A DNA stretch of 64,000 bases, taken from contig NC_043006.1 of NCBI RefSeq assembly GCF_006345805.1, forward strand, positions 4,588,001 through 4,652,000, in the 5' to 3' direction. The stretch comes from Octopus sinensis. Lineage: Eukaryota. The position numbers and the translations under genes are program-made. A model generated the notes under the pieces. That model had not been told where the DNA came from and ran no database searches. It saw only the letters and a list, made by a program, of their open reading frames with translations. This document shows, piece after piece, positions 1 to 64,000 of the stretch. The stretch's first letter is position 1; each line of letters starts with the position of its first letter.

Positions 1-380
1 TACACACACACATACATAGATACATACACACACACATACATACATACACACACATCTTATACACCACACACACACACATAGATACATACACACACACACA
101 TACATGCAGACATACATATACACATACACCGAGTAAAAAATTACACTGAATCGACCATACATACACTACATAGATACATAACATACACACACACATACAT
201 GCAGACTACATATACACACATACACCGAGTAAAAAATTACGATGAATCGGCCATACATACATACTACACACACACATACTTACATACACCATACTTACCA
301 CACACACACATACATAGATACATACACACACACACACACACATACATGCATACATACATATACACATACACCGAGTAAAA
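1..380. repeat. Compound (CA)n/(TACA)n microsatellite with higher-order unit marked by CACCGAGTAAAA
   Basis: Marker motif occurs three times (near 128, 223, 369). Confidence 0.85.
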
Positions 381-631
381 TTTCAGTTATCTCTCTCTTT
401 CACACATTACTCTCTCTGTCTCTTCGCACACACTAACAGAAGCACTTCACTTACACAACATACTGTCTGTCTCCCACACCCCATCAAACACACACAGGCC
501 GATTTCAAAGAGAAACCTTCTCGTCATAAAATCGCTTCCTCTTAGTCTCTTTCGCTCTCATTACTTATGTAAAAAAATAAAAGTTTTTTACGGAAATCGA
601 CGGAAATCTGTGCTACGACATGCGAAACTTC

Positions 632-664
<33 letters not shown>

Positions 665-666
<2 letters not shown>

Positions 667-896
667 CGGAGATGTACTCGCATAGCAAGTAATTTGATCT
701 GAGATCGTGTGCTGAAACGAAAACAATTGCAGCGTGGAAGGTGTTTATAAGCCATTTAAGAAACACACAAAAGCCGTTCGATTCACTTCAACATTTAAGT
801 TTAATTTGTCATTAAACTTAAATGTTGAAGTGAATCGAACGGCTTTTGTGTGTTTCTTAAATGGCTTATAAACACCTTCCTCGCTGCAATTGTTTT
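665..896. mobile_element. Fold-back element, same family as 52113-52413, truncated before the ribozyme motif
   Basis: Inverted arms 720-805 / 811-896; left extension TACGGAGATGTACT shared with 52113; flanked by (TA)n. Confidence 0.8.
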
Positions 897-917
897 TATA
901 TATATATATATATATAT

Positions 918-955
<38 letters not shown>

Positions 956-1772
956 TGTGTGTGTGTGTGTGTGTTTGTATGTCTGTTTGTCCCCCTAGCA
1001 TTGCTTGACAACCGATGCTGGTGTGTTTACGTCCCCGTTACTTAGCGGTTCGGCAAAAAGAGACCGATAGAATAAGTACTGGGCTTACAAAGAATAAGTC
1101 CCGGGGTCGATTTGCTTGACTAAAGGCGGTGCTCCAGCATGGCCGCAGTCAAATGACTGAAACAAGTAAAAGAGTTACAAAGAAATTGTTTTAAAACTCT
1201 GCCGGTCAAAGTGAAAAGATCCGTCTTGAATTATCGAAACGAAAAAGTAAATGCTTCAAAAAAATATTTTTATTAATATTTAGCAGACGCAACAGAGTGA
1301 CTCAAGGGCCGAGAGTTTCGTGCTTAAAATGGTCTTCATTTAGGTAACTAAGGTATCCATGGATAATAAAAGAGTTATTACAATCGCAAAATCTGTGGAT
1401 GTGTTAAGAAGTTTGCTTCCCAACCACATTGCCCCCTGTTCTGTGGCACCTTGGACAAGTGTCTTCTACCATAGCCTCCAACCGACTAAAGCCTTGTGGG
1501 TGGATTTGGTAGATGGAAACTAAAAGAATCCCGTCGTGTGTCTTTGTGTCTGTGTTTGTCCCCCACTATCGCTTGACAACCGATATTGGTGTGTTTACGT
1601 CCTCGTAACTTAGCGGTTCTGCAAAAGTGACTGATAGAATAAGTATCCAGCTTAAAAAAACAAAAACAAAAAAAGAACAGCTCTGCAGTCGATTCATTTG
1701 ACTAAAAGCTCCTCAAGGTAGCCCCCCCCCCCCAGAATGGCCGCAGTCTAATGACTGAAATAAGTAAAAGAT

Positions 1773-1805
<33 letters not shown>

Positions 1806-2285
1806 ACTGAAATTATCTTTTTTTCATATTTTTGCCCCAAACTTTTCGGAGATGTAAGGCCATATTGATCAAGTCCTCCGGACATGAAATTGGAAGCATC
1901 TTAGCCGACACAATATATATGATTGTGCAGGTGGCACGCTGTGCAGGTGGCACGTAAAAAGCACCCACTACACTCACGGAGTGGTTGGCGTTAGGAAGGG
2001 CATCCAGCTGTAGAAACATTGCCAGATTAGACTGGAGCCTGGTGCAGCCTTCTGGCTTCCCAGAACCCCGGTCGAACCGTCCAACCCATGCTAGCATGGA
2101 GAACGGACGTTAAACGACGATGATGATGATAAACATTGTTTAGATTTGCCATTTAATAGCGTATTTTATATATATATATATATATATAACAAGTGTATAC
2201 TTTATAATCATTGTTCATACGTGCTGGTTATCAAGATTAATTGAAGTTACATAATCGCTATTTTATAATATATTTTATAATTGAA

Positions 2286-2680
2286 CTAGCAGTATCGCCC
2301 GGCGTTGCTCGGGTTTGTAAGGGAAATAACTATATAAGCATTTTTAGAGATGTAAAGTATAATAGCCATCTCAATATGGCTAACCACAAAGGGGGGATGT
2401 TACTGTAGCTTTTTACGTTCTGAGATTTAATAATACATTTTTAGAGAGTTACTTCCCTTATATAATAGCAAAAAAGTGCATTAAAAATGGGAAAAAATGA
2501 TGGTAAATTTTTTTTTAATCGTAGACTCATCGTAGACGCGCGCTCATACCCAGAAGGGCTCGATATGAATCATGACTATAAGATACCCGGTTTTGGTTAC
2601 ACTGCACCGCAAAATGTGGGGGTAGTTAGGAATCTAAATCGTAGGAGACAGACACACAACTTTACTTTTATATATAAAGA
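2286..2680 (-). mobile_element. Non-autonomous Helitron
   Basis: On the minus strand A|TC...CTAG|T with subterminal hairpin CCCGAGCAACGCCGGG; no TSD; near-identical copies at 33500 and 59663. Confidence 0.85.
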
Positions 2681-2916
2681 TACATTTTGCGTCAGCTGCT
2701 AAGACGCTTCCATGTGTAAACCATGCTTAAAGATATTGTGTCAATTCTGACGCTTATAGTCTCTAACTTTCGTTTTGTACCGGAGGGGAAGGTCGGCAGT
2801 GTTGGGCTTCCATTGCGAATGTGCCCAACTAATCTACCAATATATATATGTATCATCATCATTTAGCATCCGTTTTTCCGTGCTGGTATGAGTTAGACAA
2901 TTTGACTGGAACTGGT

Positions 2917-3156
2917 GGTACTACTTTAGAACAGTGGTCCCGGTGCGCGCACTCACGTACTCGCGCATCGGCGCTAGCTAGTCATGACTAGTCGATCCTT
3001 ACTTTGTGTTTTTGTGTGTTATTTACTTTGTGTAAAAATTATTTACTTTGTGTTTTATTTACTTTTCTAGGTAGTCGTTGTAGGATCGACTAGTCACGAC
3101 TAGCTAGCGTGGATGCGCGAATGCGCGCACAGGGACCACTGTTCTCAAGTAGTACC
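2917..3156. mobile_element. MITE with long TIRs and 8-bp TSD, Merlin-like
   Basis: TIRs GGTACTACTT.AGAACAGTGGTCCC... / ...GGGACCACTGTTCT.AAGTAGTACC; TSD GAACTGGT at 2909-2916 and 3157-3164; inserted in an RTE 3' fragment. Confidence 0.85.
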
Positions 3157-3440
3157 GAACTGGTGATCTGGAAAAATGCACCCAGGCTCCAATCAGATTT
3201 AGCTTGGTTTCTACGGCTGGATGCTCTTCCTGACGCCAACTACTCTATAGAGTGTGCACCAGTACCTGTAATGGTAGTTGTAATGATATGCAATGGCTGT
3301 CGTCACATCAGAAGGAAGTAATTCTTTCAAGTCAAGGGTGACCAGTTGGAATGGTATTGTTATCCGTTGTAGTTGAGGGTTGCCATTTGTAACGGTATGT
3401 GTAAGGCGGAGTCAGCCGTAACGGTAAATGTAATGATATT

Positions 3441-3992
3441 TGTTGTAGCTGGAAGTTACCAATTATAGCGAGTGATGATGATGCAAGGGGAAAGAACAGT
3501 GATTGAAGTTGTAAACAAACAATTATTTACTGTTACTTTATATATAGCCAAAACCAAGATGGGTTGGTATGTGTAATTCGTAAAGCACGCAAGGTAAAGA
3601 CAGATATCATAGATTTTCCTTGTATAGTTTGTGTTTGTGTTTTCGTCATTGTGTAGTAGTAAACCACAGATAATGATAGGGTAATGCTGCAGAGAAGAGA
3701 AAGTGAGCTAATGAAAGGTAGAGAATCGAGGGAAGCTGTGTGTCTCTTAGTGGCTGATTGTTTTCTTTCTTCCTCTGGCCGTTTGTGTCAAGTGGCTGTC
3801 TGCCTGTGGCCATCTCCAGTTGCCTCCATTCACCATCTGATTTTGGCTTAAGTGTTCTAGTATTTATAACTATCCAAAACTAGTTATAAAAAAATAGGTG
3901 TATTGCAGACAACAATAGATTTTGTTGGGAGTTGACCTGTTATCTCAATTCTAACTTTTCATGGCCTAATAGTCTGACAGAGGGTTACAACA
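3441..3992 (-). mobile_element. Possible solo LTR
   Basis: Bounded by TGTTGTA...TACAACA; TATAAATA on the minus strand at 3861-3868; no TSD or PBS seen. Confidence 0.4.
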
Positions 3993-4560
3993 AAAAAGTT
4001 TGCTTTCCAGCAACATGGTTACACTTGATGGCTGGTCTGCAACAGCATAAACTTATCATGTGGAAGCACCAACTATTTGGTGCATTTATGAACACACAAA
4101 CACACACACACCTCCCCTCCTCCTCCCTCTTTTCATTTCACTCACTCACTCACATTTTCAGATCTACAATTTTTAAACTCATCATCATCATCATCGTCAT
4201 TTAACGTCCGCTTTCCATACTAGCATGGGTTGGACGATTTGATTGAGGGCTGGCGAACCAGATGGCTGCACTAGGCTGCAATCTGGATCTGGCAGAGTTT
4301 CTGCAGCTGGATGCCCTTCCTAATGCCAACCACTCTGAGAGTGTAGTGGGTGCTTTTACGTGCCACCGGCACGAGGACCAGTCAGGCGGTACTGGCAACG
4401 GCCACGCTCAAATTGTGAATTTTACATACCACCTGCACAGGTGCCAGTCCAGCGGCACTGGCGACGACCTAGAAATGTAATGTTTATATAAGGCTTCCTT
4501 TTTATGTGTTCTTATGTTTAAAAGATAATGTAATTAAGAGATTTTCTTTTTCGTTTTCAG

Positions 4561-4685
4561 GTTCAAGGGACGAATGACTGCAGCATTGTCAGCAAATCTT
4601 CTATGGTGAAATATGGCTATTTCCAAGATAAGTTTTTATCATATTTTGTGGCAAAGGAATCAAGAAGATCCCCACTGATTCATCG
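4561..4685 (+). CDS. LCMT2: LCMT2/TYW4 coding exon (first one identified; ATG exon not found)
   Basis: ttttcag acceptor; translates VQGTNDCSIVSKSSMVKYGYFQDKFLSYFVAKESRRSPLIHR, the LCM-family N-terminal motif; GT donor at 4686, phase 2. Confidence 0.93.
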
Positions 4686-5249
4686 GTAATTGAAAACTTA
4701 TGTTAAGTTGTAATTTTATTTTACAATAAGTAAAGTATAGTGTGGAACTGATGATGGACTTCATCATCATTATCATTTAACGTCCGCTTTCCATGCTAGC
4801 ATGGGTTGGACGATTTTGACTGAGGGCTGGTGAACCAGATAGCTGCACCAGTCTCCAGTCTTGATCTGGCAGAGTTTCTACAGCTGGATGCCCTTCCTAA
4901 CGCCAACCACTCCGAAAGTGTAGTGGGTGCTTTTTACGTGCCAGTCAGGCGGTACTGGCAACGACCTCGCGAAGGTTCTTGTGTTAAAAATTGTTGCAAG
5001 TTTTGCTGATGGCGGTGTCATTGTTTTTGTGTATTTTACTAAAGCAAGAGACCACTTGTGCTAAATGGAGGTAATTCAGTGGTAGATCTGGTTCCACTCT
5101 TACCAGTATGGAAAAATGGACAAAAGATGAAGATGATGATGATGGTGTACTGATGATAGTGATGGTGGATGATGATGTTTATCACAACAATTACTTTAGC
5201 TCCTCATTTTGGTTAAAGCCTTTATATCATTTCACAACTTTTCACAATA

Positions 5250-5630
5250 GGCGCAGGAATGGCTGTGTGGTAAGTAGCTTGCTTATGAACCACATGGTTC
5301 TGGGTTCAGTCCCACTGCATGGCACCTTGGGCAAGTGTTTTTTACTATAGCCTCGGGCTGACCAAAGCCTTGTGAGTGGTTTTGGTAGACGGAAACTGAA
5401 AGAAGCCCATCGCATATATAAATATATATATATATATTTATATATGTGTGTGTATGTATGTATGTATATGTTTGTGTGTCTATGTTTGTCCCCGTAACTT
5501 AGCGGTTCGGCAAGAGAGACCGATAGAATAAGTATTAGGCTTACAAAGAATAAGTTTTGGAGTCAATTTGCTCGACTAAAGGCAGTGCTCCAGCATGGCT
5601 GCAGTCAAATGACTGAAACAAATAAAAGAA
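5250..5630 (+). mobile_element. tRNA-derived SINE family A (CORE-like body, TA/TG microsatellite spacer, GTAAAAGA-type tail)
   Basis: A/B-box-like head GGCTGTGTGG...GGTTCAGTCCC, CCTTGGGCAAGT body; many copies in window (partial or degenerate near 975, 1400, 5785, 12817, 30316, 40990, 61205). Confidence 0.88.
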
Positions 5631-5971
5631 TTAAAGAAAAAAAAACTGAAGTAACTTATAGGGATTATTATAATATATATGTGTGTGTGTGTGTGTAAGA
5701 AAAAAGATTACGCAGGAATAACTGATTATCCTATGAACTTCACATGTGGTGGACTCAATAGTTGCGTACCTGTCATGTGGTGATAAGGGACAAACACAAA
5801 CACAAAGATACACTCCCATAGATATATGCACACACACACACACACACACACATTATATATACGACAGCTTTCTTCAGTTTCTGTCTACCAAATCAATTTG
5901 CAGTAGGATTGAACTTGGAACCATGTGATTGGGAAGCAAAGTTCTTATCCTACAGCCAACTCTTTTTTTTT

Positions 5972-6184
5972 TTTATCTTTTACTCTTTTACTTGTTTCAG
6001 TCATTTGACTGCGGCCATGATGGAGCACTGCCTTTAATCGAGCAACTCGACCCCGGGACTTATTCTTTTGTAAGCCCAGTACTTATTCTATCGGTCTCTT
6101 TTGCCGAACTGCTAAGTAACGGGGACATAAACACACCAGCATCGGTTGTCAAGCAATGCTAGGGGGACAAACACAGAAACACAA

Positions 6185-6221
<37 letters not shown>

Positions 6222-6393
6222 CATATATACGACAGGCTGCTTTCAGTTTCCGTCTACCAAATCCACTCACAAGGCATTGGTCGGCCCGAGGCTATAGTAG
6301 AAGACACTTGCCCAAGGTGCCACGCAGTGGGACTGAACTCGGAACCATGTGGTTGGTTAGCAAGCTACTTACCACACAGCCACTCCTGCGCCT
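5972..6393 (-). mobile_element. tRNA-derived SINE family A, full length
   Basis: Reverse complement of the copy at 6651-7076. Confidence 0.9.
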
Positions 6394-6469
6394 ATTATAA
6401 GATTTTCAATTAAAATTTCCTCTTCTCTGAATTGCATTAAATCTGCTCCATTTTCTTGTTTTCCTGCAG

Positions 6470-6554
6470 AGGATACTACATCAGATCATACGCCATTGAC
6501 TATTTTCTAAAATTGTTCCTCAGAGCATCAAATGAAATATCTGAAAAGAGACAG
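6470..6554 (+). CDS. LCMT2: LCMT2/TYW4 coding exon
   Basis: cctgcag acceptor; (R)GYYIRSYAIDYFLKLFLRASNEISEKRQ completes the RGYY motif; donor gttcgt, phase 0. Confidence 0.93.
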
Positions 6555-6650
6555 GTTCGTTGAACAGCATCGTTATTTACCATCTCGTATGACTTATTCT
6601 TGTTCATTTTGTAGCTCGTTGTTCATTTTATAAAAAATAGATTTAGTTAT

Positions 6651-6818
6651 GGGTGCAGGAGTGGCTGTGTGGTAAGTAGCTTGCTTACCAACCACACGGT
6701 TCCGGGTTCAGTCCCACTGCGTGGCATCTTGGGCAAGTGTCTTCTGCTATAGCCCCGGGTTGACCAATGCCTTGTGAGTGGATTTGGTAGACGGAAACTG
6801 AAAGAAGCCCATCGTATG

Positions 6819-6865
<47 letters not shown>

Positions 6866-7076
6866 TTGTTTGTCTGTGTTTGTCCCCCCACCATCGCTTG
6901 ACAACCGATGCTGGTGTGTTTACGTCCCCATCACTTAGCGGTTCGGCAAAAAGAGACCGATAGATTAAGTACTGGGCTTACAAAGAATAAGTGTTGGGGT
7001 CGATTTGCTCGACTAAAGGCGGTGCTCCAGCATGGCCGCAGTCAAATGACTGAAACAAGTAAAAGAGTAAAGAGAG
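6651..7076 (+). mobile_element. tRNA-derived SINE family A, full length
   Basis: Head GGTGCAGGAGTGGCTGTGTGGTAAG to tail GTAAAAGAGTAAAGAG. Confidence 0.9.
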
Positions 7077-7393
7077 TTAATGACTTTTTTTTCTAGTGCT
7101 TTGAAATATCTCTCTCTTTGATCAGATTATTAAAATCTTAAGTAAATGGTGTTTTAATTTTGACAGTTTTGTCAATCTTAAAATAAGGAGTAAATAGTTT
7201 CTGTGGTTACAGTTTTCATTAGGTCATCATCATTAAGACAATATGATTCTCCCTAGACACAACAAAATATGTATATATTTTCCTGAAAGTTTAAAACATA
7301 AAAAAATTTTGCTCATAATTTTTTTTAATAATAACCCATCCCTCCATCACACTTCAAACCACAGCATTATTCACTGAGCTGCTGTAATCATAA

Positions 7394-7934
7394 AAAAACG
7401 ATAAACGTTGCCCTTTTCAATCCCAGCCAGGCTCATGGGCCCGGTTTTCCGGTTTCTGTGGCGTATGTGTTCCCCCCAGCTGGACGGGACGCCAGTCCAT
7501 TGCAGTGTTACTCAAGAAACAGGAAGAGAGAGTGAGAGAAAGTTGGGGCAAAAGAGTACAACAGGTGTCTCTCCCCCCTGCTGGAGTCACATGGAGCTTT
7601 TAGGTGTTTTTGCTCAATAAACACACACAGCGCCCGGTCTGGGAATCGAAACCGTGATCCTCTGACCGCAAGTCCGCTGCCCTAACCACTGGACCATTGC
7701 GCCTCCACTAATAAATGCATCCTTTTAAAGCCTAGCCAGGCTCATGGGCCCGGTTTCCCCGGCGTACATGTTCCCCAGCTGGATGGGATGCCAGTCCATC
7801 GCAGCGTTACTCATTTTTGCCTGCTGAGTGGACTGGAGCAACATGAAATGAAGTGTTTTGCCCAAGAACACAGCACGTCGCCCGGTGCAGGAATCGAAAC
7901 CGCAATCTTACAATCACTAAGCCACGCACCTCCA
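7394..7934 (-). mobile_element. Two tandem tRNA-derived SINEs (family C, V-domain-like body) within one TSD
   Basis: Two heads GGAGG(C/T)GC...GGTTTCGATTCC on the minus strand; body GATGGACTGGCGTCCC-like; 15-bp direct repeat CTGCTGTAATCATAA at 7379-7393 and 7935-7949; relatives near 24020, 26040, 37965, 54800. Confidence 0.8.
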
Positions 7935-8155
7935 CTGCTGTAATCATAAGAGAACAAAACTTCAGGAAAATCAATTATGACTAATTTATCTTATTTGGTT
8001 TAAATATTGTTTGAATGGTTTTGTAAATATGAATTGGTATTTCTGAATAAAAAGACTTTGTGCTAATAATAATAATAATGCTAATGACTGCAAATGTATT
8101 TGCATGTGTAGTAATGAAATTATACTTGTCTTAGTTTGAATTTTTATTGTTTCAG

Positions 8156-8239
8156 ATCATTTCTCTTGGTGCTGGGTTTGATTCTGCTTATTTCCGGCTC
8201 AAATCTCAGGGACTCTTGGAGAACTGTGTCTTTTATGAG
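8156..8239 (+). CDS. LCMT2: LCMT2/TYW4 coding exon (SAM-binding motif I)
   Basis: IISLGAGFDSAYFRLKSQGLLENCVFYE; tttcag acceptor, gtaagg donor. Confidence 0.95.
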
Positions 8240-8415
8240 GTAAGGTTTAGAAATTGGTTCAGAATGTACAACTTTTATTTTTGCTATTGATCGAGTGATT
8301 CCAATATATGATTCCATTACATTTTAGATCAGTTTTCATTAATAAATCAGAAAATTGCCTCTTTATATTTTGTGTTATTTCACGAGAATTTGGTTGGAAT
8401 TTATATAGTTGTAGA

Positions 8416-8862
8416 GACTGGCATCCGGCGCTAAGAGTACCATACGAGTGAGATCGTTGCCAGAGCAACAAGCTGGCCTTCGTGTCGATGGCACGTTAAA
8501 CACACCATTTGAGCGTGATCGTTACCGCGTCGCCTTACTAGCACTTGTGCTGGTGGCACGTGAAACATTTGAGCGAGGTCGTCGCCAGTGCCGCTGGACT
8601 GGTTCCTGTGTGTGCAGGTGGCACATAAAAAGCACCATTTGGGCATGGCTGTTACCAGTACCGCTTGACTGGCCCTCGTGCCAGTGGCATATAAAAGCAC
8701 TCACTACACTCTCGGAATGGTTGGCGTTAAGAAGGGCATCCAGCTGTAGAAACTCTGCCAAATCAAGATTGGAGCCTGGTGCAGCCATCTGGTTCACCAG
8801 ACCTCTGTCAAATCGTCCAACCCATGCTAGCATGGAAAGCGGACGTTAAAGGATGATGATGT
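8416..8862 (+). mobile_element. 5'-truncated RTE-type LINE 3' UTR with tandem ~65-bp units and (GAT)n tail; representative of about 35 pieces
   Basis: Units ending GTGCCGGTGGCACGTAAAA-like, conserved GGTTGGCGTTAGGAAGGGCATCCAGC, tail GTTAAA..GATGATGAT; other copies e.g. 1925, 4180, 4762, 9008, 12035, 14420, 14818, 21001, 29716, 40820, 49822, 51317, 53585, 57758, 62325. Confidence 0.82.
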
Positions 8863-9514
8863 TGTTATTTTTAAAACATTCAAAGGGATATTGAGGGAGT
8901 ATTTACTCTTTGATATTCAGATTACTCTGCCAAATGCAATGCTTATTTATTTACATTGTTTTGAAGTAATCATGCATTATCTCACAGCTTTGAGATTTTG
9001 ATTATTTCATCATCATCATCGTTTAAAGTCTGTTTTCCATGCTAGCATGGGTTTGACGGTTTGAATGGGGTCTGGGGAGCCAGGAGGCTGCACCAGGCTC
9101 CAGTCTGATCTGGCAGTGTTTCTACAGCTGGATGCCCTTCCTAACGCCAACCACTCCTTGAGTCTAGTGGGTGCTTTTTACATTCCACCAGCACAGGTGC
9201 CAGGAGAGGCTGGCAACAGCCACGATCGGTTGGTGCTTTTTATGAGCCACCGGCACGGAAGCCAGTCACGGCGGCGCTGGCATCGGCCACATTCAGATGG
9301 TGCTTTTTATGTGCCACCAGCACAGGTATCACAACTACAATTTCCATTTGATTTTTATTTGATGTTGATGAATTTGCATTTTCAAGTGTAATCTTTCTTT
9401 GGATCTAAGTTTCTTGGATATATTTGTAATTCTGTTTCAATGAAATGTTTGGGTAATTTTATAAATTTCTGTATTGGTTTCAATTTTTGAAGTTTAAAAC
9501 TCAATATATTTCAG

Positions 9515-9635
9515 GTGGACTTTTTGGATGTTGTCAAAAGGAAAGCTAACTCAATAAGACAAACTAAAGAATTAAAAGAACTACTCATAGAAGACTTTGA
9601 TGATAAAATCCACTCACCTGAATTGTCTTTGGTTG
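9515..9635 (+). CDS. LCMT2: LCMT2/TYW4 coding exon
   Basis: VDFLDVVKRKANSIRQTKELKELLIEDFDDKIHSPELSLV; tttcag acceptor, gtaag donor, phase 1. Confidence 0.92.
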
Positions 9636-10639
9636 GTAAGCTAATACTAATTCAATTTCAATATTTTAAACATTTTTAACCATAATTACTAAATAGAAAT
9701 GAATTTGTGTTCTGTTTTCAAATTTAATTTGCTTAATATTTGAGTTAACTAAAGAATAAATTTATTTGCTTGTTGAGTTATCAAAAACATTTTACTGATA
9801 GGAAATTATTTACTATTTAAAGTAAAAGGGAGTAAGAATTCATTACCATTTTGAAGAGAGAATCAGAGGCTTGGATAACACTGGGGTTCTGATTTTTTTG
9901 TGGTTGTTGGGATGGCATAATTCTATGGCTATATACTCTTTCTATCACCATAGACTGGGTGTATATTATTACATTCTCTACACCATACAGTTTGTCTGTG
10001 ACTGAACTAAAAGTTCCTTCCTAATCTATATTAGTTCTTATTACCCTTCACAGTCAGTTACATACAATTATCCATATTTCCTTCATTTGTTTCTTTTCTT
10101 TTAAAATGCTTTTTTTTTACAGCTAGATGCCACTCCTTCAGGTGCATTTTATTGTATTGTTGTACATTAGAAAGGTGTCTCTGTAACCTGTATATTTTTA
10201 TTCAGAGTTATTAACTTTTTAGACAGGCTGTTTGTGATGTGGCTTATAGAGTTCATTTCTTCTTTCTATGTTCCAGACATTCTCATGTTTTAACCAATTC
10301 CAACACTAAATTATAAAGATTAATGTTAAATGTTGATTTTATTTATACTATTCTTAAACATTCCTTTGCACTCAACAACTCACTCAAGTTGATATATTCA
10401 TCTCTTCTTTCTCCATTTTCTGCTAAGCAAAATTACATTTGTTACATTGTTTCTTAATTCTTCTTGTCTGTAGAAGGGGTGACTTTGGTAATAATGATAC
10501 AATCAATTCTCAAACCTTCCAGCAATTTTGAATTTTCTATATTCAGCTATCACTGCTTTTATGTCATTAATGTGTCAGAAATTATTTTTCATCGTTAGTG
10601 ATCAATTGGTGAACAATTACAATTTCAGGTGCATTTGTA

Positions 10640-11560
10640 TTGGGTCATCCCATAAATAATGTGGTTTTTTTCATCCTCCTTTTACTTTTCAAAATTAAGA
10701 TAAATGAAGTTCTTTTTCAATCTAAAATATACTCTCCTTCATTTTCTACAATGCTCTTCCATCTATCCGGTAGACTTGCAAGGCCCCTCTTCCAAAATTC
10801 ACTTGTCTAAATTCACTTGGCTGTGACGAAAAGTACTCCTCCAGTACTGTTCTGACCTCATCTACAGAAGGTTATCTGTGACTAGACTAAACCTTTCATA
10901 CCCCACCAAACAGATAACAACACCTTATGTGGGTGAAGACCTTCTGTAGCCTGGGGTGCCAGTGTTTCTCCTTTCCCTATCCAATGTACCTCCAGTACTG
11001 TTCTGACCTCATCTTTTCCATCCAAATGATTTTTGAAGACTGTGGAATAAATGATAATCAGATGAGGAAATGTCTGGCAAATATGGTGGTGGGGCATCAT
11101 TTCCCATTCAAACTGCTCCAACCTTTGGAATATCATCCTCACTGTATGTGGCCGAGCATTATCCTGAATGGAAGAACACCTTTTGTCTTAAAAATCAAAG
11201 ATAACCTTTTTTCTTCTAGCACTGACTTAAGCTGCTCAAGCTGCTCACAGATCTCCCTTGTTATTGTTTGGTTTGGGTTTCAAAGTTCAAAGTGGACCAA
11301 ACCTTTCATATCCCACCAAACAAGATCACAACACCTTATGTGGGTGAAGACCTTCTTCAGCCTGGAATACCAGTGTTTCTCCTTTCCCTACCCACCGTCT
11401 TCTGCACTTGACATTTTTATAGAGAACCCATTTCTCGTGACCAGTCACTATTCGGTCCAAAAAAGGTTCATTCATGAGATGTGATAGCAGAGAAGAGCAC
11501 ACATTCACTCTGTGTGTGTAATTAGACTTGGAAAATTTGTGAGGAACCCATTGACCCAAG
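10640..11560 (-). mobile_element. Decayed mariner transposon fragment with internal duplication
   Basis: WVPHKF...FLDRIVTGHEKWVLY...LHPHKVLLSVWW mariner motifs; TA followed by TIR-like TTGGGTCATCCCATAA at 10640; segment near 10890-10985 repeats 11300-11395. Confidence 0.88.
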
Positions 11561-11722
11561 TAAATTAAATGACAGAGAAACTTTATAAAATAAATCTGAT
11601 AATAATAGATTCAGTTAATCAGTTGTTGAGTCTGTGATGTAAATTGATGCAGTTGAATTATTGTTTGAGTTTTATTTAATTAAATGTCATTACACTGATT
11701 GTATTTTTATTATTGCTTTTAG

Positions 11723-11870
11723 AAATATATTCCAAGGATTATGTGTTGATTGGTGTCGACTTAACCCAGATCAAGCAGTTGGACCAAGTTCTACGTCTGT
11801 GCCACATCAACTATACGTGCTCTACATTGATACTTTCTGAATGTGTCCTCACCTACTTACCACCATCTTA
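11723..11870 (+). CDS. LCMT2: LCMT2/TYW4 coding exon
   Basis: EIYSKDYVLIGVDLTQIKQLDQVLRLCHINYTCSTLILSECVLTYLPPS (LCM TLxLSECVLxY motif); ttttag acceptor, gtaagt donor. Confidence 0.94.
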
Positions 11871-13217
11871 GTAAGTCTAATAGATGCTTTCATCTGATTT
11901 TGTAGCTCATCATCTCATTCAATTTTTAACCAGTTTAAAGTCTGGAAGAAAGGGGTTGTGGCCATGCTCTTCAGAAACCCTTGAGACTAATGAGATGAAC
12001 TGCTGCAGGAAAAACCATGCATAAAGAGAGAATTCATCATCATCATCATCATTGTTTAACATCTGCTTTCCATGCTAGCATGGGTTGGACGATTTGACTG
12101 AGAGCTGGCGAACCAGATGGCTGCACCAGTCTCCAATCTTGATCTGGCAGAGTTTCTACAGCTGGATGCCCTTCCTAACGTCAACCACTCCGAGAGAGTG
12201 TAGTGGGTGCTTTTTATGTGCCACTGGCATGGGGGCCAGTCAGGCGGCACTGGCAATGACCTTGCTCGAATCTTTTACACATGCCACCAGCACAGGTGCC
12301 AGTAAGGCGGTGCTGGTAACAATCATCCTTGAACGGTGTCTTTTATGTGCTACCTGCACAGAAGCCAGATAGCCGCTCTGGCAACTATCACAATCGGATG
12401 GTGCTTTTAATACCCTACTAGCATGGGGCTCGAGTGCCAGTAAGGTGACACTGGTAACGATTACACTCGAATGGTGCCTTTTAAGTGCCACTGGCACTGA
12501 AGCCGGTTAGCCGCTCCAGATGTTATTCCAGGGGAATAACATCATTGAGAGGACAGACAGGGTGTTTGGGTCTGAATAGAGTACAATACTGAGAGTTGAG
12601 TGAGTTGGGAGTGCACGAGTAGAAGTGGCATGGGACCAGCCAACTCTGAGCCACACAGGCTACACTAGAAAAAGGTAGGAAGAAAACGGCTGAGAGAGGA
12701 AACAGTATGTCTTCGGACCAGAAGCTGGAGAGTTTGAAGTGACTTTATGTCTATCAGTCAAGTATCCTTTCTTTGGATGCTGTCTTGGATGTGTGTGTGT
12801 AGCAGTAGCACCATTCCCCGTACCTTAGAGGTTCAGCAAAAAAGACTGGTAGAATAAGTACTAGGCTTACAAAGAATAAGTCCTGGGGTCGATTTGCTAA
12901 AGGTGGTGCTCCAGCATGGCCACAGTCAAATGACTGAAACAAGTAAAAGAGTGTATTCTCTTAATATGGAAGAATCTGAATAATTATTGGATTCTGCAAA
13001 AATATGTAAATAAAAAAGACATTTTGAAAACTAAAATATGTGCTGGTTTTTAGTTAGTGGTTTTTGCATAATATAACCAGATTTCTTTGTATTTAATTGC
13101 TTTTATAATCAAGAATTTTAAAATCTTTAATATTTCACATTTCATATTTATAAATGTTACATAAAAGAGGGATTTCAAATCTTGTTTCTTAATAATTTCC
13201 ATTTAACTATTTTCCAG

Positions 13218-13284
13218 TTCACAAGCTGTGATAAAGTGGGCTGTGGACTGTTTTTCTAATGCTGTTTTTATTGATTATGAACAG
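13218..13284 (+). CDS. LCMT2: LCMT2/TYW4 coding exon
   Basis: YSQAVIKWAVDCFSNAVFIDYEQ; ttccag acceptor, gtattt donor; phases match neighbours. Confidence 0.9.
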
Positions 13285-13848
13285 GTATTTATATCTCTTT
13301 CTGAACTGTCATGGCTCAGTGTAGCCTATGAAACTTTTGTGGTCTTTGAATAATATGAACTTTAGACTTTAGGACTTCTATGTCTTACTCAACATTTCAT
13401 GATTAATTTGTGAACAGTTAAATTTTGTTTCGGCTGATAGTAGTTAACTGGTTCAAAAACAAGGTATTTGTATGTGCTTAAAATCCTTCTTTTGCAACTT
13501 TTCTTTGATGCCAGCCATAAAACAACGGAGCAAATAATCCATGGCTGAGAGTTTAGAATTGTGAACATCAAGGCAAACCTACACACATCACATCTGGCAC
13601 TAAATCTTGTTCTTGGATTGTCCAGTATCCAGTTTATATAAGTTGCTATGTGGTGAAGAGACATTACTAGTTTTGTGGTTTGATATTGAGGAATGATAAA
13701 TAAAACTATTTAACAGATTTTTATGAAAGTTTTGGTTTGCTCCCACTTTTCTTTTCTGTTTTTCTATCAAATTTAATGCATAAAACACACAAATTATATT
13801 AGTTTTTGTTTCTACAACAAAAATTTGCATATTAGTCAATACGCACAC

Positions 13849-14335
13849 ATCATCATCATCATTTAGTGTCTGCTTTCCATGCTGGCATGGGTTGGATGGT
13901 TTGACTGGAACTGGTAGACTGGGGAACTGTACTAGGTTCCACTCTGATTTGGCTTGGTTTCTATGACTGGATTCCCTTCCTAATGCCAACCACTCCAAGA
14001 ATGCCACCAGCATGGGTGCCTTTTATGTGTGACCAGCATAAGTGCCTTTTACATGTCACCAGCACTGGCCATGTCTACGATATCCCTTGGCTTGATGAGT
14101 CTGCTCAAGCACAGTGAATCACCAAAGGTCTGAATCACTTGTCATTACCTCTCCATGAGACCCGACATTCAAAGATCATGCTTCACCACTTCACCCCATG
14201 TCTTCCTGGGTCTACCTCTTCCACAGGTTCCCTTCACACTTAGAGATCGAAACTTCTCTCCGCAGCTGTCTTCATCCTTATGCATCACACGACCATACCA
14301 ACGCAATCTTCTCTCTTGCACATCACACCTGATGC
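13849..14335 (-). mobile_element. RTE-type LINE 3' end (ORF C-terminus plus 3' UTR)
   Basis: Minus strand encodes RWYGRV...GTCGRGRPRKTW, running into the same (GAT)n-tailed 3' UTR. Confidence 0.85.
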
Positions 14336-15080
14336 CTCAACTGCATTATATAACATTTTAGAAATCATATAACAAGTTCTGATGAATAATCAAAGATCTT
14401 TGCAGTTATCTGTTTTTTGTTCATCATTATCATCATCATCGTTTAACGTCCGCTTTCCATGCTAGCATGGGTTGGACGATTTTGACTGAGGGCTGGCGAA
14501 CCAGACGGTCACACCAGGCTCCAATCTTGATCTGGCAGAGTTTCTACAGCTGGATGCCCTTCCTAATGCCAACCACTCCGTGAGTGTAGTGGGTGCTAGA
14601 AATCTGTTGACAATGTTCTTGAATGCATTTCAGGCTCTTTTCTTCACTGCTGTCAGTTTTATATCCAGAGTTTTGGATGTAAGCCTCTGCTTCACCTGTC
14701 ATCCAATGAACTTTGTGTCAGACAGCTACTTAACTGTCATGTGTTACCTACGAAGCTAAGCCCTGCTTTAGCAGGGAAAATAGCCTTATTTGTTGAATTT
14801 GTTTATATATTACATATTTGGCATTAGGAAGGGCATCCAGCTATAGAAACTCTGCCAGATCAAGATTGGAGCCTGGTGCGGCCGTCTGGTTCGCCAGTCC
14901 TCAGTCAAAATCGTCCAACCCATTCTAGCATAGAAAGCGGACATTAAACAATGATGATGATGATAGTTGTTTTTAATCTGTCAGTAAAATTATTTACCAT
15001 TCCAGTTCAGTTATTTCCTATGATAATGTGTTTGTTCATTAAAAAACAAACTACATTTAAATAAAAAAATTTACTTGTAG

Positions 15081-15112
15081 ATAAACCCTGATACAGCATT
15101 TGGACATTTTAT
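15081..15112 (+). CDS. LCMT2: LCMT2/TYW4 32-nt micro-exon
   Basis: INPDTAFGHF(M) supplies the YEQ-IxPxDxFGxxM motif; ttgtag acceptor, gtgagt donor; needed to keep the frame. Confidence 0.88.
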
Positions 15113-16186
15113 GTGAGTATCTATTAACTTTATTTTCTTAATAATTTTATTATAAATTACTTTTGAAAGTAGAAATAAGACAATCAAATAAAATTTTCAA
15201 TACAAAAGGATTCAGTGTTCCTTATATACAATCTCTGAAATTATTATTTTTGTGATCATTGCCATTAACTGCAGGGGAAAAATAAATTAAATCTCTTATA
15301 TTTTGCTGATGAGGATGTCAAATGTAAAGATGTAAGACATTTGGGTACTTAAGAAAATTTAATAGGTTAAATAAAATATATTTTATGAAAAATATTAACA
15401 GTAACTGCAACAGTTTTTGCCAATGTAAAGAGATTAAGTAATCAGTACCTTGGAGCCTCCAAGTTACCGAAAGGTATTATTTTGAATCAAATTGACTCTC
15501 TAATGAGCTAATTACAATAATTGCAATGTCAAATGAGCTACTATGAATTTTAATTTATTGTTTAAAAAAGTTTGTATTAAGGTAAAAACTGAAATAGATA
15601 AGTGAAACGTATTAAATGTGTCATTTCATCATTAAATACTTATTAAATGTTATTGTTTCACAGTGGAACATTTATAAGGAACATATTTAATATGAGCAAA
15701 ACGCCCCACCCCTCCAATGGACGGTGCTGAGTTGTCAAACATTTAAACCAAATTTTCTCAAAACAACTTGTCCGACCTTTGAGAAACACTGATTTAACCT
15801 AAATTTGAGACACCAGCAAAAGAAGAAATAAAGATGGACTTTTTCTTGCAAGACGTGTAGTATCGATTGCAACAGCTGATGTACTTGCACTTACAAATGT
15901 ACATTTCCATGGCTTTATTGATCGTATTCTCACCTGGAATCGATTTTTGCAATTTTTTCAAGACTTATACACGCCCTGATACTGTTGGTATCTACATATC
16001 AAATTTGAGCGCAATCAGATGGAGGATGCCCGAGATCCTAGAAGACAGACAGACAGACAGACAGAATGGATTTTATATAAGAGATGTTGATTGATTAATT
16101 CTTCCCTTCAGCTAAGAGTCATTTGCTTGATTTTACTATCATTTTATTATCTGATCAAATAATCCTTTGACTTTTAATTCTTTTAG

Positions 16187-16277
16187 GCAGAACCATTTTA
16201 AGAAGACTGGATCAACTTTGAAATGTATTAATACTTTCCCTAGCTTGCAATCACAAACAGAGAGATTTTTTAGACTG
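16187..16277 (+). CDS. LCMT2: LCMT2/TYW4 coding exon
   Basis: MQNHFKKTGSTLKCINTFPSLQSQTERFFRL; ttttag acceptor, gtgtgt donor. Confidence 0.9.
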
Positions 16278-16463
16278 GTGTGTATTATAATGTATTATTG
16301 TATCATTAATGAAATTTAATTGCTTTTATAATTTTGATTATCTAGATTAGATTTAACATATTCATGCTATTTTGTTTAACTAAAAAAAATAATTACATAA
16401 AATGCATAAAATAATTACAATTATTTGTGCGAGTTTTCTCCATTGCTTGCTGTAAAAAGATAT

Positions 16464-16862
16464 TTTTCATTTCATTTCATCTAGTTTTAGCTCACGAGCT
16501 GTGGCCATGCTGGGGCACCACCATTTGGTGTTGCTACATGATTTTACTTTACGAATGCTTTTTAGCAATTGACATTTGGTGCATGAGAGAGTTTGATGCA
16601 GCTGCCCTCATCTGCACCTCCTGTCGTGAAGTTGGTTCATCTGGGACACCTGACAGGAAGAGGCCCAGCTTTATTTTAAAGACATCTGCATCCACCCCAT
16701 GCAGGTCTCTCAGGTCCTTTGGGAGGATATTGAAGAGCTGTGGGCCTCTGAAGCCCAGGCTATCACAGTATCTTGTCCTACATCTTGATGGCAAATTTGG
16801 AGTCCCTGGCACTATGCAGTGGCGCCCAGTTCTGGCATTTGTGTAACTCTCAATGCCAAAGT
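16464..16862 (-). mobile_element. CR1-group LINE 3' end
   Basis: ORF 16549-16812 GPQLFNILPKDLR...FKIKLGLFLSGVPDEP...RAAASNSL resembles a CR1/L2-group ORF2 C-terminus; (TGAAA)n tail. Confidence 0.75.
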
Positions 16863-17120
16863 TTATGTATATTTTGAACTGGTGGATGCAATTTATATTG
16901 CAAAAGCATAAGAATTTAGTTTTTTTTTTTCATATGCTTTTCAAGGTTAGTTAAGACTATAATGGTAAATGTGAAAACTAAGGTAAAGATAGGCAGTGGA
17001 ATTTAAGAAGTTACCTTTATAACTTTATGGCTTTATTAAGTATAATGAAACACCATTTTTGTATATTTAGTTTGGTTTCTGGTTAATTAAAATTGTGTTT
17101 TGAAATTTCGCTTTGTATAG

Positions 17121-17310
17121 GGTTGGGAAGTGTATAGATGCTGGGATATGAACGACATCTTCTTTAATCTGGTTTCAATGACGGAGAAAGAAGACATTGA
17201 ACGAAAAGAGTTATTTGATGAATTTGAAGGATGGCATTTGGTTTGCAGTCACTACACAATTATTTGGGCCAGTATTGGTTCTCCGAATAGCTATTGTCAC
17301 GAAGTTCATC
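17121..17310 (+). CDS. LCMT2: LCMT2/TYW4 coding exon (end of LCM domain)
   Basis: GWEVYRCWDMNDIFF...ELFDEFEGWHLVCSHYTIIWAS matches the LCM ExFDExEEWxxxCxHY motif; gtatag acceptor, gtgagt donor. Confidence 0.94.
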
Positions 17311-17632
17311 GTGAGTCCTTTTTACCATTCAATTTGTTTTTTTTACTTTTGTTAATGCTGTTTTAAAATTGTTATATTTATTTCATTGCAATCATCATCA
17401 TCATCATCATCATTTAACGTCTGCTTTCCATGCTGGCATGGGTTGGATGGATGGACGGTTTTTATCACAAAGTCTTTAAATAACGAGTTATTGAACAAAT
17501 CATATTAGTTTACTAGGCAATAATAGAATTTAAAAAGTTCATTGAAACACTAAAACTTGCCTCCAGTAACAACCTCATTGATTTCTGCATCTTCACACTG
17601 TTTTGATCACAGATGAAAATAATATAATTTAG

Positions 17633-17936
17633 TTTACATTATTTATATTTGATGGATAATAGTCCTCATCTTGTTTGTTGTTAACACAACATTTCGGCTG
17701 ATATACCCTCCAGCCTTCATCAGGTGTCCTGAGGAAATTTTGAACCTGGGTTCTCATTCCTAACGTATTTTTCGATGTTATTATAATTATTCAGGTCACT
17801 ACCTGGAATTGAACTCGGAATCTTAGGGTTAGTAGCCCGCACTCTTAACCACTATGCCATATGCCCAGGCATATGGTGTAGTGGTTAAGAGCGTGGCTAT
17901 TAACCCCAAGATTCTGAGTTCGATTCCAGGCAGTGA

Positions 17937-17977
<41 letters not shown>

Positions 17978-18147
17978 TTGAAAAAAGCCTTAGGAATGAG
18001 AACCCAGGCTCGAAATTTCCCCAAAACACCTGATGAAGGCTGGAGGATATATCAGCTGAAACGCTGTATTAATAACAAACAAGATGAGGACAAATATCTG
18101 TCAAATGTAAATAATGTACATAATTCCTCATCTCTTAAATATGGAAC
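17633..18147. mobile_element. Fold-back element with back-to-back tRNA-like heads and hammerhead-like motifs (Penelope-like non-autonomous element)
   Basis: Inverted arms spanning 17635-18118 centred near 17866; unpaired right-hand extension to 18147; 12-bp TSD AATATAATTTAG at 17621-17632 and 18148-18159. Confidence 0.8.
18025..18070 (+). ncRNA. Minimal type I hammerhead-ribozyme-like motif (degenerate); mirror copy at 17683-17728 on minus strand
   Basis: AACAC-CTGATGA-A-GGCTG(loop)CAGCT-GAAAC-GCT-GTATT; two-arm consensus restores CAGCC-GAAACGTT-GTGTT. Confidence 0.6.
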
Positions 18148-18269
18148 AATATAATTTAGAGCTACAAATATTAATTAAAGTGTAATTAAATTCACCCTTT
18201 TAACTTAAAGATTTTTTAGAATTTGTTAACAATAGCAATTTATGTATCTAGATCAGTAGTTTTTAATCA

Positions 18270-18628
18270 TCTCTCTATATATAAATGTCTGTGTGTGTGC
18301 ATGTCCTTTATACAAATCCACAATTTTTCAGTTGAGGGCTCACACTTTCTATGGTCATTCAAAACCGTCCAAGGGTGGTTGTGCACATCTTTACATTTCC
18401 CCAGTCAACCCGCAAAGCCATTAAAAAATCAATAGAAGTGACTTTTTTGTGAATTTTCTATCCCAAACCCAATCAAAATGCCTGAAACTTGATACGCCAA
18501 TTGAATGCCAGCTAGCTGTATGTGATTGGTCGGAGATTTGGACAGTACTCGCGTGTATGTGCGCACGCACGCAGCTGTATATGCATGCACTAGCACTATG
18601 ACCTGGTGTTGCTGGGTCATAGTGCTAG
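18270..18628 (+). mobile_element. Non-autonomous Helitron (second family)
   Basis: A|TCTCTCTATATATAAA...GACCTGGTGTTGCTGGGTC hairpin...CTAG|T. Confidence 0.75.
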
Positions 18629-20088
18629 TATATCTACTAAATCATATTCCGTGCTTTTATGTACAACTACAGTTTCCACAAAACCAATGATAATTAACAG
18701 CTATCTTAATTGCTCCTGCTACTAGCATGTTAACCTCTATGAAACACAGATCTTTCACATCTTATCTTTTATTTCATCTCTGTTGTCAAGATTACTTTCT
18801 CTATTCAACTTCACTGTGAAAGGCGATATCAGCAAATATGTAGATTGCTCTCTCTCTCTCTCTCTCTCTACCACTCACATCTCATCTGGACATCAGCAGC
18901 AAAGATTTTCAGTTGGTCTACTTAAAAAAAAATTTTTTTACTCATTTTTCCAAATACATATTCTCTGAACTCCTCCCACCACCACCAACTCTCCCTGTAT
19001 TAAGGACATCTGTTTCACTTCACCCTTTTTTTAACTCATCATTCTTGGTAACTTTGGTGTTTCAAATTCTTCATGTCTCTTATACTTATGCTTCATTGAT
19101 GTTGCTATTGCAGAAACCAAATCTTTTACAAGGCTTCTTTATAAAAGTTATTTCCATCCCTAGCGAGGTCATGCAAACTGACACCCATGTTGGTGGCACA
19201 TAAAAGCACCTATTACACTCACAGAGTGGTTGGCATTAGGAAGGGCATCCAGCTGTAGAAACCATGCCAAATCAGACTAGAGTCTGGTGCAGCCTTCCAG
19301 AACAAGATTTAGCTTCGGAGTCAATAAATTAAGTACCAGTTACGCACTGGGGTAGATGTAATTGACTTAATCTCTTTGTCTGTCCTTGTTTGTCCCTTCT
19401 ATGTTTAGCCCCTTGTGAGTAATAAAGAAATAAGAATAGGTTGCCATTTATGGCTGCTTCTAGCATATTTGAGATGTTAGAAATGGTGGTGGTGGTCAGA
19501 TGTTGGCGAGATCACAAGGTTGCACTTCTTGAACATGGGACACATTATCATGTCTTGTTATAGATTATTATAGATCGTTTTATGTGAGTATAGAGGCTAA
19601 CTCTGTATCAGATAATATGAAAGAAATTTGGACAGTTATGAGGCAGTGGTCAGACTGTTCACTGGTGGCTGAGACAAAGATGAGCAGGTTCCTGAGGTGA
19701 ACAAAAAAATTAATTGTTTTTAGTAGAGTCAGAAATAATTTGGATTATAGATTGTAACCAGAATAGCTGATCGTTAAAGATTGATGATAAAAGGTTTTTG
19801 TTTTGGAGAGAGATAAGATATATAGCTTGCATGTTAGCAGTAGATGATGGGTACACTAAGACTGGACTGAAGTCTGTGGGTAGTGCCAGAGGTGTATGTT
19901 CAAGGTTGCTTCAGATATTTCAACAAATCATTACAGAGGGATAGAGAAGGTTAAATGCGTATTTTAATGAATACAATTCATCTAATATTATTTTAATTTC
20001 AAAATTGTTGTTATCAAAGGATAAGAAATTTTATTAAATACTGTTTAGTAAATGGTTTTATATATTGTAAATGGTTTTTCTATTTCAG

Positions 20089-20358
20089 AAAAAATTGACA
20101 CTGTTTACCGAAGTGCTACAATTGCAACAAAACAGACCCAGATTAACGAAAGAGCTATACAATTGTTGAATTCATCAGAGACAATTATGAGATTTGGACA
20201 TTCATGTGCTGTAATTCCTTCAGGGTTGTTGGTCATATATGGAGGATTTGGAATGGAAAATTCACATCATCAGCGACTGTCTAATATTTCAATAGTTGAA
20301 CTGAAATCTTGGGAAACGGTGAAGATTTCAACATCAAAATTTGAAAAACAAACAGAAG
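20089..20358 (+). CDS. LCMT2: LCMT2/TYW4 coding exon (Kelch-type repeat)
   Basis: QKIDTVY...MRFGHSCAVIPSGLLVIYGGFG...KFEKQTE; tttcag acceptor, GT at 20359; phase 1 both ends. Confidence 0.9.
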
Positions 20359-20573
20359 GTTTTTATCAGTTTGTCAATATGTAAAAGTAAAAAAAAATGA
20401 TATTTTAAGATTTTCATTAAGTTTGGTGTTAATGAACTAATTGGAATATTTTAAAGTATATTTTGAAGATGGTGTATTTAGGATTAAATGCTTGTTTTAA
20501 CATTCTTGGTGTTAGATTCCTTTAGTATTTGTGATATTAAAAGTTGAAATAATGTTAAATTTTCTTTTTGCAG

Positions 20574-20876
20574 TGGCTCGTATGTATCACACAAGTATTG
20601 TGATATCTCCTAACACAATTTTCTTATTTGGTGGAAGAACATCTCCTCGCAAAGCTTGCCAAGATGCCATTTTAATAAACCTTGAAGAACTAACAGATAG
20701 CTCCAGTGATCTTGGTTCTACAACTGCTACTCATGATGAAGACGAGCAAATATTGGAGCCCCTGAAATTTGATTTAAGATCAAGTTCTTATAATATGACA
20801 TTTAGGAAAGTAAAAATGTACGGAGAACAACCTTGTGCCAGATGGCGGCACACAGCTACAGCATTCCAGAAAAATG
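20574..20876 (+). CDS. LCMT2: LCMT2/TYW4 coding exon (Kelch-type repeats)
   Basis: VARMYHTSIVISPNTIFLFGGRTSP...PCARWRHTATAFQKN; ttgcag acceptor, gtaatt donor. Confidence 0.93.
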
Positions 20877-20978
20877 GTAATTATCAAATTAGAAATTCAT
20901 TCAAATTCATTTTGAAATTAACTCTGTTAGTATCAACATTGTTCATTTTAAACATTTTGGGGGATGAGTAATCATTAA

Positions 20979-21964
20979 TCGTTTAACATTTAAACTGGCC
21001 ATCATCATCATCATCATCATCGTTTAACGTCCGTTCTCCATGCTAGCATGGGTTGGACGGTTCGACCGGGGATCTGGGAAGCCAGGAGGCTGCACCAGGC
21101 TCCAGTCTTATCTGGCAATGTTTCTACAGCTGGATGCCCTCCCTAACGCCAACCACTCCGTGAGTGTAGTGGGTGCTTTTTATGTGCCACCTACATAGGT
21201 GCCAGGCGAGGCTGGCAATGGCCACAGTCGGATTGGTGCATTTTACGTGCCACCGGCACGGAAGCCAGTTGAGGCGGCGCTGGCATTGGCCACGATTCGG
21301 ATTGTGCTTTTTACGTACCACCAGTCCGGGGGTCCTGGCATCTGCCGGGTGCCAGTCATAGGATTGGTTCAATTTCGATTTCGACCAAAATAATCTACCT
21401 GTGTTATCTTCAAACTGACCAGACCCAGCCTTTCACATTTACCCTACAATATTATTCTAAAAAATAAGCAATAGGTGCAGGAGTGGCTGTGTGGTAAGTA
21501 GCTTGCTTACCAATCACATGGTTCCGGGTTCAGTCCCACTGCGTGGCATCTTGGGCAAGTGTCTTCTGCTATAGCCCCGGGCCAACCAATGCCTTGTGAG
21601 TGGATTTGGTAGATGGAAACTGAAAGAAGCCTGTCGTATATATGTATATATATATGTGTATGTGTTTATGTGTCTGTGTTTGTCCCCCTAGCATTGCTTG
21701 ACAACCGATGCTGGTGTGTTTACATACCCGTCACTTAGCGGTTCAGCAAAAGTGGACCGATAGAATAAGTACTGGGCTTACAAAGAATAAGTCCCAGGGT
21801 CGATTTGCTCGACTAAAGGCGGTGCTCCAGCATGGTCGCAGTCAAATGACTGAAACAAGTAAAAGAGTAATCATGTCATTGAAATTTCAAAGCTACAACG
21901 TAATGCATGACTAATTCATATCAATGTGAATTAGGTTTGACAGAGAAACCCAAATGCTAAAGGG
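20979..21964. mobile_element. piggyBac-like MITE hosting an RTE 3' fragment (about 21001-21385) and a SINE A (about 21474-21870)
   Basis: TTAA at 20975-20978 and 21965-21968; right TIR AAATGCTAAAGGG, degenerate left TIR; related fragment near 8905-9005. Confidence 0.65.
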
Positions 21965-22519
21965 TTAAAATCAGCCCTAGTTCTTACCTCATCAACTCCA
22001 GATGTCAACATACGGAAAGTCGCACAACCAAATAACACAAATTCTATTTGGTGCTCTACTGATTCCAGTGTCAACTGACTCCTTAAATGTTAGCATTTAT
22101 TTATATCAGTTTTGTCTTGCACAATGTATAAAGTGTGGCATTATAAAGTGTAGGTGATGTTTTTGGAAAGGGTTGAAATGTTCTCAATGCAGGAAGAGGT
22201 ACGGTTAAAGAGTTGCTGGTGGTTGAAGGAGTCTGGATAGTAATGGAGGAAGTGGATGTATTTAAGGGATGATGGAGGGAGAGGGAGATGCACTTTGAAT
22301 TAAATACAATGATAAAGAAGGGGAGTGTCCGAAATCTTGCCCAAACATTTGAAAATCTAAAGATTGCACAGAAACTTTTTTTTCATTCAAACATGCCCAG
22401 AACTTCTTAGTTTTACTAACTTTTTGAAGAATTAAAATTAAAATTGCAAAAGTTTGAACATTTATTATTGGAGAAAAGATTTTTTTATCCGTAACTGGAA
22501 GATTCTTTTTCATTGAAAG

Positions 22520-22617
22520 GTCATCCACAGATGATTATATACGGAGGACGAACAGAACAACATATTCCCCTTGATGATTGTTATATTTTAGATTTAAATT
22601 CCTGGCATTGGTCGAAG
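22520..22617 (+). CDS. LCMT2: LCMT2/TYW4 coding exon (Kelch-type repeat)
   Basis: GHPQMIIYGGRTEQHIPLDDCYILDLNSWHWSK; the in-phase acceptor is the AAG ending at 22519; donor gtttgt. Confidence 0.85.
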
Positions 22618-22919
22618 GTTTGTAATGAGTTTTATATTTTTTGCATAGATTAGGGTGGTGGAGGTGGTAAGAACAGAAGCCTACCATTTAGGTTTTTTCC
22701 AATTTAATTCCTTATTTTACCAAGTTAAAATTTCCAATATTGTTTGTATTTTACTTTTTGGGTATAAAATGGATATAATAATTTTTTATTTCTTGTTTAG
22801 ATTTTGGGTCCCTCATTTTATCAGTGGGATTCGGATGTCTCTCACATTCCTTTGATTAGCATATTCCAAATGTTTAGTGAAGATTATGTTTTGATTTTAT
22901 CCTCTTGAAATATATTTTT

Positions 22920-23473
22920 TTTGGAGTAAAGATTATTTGCCAACATAACATGGCAGTCCTGGTTTAGGACGAATGTTGCTGTAATTTAGCCCCAGGAGAC
23001 ATCGTCTCCAGTTGGTTGTATGACACGATCTGTGTCCTTATATTTTCGAACAAGGGAATTTAGCACCCCCACTCAACTCAAAACAATATCTGTGTATCAC
23101 AATTTTTGGGTTATTTCCCTTCATCAACCCAGAATAATTGCTGCCAAATTCTTATTCAAAATATATAGTTTTCAAAGTGACAACTAGTCACTGATCTATG
23201 AATTAGAATTACTATTTGTAAATCTCACAACAGAAATCGCGATACACAGATATTGTTTTGAGCTGAGTGGGGGTGCTAGATTCCCTTGTTTGAAAATATA
23301 AGGACACAGATCATATCATATAGCCAGCTGGAGATGATGTCTCCTGGGGTTAAATTACAGCAACATTTGTCCTAAACCAGGACTGCCATGTTATGTTGGC
23401 AAACAATCTTTACTCCAAAGTACTGTTGCTGAATATCTCTCGTTGTGAGATTTACAAATAGTAATTTTCTAAT
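22920..23473. repeat. Long nested inverted repeat
   Basis: About 190-bp arms 22920-23108 / 23231-23419, plus a second 25-bp inverted pair 23207-23231 / 23442-23466. Confidence 0.85.
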
Positions 23474-24500
23474 ATTTTTATTTGCCTGTATTTAATGTAA
23501 TGTTTAAATTTGTGAGCAGAGTTTAAATTTATAAATTTACTTTCATTTTCTTTGTCAAACAAAACAAAAAAAGTAAAAGCAAAAATCATATGATTTTTAT
23601 GTTTTTGTGTAAATACATTGGGATGTGTTGAATAATTGGTCTGAGAAGAGATGGGCCATTGTTTCCAAAGCTATTTTATGTAGATACGTTTGTGGAACAA
23701 TAACCGAGAGACTCACAAGGTGTTATATGTTTGTCTGCCACAAAGAGAATTCTAATGTTTCAAGCCAGTCTACTTACTCTATCTGCTGTGATGCATATTG
23801 GTAGAACTAAGTTAGAATGCAGAGTCTACATCGGATGTAAATAGTTTTACCATTTCCTTCAGCCTACACATCACTCCCATTATTTCCTTCTCAATTAAAT
23901 CATTAATAAATGTAACTTGTACAACACTGTAAATTTTGAAGAGACAGCAATAAGCTTAATATTTGCTTAGAATTCTTTAACTCATAATACTTGCTTAATG
24001 TTGCTGTTGCTGTTGAGCGAACGGTCTTCGTCCCAGAGCTCACAAGATGGGAGAAGTCCGAAACGTGGTCCTTTGCTATTTGTAAGACCCACAGATGAGA
24101 AAGCAGGTCAACCCCCGACACCGAGAGCATCGACAGATGGATGAATGCGCATCCGGGCTCAGCGGTTGCGTAGGAAGTCGGGGACAAGAAACAGGAAGAA
24201 AGGATGAGAGAAAGTTGGAGCGAAAGAGTACAACAGGAGTCGCCACCACTCCCTGCAGGAGCCTCGTGGAGCTTTTGGTGTTTTCGCTTAATAAACACAC
24301 ACAACGCCTGGTCTGGGAATCGAAACCGCAATCCTCCGACCGCGAGTCCGCTGCCCTAACCATAATGTTGCTGTCTCTTGGAAAGCTACTGACTTTGTGA
24401 ACCATGTGTTTAGATGGTATCCTTAGATATTCAAATAAGAATAACAGTATTTGGTACAAGATATTTCCTTAAAGGAAATGTGGTAACAATTTACATATCA

Positions 24501-24902
24501 GGTGTAGGAGTGGTTTTGTGGTAAGTAGCTTGCTTACAAACCACATGGTTCCGGATTCAGTCACACTGCGTGGCATCTTGGGCAAGTGTCCTCTACTATA
24601 GCCTCGGGCCGACCAAAGCCTTGTGAGTGGATTTGGTAGACAGAAACTGAAAGAAGCCCATTGTATATATGTATATATACATGCATGTGTGTGTATATGT
24701 TTGTGTGTCTGTGTTTGTCCCCTCAACATCGCTTGACAACCGATGCTGGTGTGTTTACGTCACCGTAACTTAGCGGTTTGGCAAAAGAGACCGATAAAAT
24801 AAATACTAGGTTTACAGAGAGTAAATCCTGGGGTCGATTTGCTCAACTAAAGGTGGTGCTCCAGCATGGCCACCGTCAAATGACTGAAACAAGTAAAAGA
24901 GT
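24501..24902 (+). mobile_element. tRNA-derived SINE family A
   Basis: Same head, body and tail as 6651-7076. Confidence 0.88.
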
Positions 24903-25046
24903 ATATCTTACCTACTGAAATGTGCTTTTGGCCATAAACTGAAATATAAAAGACAGACTTGGTTATAATATTTCTAGTTCATAAATTCCTCACTATTAAA
25001 ATATTTATTAGATATTAAATATTTATCAATTTTCTTTCTACTGAAG

Positions 25047-25231
25047 GTTGATCCATGTGGTAGTAAACCAATGGGGCTGCATAGTCATACCAGTTGCTTA
25101 TGGAAGAACAGGTGGCTGGTATTAGCTGGTGGACTTACAAAACAGTTGACACCCTCCAAGGATATATATCTACTTGATTTATATACATTTCAATTGAAGG
25201 CTCTAGACGTTTCTGGTGTATTATATCCACG
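25047..25231 (+). CDS. LCMT2: LCMT2/TYW4 coding exon (Kelch-type repeat)
   Basis: VDPCGSKPMGLHSHTSCLWKNRWLVLAGGLTKQLTPSKDIYLLDLYTFQLKALDVSGVLYPR; ctgaag acceptor, gtaact donor. Confidence 0.9.
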
Positions 25232-25264
25232 GTAACTATAACTTTTAATATTTTTAATTTTTAA

Positions 25265-25678
25265 AGGCGGTGAGCTGGCAGAATCGTTAGCATACCAGGT
25301 GAAATACTTAGCGGTATTTCGTCTGCCGCTATGTTCTGAGTTCAAATTTCACCGAGGTCCTCTTTGCCTTTCATCCTTTCAGGGTCGATTAAATATAATC
25401 AACTTAATCCATTTGTCTGTTCTTGTTTGTCCCCTCTGTGTGTAGCCCTTTGTGGGCAGTAAAGAAGTACTAATCGTTAGTACTCCGGGCAAAATGCTTA
25501 GTGGTATTTCGTCTGCCACTATGTTCTCAGTTCAAATTCCGCCGAGGTCAACTTTGCCTTTCATCCTTTTGGGGTCGATTAAATAAGTACCAAGTTACGC
25601 AATGGAGTTGATTTAATCAACTTAATCCCTTTGTTTGTCCATTCTATGTTTAGTCCCTTGTGGGCAATAAAGAAATAA
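25265..25678 (+). mobile_element. Two tandem tRNA-derived SINEs, family B
   Basis: Head GGCGGTGAGCTGGCAGAATCGTTAG...GAGTTCAAATT, body CTTTGCCTTTCATCCTTT.GGGGTCGAT, tail TAAAGAA; other copies near 37125, 51769, 54240, 60895, 62998. Confidence 0.82.
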
Positions 25679-26587
25679 ATATATTTTAAAATTGATTCAT
25701 TTATTCCCAACAGAATATTTAATTTATTTTATTGTTTTCTCTGTTATTACAAAACTAAGAAGTCATAGTTACATTTAAGGAGTTATTGAAGTTTTCCAGG
25801 GTAAAAGAGAAACTTACTTTTATCAAATATTGAGGGAAAAAAAAAGAAAAAAGTGAAATAATATCCTAATATGATGGGCCTCACAGGTGCAATGTCATTT
25901 TAAAACGGGTCTTAAAATGACCTCAGCAATGCTGATGCAACAATGAGGTGATGCAACTTAAGTTGGGAGTTTTTCCTGACTGCTGTAATGGTAGAAAACA
26001 AATGAAATTTATAAATGAGTTTAATCATTTAAATGTATTCTATTGAGACCCCCTTTGGTCATGACACTGACTGTGAGATTGCACCTAGAAAGTTACCCTC
26101 CCAGGCACAAGTCCGGGCAAGATTGTTTATGGAAGACCAGCAGTCGCCCAAGCATACCGGCCTCCCCTCTACACACCACTGATGTTATCCAAGGGAAAGG
26201 CAAAGGGGCCGATACAGCTTGGCACCTGTGATGTTGCAACTCATTTCTACAGCTGAGTGAACTGGAGCAACGTGAAATAAAGTGTCTTGCTCAAGAACAC
26301 AACACGCAGCCTTTGTCCGGGATTCGAACTCACAACCTCACAATCGTAAGCTCGACGCTCTAACCACTGAGCCATGTGCCTTCAATGTACCATATGTAAT
26401 TAAATACAGCAACATAGTTTGAATATAGACACAAGTTGTGCAGACAATATTTCATAATGGCTGAGGTTAATGACTTAGGTTAATAAAGTATTCAGCTGAA
26501 TACTTTTCTTTTGTTTAAACAATTTATTGCTGTATTGTTGCTTTTAAAGAAACATTTAGACTTCCATTTTTTGCTTTTATTTTCCAG

Positions 26588-26717
26588 ATATTCTCATACA
26601 GCTCATGTTATTGGTGATAACCTCTTTCTTGTTGGTGGGGTAAATCTGGAACATTTCTCACCAGGAATTGCTGTTGTTAATCTTCAATCTGGAGAGTCAC
26701 AAGAATTTGCTTTAACG
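26588..26717 (+). CDS. LCMT2: LCMT2/TYW4 coding exon (Kelch-type repeat)
   Basis: (R)YSHTAHVIGDNLFLVGGVNLEHFSPGIAVVNLQSGESQEFALT; ttccag acceptor, gttagt donor. Confidence 0.93.
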
Positions 26718-27172
26718 GTTAGTCAATACATTTTGAAATCTTGAATACGTTTTTTAATATTTATTTTTGCTGATTAAGTCAAAGGACAACCAAATGAAAC
26801 TACAAGAGAAATGTTTGTGTCTCACAATTGAAAATACCTGATTCTTAGAATAATCTTTGTTCTAAATCCAAAAGAGTGGGTAACATTTGTCAGGTCAATT
26901 CTTCTGTGACATGCAATTTAATTCTTAAAAAACCCATACAATTACAGGGTGAGCACAAATAGCTCAAAACTGGTCTGGTGACCCACCATCGCTGGAGGAT
27001 GGTGGGGGGTTCACTCCCCTGCTTGCAATATATATTGGGTGCAGATATATATTGGAGGCGTCCTCTGGGATTAAAAATGGTAGTAACATTGGTTCTTACA
27101 GAATAGCCATGATGAAGTGGCAATTAACATTACTTTTCAGTATTGTTACTACTCTCATCTCATATGGTTACA

Positions 27173-28135
27173 CGTAACCAGCCCACTTATGCGTACCTTT
27201 TCCTTCTTTGGTCACTAAACTCTGCTTGCAAAGACCTGTTGAGGCAAGTGAAATCAAAATCAAATTCGATGACTGGCATCCGTACTAGCGGGGTACAAAG
27301 AGCACCATACGAGGGTGATCGTTGACAGAGCGTATGGTGCTCTTTGTACCCCGCTAGTACGGATGCCAGTCGTCGAATTTGATTTTGATTTTGATTTTGA
27401 TTTCACTTGCCTCAACAGGTCTTCGCAAGCAGAGTTTAGTGACCAAGGAAGGAAAAGGTACGCATAAGCGGGCTGGTTACGCTCCTGGCATGGGCCACAG
27501 GTTATGGTCTCATTTGGCTTGCTGGGTCTTCGCAAGCACAGCATATTTCCAAAAGTCTCGGTCGCTAGTCATTTCTTTGGTGAGGCCTAATGTTTGAAGG
27601 TCGTGCTTCACCACTTCATCCCAGGTCTACCTCTCCACAGGTTCCCTCAACCGCTAGGGTGTGGCACTTTTTCACACAGCCATCCTCATCCATTCTTGCC
27701 ACATGACCATACCAGCGCAGTCGTCTCTCTTGCACACCACATCTGATGCTCCTTAGGTCCAACTTTTCTCTCAATGTACTTACACTCTGTCGAGTATGCA
27801 CACTGACATTACACATCCATCGGATCATACTGGCTTCATTCCTTGCGAGCTTACGCATGTCCTCAACAGTCACGGCCCATGTTTCACTGCCATGTAGCAT
27901 GGCCGTTCGTACCCATGTGTCATACAGTCTACCTTTTACTCTGAGCAAGAGGCCCTTTGTCGCCAGCAGAGGTAAGAGCTCTCTGAACTTTGCCCAGGCT
28001 ATTCTTATTCTAGCAGCTACACTTTCAGCACACCCGCCCCCGCTGCTGACTTGGTCACCTAGGTTACGGAAGCTATCGACTACTTCTAGTTTTTCTCCTT
28101 GGAATGTGGCGGAAGTTGGTCTCTGCGCAGTCTTG
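27173..28135 (-). mobile_element. RTE-type LINE fragment (ORF C-terminus) whose 3' UTR is folded back as an inverted duplication
   Basis: ORF 27616-27948 KGRLYDTWVRTAMLHGSETW...RRLRWYGHVARM typical of RTE; inverted arms 27173-27311 / 27331-27481. Confidence 0.9.
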
Positions 28136-28575
28136 CATTATTAATTTCCAAGTGAAACTAAAGAAATATCTTGTAGCATTTTCAGAAAAATCCCACTGGG
28201 GTTGGTTTTGCTTTTAATAATTGCATTGTTACTTTGTGTCAATGTAACAAATCACTGTCTATTCTTTAAACACATTTTTCAAATTAAAAAAAAAATAACT
28301 ACAACTGACAAGATTAGACATCCAAATCTTGATCTTTTTGCTTGGTACTCTCTTTGGTATTCACTACTAAAAATATCTTACGAGACATCAGTAAAAATAT
28401 TGTGTTTTTATTTTGATTTAATACATCATTATATATATATATCATCAGTCAAGGCTGGATTCAATGCAGTAATGAGTAGAATACTCTTTCTTGTTATTTG
28501 TTCCTAAAGATGAGTAATTATCAACAAGCATTTTTATAACCTTCCTTCAAAGATTTTAATTACAAACTTTTCTTA

Positions 28576-28781
28576 TACAAGTTGTTGAAAAGTTCCTGGC
28601 TTTGAGTAAAAGAAAATACAGGAAGATCTGTTAATTAAGATTGTATTCAACATATTCCCCTCTCAGGTACGCACACTTATTGCATTGGTCCTTCAGTTTT
28701 TCTAAGCCCTGTCAAAGAACTTGGAAGGTTGGGCCTCTAACCAGACCTTAAAGCCAGGAACTTTTCAGTACCCCCACCCTT
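28576..28781. mobile_element. Mariner-derived MITE
   Basis: TIR core TGAAAAGTTCCTGGCTTT / AAAGCCAGGAACTTTTCA; interior matches about 46879-46982 of the longer mariner. Confidence 0.8.
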
Positions 28782-28964
28782 AAGCAAGTAGCTTCTAATA
28801 GGGTACCACACCAAAGTGTTCCTTGACAAACAAGTGGTAACCAGTTGGTATATTTGACTATAACTTGCTCCATTACTTTTCACATGACATCTATTACAGA
28901 AATGTAACAATTTTTCTTTCATTTTTTTGATGTTCCAATTTTAATTAATTTTTTTTTTTATCAG

Positions 28965-29141
28965 GATCAGAGTGAAACTGGTGAAATAATCATGTTACAT
29001 GGACATCAATCTGAAATATTGAATGATGAGCATTTATTAATTGTGGGTGGAGGGTGTAACTGTTTCTCTTTTGGAACCCATTTAAATAAATCTATGTTTT
29101 TAATAGATTTGAAATATTTTCAGATTAATTGTAATAGTTGA
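28965..29141 (+). CDS. LCMT2: LCMT2/TYW4 last coding exon
   Basis: DQSETGEIIMLHGHQSEILNDEHLLIVGGGCNCFSFGTHLNKSMFLIDLKYFQINCNS-stop; GGGxNCFSFGT is the LCMT2/TYW4 C-terminal signature; TGA at 29139-29141. Confidence 0.94.
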   Translation, partial: DQSETGEIIMLHGHQSEILNDEHLLIVGGGCNCFSFGTHLNKSMFLIDLKYFQINCNS

Positions 29142-29146
29142 ATAAA
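29141..29146 (+). terminator. Candidate polyadenylation signal AATAAA overlapping the LCMT2 stop codon
   Basis: Sequence TGAATAAA at 29139-29146; use as a signal is not demonstrated. Confidence 0.35.
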
Positions 29147-31099
29147 ATTATTTATAATCATTTTCACATGAAGTTATATCAAATTTCTACTGTTATTTTA
29201 TGAAATACAAATATTTCATTATTGATAAAATTTCTACTTTTTGAACTGTCAAGATTCTCTTACAAGATTCTTTTATACAACCCAACATGGTTGGCTCAGT
29301 TTTATTTTTAAAGTTATTTCTGAACTGCAGGGTTGTTGTTGAAATAATTTATATCAGTAATATGAACTCTCTGCATTAAACATGTCCCAGGCAGGAAGAC
29401 TAAGGTTCATAAAAATATTAGAAAAATTCTGTGATGAAGAGCAAAGCTCTCAGATTATTGAAATGGATAAACTTTGCTAAGGGAAAATTCCACTAACGAG
29501 TGTCCTCATAAAAACTGAGAATGAGATAAAATTGTTCCATGGAAATGAGAGCAGTGAAAGAAACATATAAACCAAGTCTGCTAGTGTTCCACGGATTTAC
29601 AAAGAAATAATTTTGGTGAAATGTAAAATAGTTTGAAGAATTGTTAAAAGGATAAGATTCACTTTCTGCAGAACCTCAGAAGTTTAGTGAAATACTGGAT
29701 GATAAATTCAGCTGTCATCATCATCATCATCATCATCATCGTCGTTTAACGTCCGTTTTCCGTGCTAGCACGGGTTGGACGGTTCGACCGCGGTCTGGGA
29801 AGCCAGGAGGCTGCACCAGGCTCCAGTCTGATCTGGCTGTGTTTCTATAGCTGGATGCCCTTCCTAATGCCAACCACTCCGGGTGTGTATTGGGTGCTTT
29901 TTACGTGTCACTGGCACAGTGCCAGGGGAGGCTGGCAGCGGCCACGATCGATTGGTGCTTTTTTTTACGTGCCACTGGCACAGAAGCCAGTCAAGGCGGT
30001 GCTGGCATCGGCCATGTTTGGATGGTGCTTTTTATTATGTGCCACCAGCACTCATAAAATTAATGGTCCGACCATAAATAAGCATCAGGCTCTAAATTTA
30101 TCCTAATAATTCTCATAACATGCAGCTTTAGCTAAACCGGTATTCTGCCCCAAATGTTGAAAGAAGGCATAATATGTTCTTTGCTTAAGAGGAAAGCAGA
30201 GCAGATGCAAACATTTATTGGGCCTGTCTCTCTCTCTGACTTTGATCATCAGCAAAAGTTATGTAGAGTATTTGAAGTGATTTCCTTCTGGAAATTAATC
30301 AGTTACTTTTTGGTAGGCACTGGGATGGCTTCATGGCTAAGAAGTGGGTTTTGCAATCATGTTGCTTCAGGTTCAGCCCCACTGTGCTGCACCTTGGGCA
30401 AATGTATTCAGCTATAGTCCAGGGCCAACCAATGTTTTGTGAGTAAATTTGGTAGATGGAGACTATAGAAGCCCTTCATTCATATATATATACATATATA
30501 TGGTGTAGCCATATATCTCCAGTTGGTGTAGCCATATACCTCCTCTACAGCAAGACACCTGTCCTGCTATTACACCTCTCATCACCAGGTACAAAGCCAC
30601 CTCCCTCACTACTACTCCCTCCCCCATCTCATTTGAGGGTCTTTGTTTTGCAAGTTATTTCGTGACCTTTTTGGTGAAGATGCCATGTAAAAAACACTCA
30701 GCATACTCTGTAAAATGGTTGGCATTAGGAAGGACATCCAGCTGTAGAAGCCAAAGCAGACAGTAGAGCTTGGCATATTCCCCTGGATCACTCGCTCCTG
30801 TCAAACTGTTCAGCTCATACCAAAAATGGATGTTAAATGATACGTGATGTGTGTGCATGCATGTCTTTATGTTTGTTCCTCCCCCACCAGACAACTGGGG
30901 CTGGTTTGTTTATGTTCCTGCATCTTCGTGGTTCAGCAACAATTAGTGGTTGCTAGAATAAGTAACAGAATTAAAAAAAAACCACTGAAATTGATTTGTT
31001 TCAGCTCTCAGCACTTTGGGTTCAAATCCTGAAGAGTTCAATGGTGTCATTCATATTTTCCGGATTGGTACATAAAGAACCTATCCAGTGAAGTGGATT

Positions 31100-33450
31100 G
31101 GTGAAACTGTAAGCACAGCCAGTGGGAAACCCTGCTATATTTTGGCTCTGTACGTCCCGAGTTGAAAATCTTGTTTAAATTGTAGCAGGAATTTGAAACC
31201 TAACTGCCAGATACTCAGTCAGATACTACAAATGAACCACCCCAGTTTCATGGGATCGATCAATAAATCAACCAATCAACGTGAGGCTGTGGCGTGATAT
31301 GGTTTTCTTAAATGTTTTAAAAATTGATTTATTATTCCCTATAAAAACCGTTTGGCACATTACTTAAGGGCAGACAGCCAAAGGACCACCAACGCCACAG
31401 ATCGCCCCTGAAATGTGCGCCGATGACTTTGTGTATTTTTGAACTAATTGTATAACGTCACACAGTTTTCTATATTTTTAGAGCAGTTTTCCTTTCCTCC
31501 CATTCGGAAATTACTTATATTGTTCATTGTAAATATCTTCATCTCCGGCAATAATTATTACAGTTATATGTTCGTAAATTTACTGCAGTTATTATTTACG
31601 CTGCCAACGGAATATGTCTACACTGAGCAGCTCAACTAAAGCGACAACAAGATCATGACATAACTGTAACCTTTTCCAGGTGAACTAAAAAGATTTTTAA
31701 TAATAATAATGACAATAATAAAAAGCACTTAAACTCAAGAGTACGTCCTTATTGACCGGGGCAATCTATGAGTAGCACCTAGTTATCAACACTATTCATA
31801 GATAATAATATCTATGATAATAGGGATAAGATGCAATATTTCGATAGTCACGAAGATAGTAACCTCCCACGTCCCTAACAGGGCTCTTTCCAATGTATCT
31901 GGTGAAAAGCAAAACAAACTGCATTCAGCCAGTATAATAATATTCAAGAAACACTTCGAAATCGAAAGGATTGCCATACCAACACTTCAAAGGGAAACAA
32001 AAACGAAACGAGAATTATTTGGGTTACTGATAACAAAACCAGTGTACGGCAATCTTTTGTACTTCCTAACCTTATGATATTCTTGGAAAAAAACAAACAA
32101 ACACGTAATGTTTTGGTTGCTAAAACTATGTTGGGGGGGAGAAGAATCAGCAAAAATTTTCCGGGAAAAGTCGAAACGATGCGTACTACGTCATGGTGAC
32201 ATAGTACACTGCAATACTATGTCATTATTACGTAGTATACATTCGCAATTTTTAGTCCATTCATTAAATACTATTCACGATTAATTTGTAGCGATATGTT
32301 ATCAAAATAAATGTCAGCGTGTTTATTTATTGTTGGCCGATGTCAAAAGAGAAATTCCTGTGACAAAATTTTTGTAAAGTAAGTACTTTTTATTAGATAC
32401 CTTTGCTGTGATTTATTTGTTTCTATTTTGCAGACCAGTAGCTGCATTCTTGTAGAATAGAGTCGGAAATAATAGATTGCGCCAAACACGCAATTTCTTC
32501 AGAAATCTATGTTTCGGTCATCGCAATTTGCGATCCTGCAAAGAAAAAAAAAATCACAGACCTTCCCCCACTCCAAAAAATAATTAGTGGTGTTGGATGT
32601 TGTCTCTCCCCACCCTCGCGGTTTTTCATTTTATTTTTTTCCAATTTTTTTTATGGTGTATGTTTTAAAAACCCAAGATTTATAATTCTTCAAAATTATG
32701 CATAATATAAAACTGAACATAGATTTTCGAAGAAACGTCAAAACTGGAAAATTACAAAAGGGGAGCGGAGAGCAAGCCCCCACCTTATGTATATGTATGT
32801 ATGTATGTATGTATGTGTTTGTGTGTATTTATTTATATATTTGCAGTACTGTAAATCTACGATACTCGAAGTATACACATCGGAAGAACTGCGGTTTCAA
32901 GCGCTAGATTATTTCCGACTCTATTCTATAGGAATGCTCTCAATAACTTCACTGGTCCTGAATTTTTTAAACGCTTTGTTCAACTGTTAATTTTTCTTTT
33001 TTAATAATAAGGAAATACGCGTATTGTTTATATTGACTGCTTCAGAATTTTATTTGAAACTCACTTGGAGTTTCGTAGTGTCTATTCGTATATTTATCTT
33101 CTTATCACTGTGTAGGTAAGATGTGATACTTTTATATCGAAATATTTGGTGAGCTTGCATTGTATTTACAGGTAAATATGATCCGAAATCAGTCACTCCT
33201 CGTAACTTATAATATTAATAATTATTATATTTGGATGGTTTCCAGTCGGGCACTAATTTGCTTGTGGAGTGAATCGATTATGCAAAAATATGTTTTTACT
33301 TACGTAATGTTTGATTTACAGAAAGTGAAAAACTTCTTTGACATTTGTCTCAAGACGTACCTAACCTGTTAATGATTAATGACAATAAAAGTTTGTATTA
33401 ACTTTGTCGAAGGCATACAGGTAACCACAGGTATGTCGAACAGTTTGACG
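31100..33450 (+). promoter_or_regulatory. Probable ABCB6 promoter / non-coding first-exon region
   Basis: About 2.3 kb without recognisable repeats and visibly richer in CpG; consensus-like donors at 32379 (GTAAGT) and 33116 (GTAAGA); the ATG exon at 50295 begins with an acceptor, implying an upstream exon. Confidence 0.4.
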
Positions 33451-33499
33451 TTCTGCATTCTTGTATTTATGCCAAGTAAATAACTTGATTTATTATATA

Positions 33500-33895
33500 C
33501 TAGCAGTATCGCCCGGCGTTGCTCGGGTTTGTAAGGGAAATAACTATATAAGCATTTTTAGAGAGTTATAGCCAAAAAATAGCAAACAAATGCATTAAAA
33601 ATGGAAAAAAAATTATGGTAAATTTTTTTTTAAATCGTTGACTCATCGTAGACATTTTTAGAGAGTTACTTCCCTTATATAATAGCGAAAAAATGAATTA
33701 AAATGGAAAAAATGATGGTAATTTTTTTTTTAATCGTAGACTCATCGTAGACGCGCGCTAATACCCAGAAGGGCTCAATATGAATCACGACTATAAGATA
33801 CCCGGTTTTGGTTAAACTGCACCGCAAAATGTGGGAGTAGTTAGGAATCTAAATCGTAGGAGACAGACACACAACCTCTCTTTTATATATAAAGA
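33500..33895 (-). mobile_element. Non-autonomous Helitron
   Basis: Same A|TC...hairpin-CTAG|T termini as 2286-2680; internal tandem duplication. Confidence 0.85.
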
Positions 33896-35267
33896 TATCC
33901 AAATTTTGACGATGTTTAACTATAGCGTACACTTTTCACTTTCTTAAACTGGCAAATCTACCGACCACAGAATAATCTTTTAGACTCCATTCCATGGTCA
34001 ACTAGTTTGTCAAAGGGGAAATTTTTTGGTGTACTTAGGAATTATTTTTGGTTGACATTTTTTTGCGTCGTTAACTGTTGTTGTTGACAGCAATATTATC
34101 ATTTATTTAAAATTATTATTAAACCGGCCAAAATGTATCTGACTCCCTGGTCAATGATGGGACGAATATTCGTCTCTGATATTTATTGTGCTTGTAATAC
34201 TGTAGGTCCTTAAGAGATGTTAACATCGGGACAAATACCTCTGTAACAGGTTTATCAACAGTGTTTATACATTAGGTATAATACATAGATGACTATTTTA
34301 ATCAAATACTTTTTCAGTTGCGTACACCAGATTTTTATGACTACTCGCAACATAGGTTAATGTTTTATTTCCTTTTTTCTTATATCAAAGATGACAAATT
34401 CTTGTCCCAGTATGTAGACAGCTGCAAGTATGTGCCACTGAAAAGGCACAGCCTAGTTACAGGGACATAAACACACCAACATCGGTTGTCAAGCGATGGG
34501 GGGGAGTACAAACACAGACACACAAATATACATATATATATATATATATTTAGGAAGGGCATCCAGCCCTAGAAACACTGCCAGATCAGACTGGGTCTGA
34601 TGCAGCCTTCTGGTTTCCCAGACCCCAGTTGAACCGTCCAACCCATGCTAGCATGGAAAGCGGACGCTAAATGATGATGATGATACACAAGGTTGACTTC
34701 TTTCAGTTTCCACTTATCAAATCCACTCACAAAGCTTTGGTTGGCCTAAGGCTATAGTAGAAGACACTTGCTCAAGGCGCCACTCAGTGTGTGTGTCTTT
34801 GTGTCTGTTCCTGTCACTCCACCACTGCTTGACAAACGATGTTGGTGTGTTTATGTCCCCGTAACTTGGCTGTGCCTTTTCAGTGGCGCATACTTGCAGC
34901 TGTCTACATACTGGGACAAGAATTTGTCATCTTTTCGAAGGTAAGGAGGAGATGAAATGTGGAGTAGATGAAGGTAAGGAGTAGACGAAACAGGGACAAC
35001 TGAAGAAGGGGAATATTCCTTGTGGTGTATGTCGTGCACTCTGTTTTTTCGTTGTTTGAAAAAAGTTCGTTTCCATGTTTTTGTTTTTATGTTTTCGTTT
35101 CTCATTGAGTTCAACGTTTTTGATGTCCTGTACCCATATATGCATGTATATATATATACATATAGATGTAGGTATGTACATATATGTATGTATATATGCA
35201 TATATTTATATATTATTTATATTATTATATGATCGAACGCCACACATCCTTTTCCAAGTAAGTTTTA

Positions 35268-35299
<32 letters not shown>

Positions 35300-35664
35300 G
35301 CTGGCTGAAACTTCCACTTCTTACAACATTCTTGTTTAAGAATAATAAATTTGTACTTTATGAAAGCATTGAGTGAACCATCAGATTAATGTAAAATTGT
35401 TTTTATTATAACTGAACATAAAAAAACAAGCATTAATATATATTTCTATAGGCATGGTGATGCAGGCAGGAAATTTAGAACTCAAAATATCAGTATATGT
35501 ATATTTTTATTAATATTTAGCAGAAGTGTCAAGAGTTTGGTGCGTTGCTACTTATTAATGTCATAATGCATTGGAGAAATGAATGGGTGAAGAACAATTG
35601 ATTAAGTTATTAAAATGGCTATTTATTAAGATGGTTACAATATTAGTCAATACAATATATTAAA

Positions 35665-36068
35665 CATACAAAAATTATTAACCATCTTACTAACAATAAC
35701 TCTGAGTACCTTTTCAAACTCCACCCGTCTAACACCCGTGGACATGTTTACAAAGTCAGAAAACAGAGCAGCTCCCATGACTTTTGGAAACATTTTTTCG
35801 CGCTAAGTGTTGCTAAAGCATGGAACAAACTGCCGGCATCAGTTGTTAGTTGTCGGAGCACTGCATCCTTCAAAACTTCCATGCTTCCTGAGATTCGCCA
35901 ACACTACACCTGATTTTCTCCCCTCCATACATATGCAAGCATGTATCTGACTCATTCACTGTTCCCTTTCCAGACATTTGTACATTACTGCATATGCTTT
36001 ATATGCACTTTTGATAAGTTGTGGTGCACCTGAGCACTGTATACAATAATTTCATTATATATTATATT
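35665..36068 (+). mobile_element. CR1-type LINE 3' end
   Basis: Translates KIINHL...NTRGHVYKV...KHFFALSVAKAWNKLPASVVSCRSTASFK, stop TGA at 35911-35913, ATT-rich tail. Confidence 0.82.
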
Positions 36069-36429
36069 ACAACTTTGTCAAGTTGTTTGTGTGTACACAG
36101 CTATTTTGTAGATCTTTGAGTCTGTTGTGTACGTCAACTTCATCTCTGTGTGTTGCTAATAAAGAGAAAGATAGAGAGCAAAAAAAGTCTAGGTAAGAGT
36201 CTACCTTAGCAGGTGCTAATCAGCATACTTAATCCTGTCATTAAATCCATTTGGTGACATATTTTGATCTTAACAGACCTTATACATTTAAAATAGCTCA
36301 GAGATTTAGTAACTCTGGCTATGTCCTGCTTCAGTCTGTTCTTGGGCCATACTGTTTAACGGCCATGTATGATTGCATAGTGTAGCTGTAGGATATAGGA
36401 TATATTCTGTCTAGTTTGCTATCCTGTCT

Positions 36430-36657
36430 GTTTACTCTTACTCTTTTACTTGCTTCAGTCATTTGACTGTGGCCATGCTGGAGCACCGCCTTTAGTCGAG
36501 CAAATCAACCCCGGGACTTATTCTTTGTAAGCCCAGTACTTATTCTATCGGTCTGTTTTGCCGAACCGCTAAATTACGGGGACGTAAACACACCAGCATC
36601 GGTTGTCAAGCAATGCTAGGGGGACAAACACAGACACACAAACATATACACACACAC

Positions 36658-36695
<38 letters not shown>

Positions 36696-36873
36696 TATAT
36701 ATACATATATACGACAGACTTCTTTCAGTTTCCGTCTACCAAATCCACTCACAAGGCACTGGTCGGCCCGGGGCTATAGCAGAAGACACTTGCCCAAGAT
36801 GCCACGCAGTGGGACTGAACCCGGAACCATGTGGTTGGTTAGCAAGCTACTTACCACACAGCCACTCCTGCGC
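36430..36873 (-). mobile_element. tRNA-derived SINE family A, full length
   Basis: Reverse complement of the family A consensus. Confidence 0.9.
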
Positions 36874-38394
36874 CTATAGCCACTCCTGTTTATGTATGAT
36901 TGTAAACAAAGTTTGGTGATTGCAAGGGCTGTTGTTTGCTTGACTTATTCAGTGTTGTATCCACATCTCCCTCATATATATCCTTATTATATTTAAAATG
37001 AAAACCACATAACAGTGTTTCTTAACTTGGTATGTAAAACCCAATTATTATTATTTTTTTTGCTCCTAGATACATTTTCGTTTTTTCTCATCCATAAATC
37101 AGCAAAAGATCTGGATTGTTCTCAATACCTATTTCTTTACTGCCCACAAGGGGCTAAACACAGGGAGGACAAACAAGGACAGACAAACGGATTAAGACGA
37201 TTATATCGACCCCAGTGTGTAACTGGTACTTAATTTATTGACCCCGAAGGGATGAAAGGCAAAGTCGACCTTGGTGGAATTTGAACTCAGAATGTAATGG
37301 CAGATGAAATACGGCTACGCATTTCGCCCGGCGTGCTAACGTTTCTGCCAGTTCAATACCAATATGCCACACATCTCAAAGTCAACTGAGAAAAAGTAAT
37401 AGCTATGATCACATTGAATAGTTTTATAAGTAATTTTTTTTTTTTTTGAGTGTTCAGATTAAATGATGAGAATGATTTTGGAATCTTGAAGTGGTACAAT
37501 CCAGAGAAAATAGCCAAGAACTGCTTCTATGTACAATGGCTTAAAACCTTGGACATTGTATCCACAATATATAGACAAGAATAAAATGTAGACTGAAGAA
37601 TGAATTTTAGCTGGTATTAGAGTGAAGTCATCATCATTATCATTATCGTCAACATTTAACATACATTTTCTATGCTGGCATGGGTTGGATGGCTTGACAG
37701 GAACTGGCAGGGCCAGGGGCTGCACCAAGTCCCATGGTCTCTTTGGCTTGTTTTCTACAGCTCAGCCCTTCCTAACACCAGCCACTTTGCAGAATGTACT
37801 GGGTGCATTTTGCATGGTACCAGCACCAGTGCGTTTTATGTGACACCAGTGACAGTCTAGTTTTATATTGGTATATAGTAAACTCCTGTAGACTGATTAG
37901 CTGATGTTAAAGAGGACATTCAGTGATATCTGTCTGCTAGTAAAAAAAAAATAGACCAAAGGTTCTTCATGAGTCATGGGCTCATAAGGCTGGTTTCCTG
38001 GATTCTGTGGCATACATATTTCCTCCAGGATGGGACACCAGTCCATTGTAGGATTTCTTACTTTTGCCAGCTAACTGGACTGTGACAATATGAAATGAAG
38101 TGTTTTACTCAAAAACAATTCATCAGTCTGTTCAGGAACTGAAACCATAGTTTTACAACCAGGGGTGTAATAACGCTAATCATGTGCCTCCACATATCAG
38201 CTAATAGTAAGTTATCGCTTCCAGTGAAGCTAGTAAAAGTCAGAGAGAGTGGGGAGAAGTCACTCAATAAAGCTGTCATTGGTAATAATAATAATAACAA
38301 TGATGATAATGGAGTGATAATGCCAAATCGAGTAAGAAAATATCTAACCTGTGCTTCCTACATTTACGCTTTGCAAAATTCGTTTTCATTTGAT

Positions 38395-39050
38395 CATTAT
38401 CATCATCCTCATCATCATTTAACGTCCGTTTTCCATGCTGGCATGGGTTGGACGGTTTGACTGGGGACTATGATCTAATCTGGCAAGGTTTCTACAACAG
38501 GATGCTAACCATTCTGAGAGTGTAGTGGGTGCTTTTTATGTGCCACCAGCATGGGAGCCAGTCAGGCAGTACTGGCATCGACCCATGCTTGAATGGTGCT
38601 TATTATGTGCCACCAGCATTGGTGCCAGTCAGGCAGCACTGGCGTCGGCCACAGCTACAATTTCCATTTTGACTTCGATCTTGATTTGCTTTTGATTTTG
38701 ATTTTTGATTTTACTTAACTCAACAGGTCTTCTCAAGCACTGCTTCTTGGCATCCTTCTGGCCTCAAGTCTAAAGTCATTGATGACTAATCTATGCTGGT
38801 GGTGGGAGGGTACATTTTTCAGCAGGGAGGGTCTTTGTATTTAGGAGCAACCCTGCATCCTGCTGTCTGGTGAGGTTGAAATCAATCTGGCTAGTAGAGT
38901 TGCCTGATTCATAGGTTATCAGGTGGCTGGCTGGCTTCCTGAAGTCAGTATTGCAGATTAATAGGTTGCTTGCATCATAGAACTCCAATAGCCTAGTTCC
39001 CTCTTCATTTCAGGATCCAATTCCATGGTCCCCATGAGCACCATGGAAGA
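38395..39050 (-). mobile_element. Internally deleted RTE-type LINE: APE endonuclease fragment joined to the 3' UTR
   Basis: ORF 38791-38988 EFYDASNLLICNTDFRKPASHLITYESGNSTSQIDF is an RTE endonuclease C-terminal motif; followed by the unit-containing 3' UTR and (GAT)n tail. Confidence 0.8.
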
Positions 39051-39416
39051 TAATTGTAGCTATACTATTCTGCAAAACTAGCCTAAGCTTAAGCACTCTA
39101 TCACACACACTGACTACCTCTATGATCTTATCCACCCATTTCTCTGTAAGGAGTGTACCTACACCCACTACTCCATCACTGTTACCTTCCCAGAAGATTT
39201 TGTACCTATTGTGTTGTTTTTTTATATCTCTATAATGAGCTCTACTGCACCCTTTCTGTTAATAGTGAAAACTTCATTTACAAGTAATTTAGCTGATTTC
39301 ATTATCAGCTCCTTCAACAAGTTTTTTCCCCAGATAATATGCCTTTTATGATATGGAAAAAAAAATGACACTTGAATAAAGTTGTATTTTTATTTAAGAT
39401 TTATTAATATACCAAA

Positions 39417-39579
39417 GGCGTAGGAGTGGCTGTGTGGTAAGTAGCTTGCTTACGAACCACATGCTTCCGGGTTCAGTCCCACTGCGTGGCACCTTGGGCA
39501 AGTGTCTTCTACTATAGCCTCGGGTCGACCAAAGACTTGTGAGTGGATTTGGTAGACGGAAACTGAAAGAAGCCTGTCG

Positions 39580-39613
<34 letters not shown>

Positions 39614-39822
39614 CGTCTGTGTTTGTCCCCCCAACATCACTTGACAACCGATGCTGGCGTGTTTACGTCCCTGTAACTTAGCGGTTTGGCAAAAGAGACC
39701 AATAGAATAAGTACTAGGCTTACAAAGAATAAGCCCTGGGGTCGATTTGCTCAACTAAAAAAAAAGCGGTGCTCCAGCATGGCTACAGTCAAATGACTGA
39801 AACAAATAAAAGAGTAAAAGAG
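39417..39822 (+). mobile_element. tRNA-derived SINE family A
   Basis: Full head-to-tail match to other copies. Confidence 0.9.
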
Positions 39823-40187
39823 AAAAATATTATTGGTTCTGTATTTTGGACTATTTTTACAGTACATTTCTTATTGTAAGTTCAAATTCCCAACTTGGCA
39901 AACACCAAACAAAGGTGTAGGGGCTCTGTTAGAGAGCATCATTGTTTAAATGGTTTATTCAAAAACTTAAAGCAGTAAATTGGCAGAATCGTTAGAGTGT
40001 CAGAAAACTTACTTTATAGTATTTGTTCAGAATACATTATATTCTGAGTTCAAGCCACACTGAAGTCAACTTGTGGCTTTTATGCCTTTGGAGTTGATAA
40101 AATAAAGTACCAGTCAAATACTGGGGTCAGTGGCATTGACTGAGCCCATCCCCTTGCAACTGTTGGCCTTGTGTTTAAATCAAAAAA

Positions 40188-40380
40188 CATTATTATTTAG
40201 TAGTGTCATAGAGTTCCCACTTCGTTTGAGGTCACTATTTAGCATTGTCATATTAAAACTTCCACATTGGGTCACTATTTAGTAATATCATGGTGCTAAA
40301 ACACTTATTAGGACACTATTTAGCAATGTCATGTTTTTAAAGAGGTTACCCCTTATCAGGTTACTATTTAGCAATCTCAT
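40188..40380. repeat. Five copies of a 22-bp motif with divergent 18-26-bp spacers
   Basis: GGTCACTATTTAGCAATGTCAT-like at 40188 (degenerate), 40230, 40270, 40311, 40359. Confidence 0.8.
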
Positions 40381-41299
40381 GTTTAAGTTGTTTTTGAGTG
40401 AATAATTTTTACATTATAACGAATTTTATTTTGTGTTGTTTAAAAGTGCAGATGAATATTCAAGCAAAAAAGATCTGTTAATTCACATATAACGAGCAAT
40501 ATTATCTCTTTAAGTAGGTAAGACAGCTGTGTTTATTTCAGTTTTTCCAAAATTTAAGTCTTATCATAAAAGAGAGGGGAAGTGTAGAGATCAAGTTTAC
40601 TGTTTCTTTCTAGCGTAAAAGTGTCATATCTATCTAATATTACACACCAAACAAAACACTAAATTAGCCATAGAGGGTACATAGTAAATATATATAAAAA
40701 TGGCATGGTACATGGATAATTTAAAAAAGGATGTTTGTGCCCTAGAACCAGGGGGTGATCTCAGGCAGGTTGGTAACAAAAAGGTTAAATTTATATGCAA
40801 TAAATTACTTATACTTCTACATCATCATCATCATCATCATCGTTTAGCATCCGCTTTCCATGCTAGCATGGGTTGGACGGTTCAGCTGGGGTCTGGGAAG
40901 CCAGAAGGCTGCACCAGGCCCAGTTTGATCTGGCAGTGTTTCTACGGCTGGATGCCCTTCCTATCGCCAACCACTCCAAATTATTTTTACACTGCTTGAC
41001 AACTAGTGATGGTATGTTTAGGTCCCTGTAACTTAGAAGTTTGGCAGAAGAGATCAGGCTTAAAAAGAGAACAAGTATTGGGTTGATTAGTTTTGACTAA
41101 AGAAAAATACTTCAAGGCTGTGCCCCAGCATGGTCGCAGTCTAACGACCAAAACAAGTAAATGATAAAAGGTGGTATAAATTGTTTCTGGTACTTGTGCT
41201 GTTTTATTCCCACTGTTTGTTATGGGGAAAGGTTATTTGATATTTGCGATGGTAAATAATCCCATTAATCAAATTATAATGTAAATTATTGTAAATATA

Positions 41300-42105
41300 G
41301 GCGTAGGAGTGGCTGTGTGGTAAGTAGCTTGTTAACCAACCACATGGTCCCGGGTTCAGTCCCACTGCATGGCATCTTGGGCAAGTGTCTTCTGCTATAG
41401 CCTCGGGCCAACCAATGCCTTGTGAGTGGATATGGTAGACGGAAACTGAAAGAAGCCTGTCGTATATATGTATATATATGTATGTTTATATATATGTATA
41501 TGTATATATATGTATGCGGCCGTTGCCAGCGCCGCCTCGACTGGCTTCTGTGCCGGTGGCACATAAAAAGCACCATCCGAACGTGGCCGATGCCAGCGCC
41601 GCCTTGGCTGGCTTCCGTGCCGGTGGCACGTTAAAAGCACCAACCGATTGTGGCCGATGCCAGACCCTCCCCCCCCGGCACCTGTGCAGGTTGCACGTAA
41701 AAAGCACCCACTACACTCGCGGAGTGGTCGGCGTTAGGAAGGGCATCCAGCTGTAGAAACACTGCCAGATCAGACTGGAGCCTGGTGCAGCCCTGGCTTC
41801 CCAGACTCCAGTCGAACCGTCCAACCCGTGCTAGCGCGGAAAACGGATGTTAAACGATGATGATGTGTGTGTTTGTGTGTCTGCTGTGTTTGTCCCTCTA
41901 GCATTGTTTGACAACCGATGCTGGTGTGTTTACGTCTCCGTCACTTAGCTGTTCGGCAAAAGAGACCAATAGAATAAGTACTGGGCTTACAAAGAATAAG
42001 TCCCGGGGTCGATTTGCTCGACTAAAGGTGGTGCTCCAGCATGGCCACAGTCAAAATGTCTGAAACAAGTAAAAGAGTAAAAGAGTAAAAGAGAAAGAGT
42101 AAAAG
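41300..42105 (+). mobile_element. SINE family A with an RTE 3' fragment (about 41517-41865) nested in its microsatellite spacer
   Basis: SINE head 41300-41462, RTE units plus GAT tail, then SINE 3' half. Confidence 0.85.
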
Positions 42106-43869
42106 ATTATAAAATGAATTTGGGATGGGAAAGAAAAGCAGACTCATTCATAGAACTTGAACCATATATACTTGCGAGGCAACTAGGATGCTGTTATTGT
42201 TAGCATGAATATAAAAACAAGATCCTTTCAGTTTGGCAGCACTTTTTAGAATTTTAAAATTAAGTGAAAGTTTTCAAATTTGGTGTATTGGTGTAATTTT
42301 TCATGCTGAATCTCAGGGCTTCATTCACTTGTTCTAGAAAAAAATTTTTAAACGTTACAAAGGTTTAAAGTCTGATTAATTTTTACCCAGGCAGAAAACA
42401 GGATTTGGAAGCTGTTGTATTGTGTGTGACTAATCATAAGACAATAAAACAATGTCTAATTGCATTTAATTAGTGAAAATGACCAAACAAAATGAGTAAA
42501 CAACACGTATTTAGTAGGTTTAAGCTTTCAATATGCATTTAATGGGAAAATAAGATTAAACAACACATTTTGTAATTTTAAGAGCAGAGAAAACAAACTT
42601 GTAGTCCAGATTGAGAATAAGAATAAACAGCAGATTTTGTTTTTCATGAATACACGTGGTTTTACAGGAGAGTGTTACCATGGAAACAGGCACCTATATG
42701 TCTGTGGCTTTCAATTAACCAAAATTAGTCAAAATTTGCAAACTTTAAAAGCTATCAACTGTTCATTTATTGACTGATGGTGAAAATGAATTTCATGTCA
42801 ACAATAGGCATACAAAACTACATCATCATCATCATCATCATCGTTTAATGTACACCTTCCATGCTGGCATGGGTTGGACATTTTGACTGGAGCTGGCCAG
42901 GCAGAAGCTTGCACCAGAATTGCACCCTTGTAGCAACTAACTATAATGCTACTACACCAGTCATTGGGCATGATACCTTCCTGAAGAACCTGGTTTACTA
43001 TACAGGTGACTGGGCTGTATCCTACACCACCAGAAATTTCAATCATAAATCAATTGGAACAAGATTGAAGAAATTGAGAAGTGGCAGCCAAACAGAAAAA
43101 ATGCTATCTAACCGATACTGACTCCTGGGGAAGTTGCAAAATTTTCTAAAGAACAATACACAGGATTTGTTTTTTTATTACAATTCTGCAGACCAAGTAA
43201 TTGTGCAGGAATTACTTTGCCCTGTAATTCTATAAAACTCTTATAAATTACAGGTACCAGAGACTCAATTATCAAGGTGACATTGTAACAGCTCTCTAAC
43301 TTTATTAACATAAACGCAGTTTGTGTAAAATGTTCAAACTGTAGATAGAAACAAAGTGTATTTAGTGCTAAAAGGTAATTTAATGGTGAAATTACATTTA
43401 TAAATTTGTTTTGTAAGATTCCCGGTGTGAAATCGTATGTTGAAACAGATATTGTCATATTTTGGGATGGTCATTTTTTCTTGCCAAATAAACACACACA
43501 CTATATATTCGTTCTTCACTCATCAATTATTATTCTTATTTTATCTAACGTCCACTGTCTGAAAATCTTTCATCACACATCTGTGACCTCTTCAATCTCT
43601 GAACAGGTGGAGACACGTGGGATGGAAGAGCTGCTGTTAATTGCGAAATGTTATGAATAACGATAGGGAGTTAAGCTGTATGCAGTGGCAGATTGGCCAA
43701 GTTGTCAGTTCATATGTAGGGGCCCAACAAAAGACATTGCTTTCAAGAAAATATCTGGAGTTTTAGAAAAAGAATTAAAATTTAAAAAAAAATACAAAAC
43801 AATTAAGCAAAGCATTTGGAATTAATAGAAAAACAGAGAAAAGAAAAACACTCCTGAAAAAAGATTATG

Positions 43870-44200
43870 TATGTGTGTGTGTGTGTATGAGAGAGAAAGA
43901 GAGAGGGAGAGAGATAGAAAGAGAAAGAGAGAGAGAGAGAGGTAGAAAAAGAGAGAGTGAGTATGTGTGTGTGTGTGTATGAGAGAGAAAGAGAGAAGGA
44001 GAGAGAGGTAGAAAAAGAGATAGAAAGAGAAAGAGAGAGAGGGGTAGAAAAAGAGAGAGATAGAAACAGAAAGAGAAAGAGAGTGAGTGAGTATGTGTGT
44101 GTGTGGGGGGGAGAGAGAGAGGTAGGTAGAAAAAGAGAGAGAGAGAGAGAGTGAGAGATAGAAAGAGAGAGAGTGAGTATGTGTGTGTGTTTGTGTGTAA
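43870..44200. repeat. Compound (GA)n/(GT)n microsatellite
   Basis: Directly visible. Confidence 0.92.
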
Positions 44201-44571
44201 GTATATAAAAATACATAAAGAAATAGGTTGACAGAAAGAGGTTATTGGCAGGAGATCAAATTCATTCTTTCAATGCTTGACTGAACAATAACCTTGGACC
44301 GACCATTTGCAATTAAAAGTTGGTGTGGGTGTGCGCATGCCCACTTTTACTTGCACGCCCACACATACACATACACACACACACACATATAAACACATAT
44401 ATTCCCACTTGTAAATTTCGTTATTTCAGTGAGTCAAGAAATATGTTTCAAAATGTAAATTTTGAAGTTAGCTTTAATTATAAAATTACTTCTCTCAATA
44501 TTTAAAAATATTTTTTCCAACTTTAGAATTATTGCATTTATGTTCAAATATTTTTCATTAAATTGAAAACC

Positions 44572-45492
44572 AAATCAAATCAAAACAAATCAAAATAGAT
44601 GAACATCAATGGAATTTGTATCTTTGTGGTACCAGTGCCGGTGGCACACAAGAAAACCATCCGAACGTGGCCGTAGCCAGTACCGCATCGACTGGCCTCC
44701 GTGCTGTGGGCACGTAACAAACACCATCCGATCGTGGCCGTTCGCCAGCCTCATCTGGCACCTGTGTCGGTGGCACATAAAAACACCATCCGAGTGTGGC
44801 CGTTCGCCAGCCTCGTCTGGCACCTGTGTCGGTGGCACACAAAATCACCCACTACACTCTCGGAGTGGTTGGCGTTAGGAAGGGCATCCAGCTGTAGAAA
44901 CACTGCCAGATCTGACTGGCCTGGTGCAGCCTTCGGGCTCCCCAGACCCCAGTTGAACCGTCCAACCCATGCTAGCATGGAAAGCGGACGTTAAATGATG
45001 ATGATGATGATGAACCTTGTTCCTTCTTTTTTGTACATTTTTTGTCATGAGTCAAGTACATCAACATCAAAATAAATATCAAATGGAAATTGTAGTTACA
45101 ATACCTGTGCCGGTGGCACGTAAAAAGCACCATCCGAACATGGCCCATGCCAGCAATGCCTTGACTGGCTTCTGTGCCGGTGGCACGTAAAAAGCACCAT
45201 CCGAACGTGGCCAATGCCAGCGCTGCCTTGACTGGCTTCTGTGCCGCTGGCATGTAAAAGGTACCAACCGATTGTGACCGGTGCCAGCCACCCCTGGCAC
45301 TTGTGCCGGTGGCACATAAAAAGCATCCACTACACTCACAGAGTGGTTGGTGTTAGGACGGGCATCCAGCTGTAGAAACACTGCCAGATCAAGATTGGAG
45401 CCTGGTGCAGCCTCCTGACTTCTCAGACTCCGATCGAACCGTCCAACTTGTGCTAGCACAGAAAACGGATGTTTAACGATGATGATGATGAT
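44572..45492 (+). mobile_element. Two tandem RTE-type 3' UTR fragments, each with about four internal units
   Basis: About 44572-45012 and 45052-45492, both ending in (GAT)n. Confidence 0.82.
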
Positions 45493-46849
45493 GTACCATT
45501 CCAATTCGTCAAATACTTGAAATGACCATAGTGGGTAGGGCAAAATTTGTAACGGGAAAAATAAGCAATTTCTGATTTCTCTTTGTTTCCTCTCTGCCTG
45601 TTTGAAAGCATTGCATCATTTATATTGATGCATCGTCTTTAGGAGTAAAAATTGGTCAGTATAGAAGTTGTTGATATTAAGAAGGTTTGCAACACATTCA
45701 AGTGACAGGTGCTTTTTTTTTCAAGAAATTTTTCTTCAACTTCAATCTGATTATAATTGAGGTTGCTAATGAAAATATTTGGGTAGTTTTTGGTGTTAAA
45801 CAATCAATATTCTTTTTCCTGTTGGATTCCATGTCAATTTTTTCTCACCCCAATGTCTAATTTGATAACTTTCCTTCTAAGAAAAATGATGTCTTAAATG
45901 GGGCAAAATGAGTAATGACTAGTTTTAATAATTTCTTCTCTTTAATTGCTTTGTGCGTAAATATATCAGGAAGACAGCCATTCCAGCAGATTGTGGATAT
46001 TTTATGTTGAGTTTTTAGATTGAGCCGAGTTTCATTAATATCATGAATCAATTTTCTACAGCCCACTTTTATTTGATCAAGATATTTAAAATTTTTGTTG
46101 CATTTCTGATCTTTTTAATGTCAAAGGATGGACATTGATTGTATGAGTCTTTTTTTCAAATGTAATTCTAGAGAACTGAAGAGGCTAATTTACCTTATCT
46201 TGTCTTACTTATTTCGCCCCATCCAAATTTGTCTCTTATATGCTCAAAGAGAACAGAGATGATTTTCTGAAATAGTGTTCTAAATGTGTTATAGTGTTTT
46301 AAATGCATTGAGAGAAAGAATGTCATTTGCGTGGCTGATATAGTTTTTGTAAGGTAGAGAACATTTGTAAAAAATATTTTTTCTCAAAGTCCAAAATGCA
46401 ATAAATCTTACTCATTGTGTTCCCCCCGCTCCCACTGGAAACTGGAAGAGTGGACTTTCGGAATACCTATCCCATACAAGATGAAATTTCCCCATTTTTG
46501 TCTGGACTTCCCTTCATTTTTTTAAATCTTGTTTTGTAAAACAAGATTCAGACAATGCAACACAAACTTTTAAAAAAAAGGCTTTCACTTTAATGAGAGG
46601 TTGTTGTGTTGTGTTACAGACTTGCACTTAACATTCCTATGTTTTTAATCAAAACTTGTTTGTTATTATGGTGACAACACTACCTATCTATCTATCTTTC
46701 ACACATTCTCTTGTAAAGAGCAAACAAACAAATGATGTACATGCATGAAGATATGGTATTGACTATAATGCCATGGCTTTCATAAGAAAACATAGCTATG
46801 TCTTTAACAGTTAAAAAACCTTCATTAAAGATATTGAAGATATTGATTT

Positions 46850-47994
46850 ATAGAGGAGGATCAGTTACTTATAATCTTATTCAACATATTCCCCTCTCAG
46901 ATTCACACACTTATTGCAGCAGTCTTTCAGTTTTTCTAAGCCCTGTAAAAAGAACTTAGAAGTTTCGGCCTCCAACCAGGCCTCTGTAGCAGTGATCACT
47001 TCCAGACTGGAGTGAAATTTCATTCCCCTGAGATGTTTCTTCAGTTGTGGAAAGAGGTGAGTGTTGGAGGGGGGCCAAATCAGGAGAGTAAGGTGAATGG
47101 TCTACTGATTCAAAGCCAAAGTCACATTGGTGCATTGTCCTGCAAAAACAGAACACCATGTCTCAGCTCTCCATGGTGTTTCTGCTTCAATGCTTCATGC
47201 AGTTCATCCAACAGAGACATGTAGTATTCTGCATTGATGGTAAAACCCTTTGGCAGGTATTTTATGAGGAATACTCCGTCTTTGTCCCAGAACACTGAAG
47301 CCAGAATCTTTCTTGTTGATTTCTGGGTCTGACGTTTCTTGGGATGTGGTGAACCACTGTGGCACCACTCCGTTGATTGCTGCTTAGTCTGAGGATCATA
47401 ATGATGAAACCAAGTTTCATTCATGGTTACTAAACAAGCCATAAAATCAGTCCAAAACTGCCTTTGGTCATCACTCTGATGCGCTTCTGATTGTGTTCAG
47501 GCATTCCAGCACCCATTTTGCAGGAAGTGTTCTCATGTCCAGAATAAATGATGTGGCCATCTCTTTCGTGAGAAATCCCCAGAGTCTCAGCTCTGACTTT
47601 AGCTGAAATATGGTGGTCCTTGAGAATCATGACATGCTCAGCATTGGCTTTGTTGTCTGTAGTTGTGGAAGTTGGTTGTCCTGACCAGGTTTCATCTTTG
47701 ACCTCACAATGACCAGTCTGAAACTGATTTTCACTGTGGAGCAAGATCCTTCAAGACTTCCTTCATCTCACCATGGATTTCCACTGCTTCTTTGCTTTGC
47801 AAAAAGAAGAACTCGATGACCATAGGAGCTGCCATCATGCATTAAATCTTCAAAAAAGAGAAAGATATATTGTATACCATCATGATTTTTTGACTGTCTT
47901 CTGCCAAACAGTCATCCTTCAACCCTTGTGAAGGTAACAGCTCTACCATTTCACAACACCCTTGAAGCTGGGAACTTTTCAGAACCTTCTCATG
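46850..47994 (-). mobile_element. Decayed, near full-length mariner transposon
   Basis: Frameshifted LVTMNETWFHHYDPQTKQQS...ILASVFWD...FLQDNAP and HSPYSPDLAP motifs; TIR remnant GGAACTTTTCAG near 47971. Confidence 0.9.
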
Positions 47995-48274
47995 TATATA
48001 TATATATATAAATACTGGGAAGTTTGAATGGATTAATGGATCCTACATAACTGGACTTGTCTTAGACTGTTCTTTTCTTCTGAAGATGGGGTCTTTGAGC
48101 CCAAAATATAAATGTTTTATTAAACTTTCCACATTATCAGAAACTGTTTTCTCTCTTTTTACATTCTTTGATATTACAGTGCTTCAAGTGAATTACAACA
48201 CTCTTTATATATATAGTGTTCATAGTTGAGAAGCAAAAACATGTAATTATGGATTTCCTATTGTTACATATATA

Positions 48275-48740
48275 CTGAAATGCCTTGATATACGAGTTAA
48301 TTTGTTCCCAGAGATCGCATGTAAAGTGAAAACTCATAGATAAATGGCAATAAAACAAGTGTAGAATGTAAAGAATATTTTATGTAAAGTAAAAAAAAAA
48401 AATGTTAAGGTCATTTATAACAAAAAAAATTATCATAATTGTTTTCTGTGTCACTTTCACTCACACTACTAGACTTGCACACACCAATACTTGTAGACAC
48501 GATCGCTAATTCACAAGCACTTGCAGTTGTAGAGTTCTTTTGAAAAAACAAGTCTAGAGTTGTTTGCTAAGAAGAATATTTTTTTTGCTCTCTATAAATT
48601 TCTCGGTAACATGTTTAAGCATTTGTTATGGTAGTAGAAACTTTTGCACTTTGTTCAAAATTTGGATCTTGTGCTTGAAAAATAAATCTTGTAAACCTGG
48701 GGTCTTCTGAAGCGGTTTCTTGTAAAGTGAAGTATTACTG
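48275..48740. mobile_element. Degenerate Tigger/pogo-like MITE
   Basis: TA-flanked ends CTGAAATGCCTTGATATACGAG ... CTTGTAAAGTGAAGTATTACTG resembling Tigger TIRs. Confidence 0.45.
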
Positions 48741-50330
48741 TATACATGTGTGTGAGTGTATGTGTTTTGTGTTGTTATAAATCTAATGGGAACTTACATC
48801 ATTAACTATTGACAGTTTCAAAACATTTTTTTTGACATTTTTCTTCAAATTAAAAAGAATGTGTCTTGGATCAAGCAGTTTACAGCCTGTAAACTACACG
48901 TTCCAACAAAAATCCATTTTAATCTATTTTAAATTGTCTGTAAGTAGTCATGTTGTTGTTTAGCTCCAAGTCAGTCCTGATGCCGTAGGTCTATGAGCAA
49001 TGGTATTCTAACCAAAGTAATCCCATTAGTTATTATATCTAACACTACATTATATAATTGCCCTTTTTTTTGAAAGATAGGGTGGTGTTTTTTTAAAAAT
49101 ATTTTGAGGGAATTCAGCTACTCTTTCTAACAGGTTGAGAAACTGCATAAATATTCTCTCATTGGCCTGTTTCTGGTGAGGGCTGTTATAGATATTCCTC
49201 TATTGGCCTGTTTCTGGTAAGTGCTGCCTGTTCTTTTCTTCTGAAGAGTCTGTAGTCTCCTTCGAAGTTGATGTGTCATTTTCCTAAATGAAAAAAAATA
49301 ACACAAGTAAATATAATGACACGAAGGACACAAAAACAAGCTTTGATTGTTACGTGACAAGGGTCAGGGTTCAAATGGGTTTGAATGATAGTCGAATGGT
49401 AATGTAAGGTGGGGAATTACAACAAACCCAGCCCTCCACTGGGTAGTAGGTCTCTTTATATGCAATTTACAACACATTCCACGTATCTATATAAGCATAA
49501 AAGGTCAATAACATGACCAGGCGTTACACCTGTTTTTGTAGTAAAACATAACTTTTGAAGTCCAAAGTTGTCACATTGCAACTAAAAGAAAAGCCTTCTT
49601 CTATCACCCTCGTTATATTTGTTGCCCAGCACAAGAAGTATTCAAGATGTAAGTACTAACTTTACCCTGTATAACAGTAACTTATCAAGAAACAAACTTC
49701 ATACAATAACAATACTAAAAGGTCAAACTTCCTGTATTGACATAAATACCAAGGTTGGCTGCACTAGCTTTCCAGGTCCACACAAACTCGCAGCTGCCAT
49801 CTTCTTATACTCAAGAATGAAAACGTGGCCAATGCCAGCGCCGCCTCGACTGGCCTCCGTGCCGGTGGCATGTAAAAAGCACCCACTACACTCACGGAGT
49901 GGTTGGCGTTAGGAAGGGCATCTAGCTGTAGAAACTCTGCCAGATCAGAGGGAGACTCCGATTGCACAATCCATCTGACAATGGAAGCAGTCTGTGATAT
50001 TTTACAGAACATAGCTTTTTTAGTTGTCATATGACAACTATGGACTATAAAGGGTTAATAATAATAAAAAAAAAAGGGTCATATTCCTTGTCTCAAGGAG
50101 AGATTAATATTTATAACTGCAGTTTTATTTCAGTATTTTGTGAGAAATTATTAAAACATCTGAAATTCTAATATCATTATTATTTCTTTGGATGGCTTTT
50201 AGTTTATGTAAATTTTCTTTTTATTTTTTATCAAGAAATTATGAAATTAAAAATATAACAATGCTATTAAATTTCTTTTTTTTATGTTTTGCAGAATTTG
50301 ACATGCTAAACTAATTGATAGATATTCAAG

Positions 50331-50537
50331 ATGATGCAGTACTGTGAAAATGGATCAGCCATTAATGTCTATTGGAGAAATAATGGTCTGAACCATTGCT
50401 TTATTGATACTGTAACGAACAGTGTTTTATTTTTCATCATTGCTGTTTTTGGGACAATACAGATATGGATGTACAACCGGTACTCAACTTCAGTAGAGAA
50501 GAAGTATAAACCATTTAATTTCGGATATGTTACACAA
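50331..50537 (+). CDS. ABCB6: ABCB6 first coding exon (TMD0); exon starts at 50295 with a 5' UTR part
   Basis: MMQYCENGSAINVYWRNNGLNHCFIDTV...FGYVTQ resembles the ABCB6 N-terminus (YC...W..xGL.xCF); ttgcag acceptor ends 50294; gtaagt donor. Confidence 0.88.
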
Positions 50538-50664
50538 GTAAGTCTAGCTTGGCTATTGTAAATATTTTCGATTTTCCATCATAATTCTGGTTAAACACAT
50601 CTGAGTGATGACTATAAAAGTTAAAATACTGAAATTCAGTTTATGATATACAAACTTCTCATTC

Positions 50665-50836
50665 TGTTGTGTCTGGGGAGAGTCATTTTCTTTTTGTGCC
50701 TTATAATTCAACACACTCACCAGTAAAATTTCTACTTTTTTCTTATTTTTATTTTCCTAAAATAAGTTGAAATCTTACCGGTGAGTGTGTTACATTATAA
50801 GGCACAAAAAGAAAATGACTCTCCCTAAACACAACA
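50665..50836. repeat. Fold-back (palindromic) element
   Basis: TGTTGTGTCTGGGGAGAGTCATTTTCTTTTTGTGCCTTATAAT... and its reverse complement ending at 50836. Confidence 0.8.
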
Positions 50837-52112
50837 TTAATGAAGCGTTTCTCACAAATTCAGAACAACCAAATAGATTGGTAGAAAAACAAAGTTTCAC
50901 TCTGATGATATTTAAGAAAAAAGACTGAGAGAGAAAGAGAGAGAGAGAGATACATGCACACACATGCATATCCATCCATCCATCCACACACACACACACA
51001 CCACACACACACACACACATACATACAACAAGCTTCTTTCTGTATCCGTCTACCATATCCATTCACAAGACTTTGGTTATCTTTGGGATACAGTAGAAAA
51101 TTCTTGGCCAAGGTGCCAAGCAATAGGACTGAACCTGCAACCATGTTCCTTTATGAAGTTTTAGTCAACTCGTGTTGATTATGTTTATGAAGATCATTGG
51201 CATAACACTGGAAAATGTTCCACAAACTCAGCATAATATGTCTAGAATATTCTTTCTGCACACATGATATCTTTTCCTGGAAAGATGAAAGGCTGTCATC
51301 AAAATTTTTTAATTTTTGCCAGTACCGCCTGACTGGCCCTTGTGCCGATGGCACGTAAAAGCACCCACTACACTCTCAGAGTGGTTGGCATTAGGAAGGG
51401 CATCCAGCTGTAGAAACTCTGCCACATCAGATTGGGGCCTGGTGCAGCCACCTGGCTCACCAGCCCTCAGTCAAATCGTCCAACCCATGCTAGCATGGAA
51501 GGCAGACGTTAAACGATGATTAACTTGTCTGGGTTAAGCAGCTATTTGAAAATATAAAAATAGACTGAAGCTAATGATTTTACTGGATCGATTGGAAGAT
51601 TTAATTAGAGATGAAGGTTCAAGTATTGAGATTGTTAGGGAGAGGGAATTATTTAGTTTTGCCATCATCTAAATTACTGCTGTACTTTCTGGTATACAAG
51701 TTGAATTTTTCTGACAAGAATTCACAGTCAGAAAAAGGTATGTTGATTTATACGCCAAGATAACTTTGGAGGCGGTGAGCTGGCAGAAACATTAGCATGC
51801 CAGGTGAAATGCTTAGCGGTATTTTGTCTGCCGCTATGTTCTGAGTTCAAATTCCACCGAGGTCGACTTTGGCATTCATCCTTTCGGGGTCGATAAATTA
51901 AATACCAGTTACGCACTGGGGTCGATATAATCGACTTAATCCCTTTGTCTGTCCTTGTTTGTTCCCTCTGTTTAGCCCCTTGTGGGCAGTAAAGAAATAA
52001 GATGACTTTGGAGGACCAAATTTCTATGTGAACTGTAGAAGGATTTGGAGAGTGAGCGTGACAATGTTTGAATGTTTACATTACATGTTTACACAATATA
52101 CTATGTTGGTTT

Positions 52113-52413
52113 TACGGAGATGTACTTGCATAGCAAGTGACCTGATCTGAGATCGTGTGCTGGAACGAAAACAATTGCAGCGTGGAAGGTGTTTATAAGC
52201 CATTTAAGAAACACACAAAAACCGTTAGATTCACTTCAATATTTAAATTCAATTTGCCAAAATATTTTCATCGCTTTGAGACCACAACCTGTTCACTGAC
52301 AAAACTCCGTGCTGCATCTCAGAGTTTTGTCAGTGAACAGGTCGCGGTCTCAAAGCGACGAAAATATTTTGGCAAATTGAATTTAAATGTTGAAGTGAAT
52401 CTAACGGTTTTTG
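52113..52413. mobile_element. Asymmetric fold-back element with variant hammerhead-like motifs in both arms
   Basis: 11-bp TSD TATGTTGGTTT at 52102-52112 and 52414-52424; arms meet at loop 52308-52321; about 100-bp unpaired left extension. Confidence 0.8.
52326..52376 (+). ncRNA. Minimal type I hammerhead-like motif with G3:C8 core
   Basis: TTTGTCA-GTGAACA-G-GTCGC(GGTCTCAAA)GCGAC-GAAA-ATAT-TT-TGGCAAA: 7-bp stem I, 5-bp stem II, palindromic stem III. Confidence 0.6.
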
Positions 52414-52533
52414 TATGTTGGTTTGTATGCTAGAAAATATGGCCTGTTAAATAAAATACCAGTTACATACCATTTCCTTTCTGCTCAGCGTTGGATATCA
52501 TTGGTACTTATTTTGCTTTGTTCTTGTTTTCAG

Positions 52534-52826
52534 ATTCTTGCTACTTCAGTCTTGATATTTGAGTCTATTCTTCATATTGTACTGATTGACACAGCTGAAG
52601 ATGGTCGCACTGTTTATGGCTATCAGCTCTTCACTTGTCTAGTGTACCTTTGTGGCTGGACTATAACAATGAAACTAGTATGCTTAGAAAGACACCGTGC
52701 CTTGCCCTCGATACCTACAAGAAGCCATGGACTTGTTTTGCTTGTCTTTTGGACATTAACATATGTACGAGAGAATATTGCTTTTGTATCTTGGTTTAGT
52801 CCAGAATGGTGGTGGCATTTAAGGGG
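52534..52826 (+). CDS. ABCB6: ABCB6 coding exon (TMD0)
   Basis: ILATSVLIFESILH...LERHRALPSIPTRSHGLVLLVFWTLTYVRENIAFVSWFSPEWWWHLRG, typical ABCB6 LLLFWT..ENLA.VSW.SP.WWW motif; tttcag acceptor, gtaagt donor. Confidence 0.93.
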
Positions 52827-53896
52827 GTAAGTATTAGACCCTATTTTTTCACATTCATAACAGCATTCATTTTTTCTGAAGTACTAGAAATAGGTTTTCA
52901 TGTTTCTTTTGATTTATGTTAGTTTTCCAATACTGCTATTCCTATAAAACTCCTATTAATGTAATTCATCATCATCATCATTGTTTAACGTCTGTTTTCC
53001 ATGCTGACATGTGTTGGACAGTTTGACAGGGGTCTGGCCAGCTGCAGAGAATTCCAGGTTCCAGTTGTCTGTTTTGGTATGGTTTCTATGGCTGGATGCC
53101 CTTCCTAATGCCAACCACTTTACAAAGTGTGCTGGATGCTTCTCATTTGCCACCAGCCCTGGTGCATCCATGTGGCACCAACACAAGTGTATTTTTACAT
53201 GGCACCAGCATCTGCAAGACAAAGACCTCTCAGCTGGGAGGGGGAGTCGGGGGAATGGGCATAAAAGACTTGCCTGTATGTATGGATGGCTGGGATTTTA
53301 CTTAGCCTGATCATCATCATCGTCATCATTATCATCGTTTAACGTCCACTTTCCATGCTAGCATGGGTTGGACGATTTCAACTGAGGGCTGGCAAACCAG
53401 ACGGCTGTACCAGGCTCCGCCGCTGCCAAACAAAACAAAATCCATTGTAATGGAAGTAGTTCCCAGTGGCAACTTTATCTGAGTTGTACAAGTTAAATAT
53501 GTTTATGCCAATAAGATCTTAAGATCTTCGAATGAATACAAAGGGTTTGTTTGTAAGTGTACATGTATTAAATATAGGTTTAATTAATGTCTGTTTCCCA
53601 TGCTAGCATGGGTTGGACAGTTCAACCAGGGTCTGGGAAGCCAGAAGGCTGCACCAGGCTCCAGTCTGATCTGGCAGTGTTTCTACAGCTGGATGCCCTT
53701 CCTAACGCTAACCACTCCATGAGTGTAGTGGGTGCTTTTTACGTGCCACCCGCACAGGGGCCAGAGGAGGCTGGCAAACGGCCACGATCGGTTGATGCTT
53801 TTTACGTGTCACTGACACAAAATTTCATTTTCTAAATTAAAAATTTAAGCTTCTATTTTTGTTACAATGTTATCTTAGTCTTGTGTTCTGTTTCAG

Positions 53897-54029
53897 TGAA
53901 TCTCAAAAGATTGAATTTTCATTATGGCTACTGCGTTATCTGTGCACAATGTCACTGTTTATCTTGGGTTTTTGTGCACCTGGTGTTCCTCGAGGCACTT
54001 ACCATTTACTTCTTCAAGATGAGGAACAG
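53897..54029 (+). CDS. ABCB6: ABCB6 coding exon (end of TMD0)
   Basis: ESQKIEFSLWLLRYLCTMSLFILGFCAPGVPRGTYHLLLQDEEQ; tttcag acceptor, gtaaat donor. Confidence 0.93.
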
Positions 54030-54743
54030 GTAAATATTAAAATTTCGATTAAAAATGTAAAAAAATGAAATTTTAAGTGTTCTTATATCAGAAGAAATAT
54101 AATAATACTTTATTTATTGATTTTATTTGTTAGGGTTAATTAGTTCATACAATTAATTTTTTTTTAAAATTTAAAACACTTGTTTGCATGTGGTGAAAAC
54201 TAATTATTTTCAAGCTTTACTTTGTACCATCATCATCATCTCTTTCTTTACTACCCACAAGGGGCTAAACACGGAGAGGACAAACAATGACAGAAAACAG
54301 ATTAAGTCGATTGTATCGACCCCAGTATGTAACTGGTACTTATTTAATCGACCCCCAAAAGGATGAAAGGCAAAGTCGACCTCGGCGGAATTTGAACTCA
54401 GAACGTAGCGCCCGGCGTGCTAACGATTCTGCCAGCTCGCCGCTCATCATCATCATCATCGTTTAACGTCCGCTTTCCATGCTAGCATGGGTTGGACCAA
54501 TGCATTCTTAGAATTGTACCTATTTTTTCTCGTCTTCCATTTCCATCAAATGACTTCATCACATGTATGAAGAACATCTAATTTTTCTCTTCCTTTTTTT
54601 GCTTGTTGTTCCTTGAAATTCCACATAACATTTGATAATTTCATTAATAAGCAATGGCGATGTATCTTAATTGGAAAACAAGTCTTGAGATCACATTAAT
54701 TTGTTTCAAATTATTCCATTCAATATCTAAGCAATGTTGTTTA

Positions 54744-54775
<32 letters not shown>

Positions 54776-55118
54776 CATATATATAATCATATATTGTTTG
54801 TTCCTTCTCGAGCCATGCCTGGCTCATAAGGGCCAGTTTCCCAGTTTCCTTGGCGTATAGGTTCCCCACCTGGACAGGACGCCGGTCCATCACAGGTGAG
54901 CTGCAAGATGCAGGAGGAAAGAGTGAGAGAAAGTTGTGGCAAAAAAGTCAGCAGAAGTTTGCCATTACCTTCTGCTGGAGCTGCGTGGAATTTGGGTGTT
55001 TCGCTCATAAACACACACATTGCCTGGTCTGAGATTCGAACTCATGATCCCTCGACTGCGAGTCCACTGCTCTAACCACTAGGCCATGTGCCTCCACACA
55101 CACACACACACACATATA

Positions 55119-55476
55119 TCTCTCTATATATAAACGGCAGTTTGTCTGTGTGTCTGTCAGGTTGTACCCTCACCCTGACCGCGGCTTTTAACCGATTCTG
55201 ATGAAACTTGACACACACATAGCCCAATGTCATAATTCAAAACTAACGCAGCGAAAATTTTGAAAAGTTCCCCCAGTTCTGAAAAAAATCGATAAATTCG
55301 ACATGGGATCGAGAATCAGAAACACAAACCACAGACTGTCTAGGGGACGCAACTCGACCTTTTTAACTAAAAAAAATTTACTATCATTTTTCTTCCATTT
55401 TTTGGCTATAACTCTCTAAAAATGCTTTATAGTTATTTCCCTTACAAACCCGAGCAAGACCGGGCGATACTGCTAG
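55119..55476 (+). mobile_element. Non-autonomous Helitron with a different 5' portion and the same 3' end as 2286/33500
   Basis: A|TCTCTCTATATATAAA...CCCGAGCAAGACCGGGCGATACTGCTAG|T. Confidence 0.82.
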
Positions 55477-55778
55477 TATGTAAATAAATGAAGATTTGAG
55501 GAGCGTTAGAGTTTCATGTTATTGATTATTCAAACAACTGAAAGCAGTGTGACAATATATAAGCAAAAATATTCATAAACAAATCAAAAGAGAATTAGTA
55601 AAATATACTGAAATTTATTAGAAAATACATTAGACGTTCATATGTTCAGTTGTAGGATTCAGAACGGATGAATATTTTTATCTGTTCATGTCTGAAAACA
55701 TGATGTTTTTCATGTTTTCAGTACCATGTGTATAAAATACACATAAGTAAAGGATTCTCTTTTATATGGATATATGTA

Positions 55779-56208
55779 GGCGCAGGAGTGGCTGTGTGGT
55801 AAGTAGCTTGCTAACCAACCACATGGTTCCAGGTTCAGTCCCACTGCGTGGCATCTTGGGCAAGTGTCTTCTGCTGTAGCCCTGGGCTGACCAATGCCTT
55901 GTGAGTGGATTTGGTAGACAGAAACTGAAAGAAGCCTGTCGTATATATGTATATATATGTATATATATATATATATGTATGTGTGTGTTTGTGTGTCTGT
56001 GTTTGTCCCCCTAGCATTGCTTGACAACCGATGCTGGTGTGTTTACGTCCCCGTCACTTAGCGGTTCGGCAAAAGAGACCGATAGAATAAGTACTGGGCT
56101 TACAAAGAATAAATCCCGGGGTCGATTTGCTCGACTAAAGGCGGTGCTCCAGCATGGCCGCAGTCAAATGATTGAAACAGGTAAAAGAGTAAAAGAGTAA
56201 AGAGAGAG
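55779..56208 (+). mobile_element. tRNA-derived SINE family A
   Basis: Full-length copy. Confidence 0.9.
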
Positions 56209-56564
56209 TATGTCTTCAGAAGAACCTTTTCAGGCAAAGAATGTCAGCTTATTAATGTTCATTCCTGTGGCCATTTTTTTTCTTTTGCGGAATAGGAAAG
56301 AGTTGTTCGTGAAATGTTGAGTTTGTGAATGTATACAATAGGGGTTATGCCACATAAGGTCTCAGGTAGGAAAGCTCCCATGTGGAGATAGATAAATTTT
56401 TAGATTGTAGGGCTAATATTTTCCAGATGATTCCAACATAATCCTTGTTTCCCATTTCTAGTAGGTGTTATGGGATTGAGTGTCTCCTTAGGATACCCCT
56501 TGTCCATTATAAAAAGTCTTCATTTCAGAAGACACAAATTTTCATGGTTTCTGTAAATACATAC

Positions 56565-57357
56565 TCTCTCTCTTTTACTTGTTTCAGTCATGTGACTGTG
56601 GCCATGCTCGAGCATCGCCTTTAGTTGAGTAAATCGACCCCAGGACTCATTCTTTGTAAGCCTAGTACTTATTCTATCGGTCTCTTTTGCCGAACCGCTA
56701 AGTTACGGGGGACATAAACACACCAGCATTGGTTGTCAAGCGATGTTGTGGGGGACAAACAGAGACACACATACATCATCATCATCATCATCATCGTTTA
56801 ACGTCCGTTCTCCATGCTAGCATGGGTTGGACGGTTCGACCGGGGATCTGGGAAGCCAGAAGGCTGCACCAGGCTCCAGTCTTATCTGGCAGTGTTTCTA
56901 CAGCTGGATGCCCTTCCTAACGCCAACCACTCTGTGAGTGTAGTGGGTGCTTTTTACGTGCCACCTGCACAGGTGCCAGGCGAGGCTGGCAACAGCCACG
57001 GTCGGATTGGTGTATTTTATGTGCCACCAGCACGGAAGCCAGTCGAGGCGGTGCTGGCATCGGCCACGAGTCGGATAGAGCTTTTTACGTACCACCAGAC
57101 CAGGGATCCTGGCTGGTTCAATTCGATTTCGATTTCGCTTGCCCCAACATGTCTTCATAAGCAAAGTGGGGTTGGCTTGGGTATACATATACATATATAT
57201 GATGGGCTTCTTTCAGTTTCCGTCTACCAAATCCACTCACAGGGCTTTGGTCGGCTTGAAGCTTTAGTAGAAGACACTTGCAAAAGGTGCCATGCAGTGG
57301 AACTGAACCTGGAACCATGTGGTTTGTAAGCAAGCTACTTACCACACAGCCACTCCT
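56565..57357 (-). mobile_element. SINE family A with nested RTE 3' fragment (about 56775-57180)
   Basis: SINE halves split at the microsatellite spacer by a (GAT)n-tailed fragment. Confidence 0.85.
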
Positions 57358-58761
57358 AAATGCAGATAAACCTGAAATAGAAAATAAAATAGTTAAGCAA
57401 TAAATGACGGTTGATGTGATAAAGAAAACAAGATGGAAAACAGGAATATAATTGATAATCAATCAATAGATATATTTATTACTTGACAATGATGCAAACA
57501 GACTATTAAAATCAATACTCAAAGGGACATATGTATCTGATGAGGCTGATGTTGTTGTTGATGTCGTGTGGCATCTTATAAATATGTTTAATGTTGTCCA
57601 CCAAATACAGATGATTTCACACTCTAAACAAGAGGGACCAAACAGTGTAATGCCAGGGTAACAAGAGAGATTTGTGGAGTTCTAAGAGGTTATCCTACAA
57701 AGTAGCCCAACAGAAATCATGCAATAATGCAACTCTGGCAAAATTAAAGTATCCTAGGCACCATTCGAGCGTGATCGTTACCAGCGTCGCCTTACTGGCA
57801 CCTGTGCCCGTGGTATGTGTAAAAAGATTTGAGCGAAGTCATTGCTAGTACTGCCTGACTGGCCCCCATGCTGGTGGCATGTAAAAGCACCCACTACACT
57901 ATCGGAGTGGTTGGCGTTAGGAAGGGCATCCAGCTGTAGAAACTCTGCCAGATCAGATCGGAGTCAGGTACGCCAGACCTCAGTCAAATCGTCCAACCCA
58001 TGCTAGCATGGAAAGCGGACGTTAAACGATGATGATGATGATGATGAAACAGAATGGCATGAAGTTTAATCATTAGCCTGATAGTTTCTAATTTTTAATC
58101 ACACTTTCTTTGTTTATATCAATCATATGAGAAATTTTTGATCACTCACTAGGTTAAATCAATTACCCAAAAGAAAGTGGTGCCACTTTTTAACAGCCTC
58201 AACTATGATATAAACCTCTTTTCCTTCCATGCAATGATATTCTTTGGCAGAATTTAGTGACCAAGAAAAGCATGCTCCTATCATTTTGCTAAAATTAACC
58301 CTGCTCTAATGGCAGCTTCAGAGTTGTCCGTTTCCATGGTAAACAATCCATCTCCATCTGTCGTAGCCTTAACAGACACTATAGCAGCTGTTTTTCTAAG
58401 CCATTGACTGCTTTTGCTGCAGCTTCCTGTCAGAGTAGAAACTGGACATTGATTAATGGGTTTTATTGTTTCTGAGATGTTAGGAAACCATCAGGAATAA
58501 TAAAGGAAGGAAATTATTATTTAATACAAGGATTTTGTATTAGTAGGGTTAGGGTGTTTAAGTGAGGTTAAAATATGTGAGGTCAGGATGTGTTGTGGTT
58601 AATTTGATAGCTTACAAAGCAAATAGAACCAGTGGAAAACTTACACTTGTCATTATTCAGTGCTTATGAGTAGCTTTTCAGAATTTAGGTAAACTTTATT
58701 ATCTCCCTCTTTGGTTTTTCCACTTTCACAATTCTAGAGTGTCTGCAATCTATTGGAAGTT

Positions 58762-59430
58762 ATCATCATCATCATCGTCATCATCATCGTCATCATCATC
58801 ATCATCATCATCGTCATCATCATCATCATCATGGCATCCATTTTTCCATGCTCGCATGGTTTGATAGAATTTGTTGTGGTAGATTTCTATGGGCAGATGC
58901 TCTTCCTGTCTCCAACACACATCTATTTCCAAATGCGGTAATATTTCCCCATGACCAGACATGTCCTGGAAGATTGGAAACAAAGGACTGTGCTTGCATG
59001 ATGGTGACCCTCACAGTTATCGCATGAAGTCTAAGCAAGAGGACAGAGAGAGAGAGAGAGAAAGAGAGGGGGGGGAGATGTTTTGTTGACAACAGAGGTG
59101 ACAGTTCTCTGATCTTTCTCCATCCTATTCTTATTCTAGCAGCTGCTCTTTCAGAACATCTTCCTCCACTGCTAATTAAGTCACTTAGGTAATAGAAACT
59201 ATCTTCTACCTCTAGGGCATTTGAGAGAATCAATTACTTGTGTATCCTTGGTTTTTATGACACTTGTGCATCTTCCATATACAAACACTACTTTCTCCAT
59301 TAACTTACCTGTAATTTCACTGCACCTGTGTGTCCATAGCTTGCACTGGGTACACCATATGGAATTCTTGCCTACACCTTTCCTGCATATTGAGAAGGGT
59401 CATTTACCAGATGGAAGATGAGTCCTACCT
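58762..59430 (-). mobile_element. Decayed RTE-type LINE fragment with long (GAT)n tail
   Basis: LEVEDSFYYLSDLISSGGRCSERAAARIRIGWRKIREL plus upstream Cys-rich SICRKGVGKNSIWCTQCKLWTHRC. Confidence 0.8.
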
Positions 59431-59662
59431 AACTTAGGACTAAACAACAACTCAAAGTTGTTGTTATTGAAGAATAAAATTAATCTAAAACTGCGGTTGT
59501 AATTGTGCTTGACCCCATTAAGTGAAGTTTGGGTTATGTTTATTTCCCGTGATTAGTCAGGACCCACGCAGCCATCTGGTTCACCGGTCCTCAGTCATTC
59601 GTCCAACCCATGCTAGCATGGAAAGTGGATGTTAAACAACGACGATAGTCTGAAGAACCATA

Positions 59663-60061
59663 TCTTTATATATAAAAGTGAGGTTGTGTGCTGTCTGTCT
59701 CCTACGATTTAGATTCCTAACTACTCCCACATTTTGCGGTGCAGTTTAACCAAAACCGGGTATCTTATAGTTGTGATTCATATCGAGCCCTTCTGGGTAT
59801 TAGCGCGCGTCTACGATGAGTCTACGATTTAAAAAATAATTTACCATCATTTTTTTCCATTTTAATGCATTTTTTCGCTATTATATAAGGGAAGTAACTC
59901 TCTAAAAATGTCTACGATGAGTCAACGATTTAAAAAAAAATTTACCATAATTTTTTTTCCATTTTTAATGCATTTTTTGCTAATTTTTGGCTATAACTCT
60001 CTAAAAATGCTTTATAGTTATTTCCCTTATAAACCCGATGAATGCCGGGCGATACTACTTG
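59663..60061 (+). mobile_element. Non-autonomous Helitron
   Basis: Reverse complement of 33500-33895; 3' end degenerate (CTTG). Confidence 0.82.
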
Positions 60062-61683
60062 TATTACCTAAATTAAAATTGGTGAAAGAGGAAGTTCGAT
60101 GAAATAGGGAGGCACTAATGGTTGTTTTTGATATGACCATTATTACAAGTACTTGTTCAACATAGCATCTACTTTCAAAAAATCAAGTCAAAGAGAAATG
60201 GGGAAAATTTGGAAGTTCTAAACATGAAGCAAATAGAAAAGATTAAAATATTAAAAATTAATTAACGATAGAGGATACCTTTATTCTTTCCATGAGTGTA
60301 TATAACTGAATTCCTTTGTCACTTAAATATTTTGTGAACTAAGTGTTTAAGTATTGATACATGGCTAAGTAGGATGTGACCTGGATTTTCTTGAACCAGA
60401 TATCGTGAATCAGTGAAAGATATTGAAAAATGAAATCATGAATTGCAATAAAAATGTCAGGTTTTGAACAAATTTAAAAATAGGACCACACCTTCATTGT
60501 ATGAGTTGACATATTAATTGTTTCGTTTTGAAATGTGGCTTATGTTAAAGCACTAAATGTAATATATAGCGATATAGTCCATACATTACAATGTAATACA
60601 TGCAAATTTTCTATGTATGTAATATACAGAGATAGTCTGTATATTACATTTAGTGAGGTCTGGAGCAGAGTTCCTTTATGTATTAAATCTAATATAGTTT
60701 AGAGCAGAGATCCTGAAAAATAATAAATGTAATAAAAGGATGATTAGGGTGGTGAGTTGATAGACATGTTAACAAGCTGTCTATAATGCTATTATTTAGT
60801 TTCAAAATTCTGCTTTGCGAGTTCAAATCCTGCTGTAGTTAATTTTCATTTATATTTCTCATGGGTTGAAAAAAATAACATCTAATAATATATATTTCTT
60901 TACTACCCACATGGGGCTAAACACAGAGGGGACAAACAAGGACAGACAAACGGATTAAGTCGATTACATCGACCCCAGTGCATAACTGGTACTTAATTTA
61001 TCAACCCCGAGAGGATGAAAGGCAAAGTCGACCTCGGCGGAATTTGAACTCAGAACGTAACGGCAGACGAAATACGGCTACACATTTAGCCCGGCGTGCT
61101 AACGGTTCTGCCAGCTCACCACCATCTAATAATATATTGAGGTGATTTATAGACTACGTGCTCTCTTTATAAATATCATTAAATTATTTTTAGTTGCTGC
61201 TATTCATACTGTGGTTAGGAAATATTTTCCAGCATGGTTACATGGTTAAGAACTTTACTTTTCAGCCACATGGGTTTTGAGTTCAAACACTTTGGTCAAG
61301 TGTCTTCTACTATAGCCCCAGGCCGACCAAAGCTTTTGTGAGTGGATTTGAGAGATGGTAAAAGAAAAAATGTCCATATGTCTGTGTGTGTGTATGTGTG
61401 CATATGTATGTGTGGCTTTGCATGCATGCTTGTGTGCATGTATGTGTGTGCTTGTTTGTTTGTTTTCGCACCACATGATAGTTATAATGAAGTATTACTG
61501 TCACACATGCAGAGGAGTCCTTCAGTTCCATCCTTCCATGAAAACATGTCTGGCCATGGGAAAATATTCCCTTGCTTGGAAACAAGTGAAGTTTGCCAAC
61601 GGGAAGGGCACCTGCCCATAGAAAATCTGCCCCAACAACAAATTTCATCTAAAGCATTGTAAACGTGGAAGAGGGGACATTAA

Positions 61684-61903
61684 CCCTTTCATTACCAACC
61701 CGGCTGAAACCGGATCTGGCTCAGTGGTACAAATGTCTTGTTTTCATAAGTTTTGAATTAAAATCTTCCACCAAACCTTTGTCACAATTTATATTCCTAA
61801 TACTAGCTTAATGATAACAGTTATTTTACTAAATTCTTTGTTATACTTAAAATTAATTGAAAGAAACACTGAGCATCTCAACAGAAATACAGTAATGAAA
61901 GGG
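61684..61903. mobile_element. piggyBac-like MITE
   Basis: TTAA TSDs at 61680-61683 and 61904-61907; 12-bp TIR CCCTTTCATTAC / GTAATGAAAGGG. Confidence 0.88.
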
Positions 61904-62064
61904 TTAAAATGAGAATAATAATCATGTAAGAAATTAAACTCCCTGAGATAGACCAGAGAAAGATTTTTCAGAATATTGTTGATTGCAATTTGATATGAGA
62001 GAAACTTATAAATATCAAATATCAAAAAATTTAAGATTTAAACAATTTTATTATTTGGATACAG

Positions 62065-62245
62065 GGCCAAAATCAATCAGAAACTTCTACTTGGAAAAAC
62101 ATATCAAAGAAAATGAAGCTTATGTTTCCATTGGTGTGGCCGAAAGGTCAGTTGGTGTTGCAGTTGTTAGTTGTTTTATGCCTGGGATTACTTAGCCTTG
62201 GACGAGTAGTGAATATTTTTGTACCAATCTATTACAAAAACATTG
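62065..62245 (+). CDS. ABCB6: ABCB6 coding exon (start of core transmembrane domain); gene continues past the window
   Basis: GQNQSETSTWKNISKKMKLMFPLVWPKGQLVLQLLVVLCLGLLSLGRVVNIFVPIYYKNI; atacag acceptor, gtgagt donor; frame not listed in the ORF track. Confidence 0.93.
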
Positions 62246-64000
62246 GTGAGTAAAAGTTCTTTCATATTTATTTCATATGCATTATATATTTATACTTATA
62301 CATATTTACATATATTTTCATACATCGTCATCATCATCATTTAGCGTCCGCTTTCCATGCTAGCATGGGTTGGACGGTTCGACTGGGGTTTGGGAAGCAA
62401 GGAGGCTGCACCAGGCCCAGTCTGATCTGGCAGTGTTTCTACAGCTGGATGCCCTTCCTAATGCCAACCACTCTGAGAGTGTAGTGGGTGCTTTTACGTG
62501 CCACCGGCACGGGGACCAGTCAGGCAGTACTGGCAACGACTTTGCTCGAATGTTTTTACACATGCCACCGGCACAAGTGCCAGTAAGGCAACGCTGGTAA
62601 TGATCATGTTCGAATGGTACTTTTTATGTGTCACCAGCACAGAAGCCAGTTAGCTGCTCTGGCAAAATGAGATTTAATATTTAATAACCAGTTACAAATA
62701 AGTGTAAAAGTGATGATAATGATGATGACAGTGGTGGCAATGATCTACAACTAAAACCTATTAAACAAACAGATAATATAATTATCATCACTCATGTTAT
62801 TACCGTCTTGATAAGATTATCTAAAGTAACAGAAGTTATCTCAAACAGAAGTAGCAGACTGTTTCTACTTCATCTAGTGATATTCAGAGCAGATGATGAG
62901 TTCACAAACTATGCAAACATTAGCTATGAAAATTATTTAACAATTAATTTGTGAGTAGATGTATGAAATAGTGACTCAGAGTAAACATGCCTGATACCTA
63001 TTTCTTTACAACCCACAAGGGGCTAAACGCAGAGGAGACAAACAAGGACATACAGATAGATTAAGTCGATTATATCGACCCCAGTGTGTACCTGGTACTT
63101 AATTTATCGACCCTGAAAGGATGAAAGGCAAAGTCGACCTTGGCAGAATTTGAACTTAGAACATAGCGGCAGACGAAATACTGCTAAGCATTTCGCCCGG
63201 GATGCTAACGACTCTGCCAGTTCTGAGATATATTTAAACCTGTTGAAGGTTTTTTGCTGCAGAATTTGTTTCTGTGGCTGGTGTATTCTGGAGTTCCTGC
63301 CAACGAATTTTGAGCAAGGAATTGTGAACAAAAAGAGTTGCAGCAAAATTTGTGCCTTGCTTGTTCATGGACGATCAAAAGCAGTCACAACTGAATGTGT
63401 GTTGTGAACTGAAAGAACAATTGGAAGTTGATCTGGACCTTTATTCAAAAGAAACCAAATATAACTAAATGTTTAAAGGAAATGTCTATTATGAGCCAGA
63501 ACTTCTCAATTTGTTGATGTAACTATTGATCTTCAAAATAAATTTAACCAGAATATAATGTTGTATTTGCTTTGTAATGAGGTGATATTTGAAACTTTTG
63601 AAATTTGCTTATGATGTTCCTGACTGGCACTGTGTATTGTGTCTGAGATATTCTTGTTGATAGACAGGATTATGACTCCTTAACTCTTCAAATGGAGTGA
63701 TAGAGGCAAATATTTTCAATCCCTTACCAAGATTATATACTTAAAAGCAATAAATGCCAATTGTGGCTTTGACACACATTAGTTAAGGTGACTCATATAT
63801 CGCTAAGAATGTCTGTCTTTTACCACAGTCTTCTAAAATCTTAACTTGAACCAAAAGAGCTTCTGTGTGGTTGTTTGATATGCTAGAAATAGAAGTGAAA
63901 TATCTCTCAAATTCTTTCCCACCATCTTAGAAAACGACACATTGAAATTAATAATAATAATCATAATAATAATAATCATCATCATCATCATCATCATCAT

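What the first reader, a model, noticed from the sequence alone, without database searches (positions are those of the whole stretch)
52102..52424. Second fold-back family carries a hammerhead with a swapped G3:C8 core
Seen: a TSD-flanked (TATGTTGGTTT) asymmetric palindrome. At 52326-52376 it has UUUGUCA/UGGCAAA (stem I), GUGAACA plus an extra G, GUCGC/GCGAC (stem II), GAAA and palindromic AAUAUU (stem III). A CpG-decayed mirror copy lies on the minus strand near 52253-52303. Established: C3 and G8 of the CUGANGA core form a tertiary Watson-Crick pair, and compensatory swaps can retain activity. GUGAACA is exactly such a swap, so canonical motif searches would miss it. Inference: a PLE-derived family with a non-canonical ribozyme. 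The sense-strand copy ends about 160 nt upstream of the ABCB6 acceptor at 52533.
Basis: partly seen in the sequence, partly recalled or inferred. Interest (0 to 1): 0.8.

Follow-up and report, generated by a model that had tools for sequence, protein, structure and literature searches.

The report
Swapped-core hammerhead in Penelope retroelement
This is the leftover end of a jumping gene whose whole family carries a small RNA motif of the hammerhead type with two paired core letters swapped; sister families keep the same pair in other ways, so the motif is likely a real self-cutting RNA variant, although cutting is untested and this copy is predicted to be folded shut.

Summary
The 323-nt feature is a head-to-head pair of terminal-repeat (pLTR) fragments of a Penelope-like retroelement; I found the parent, with RT, CxxxCxxC linker and GIY-YIG endonuclease, and its start codon lies in the left arm. 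G3:C8 is the family state (1,661 exact copies of one 29-mer; all 7 loci with the longest open frames; four other organisms). Agreement within the family proves little, since copies decay neutrally. The real support is between families: sister elements (53-59% protein identity) carry the homologous motif with U3:A8 or C3:G8 plus compensated stems, and six metagenome relatives are also paired. I found no natural G3:C8 hammerhead in print; the engineered swap is partly active. Against: cleavage is untested, genomic copies come from uncut RNA, a G3:G8 sub-lineage spread (74 copies), G3 is predicted to mispair with U17, and at this locus the 105-bp fold-back should bury both motifs, so an effect on the ABCB6-type transcript is unlikely. 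This scan noted G3:C8-like motifs before in four protist findings (unchecked). Verdict: new variant of a known ribozyme; interest 0.55.

The parts
52102..52112 (+). left target-site duplication (11 nt; last letters shared with element end)
   Evidence: 10-13 nt duplications flank other two-armed copies
52113..52319 (-). left arm: 207-nt 3'-terminal pLTR fragment, from the inferred splice acceptor AG through hammerhead, 5' UTR and the first 30 codons of the ORF, ending at the outer of the family's two usual 3' ends
52114..52203 (-). first 30 codons of the element ORF (starts MAYKHLPR); the same frame runs on into the RT ORF in tandem copies L210 and L215/L205
52253..52303 (-). mirror hammerhead motif, G3 52296, C8 52291, stem II weakened by three CpG-type changes; predicted cut 52260/52259
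52320..52419 (+). right arm: shorter pLTR fragment, stops just before the start codon (an unusual 3' end for the family)
52326..52376 (+). minimal type I hammerhead motif with G3 (52333):C8 (52338), unpaired G 52340, G10.1-C11.1, palindromic helix III, U17; predicted cut 52369/52370
52414..52424 (+). right target-site duplication (first six letters also fit the element)
52534..52826 (+). host exon, ABCB6-type N-terminal TM region; neighbour only

Best explanation
The feature is a non-coding, head-to-head remnant of the terminal repeat of a Neptune/Nematis-type Penelope-like retroelement, and its family carries a minimal type I hammerhead motif with a naturally swapped G3:C8 core pair that likely still cleaves slowly as a dimer or with help from the element's protein. 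Shown: parent element with RT, zinc-knuckle-like linker and C-terminal GIY-YIG; motif 110-60 nt upstream of the start codon; G3:C8 fixed in two subfamilies that differ in loop II; sister families with U3:A8 and C3:G8. Inferred: the 3:8 pair forms only in the active fold, so its covariation means selection on a catalytically competent conformation; two motifs in a tandem transcript pair through the AAUAUU palindrome and cut after U17; the insertion arose when both target strands primed cDNA from uncut RNA and the two cDNAs were joined head to head. This copy is predicted to be inert because the two arms zip into a 105-bp hairpin.
For: Parent: 1,042-codon open frame with YVDD and CQSNCAVC linker followed by the same pLTR (L205); GIY-YIG above Pfam cut-off. 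All 7 loci with 715-1,042-codon frames carry G3:C8; 29 of 32 motifs beside endonuclease-picked loci are G:C. Family 2 U3:A8 (motif found in 29 of 30 loci, one degraded), family 3 C3:G8 with C9, family 4 C3:G8 (linked by flank similarity, no ORF seen). Five representatives align without gaps in core and stem II: 30 of 30 cells paired, 3 of 6 pairs with double changes, slid controls 7-54%. Metagenome relatives: 5 of 31 loci gave a motif, all on the coding strand behind the ORF, four C:G and one U:A, against 1 hit in five shuffles; a sixth (L503) read by eye is C:G with U15.1-A16.1. No variant at 8% or more at 3 or 8 in four other organisms. C3G/G8C partly rescues a PLE hammerhead, which needs protein (PMC11167929, section 3 part 2 read).
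Against: No cleavage assay and no RNA end data. 60 of 82 copies picked by a downstream 22-mer include the core; only 1 of 82 (plus the window copy at 664-896) starts at the cut site. A G3:G8 variant has 74 exact copies against 13 for G3:A8 and 1,661 for G3:C8, some on both arms of one insertion, so an unpaired core can spread for a while. G3 pairs with U17 in the predicted monomer fold (P 0.65; MFE), the mirror of the inactive C3-G17 trap (PMC3884650, passages). Only about three independent 3:8 changes underlie the covariation, and the shuffle control ignores kinship. Hammerhead mutants did not impair insertion in vitro (PMC11167929).
Confidence: 0.62

Rival explanations
1. Same origin, but the G3:C8 motif is catalytically dead or negligible; it is kept as a folded element for protein binding or packaging, or is a relic that passed through drift.
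For: Copies derive from uncut RNA; G3:G8 sub-lineage; predicted G3-U17 mispairing; the swap must cross an unpaired intermediate; insertion in vitro does not need cleavage (PMC11167929).
Against: A tertiary pair of the active fold stays Watson-Crick in all 4 families and 6 outside relatives examined; U4, G5, A6, G12-A14 are kept while loop II, loop III and flanks diverge.
Confidence: 0.3
2. The sense copy acts on the host ABCB6-type pre-mRNA, cutting the intron near the acceptor.
For: It lies in sense, 157 nt upstream of the acceptor, with intact core letters.
Against: The antisense arm is transcribed first; predicted probability of the fold-back pair 0.9999 and of stem II about 1e-18; no second sense copy nearby to form a dimer; ordinary decayed insertion among thousands.
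Confidence: 0.04
3. Chance resemblance inside a MITE or fold-back DNA element unrelated to hammerheads.
For: Rfam has no match; palindromic shape with a duplication resembles a MITE.
Against: Contiguous with an RT-endonuclease ORF at the usual pLTR place; homologous canonical motifs in sister families; controls 0.
Confidence: 0.02

Closest known systems
Minimal type I hammerheads of Penelope-like elements (Cervera and de la Pena 2014, PMC4209133; results, discussion and supplement file 2 parts 1-2 read)
   Same: pLTR location, no stable helix III, palindrome at 15.2-16.2, unpaired letter between 9 and 10.1, G10.1-C11.1, U17 common, opposite-strand pairs, mostly truncated copies
   Different: G3:C8; of 56 representatives in Fig. 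S3, 53 are C3:G8, 2 U3:A8, 1 U3:G8, none G3:C8. The unpaired letter is G (consensus H) and helix I is 7 bp rather than 4-5.
Natural U3:A8 core variants (Perreault 2011, PMC3088659 section 8 read; PMC4209133)
   Same: Natural covariation of the 3:8 pair; family 2 here is of this kind
   Different: U:A is reached by transitions through a wobble; G:C reverses purine and pyrimidine and needs an unpaired intermediate
Engineered C3G/G8C double mutant of the Anolis Poseidon hammerhead (PMC11167929) and of other hammerheads (PMC8495972, PMC3884650, passages)
   Same: Same core; same arrangement of motif near the ORF start, two 3' ends bounding a tail, AT-rich targets
   Different: Here natural and fixed in a high-copy family; tail about 57 nt rather than 30-40; activity unmeasured
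Neptune and Nematis clades of EN+ PLEs (Craig 2021, PMC8557442, passages)
   Same: C-terminal GIY-YIG, CX2-5CxxC linker, inverted truncated copies, tail, (TA)n targets, intron-like 5' UTR
   Different: Clade not placed against reference sequences; Neptune is my recalled best guess

Membership tests
Penelope-like element (EN+) | single ORF with RT and C-terminal GIY-YIG | tested here: met
   L205 frame, YVDD; PF01541 25.4 bits over cut-off 22.6 on L161; 98 homologs. The full L205 protein itself had no Pfam hit; RVT_1 only weak on family 3
Penelope-like element (EN+) | pLTR: partial tandem in which the 3' end repeats the ORF start | tested here: met
   unit runs on into the ORF in L207, L210, L215
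Penelope-like element (EN+) | inverted truncated copies and optional tail | tested here: met
   195 of 222 arm ends (overlapping loci not removed) fall at two sites about 57 nt apart
Penelope-like element (EN+) | spliceosomal intron in the 5' UTR | tested here: inconclusive
   GT donor, branch-like and polypyrimidine-CAG signals in long copies; 0 spliced-junction copies in the genome; RNA not examined over it
Neptune/Nematis clades | CX2-5CxxC linker before the endonuclease | tested here: met
   CQSNCAVC in L205
Neptune clade | RT phylogeny with named references | not tested
   trees held only unnamed relatives
minimal type I hammerhead | U4 G5 A6 A9, G12 A13 A14, A15.1-U16.1, H17 | tested here: met
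minimal type I hammerhead | Watson-Crick pair 3:8 | tested here: met
   G:C; covaries to U:A and C:G
minimal type I hammerhead | literal C3 and G8 (CUGANGA) | tested here: not met
   G3 and C8; the point of the finding
minimal type I hammerhead | helix I, helix II closed by G10.1-C11.1, palindromic helix III | tested here: met
   double changes at 10.3-11.3 and 10.4-11.4
minimal type I hammerhead | site-specific self-cleavage | not testable with these tools
   no raw-read RNA run listed; needs an assay

The most novel reading that the evidence does not exclude
A natural, catalytically active G3:C8 hammerhead fixed in a recently amplifying animal retroelement family, with three sister families in one genome using G:C, U:A and C:G at the tertiary pair of the active fold; this shows selection for catalysis in PLE hammerheads, with the lineage's U17 (not C17) and dimer complementation allowing the swap to cross an unpaired state.
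Probability: 0.5. Interest if true: 0.7.

Novelty: new variant of a known kind. Interest (0 to 1): 0.55.

Why it matters
What PLE hammerheads do is open: they cut poorly in vitro and were dispensable for insertion in the one reconstituted system. A tertiary pair that covaries three ways among sister families argues that the active fold is selected in vivo, and gives a matched natural series for assays. It also shows that CUGANGA-anchored searches miss a family with thousands of copies, so reports of PLEs lacking hammerheads may need an N3:N8 re-search.

Tried and rejected
Rfam: no match. Peak of 5' ends at the cut site, suggested by the copy at 664-896: not found, 1 of 82. Within-family covariation: none, decay is independent. 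Spliced copies: 0. RNA evidence: no RNA holder listed; contigs cannot show ends; nothing could be laid over the intron-bearing repeat, so expression and splicing stay open. G3:C8 in viral contigs for one stem II subtype: 13 matches, 0 complete folds, against 29/0 for an unpaired control and 110 of the 126 listed for C3:G8. Single-protein metagenome scan found nothing. DNA around database proteins P0001-P0004 was not obtained, so the core of the nearest outgroup (P0001) is unknown. Searching with P0001's endonuclease returned mostly family 1. Trees are quick trees; the careful one did not finish and L511's row is unreliable. Not held: Przybilski and Hammann 2007, Lunse 2017, Martick and Scott 2006; Lunse 2017 surveys PLE hammerhead variants and could contain G3:C8. 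Supplement file 1 of PMC4209133 and part 3 of file 2 were not read; Perreault's supplements were not opened.

Full report
Observation. The arms are 105 nt and 92% complementary; the left arm continues about 100 nt further. A relaxed scan of the window for any N3:N8 hammerhead layout returned 7 rows: the two arms, a canonical C3:G8 motif at -17723, and four weak rows. Rfam found nothing. The exon after the acceptor matches MTABC_N, so ABCB6-type is fair.

The family. The unit is abundant: 4,348 exact matches of a downstream 22-mer, 694 of one core pattern, 1,661 of another, controls 0. Arms end at two sites about 57 nt apart (195 of 222 ends, overlapping loci not removed), often in TA runs; 33 of 68 two-armed copies share 8 or more non-TA-run letters across the flanks against 425 of 4,556 mismatched pairs, though about a dozen of the 68 belong to one composite sub-family. 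Longer copies extend upstream through an acceptor-like signal, a microsatellite-rich stretch and a donor-like signal to a GIY-YIG endonuclease frame. L205 holds a 1,042-codon frame with RT, CQSNCAVC linker and endonuclease, followed by the same repeat. In tandem copies the unit runs on into that ORF; the start codon is inside the window's left arm at -52203. So the window holds two pLTR end fragments joined head to head, the architecture described for PLEs (PMC8557442, passages). A database protein labelled Octopus vulgaris (P0006) looks the same by eye as sister family 3, which suggests the host group.

Is the motif a hammerhead? Within the family the question cannot be answered: in the first 100 listed of 694 matches, counted by hand, 83 are G3:C8, 9 differ at 3, 9 at 8, 1 at both, none is C3:G8; 54 of 60 informative rows are G:C in a sample picked by a downstream word. 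That is neutral decay from a G3:C8 master. The state is stable, however: a second subfamily with a different loop II and the longest open frames keeps it (7 of 7 loci), and DNA contigs from four other organisms show no variant at 8% or more at either position. Between families the answer is clear. Family 2 (53-54% identical to family 1 over the C-terminal 420 residues) has U3:A8 behind its ORF; family 3 (54%) has C3:G8 with C9; a fourth repeat related by its flank has C3:G8. Families 1-3 form a clade in quick trees (SH-aLRT 99 and 93). Core and stem II align without gaps, all 30 cells pair, and 3:8, 10.3:11.3 and 10.4:11.4 show double changes; by eye stem I positions 2.2 and 2.3 and pair 15.2-16.2 are compensated too. 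Among 31 metagenome loci of relatives, many cut short, 5 gave the same layout on the coding strand behind the ORF (four C:G, one U:A; 1 hit in five shuffles), and L503 gave a sixth by eye. C3:G8 is therefore the likely ancestral state and G3:C8 derived. The number of independent events is small, about three.

Mechanism. Established: C3:G8 is a tertiary pair of the active fold (PMC3884650, passages); minimal PLE hammerheads cut weakly and as dimers (PMC4209133); the Anolis PLE hammerhead needs protein, is partly rescued by C3G/G8C, is dispensable for insertion, and both target strands are extended from two internal start sites (PMC11167929). Inferred here: the family 1 motif cuts after U17 in tandem transcripts through pairing of two AAUAUU palindromes; a drawn double-hammerhead scores -25.4 kcal/mol against -30.6 for the best dimer fold, so it is possible but not favoured without help. 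G3 is predicted to wobble with U17; a G3-C8 variant was reported to do worse with C17 than G17 (PMC3884650, data not shown there), which suggests that the lineage's U17 eased the swap. Genomic copies come from uncut RNA: 1 of 82 starts at the cut site. A G3:G8 sub-lineage exists (74 against 13 for G3:A8; 33 share a loop change, 19 of them on C20), showing that an unpaired core can spread, perhaps complemented in dimers. At this locus the fold-back should bury both motifs.

Prior knowledge. Natural covariation in print is U3:A8 (PMC3088659 section 8; PMC4209133). Searches for G3C8, G3-C8, GUGANCA, C3G with G8C, octopus with hammerhead, and PLE core variants (listings seen) found only engineered swaps; none of 56 published representatives has it; none was seen in viral contigs for one subtype. 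Three key papers were not held, so absence from print is not certain. This scan noted G3:C8-like motifs with an extra letter in four findings on other DNA; I did not check them.

Verdict. Real motif, PLE-derived (about 0.97), hammerhead homolog with a natural G3:C8 core (about 0.92), still cleaving (about 0.6), relevant to the host gene (about 0.04). New variant of a known kind; interest 0.55.

Noticed in passing
window 664-896: Second copy of the family (second subfamily); its minus-strand arm starts exactly at the predicted cut site, but this is rare among copies and fits microhomology with stem I.
   Followed up: yes
window 17677-17734 (-) and about 18020-18075 (+): Another inverted repeat element with a canonical C3:G8 minimal hammerhead on both arms; parent not sought.
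   Followed up: no
L061-L130: 5' ends gather at the inferred splice acceptor: 27 of 57 stop 9-16 nt upstream of stem I (acceptor at 13), 6 run well into the intron, 23 are shorter or unresolved; no spliced copies found. Unexplained; may mark an RNA 5' end or an RT stop.
   Followed up: partly
G000:C20 2.0-7.0 Mb and 17.4-17.7 Mb: G3:G8 sub-lineage with a linked loop change, 22 of 74 copies on C20, several beside endonuclease frames.
   Followed up: partly
L285 3710-6841 and downstream: Very homogeneous sister family 3 with a 1,044-codon frame and a C9 core variant; C9 recurs with U3:A8 in L505.
   Followed up: partly
L503 about 4960-5015: Relative with C3:G8 but a U15.1-A16.1 swap, a variant described in PMC3088659.
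   Followed up: no
L067, L071, L074, L089, L091, L095, L101, L109, L110, L117, L124, L126, L129, L130: One two-armed insertion with shared flanks recurs many times, so it was amplified inside another repeat.
   Followed up: no
L162 7297-9282: 662-codon frame of an unrelated PLE-like element, no similarity to families 1-3 and no Pfam hit.
   Followed up: no
window 2917-3156: Small inverted-repeat element with 83-nt arms, MITE-like.
   Followed up: no
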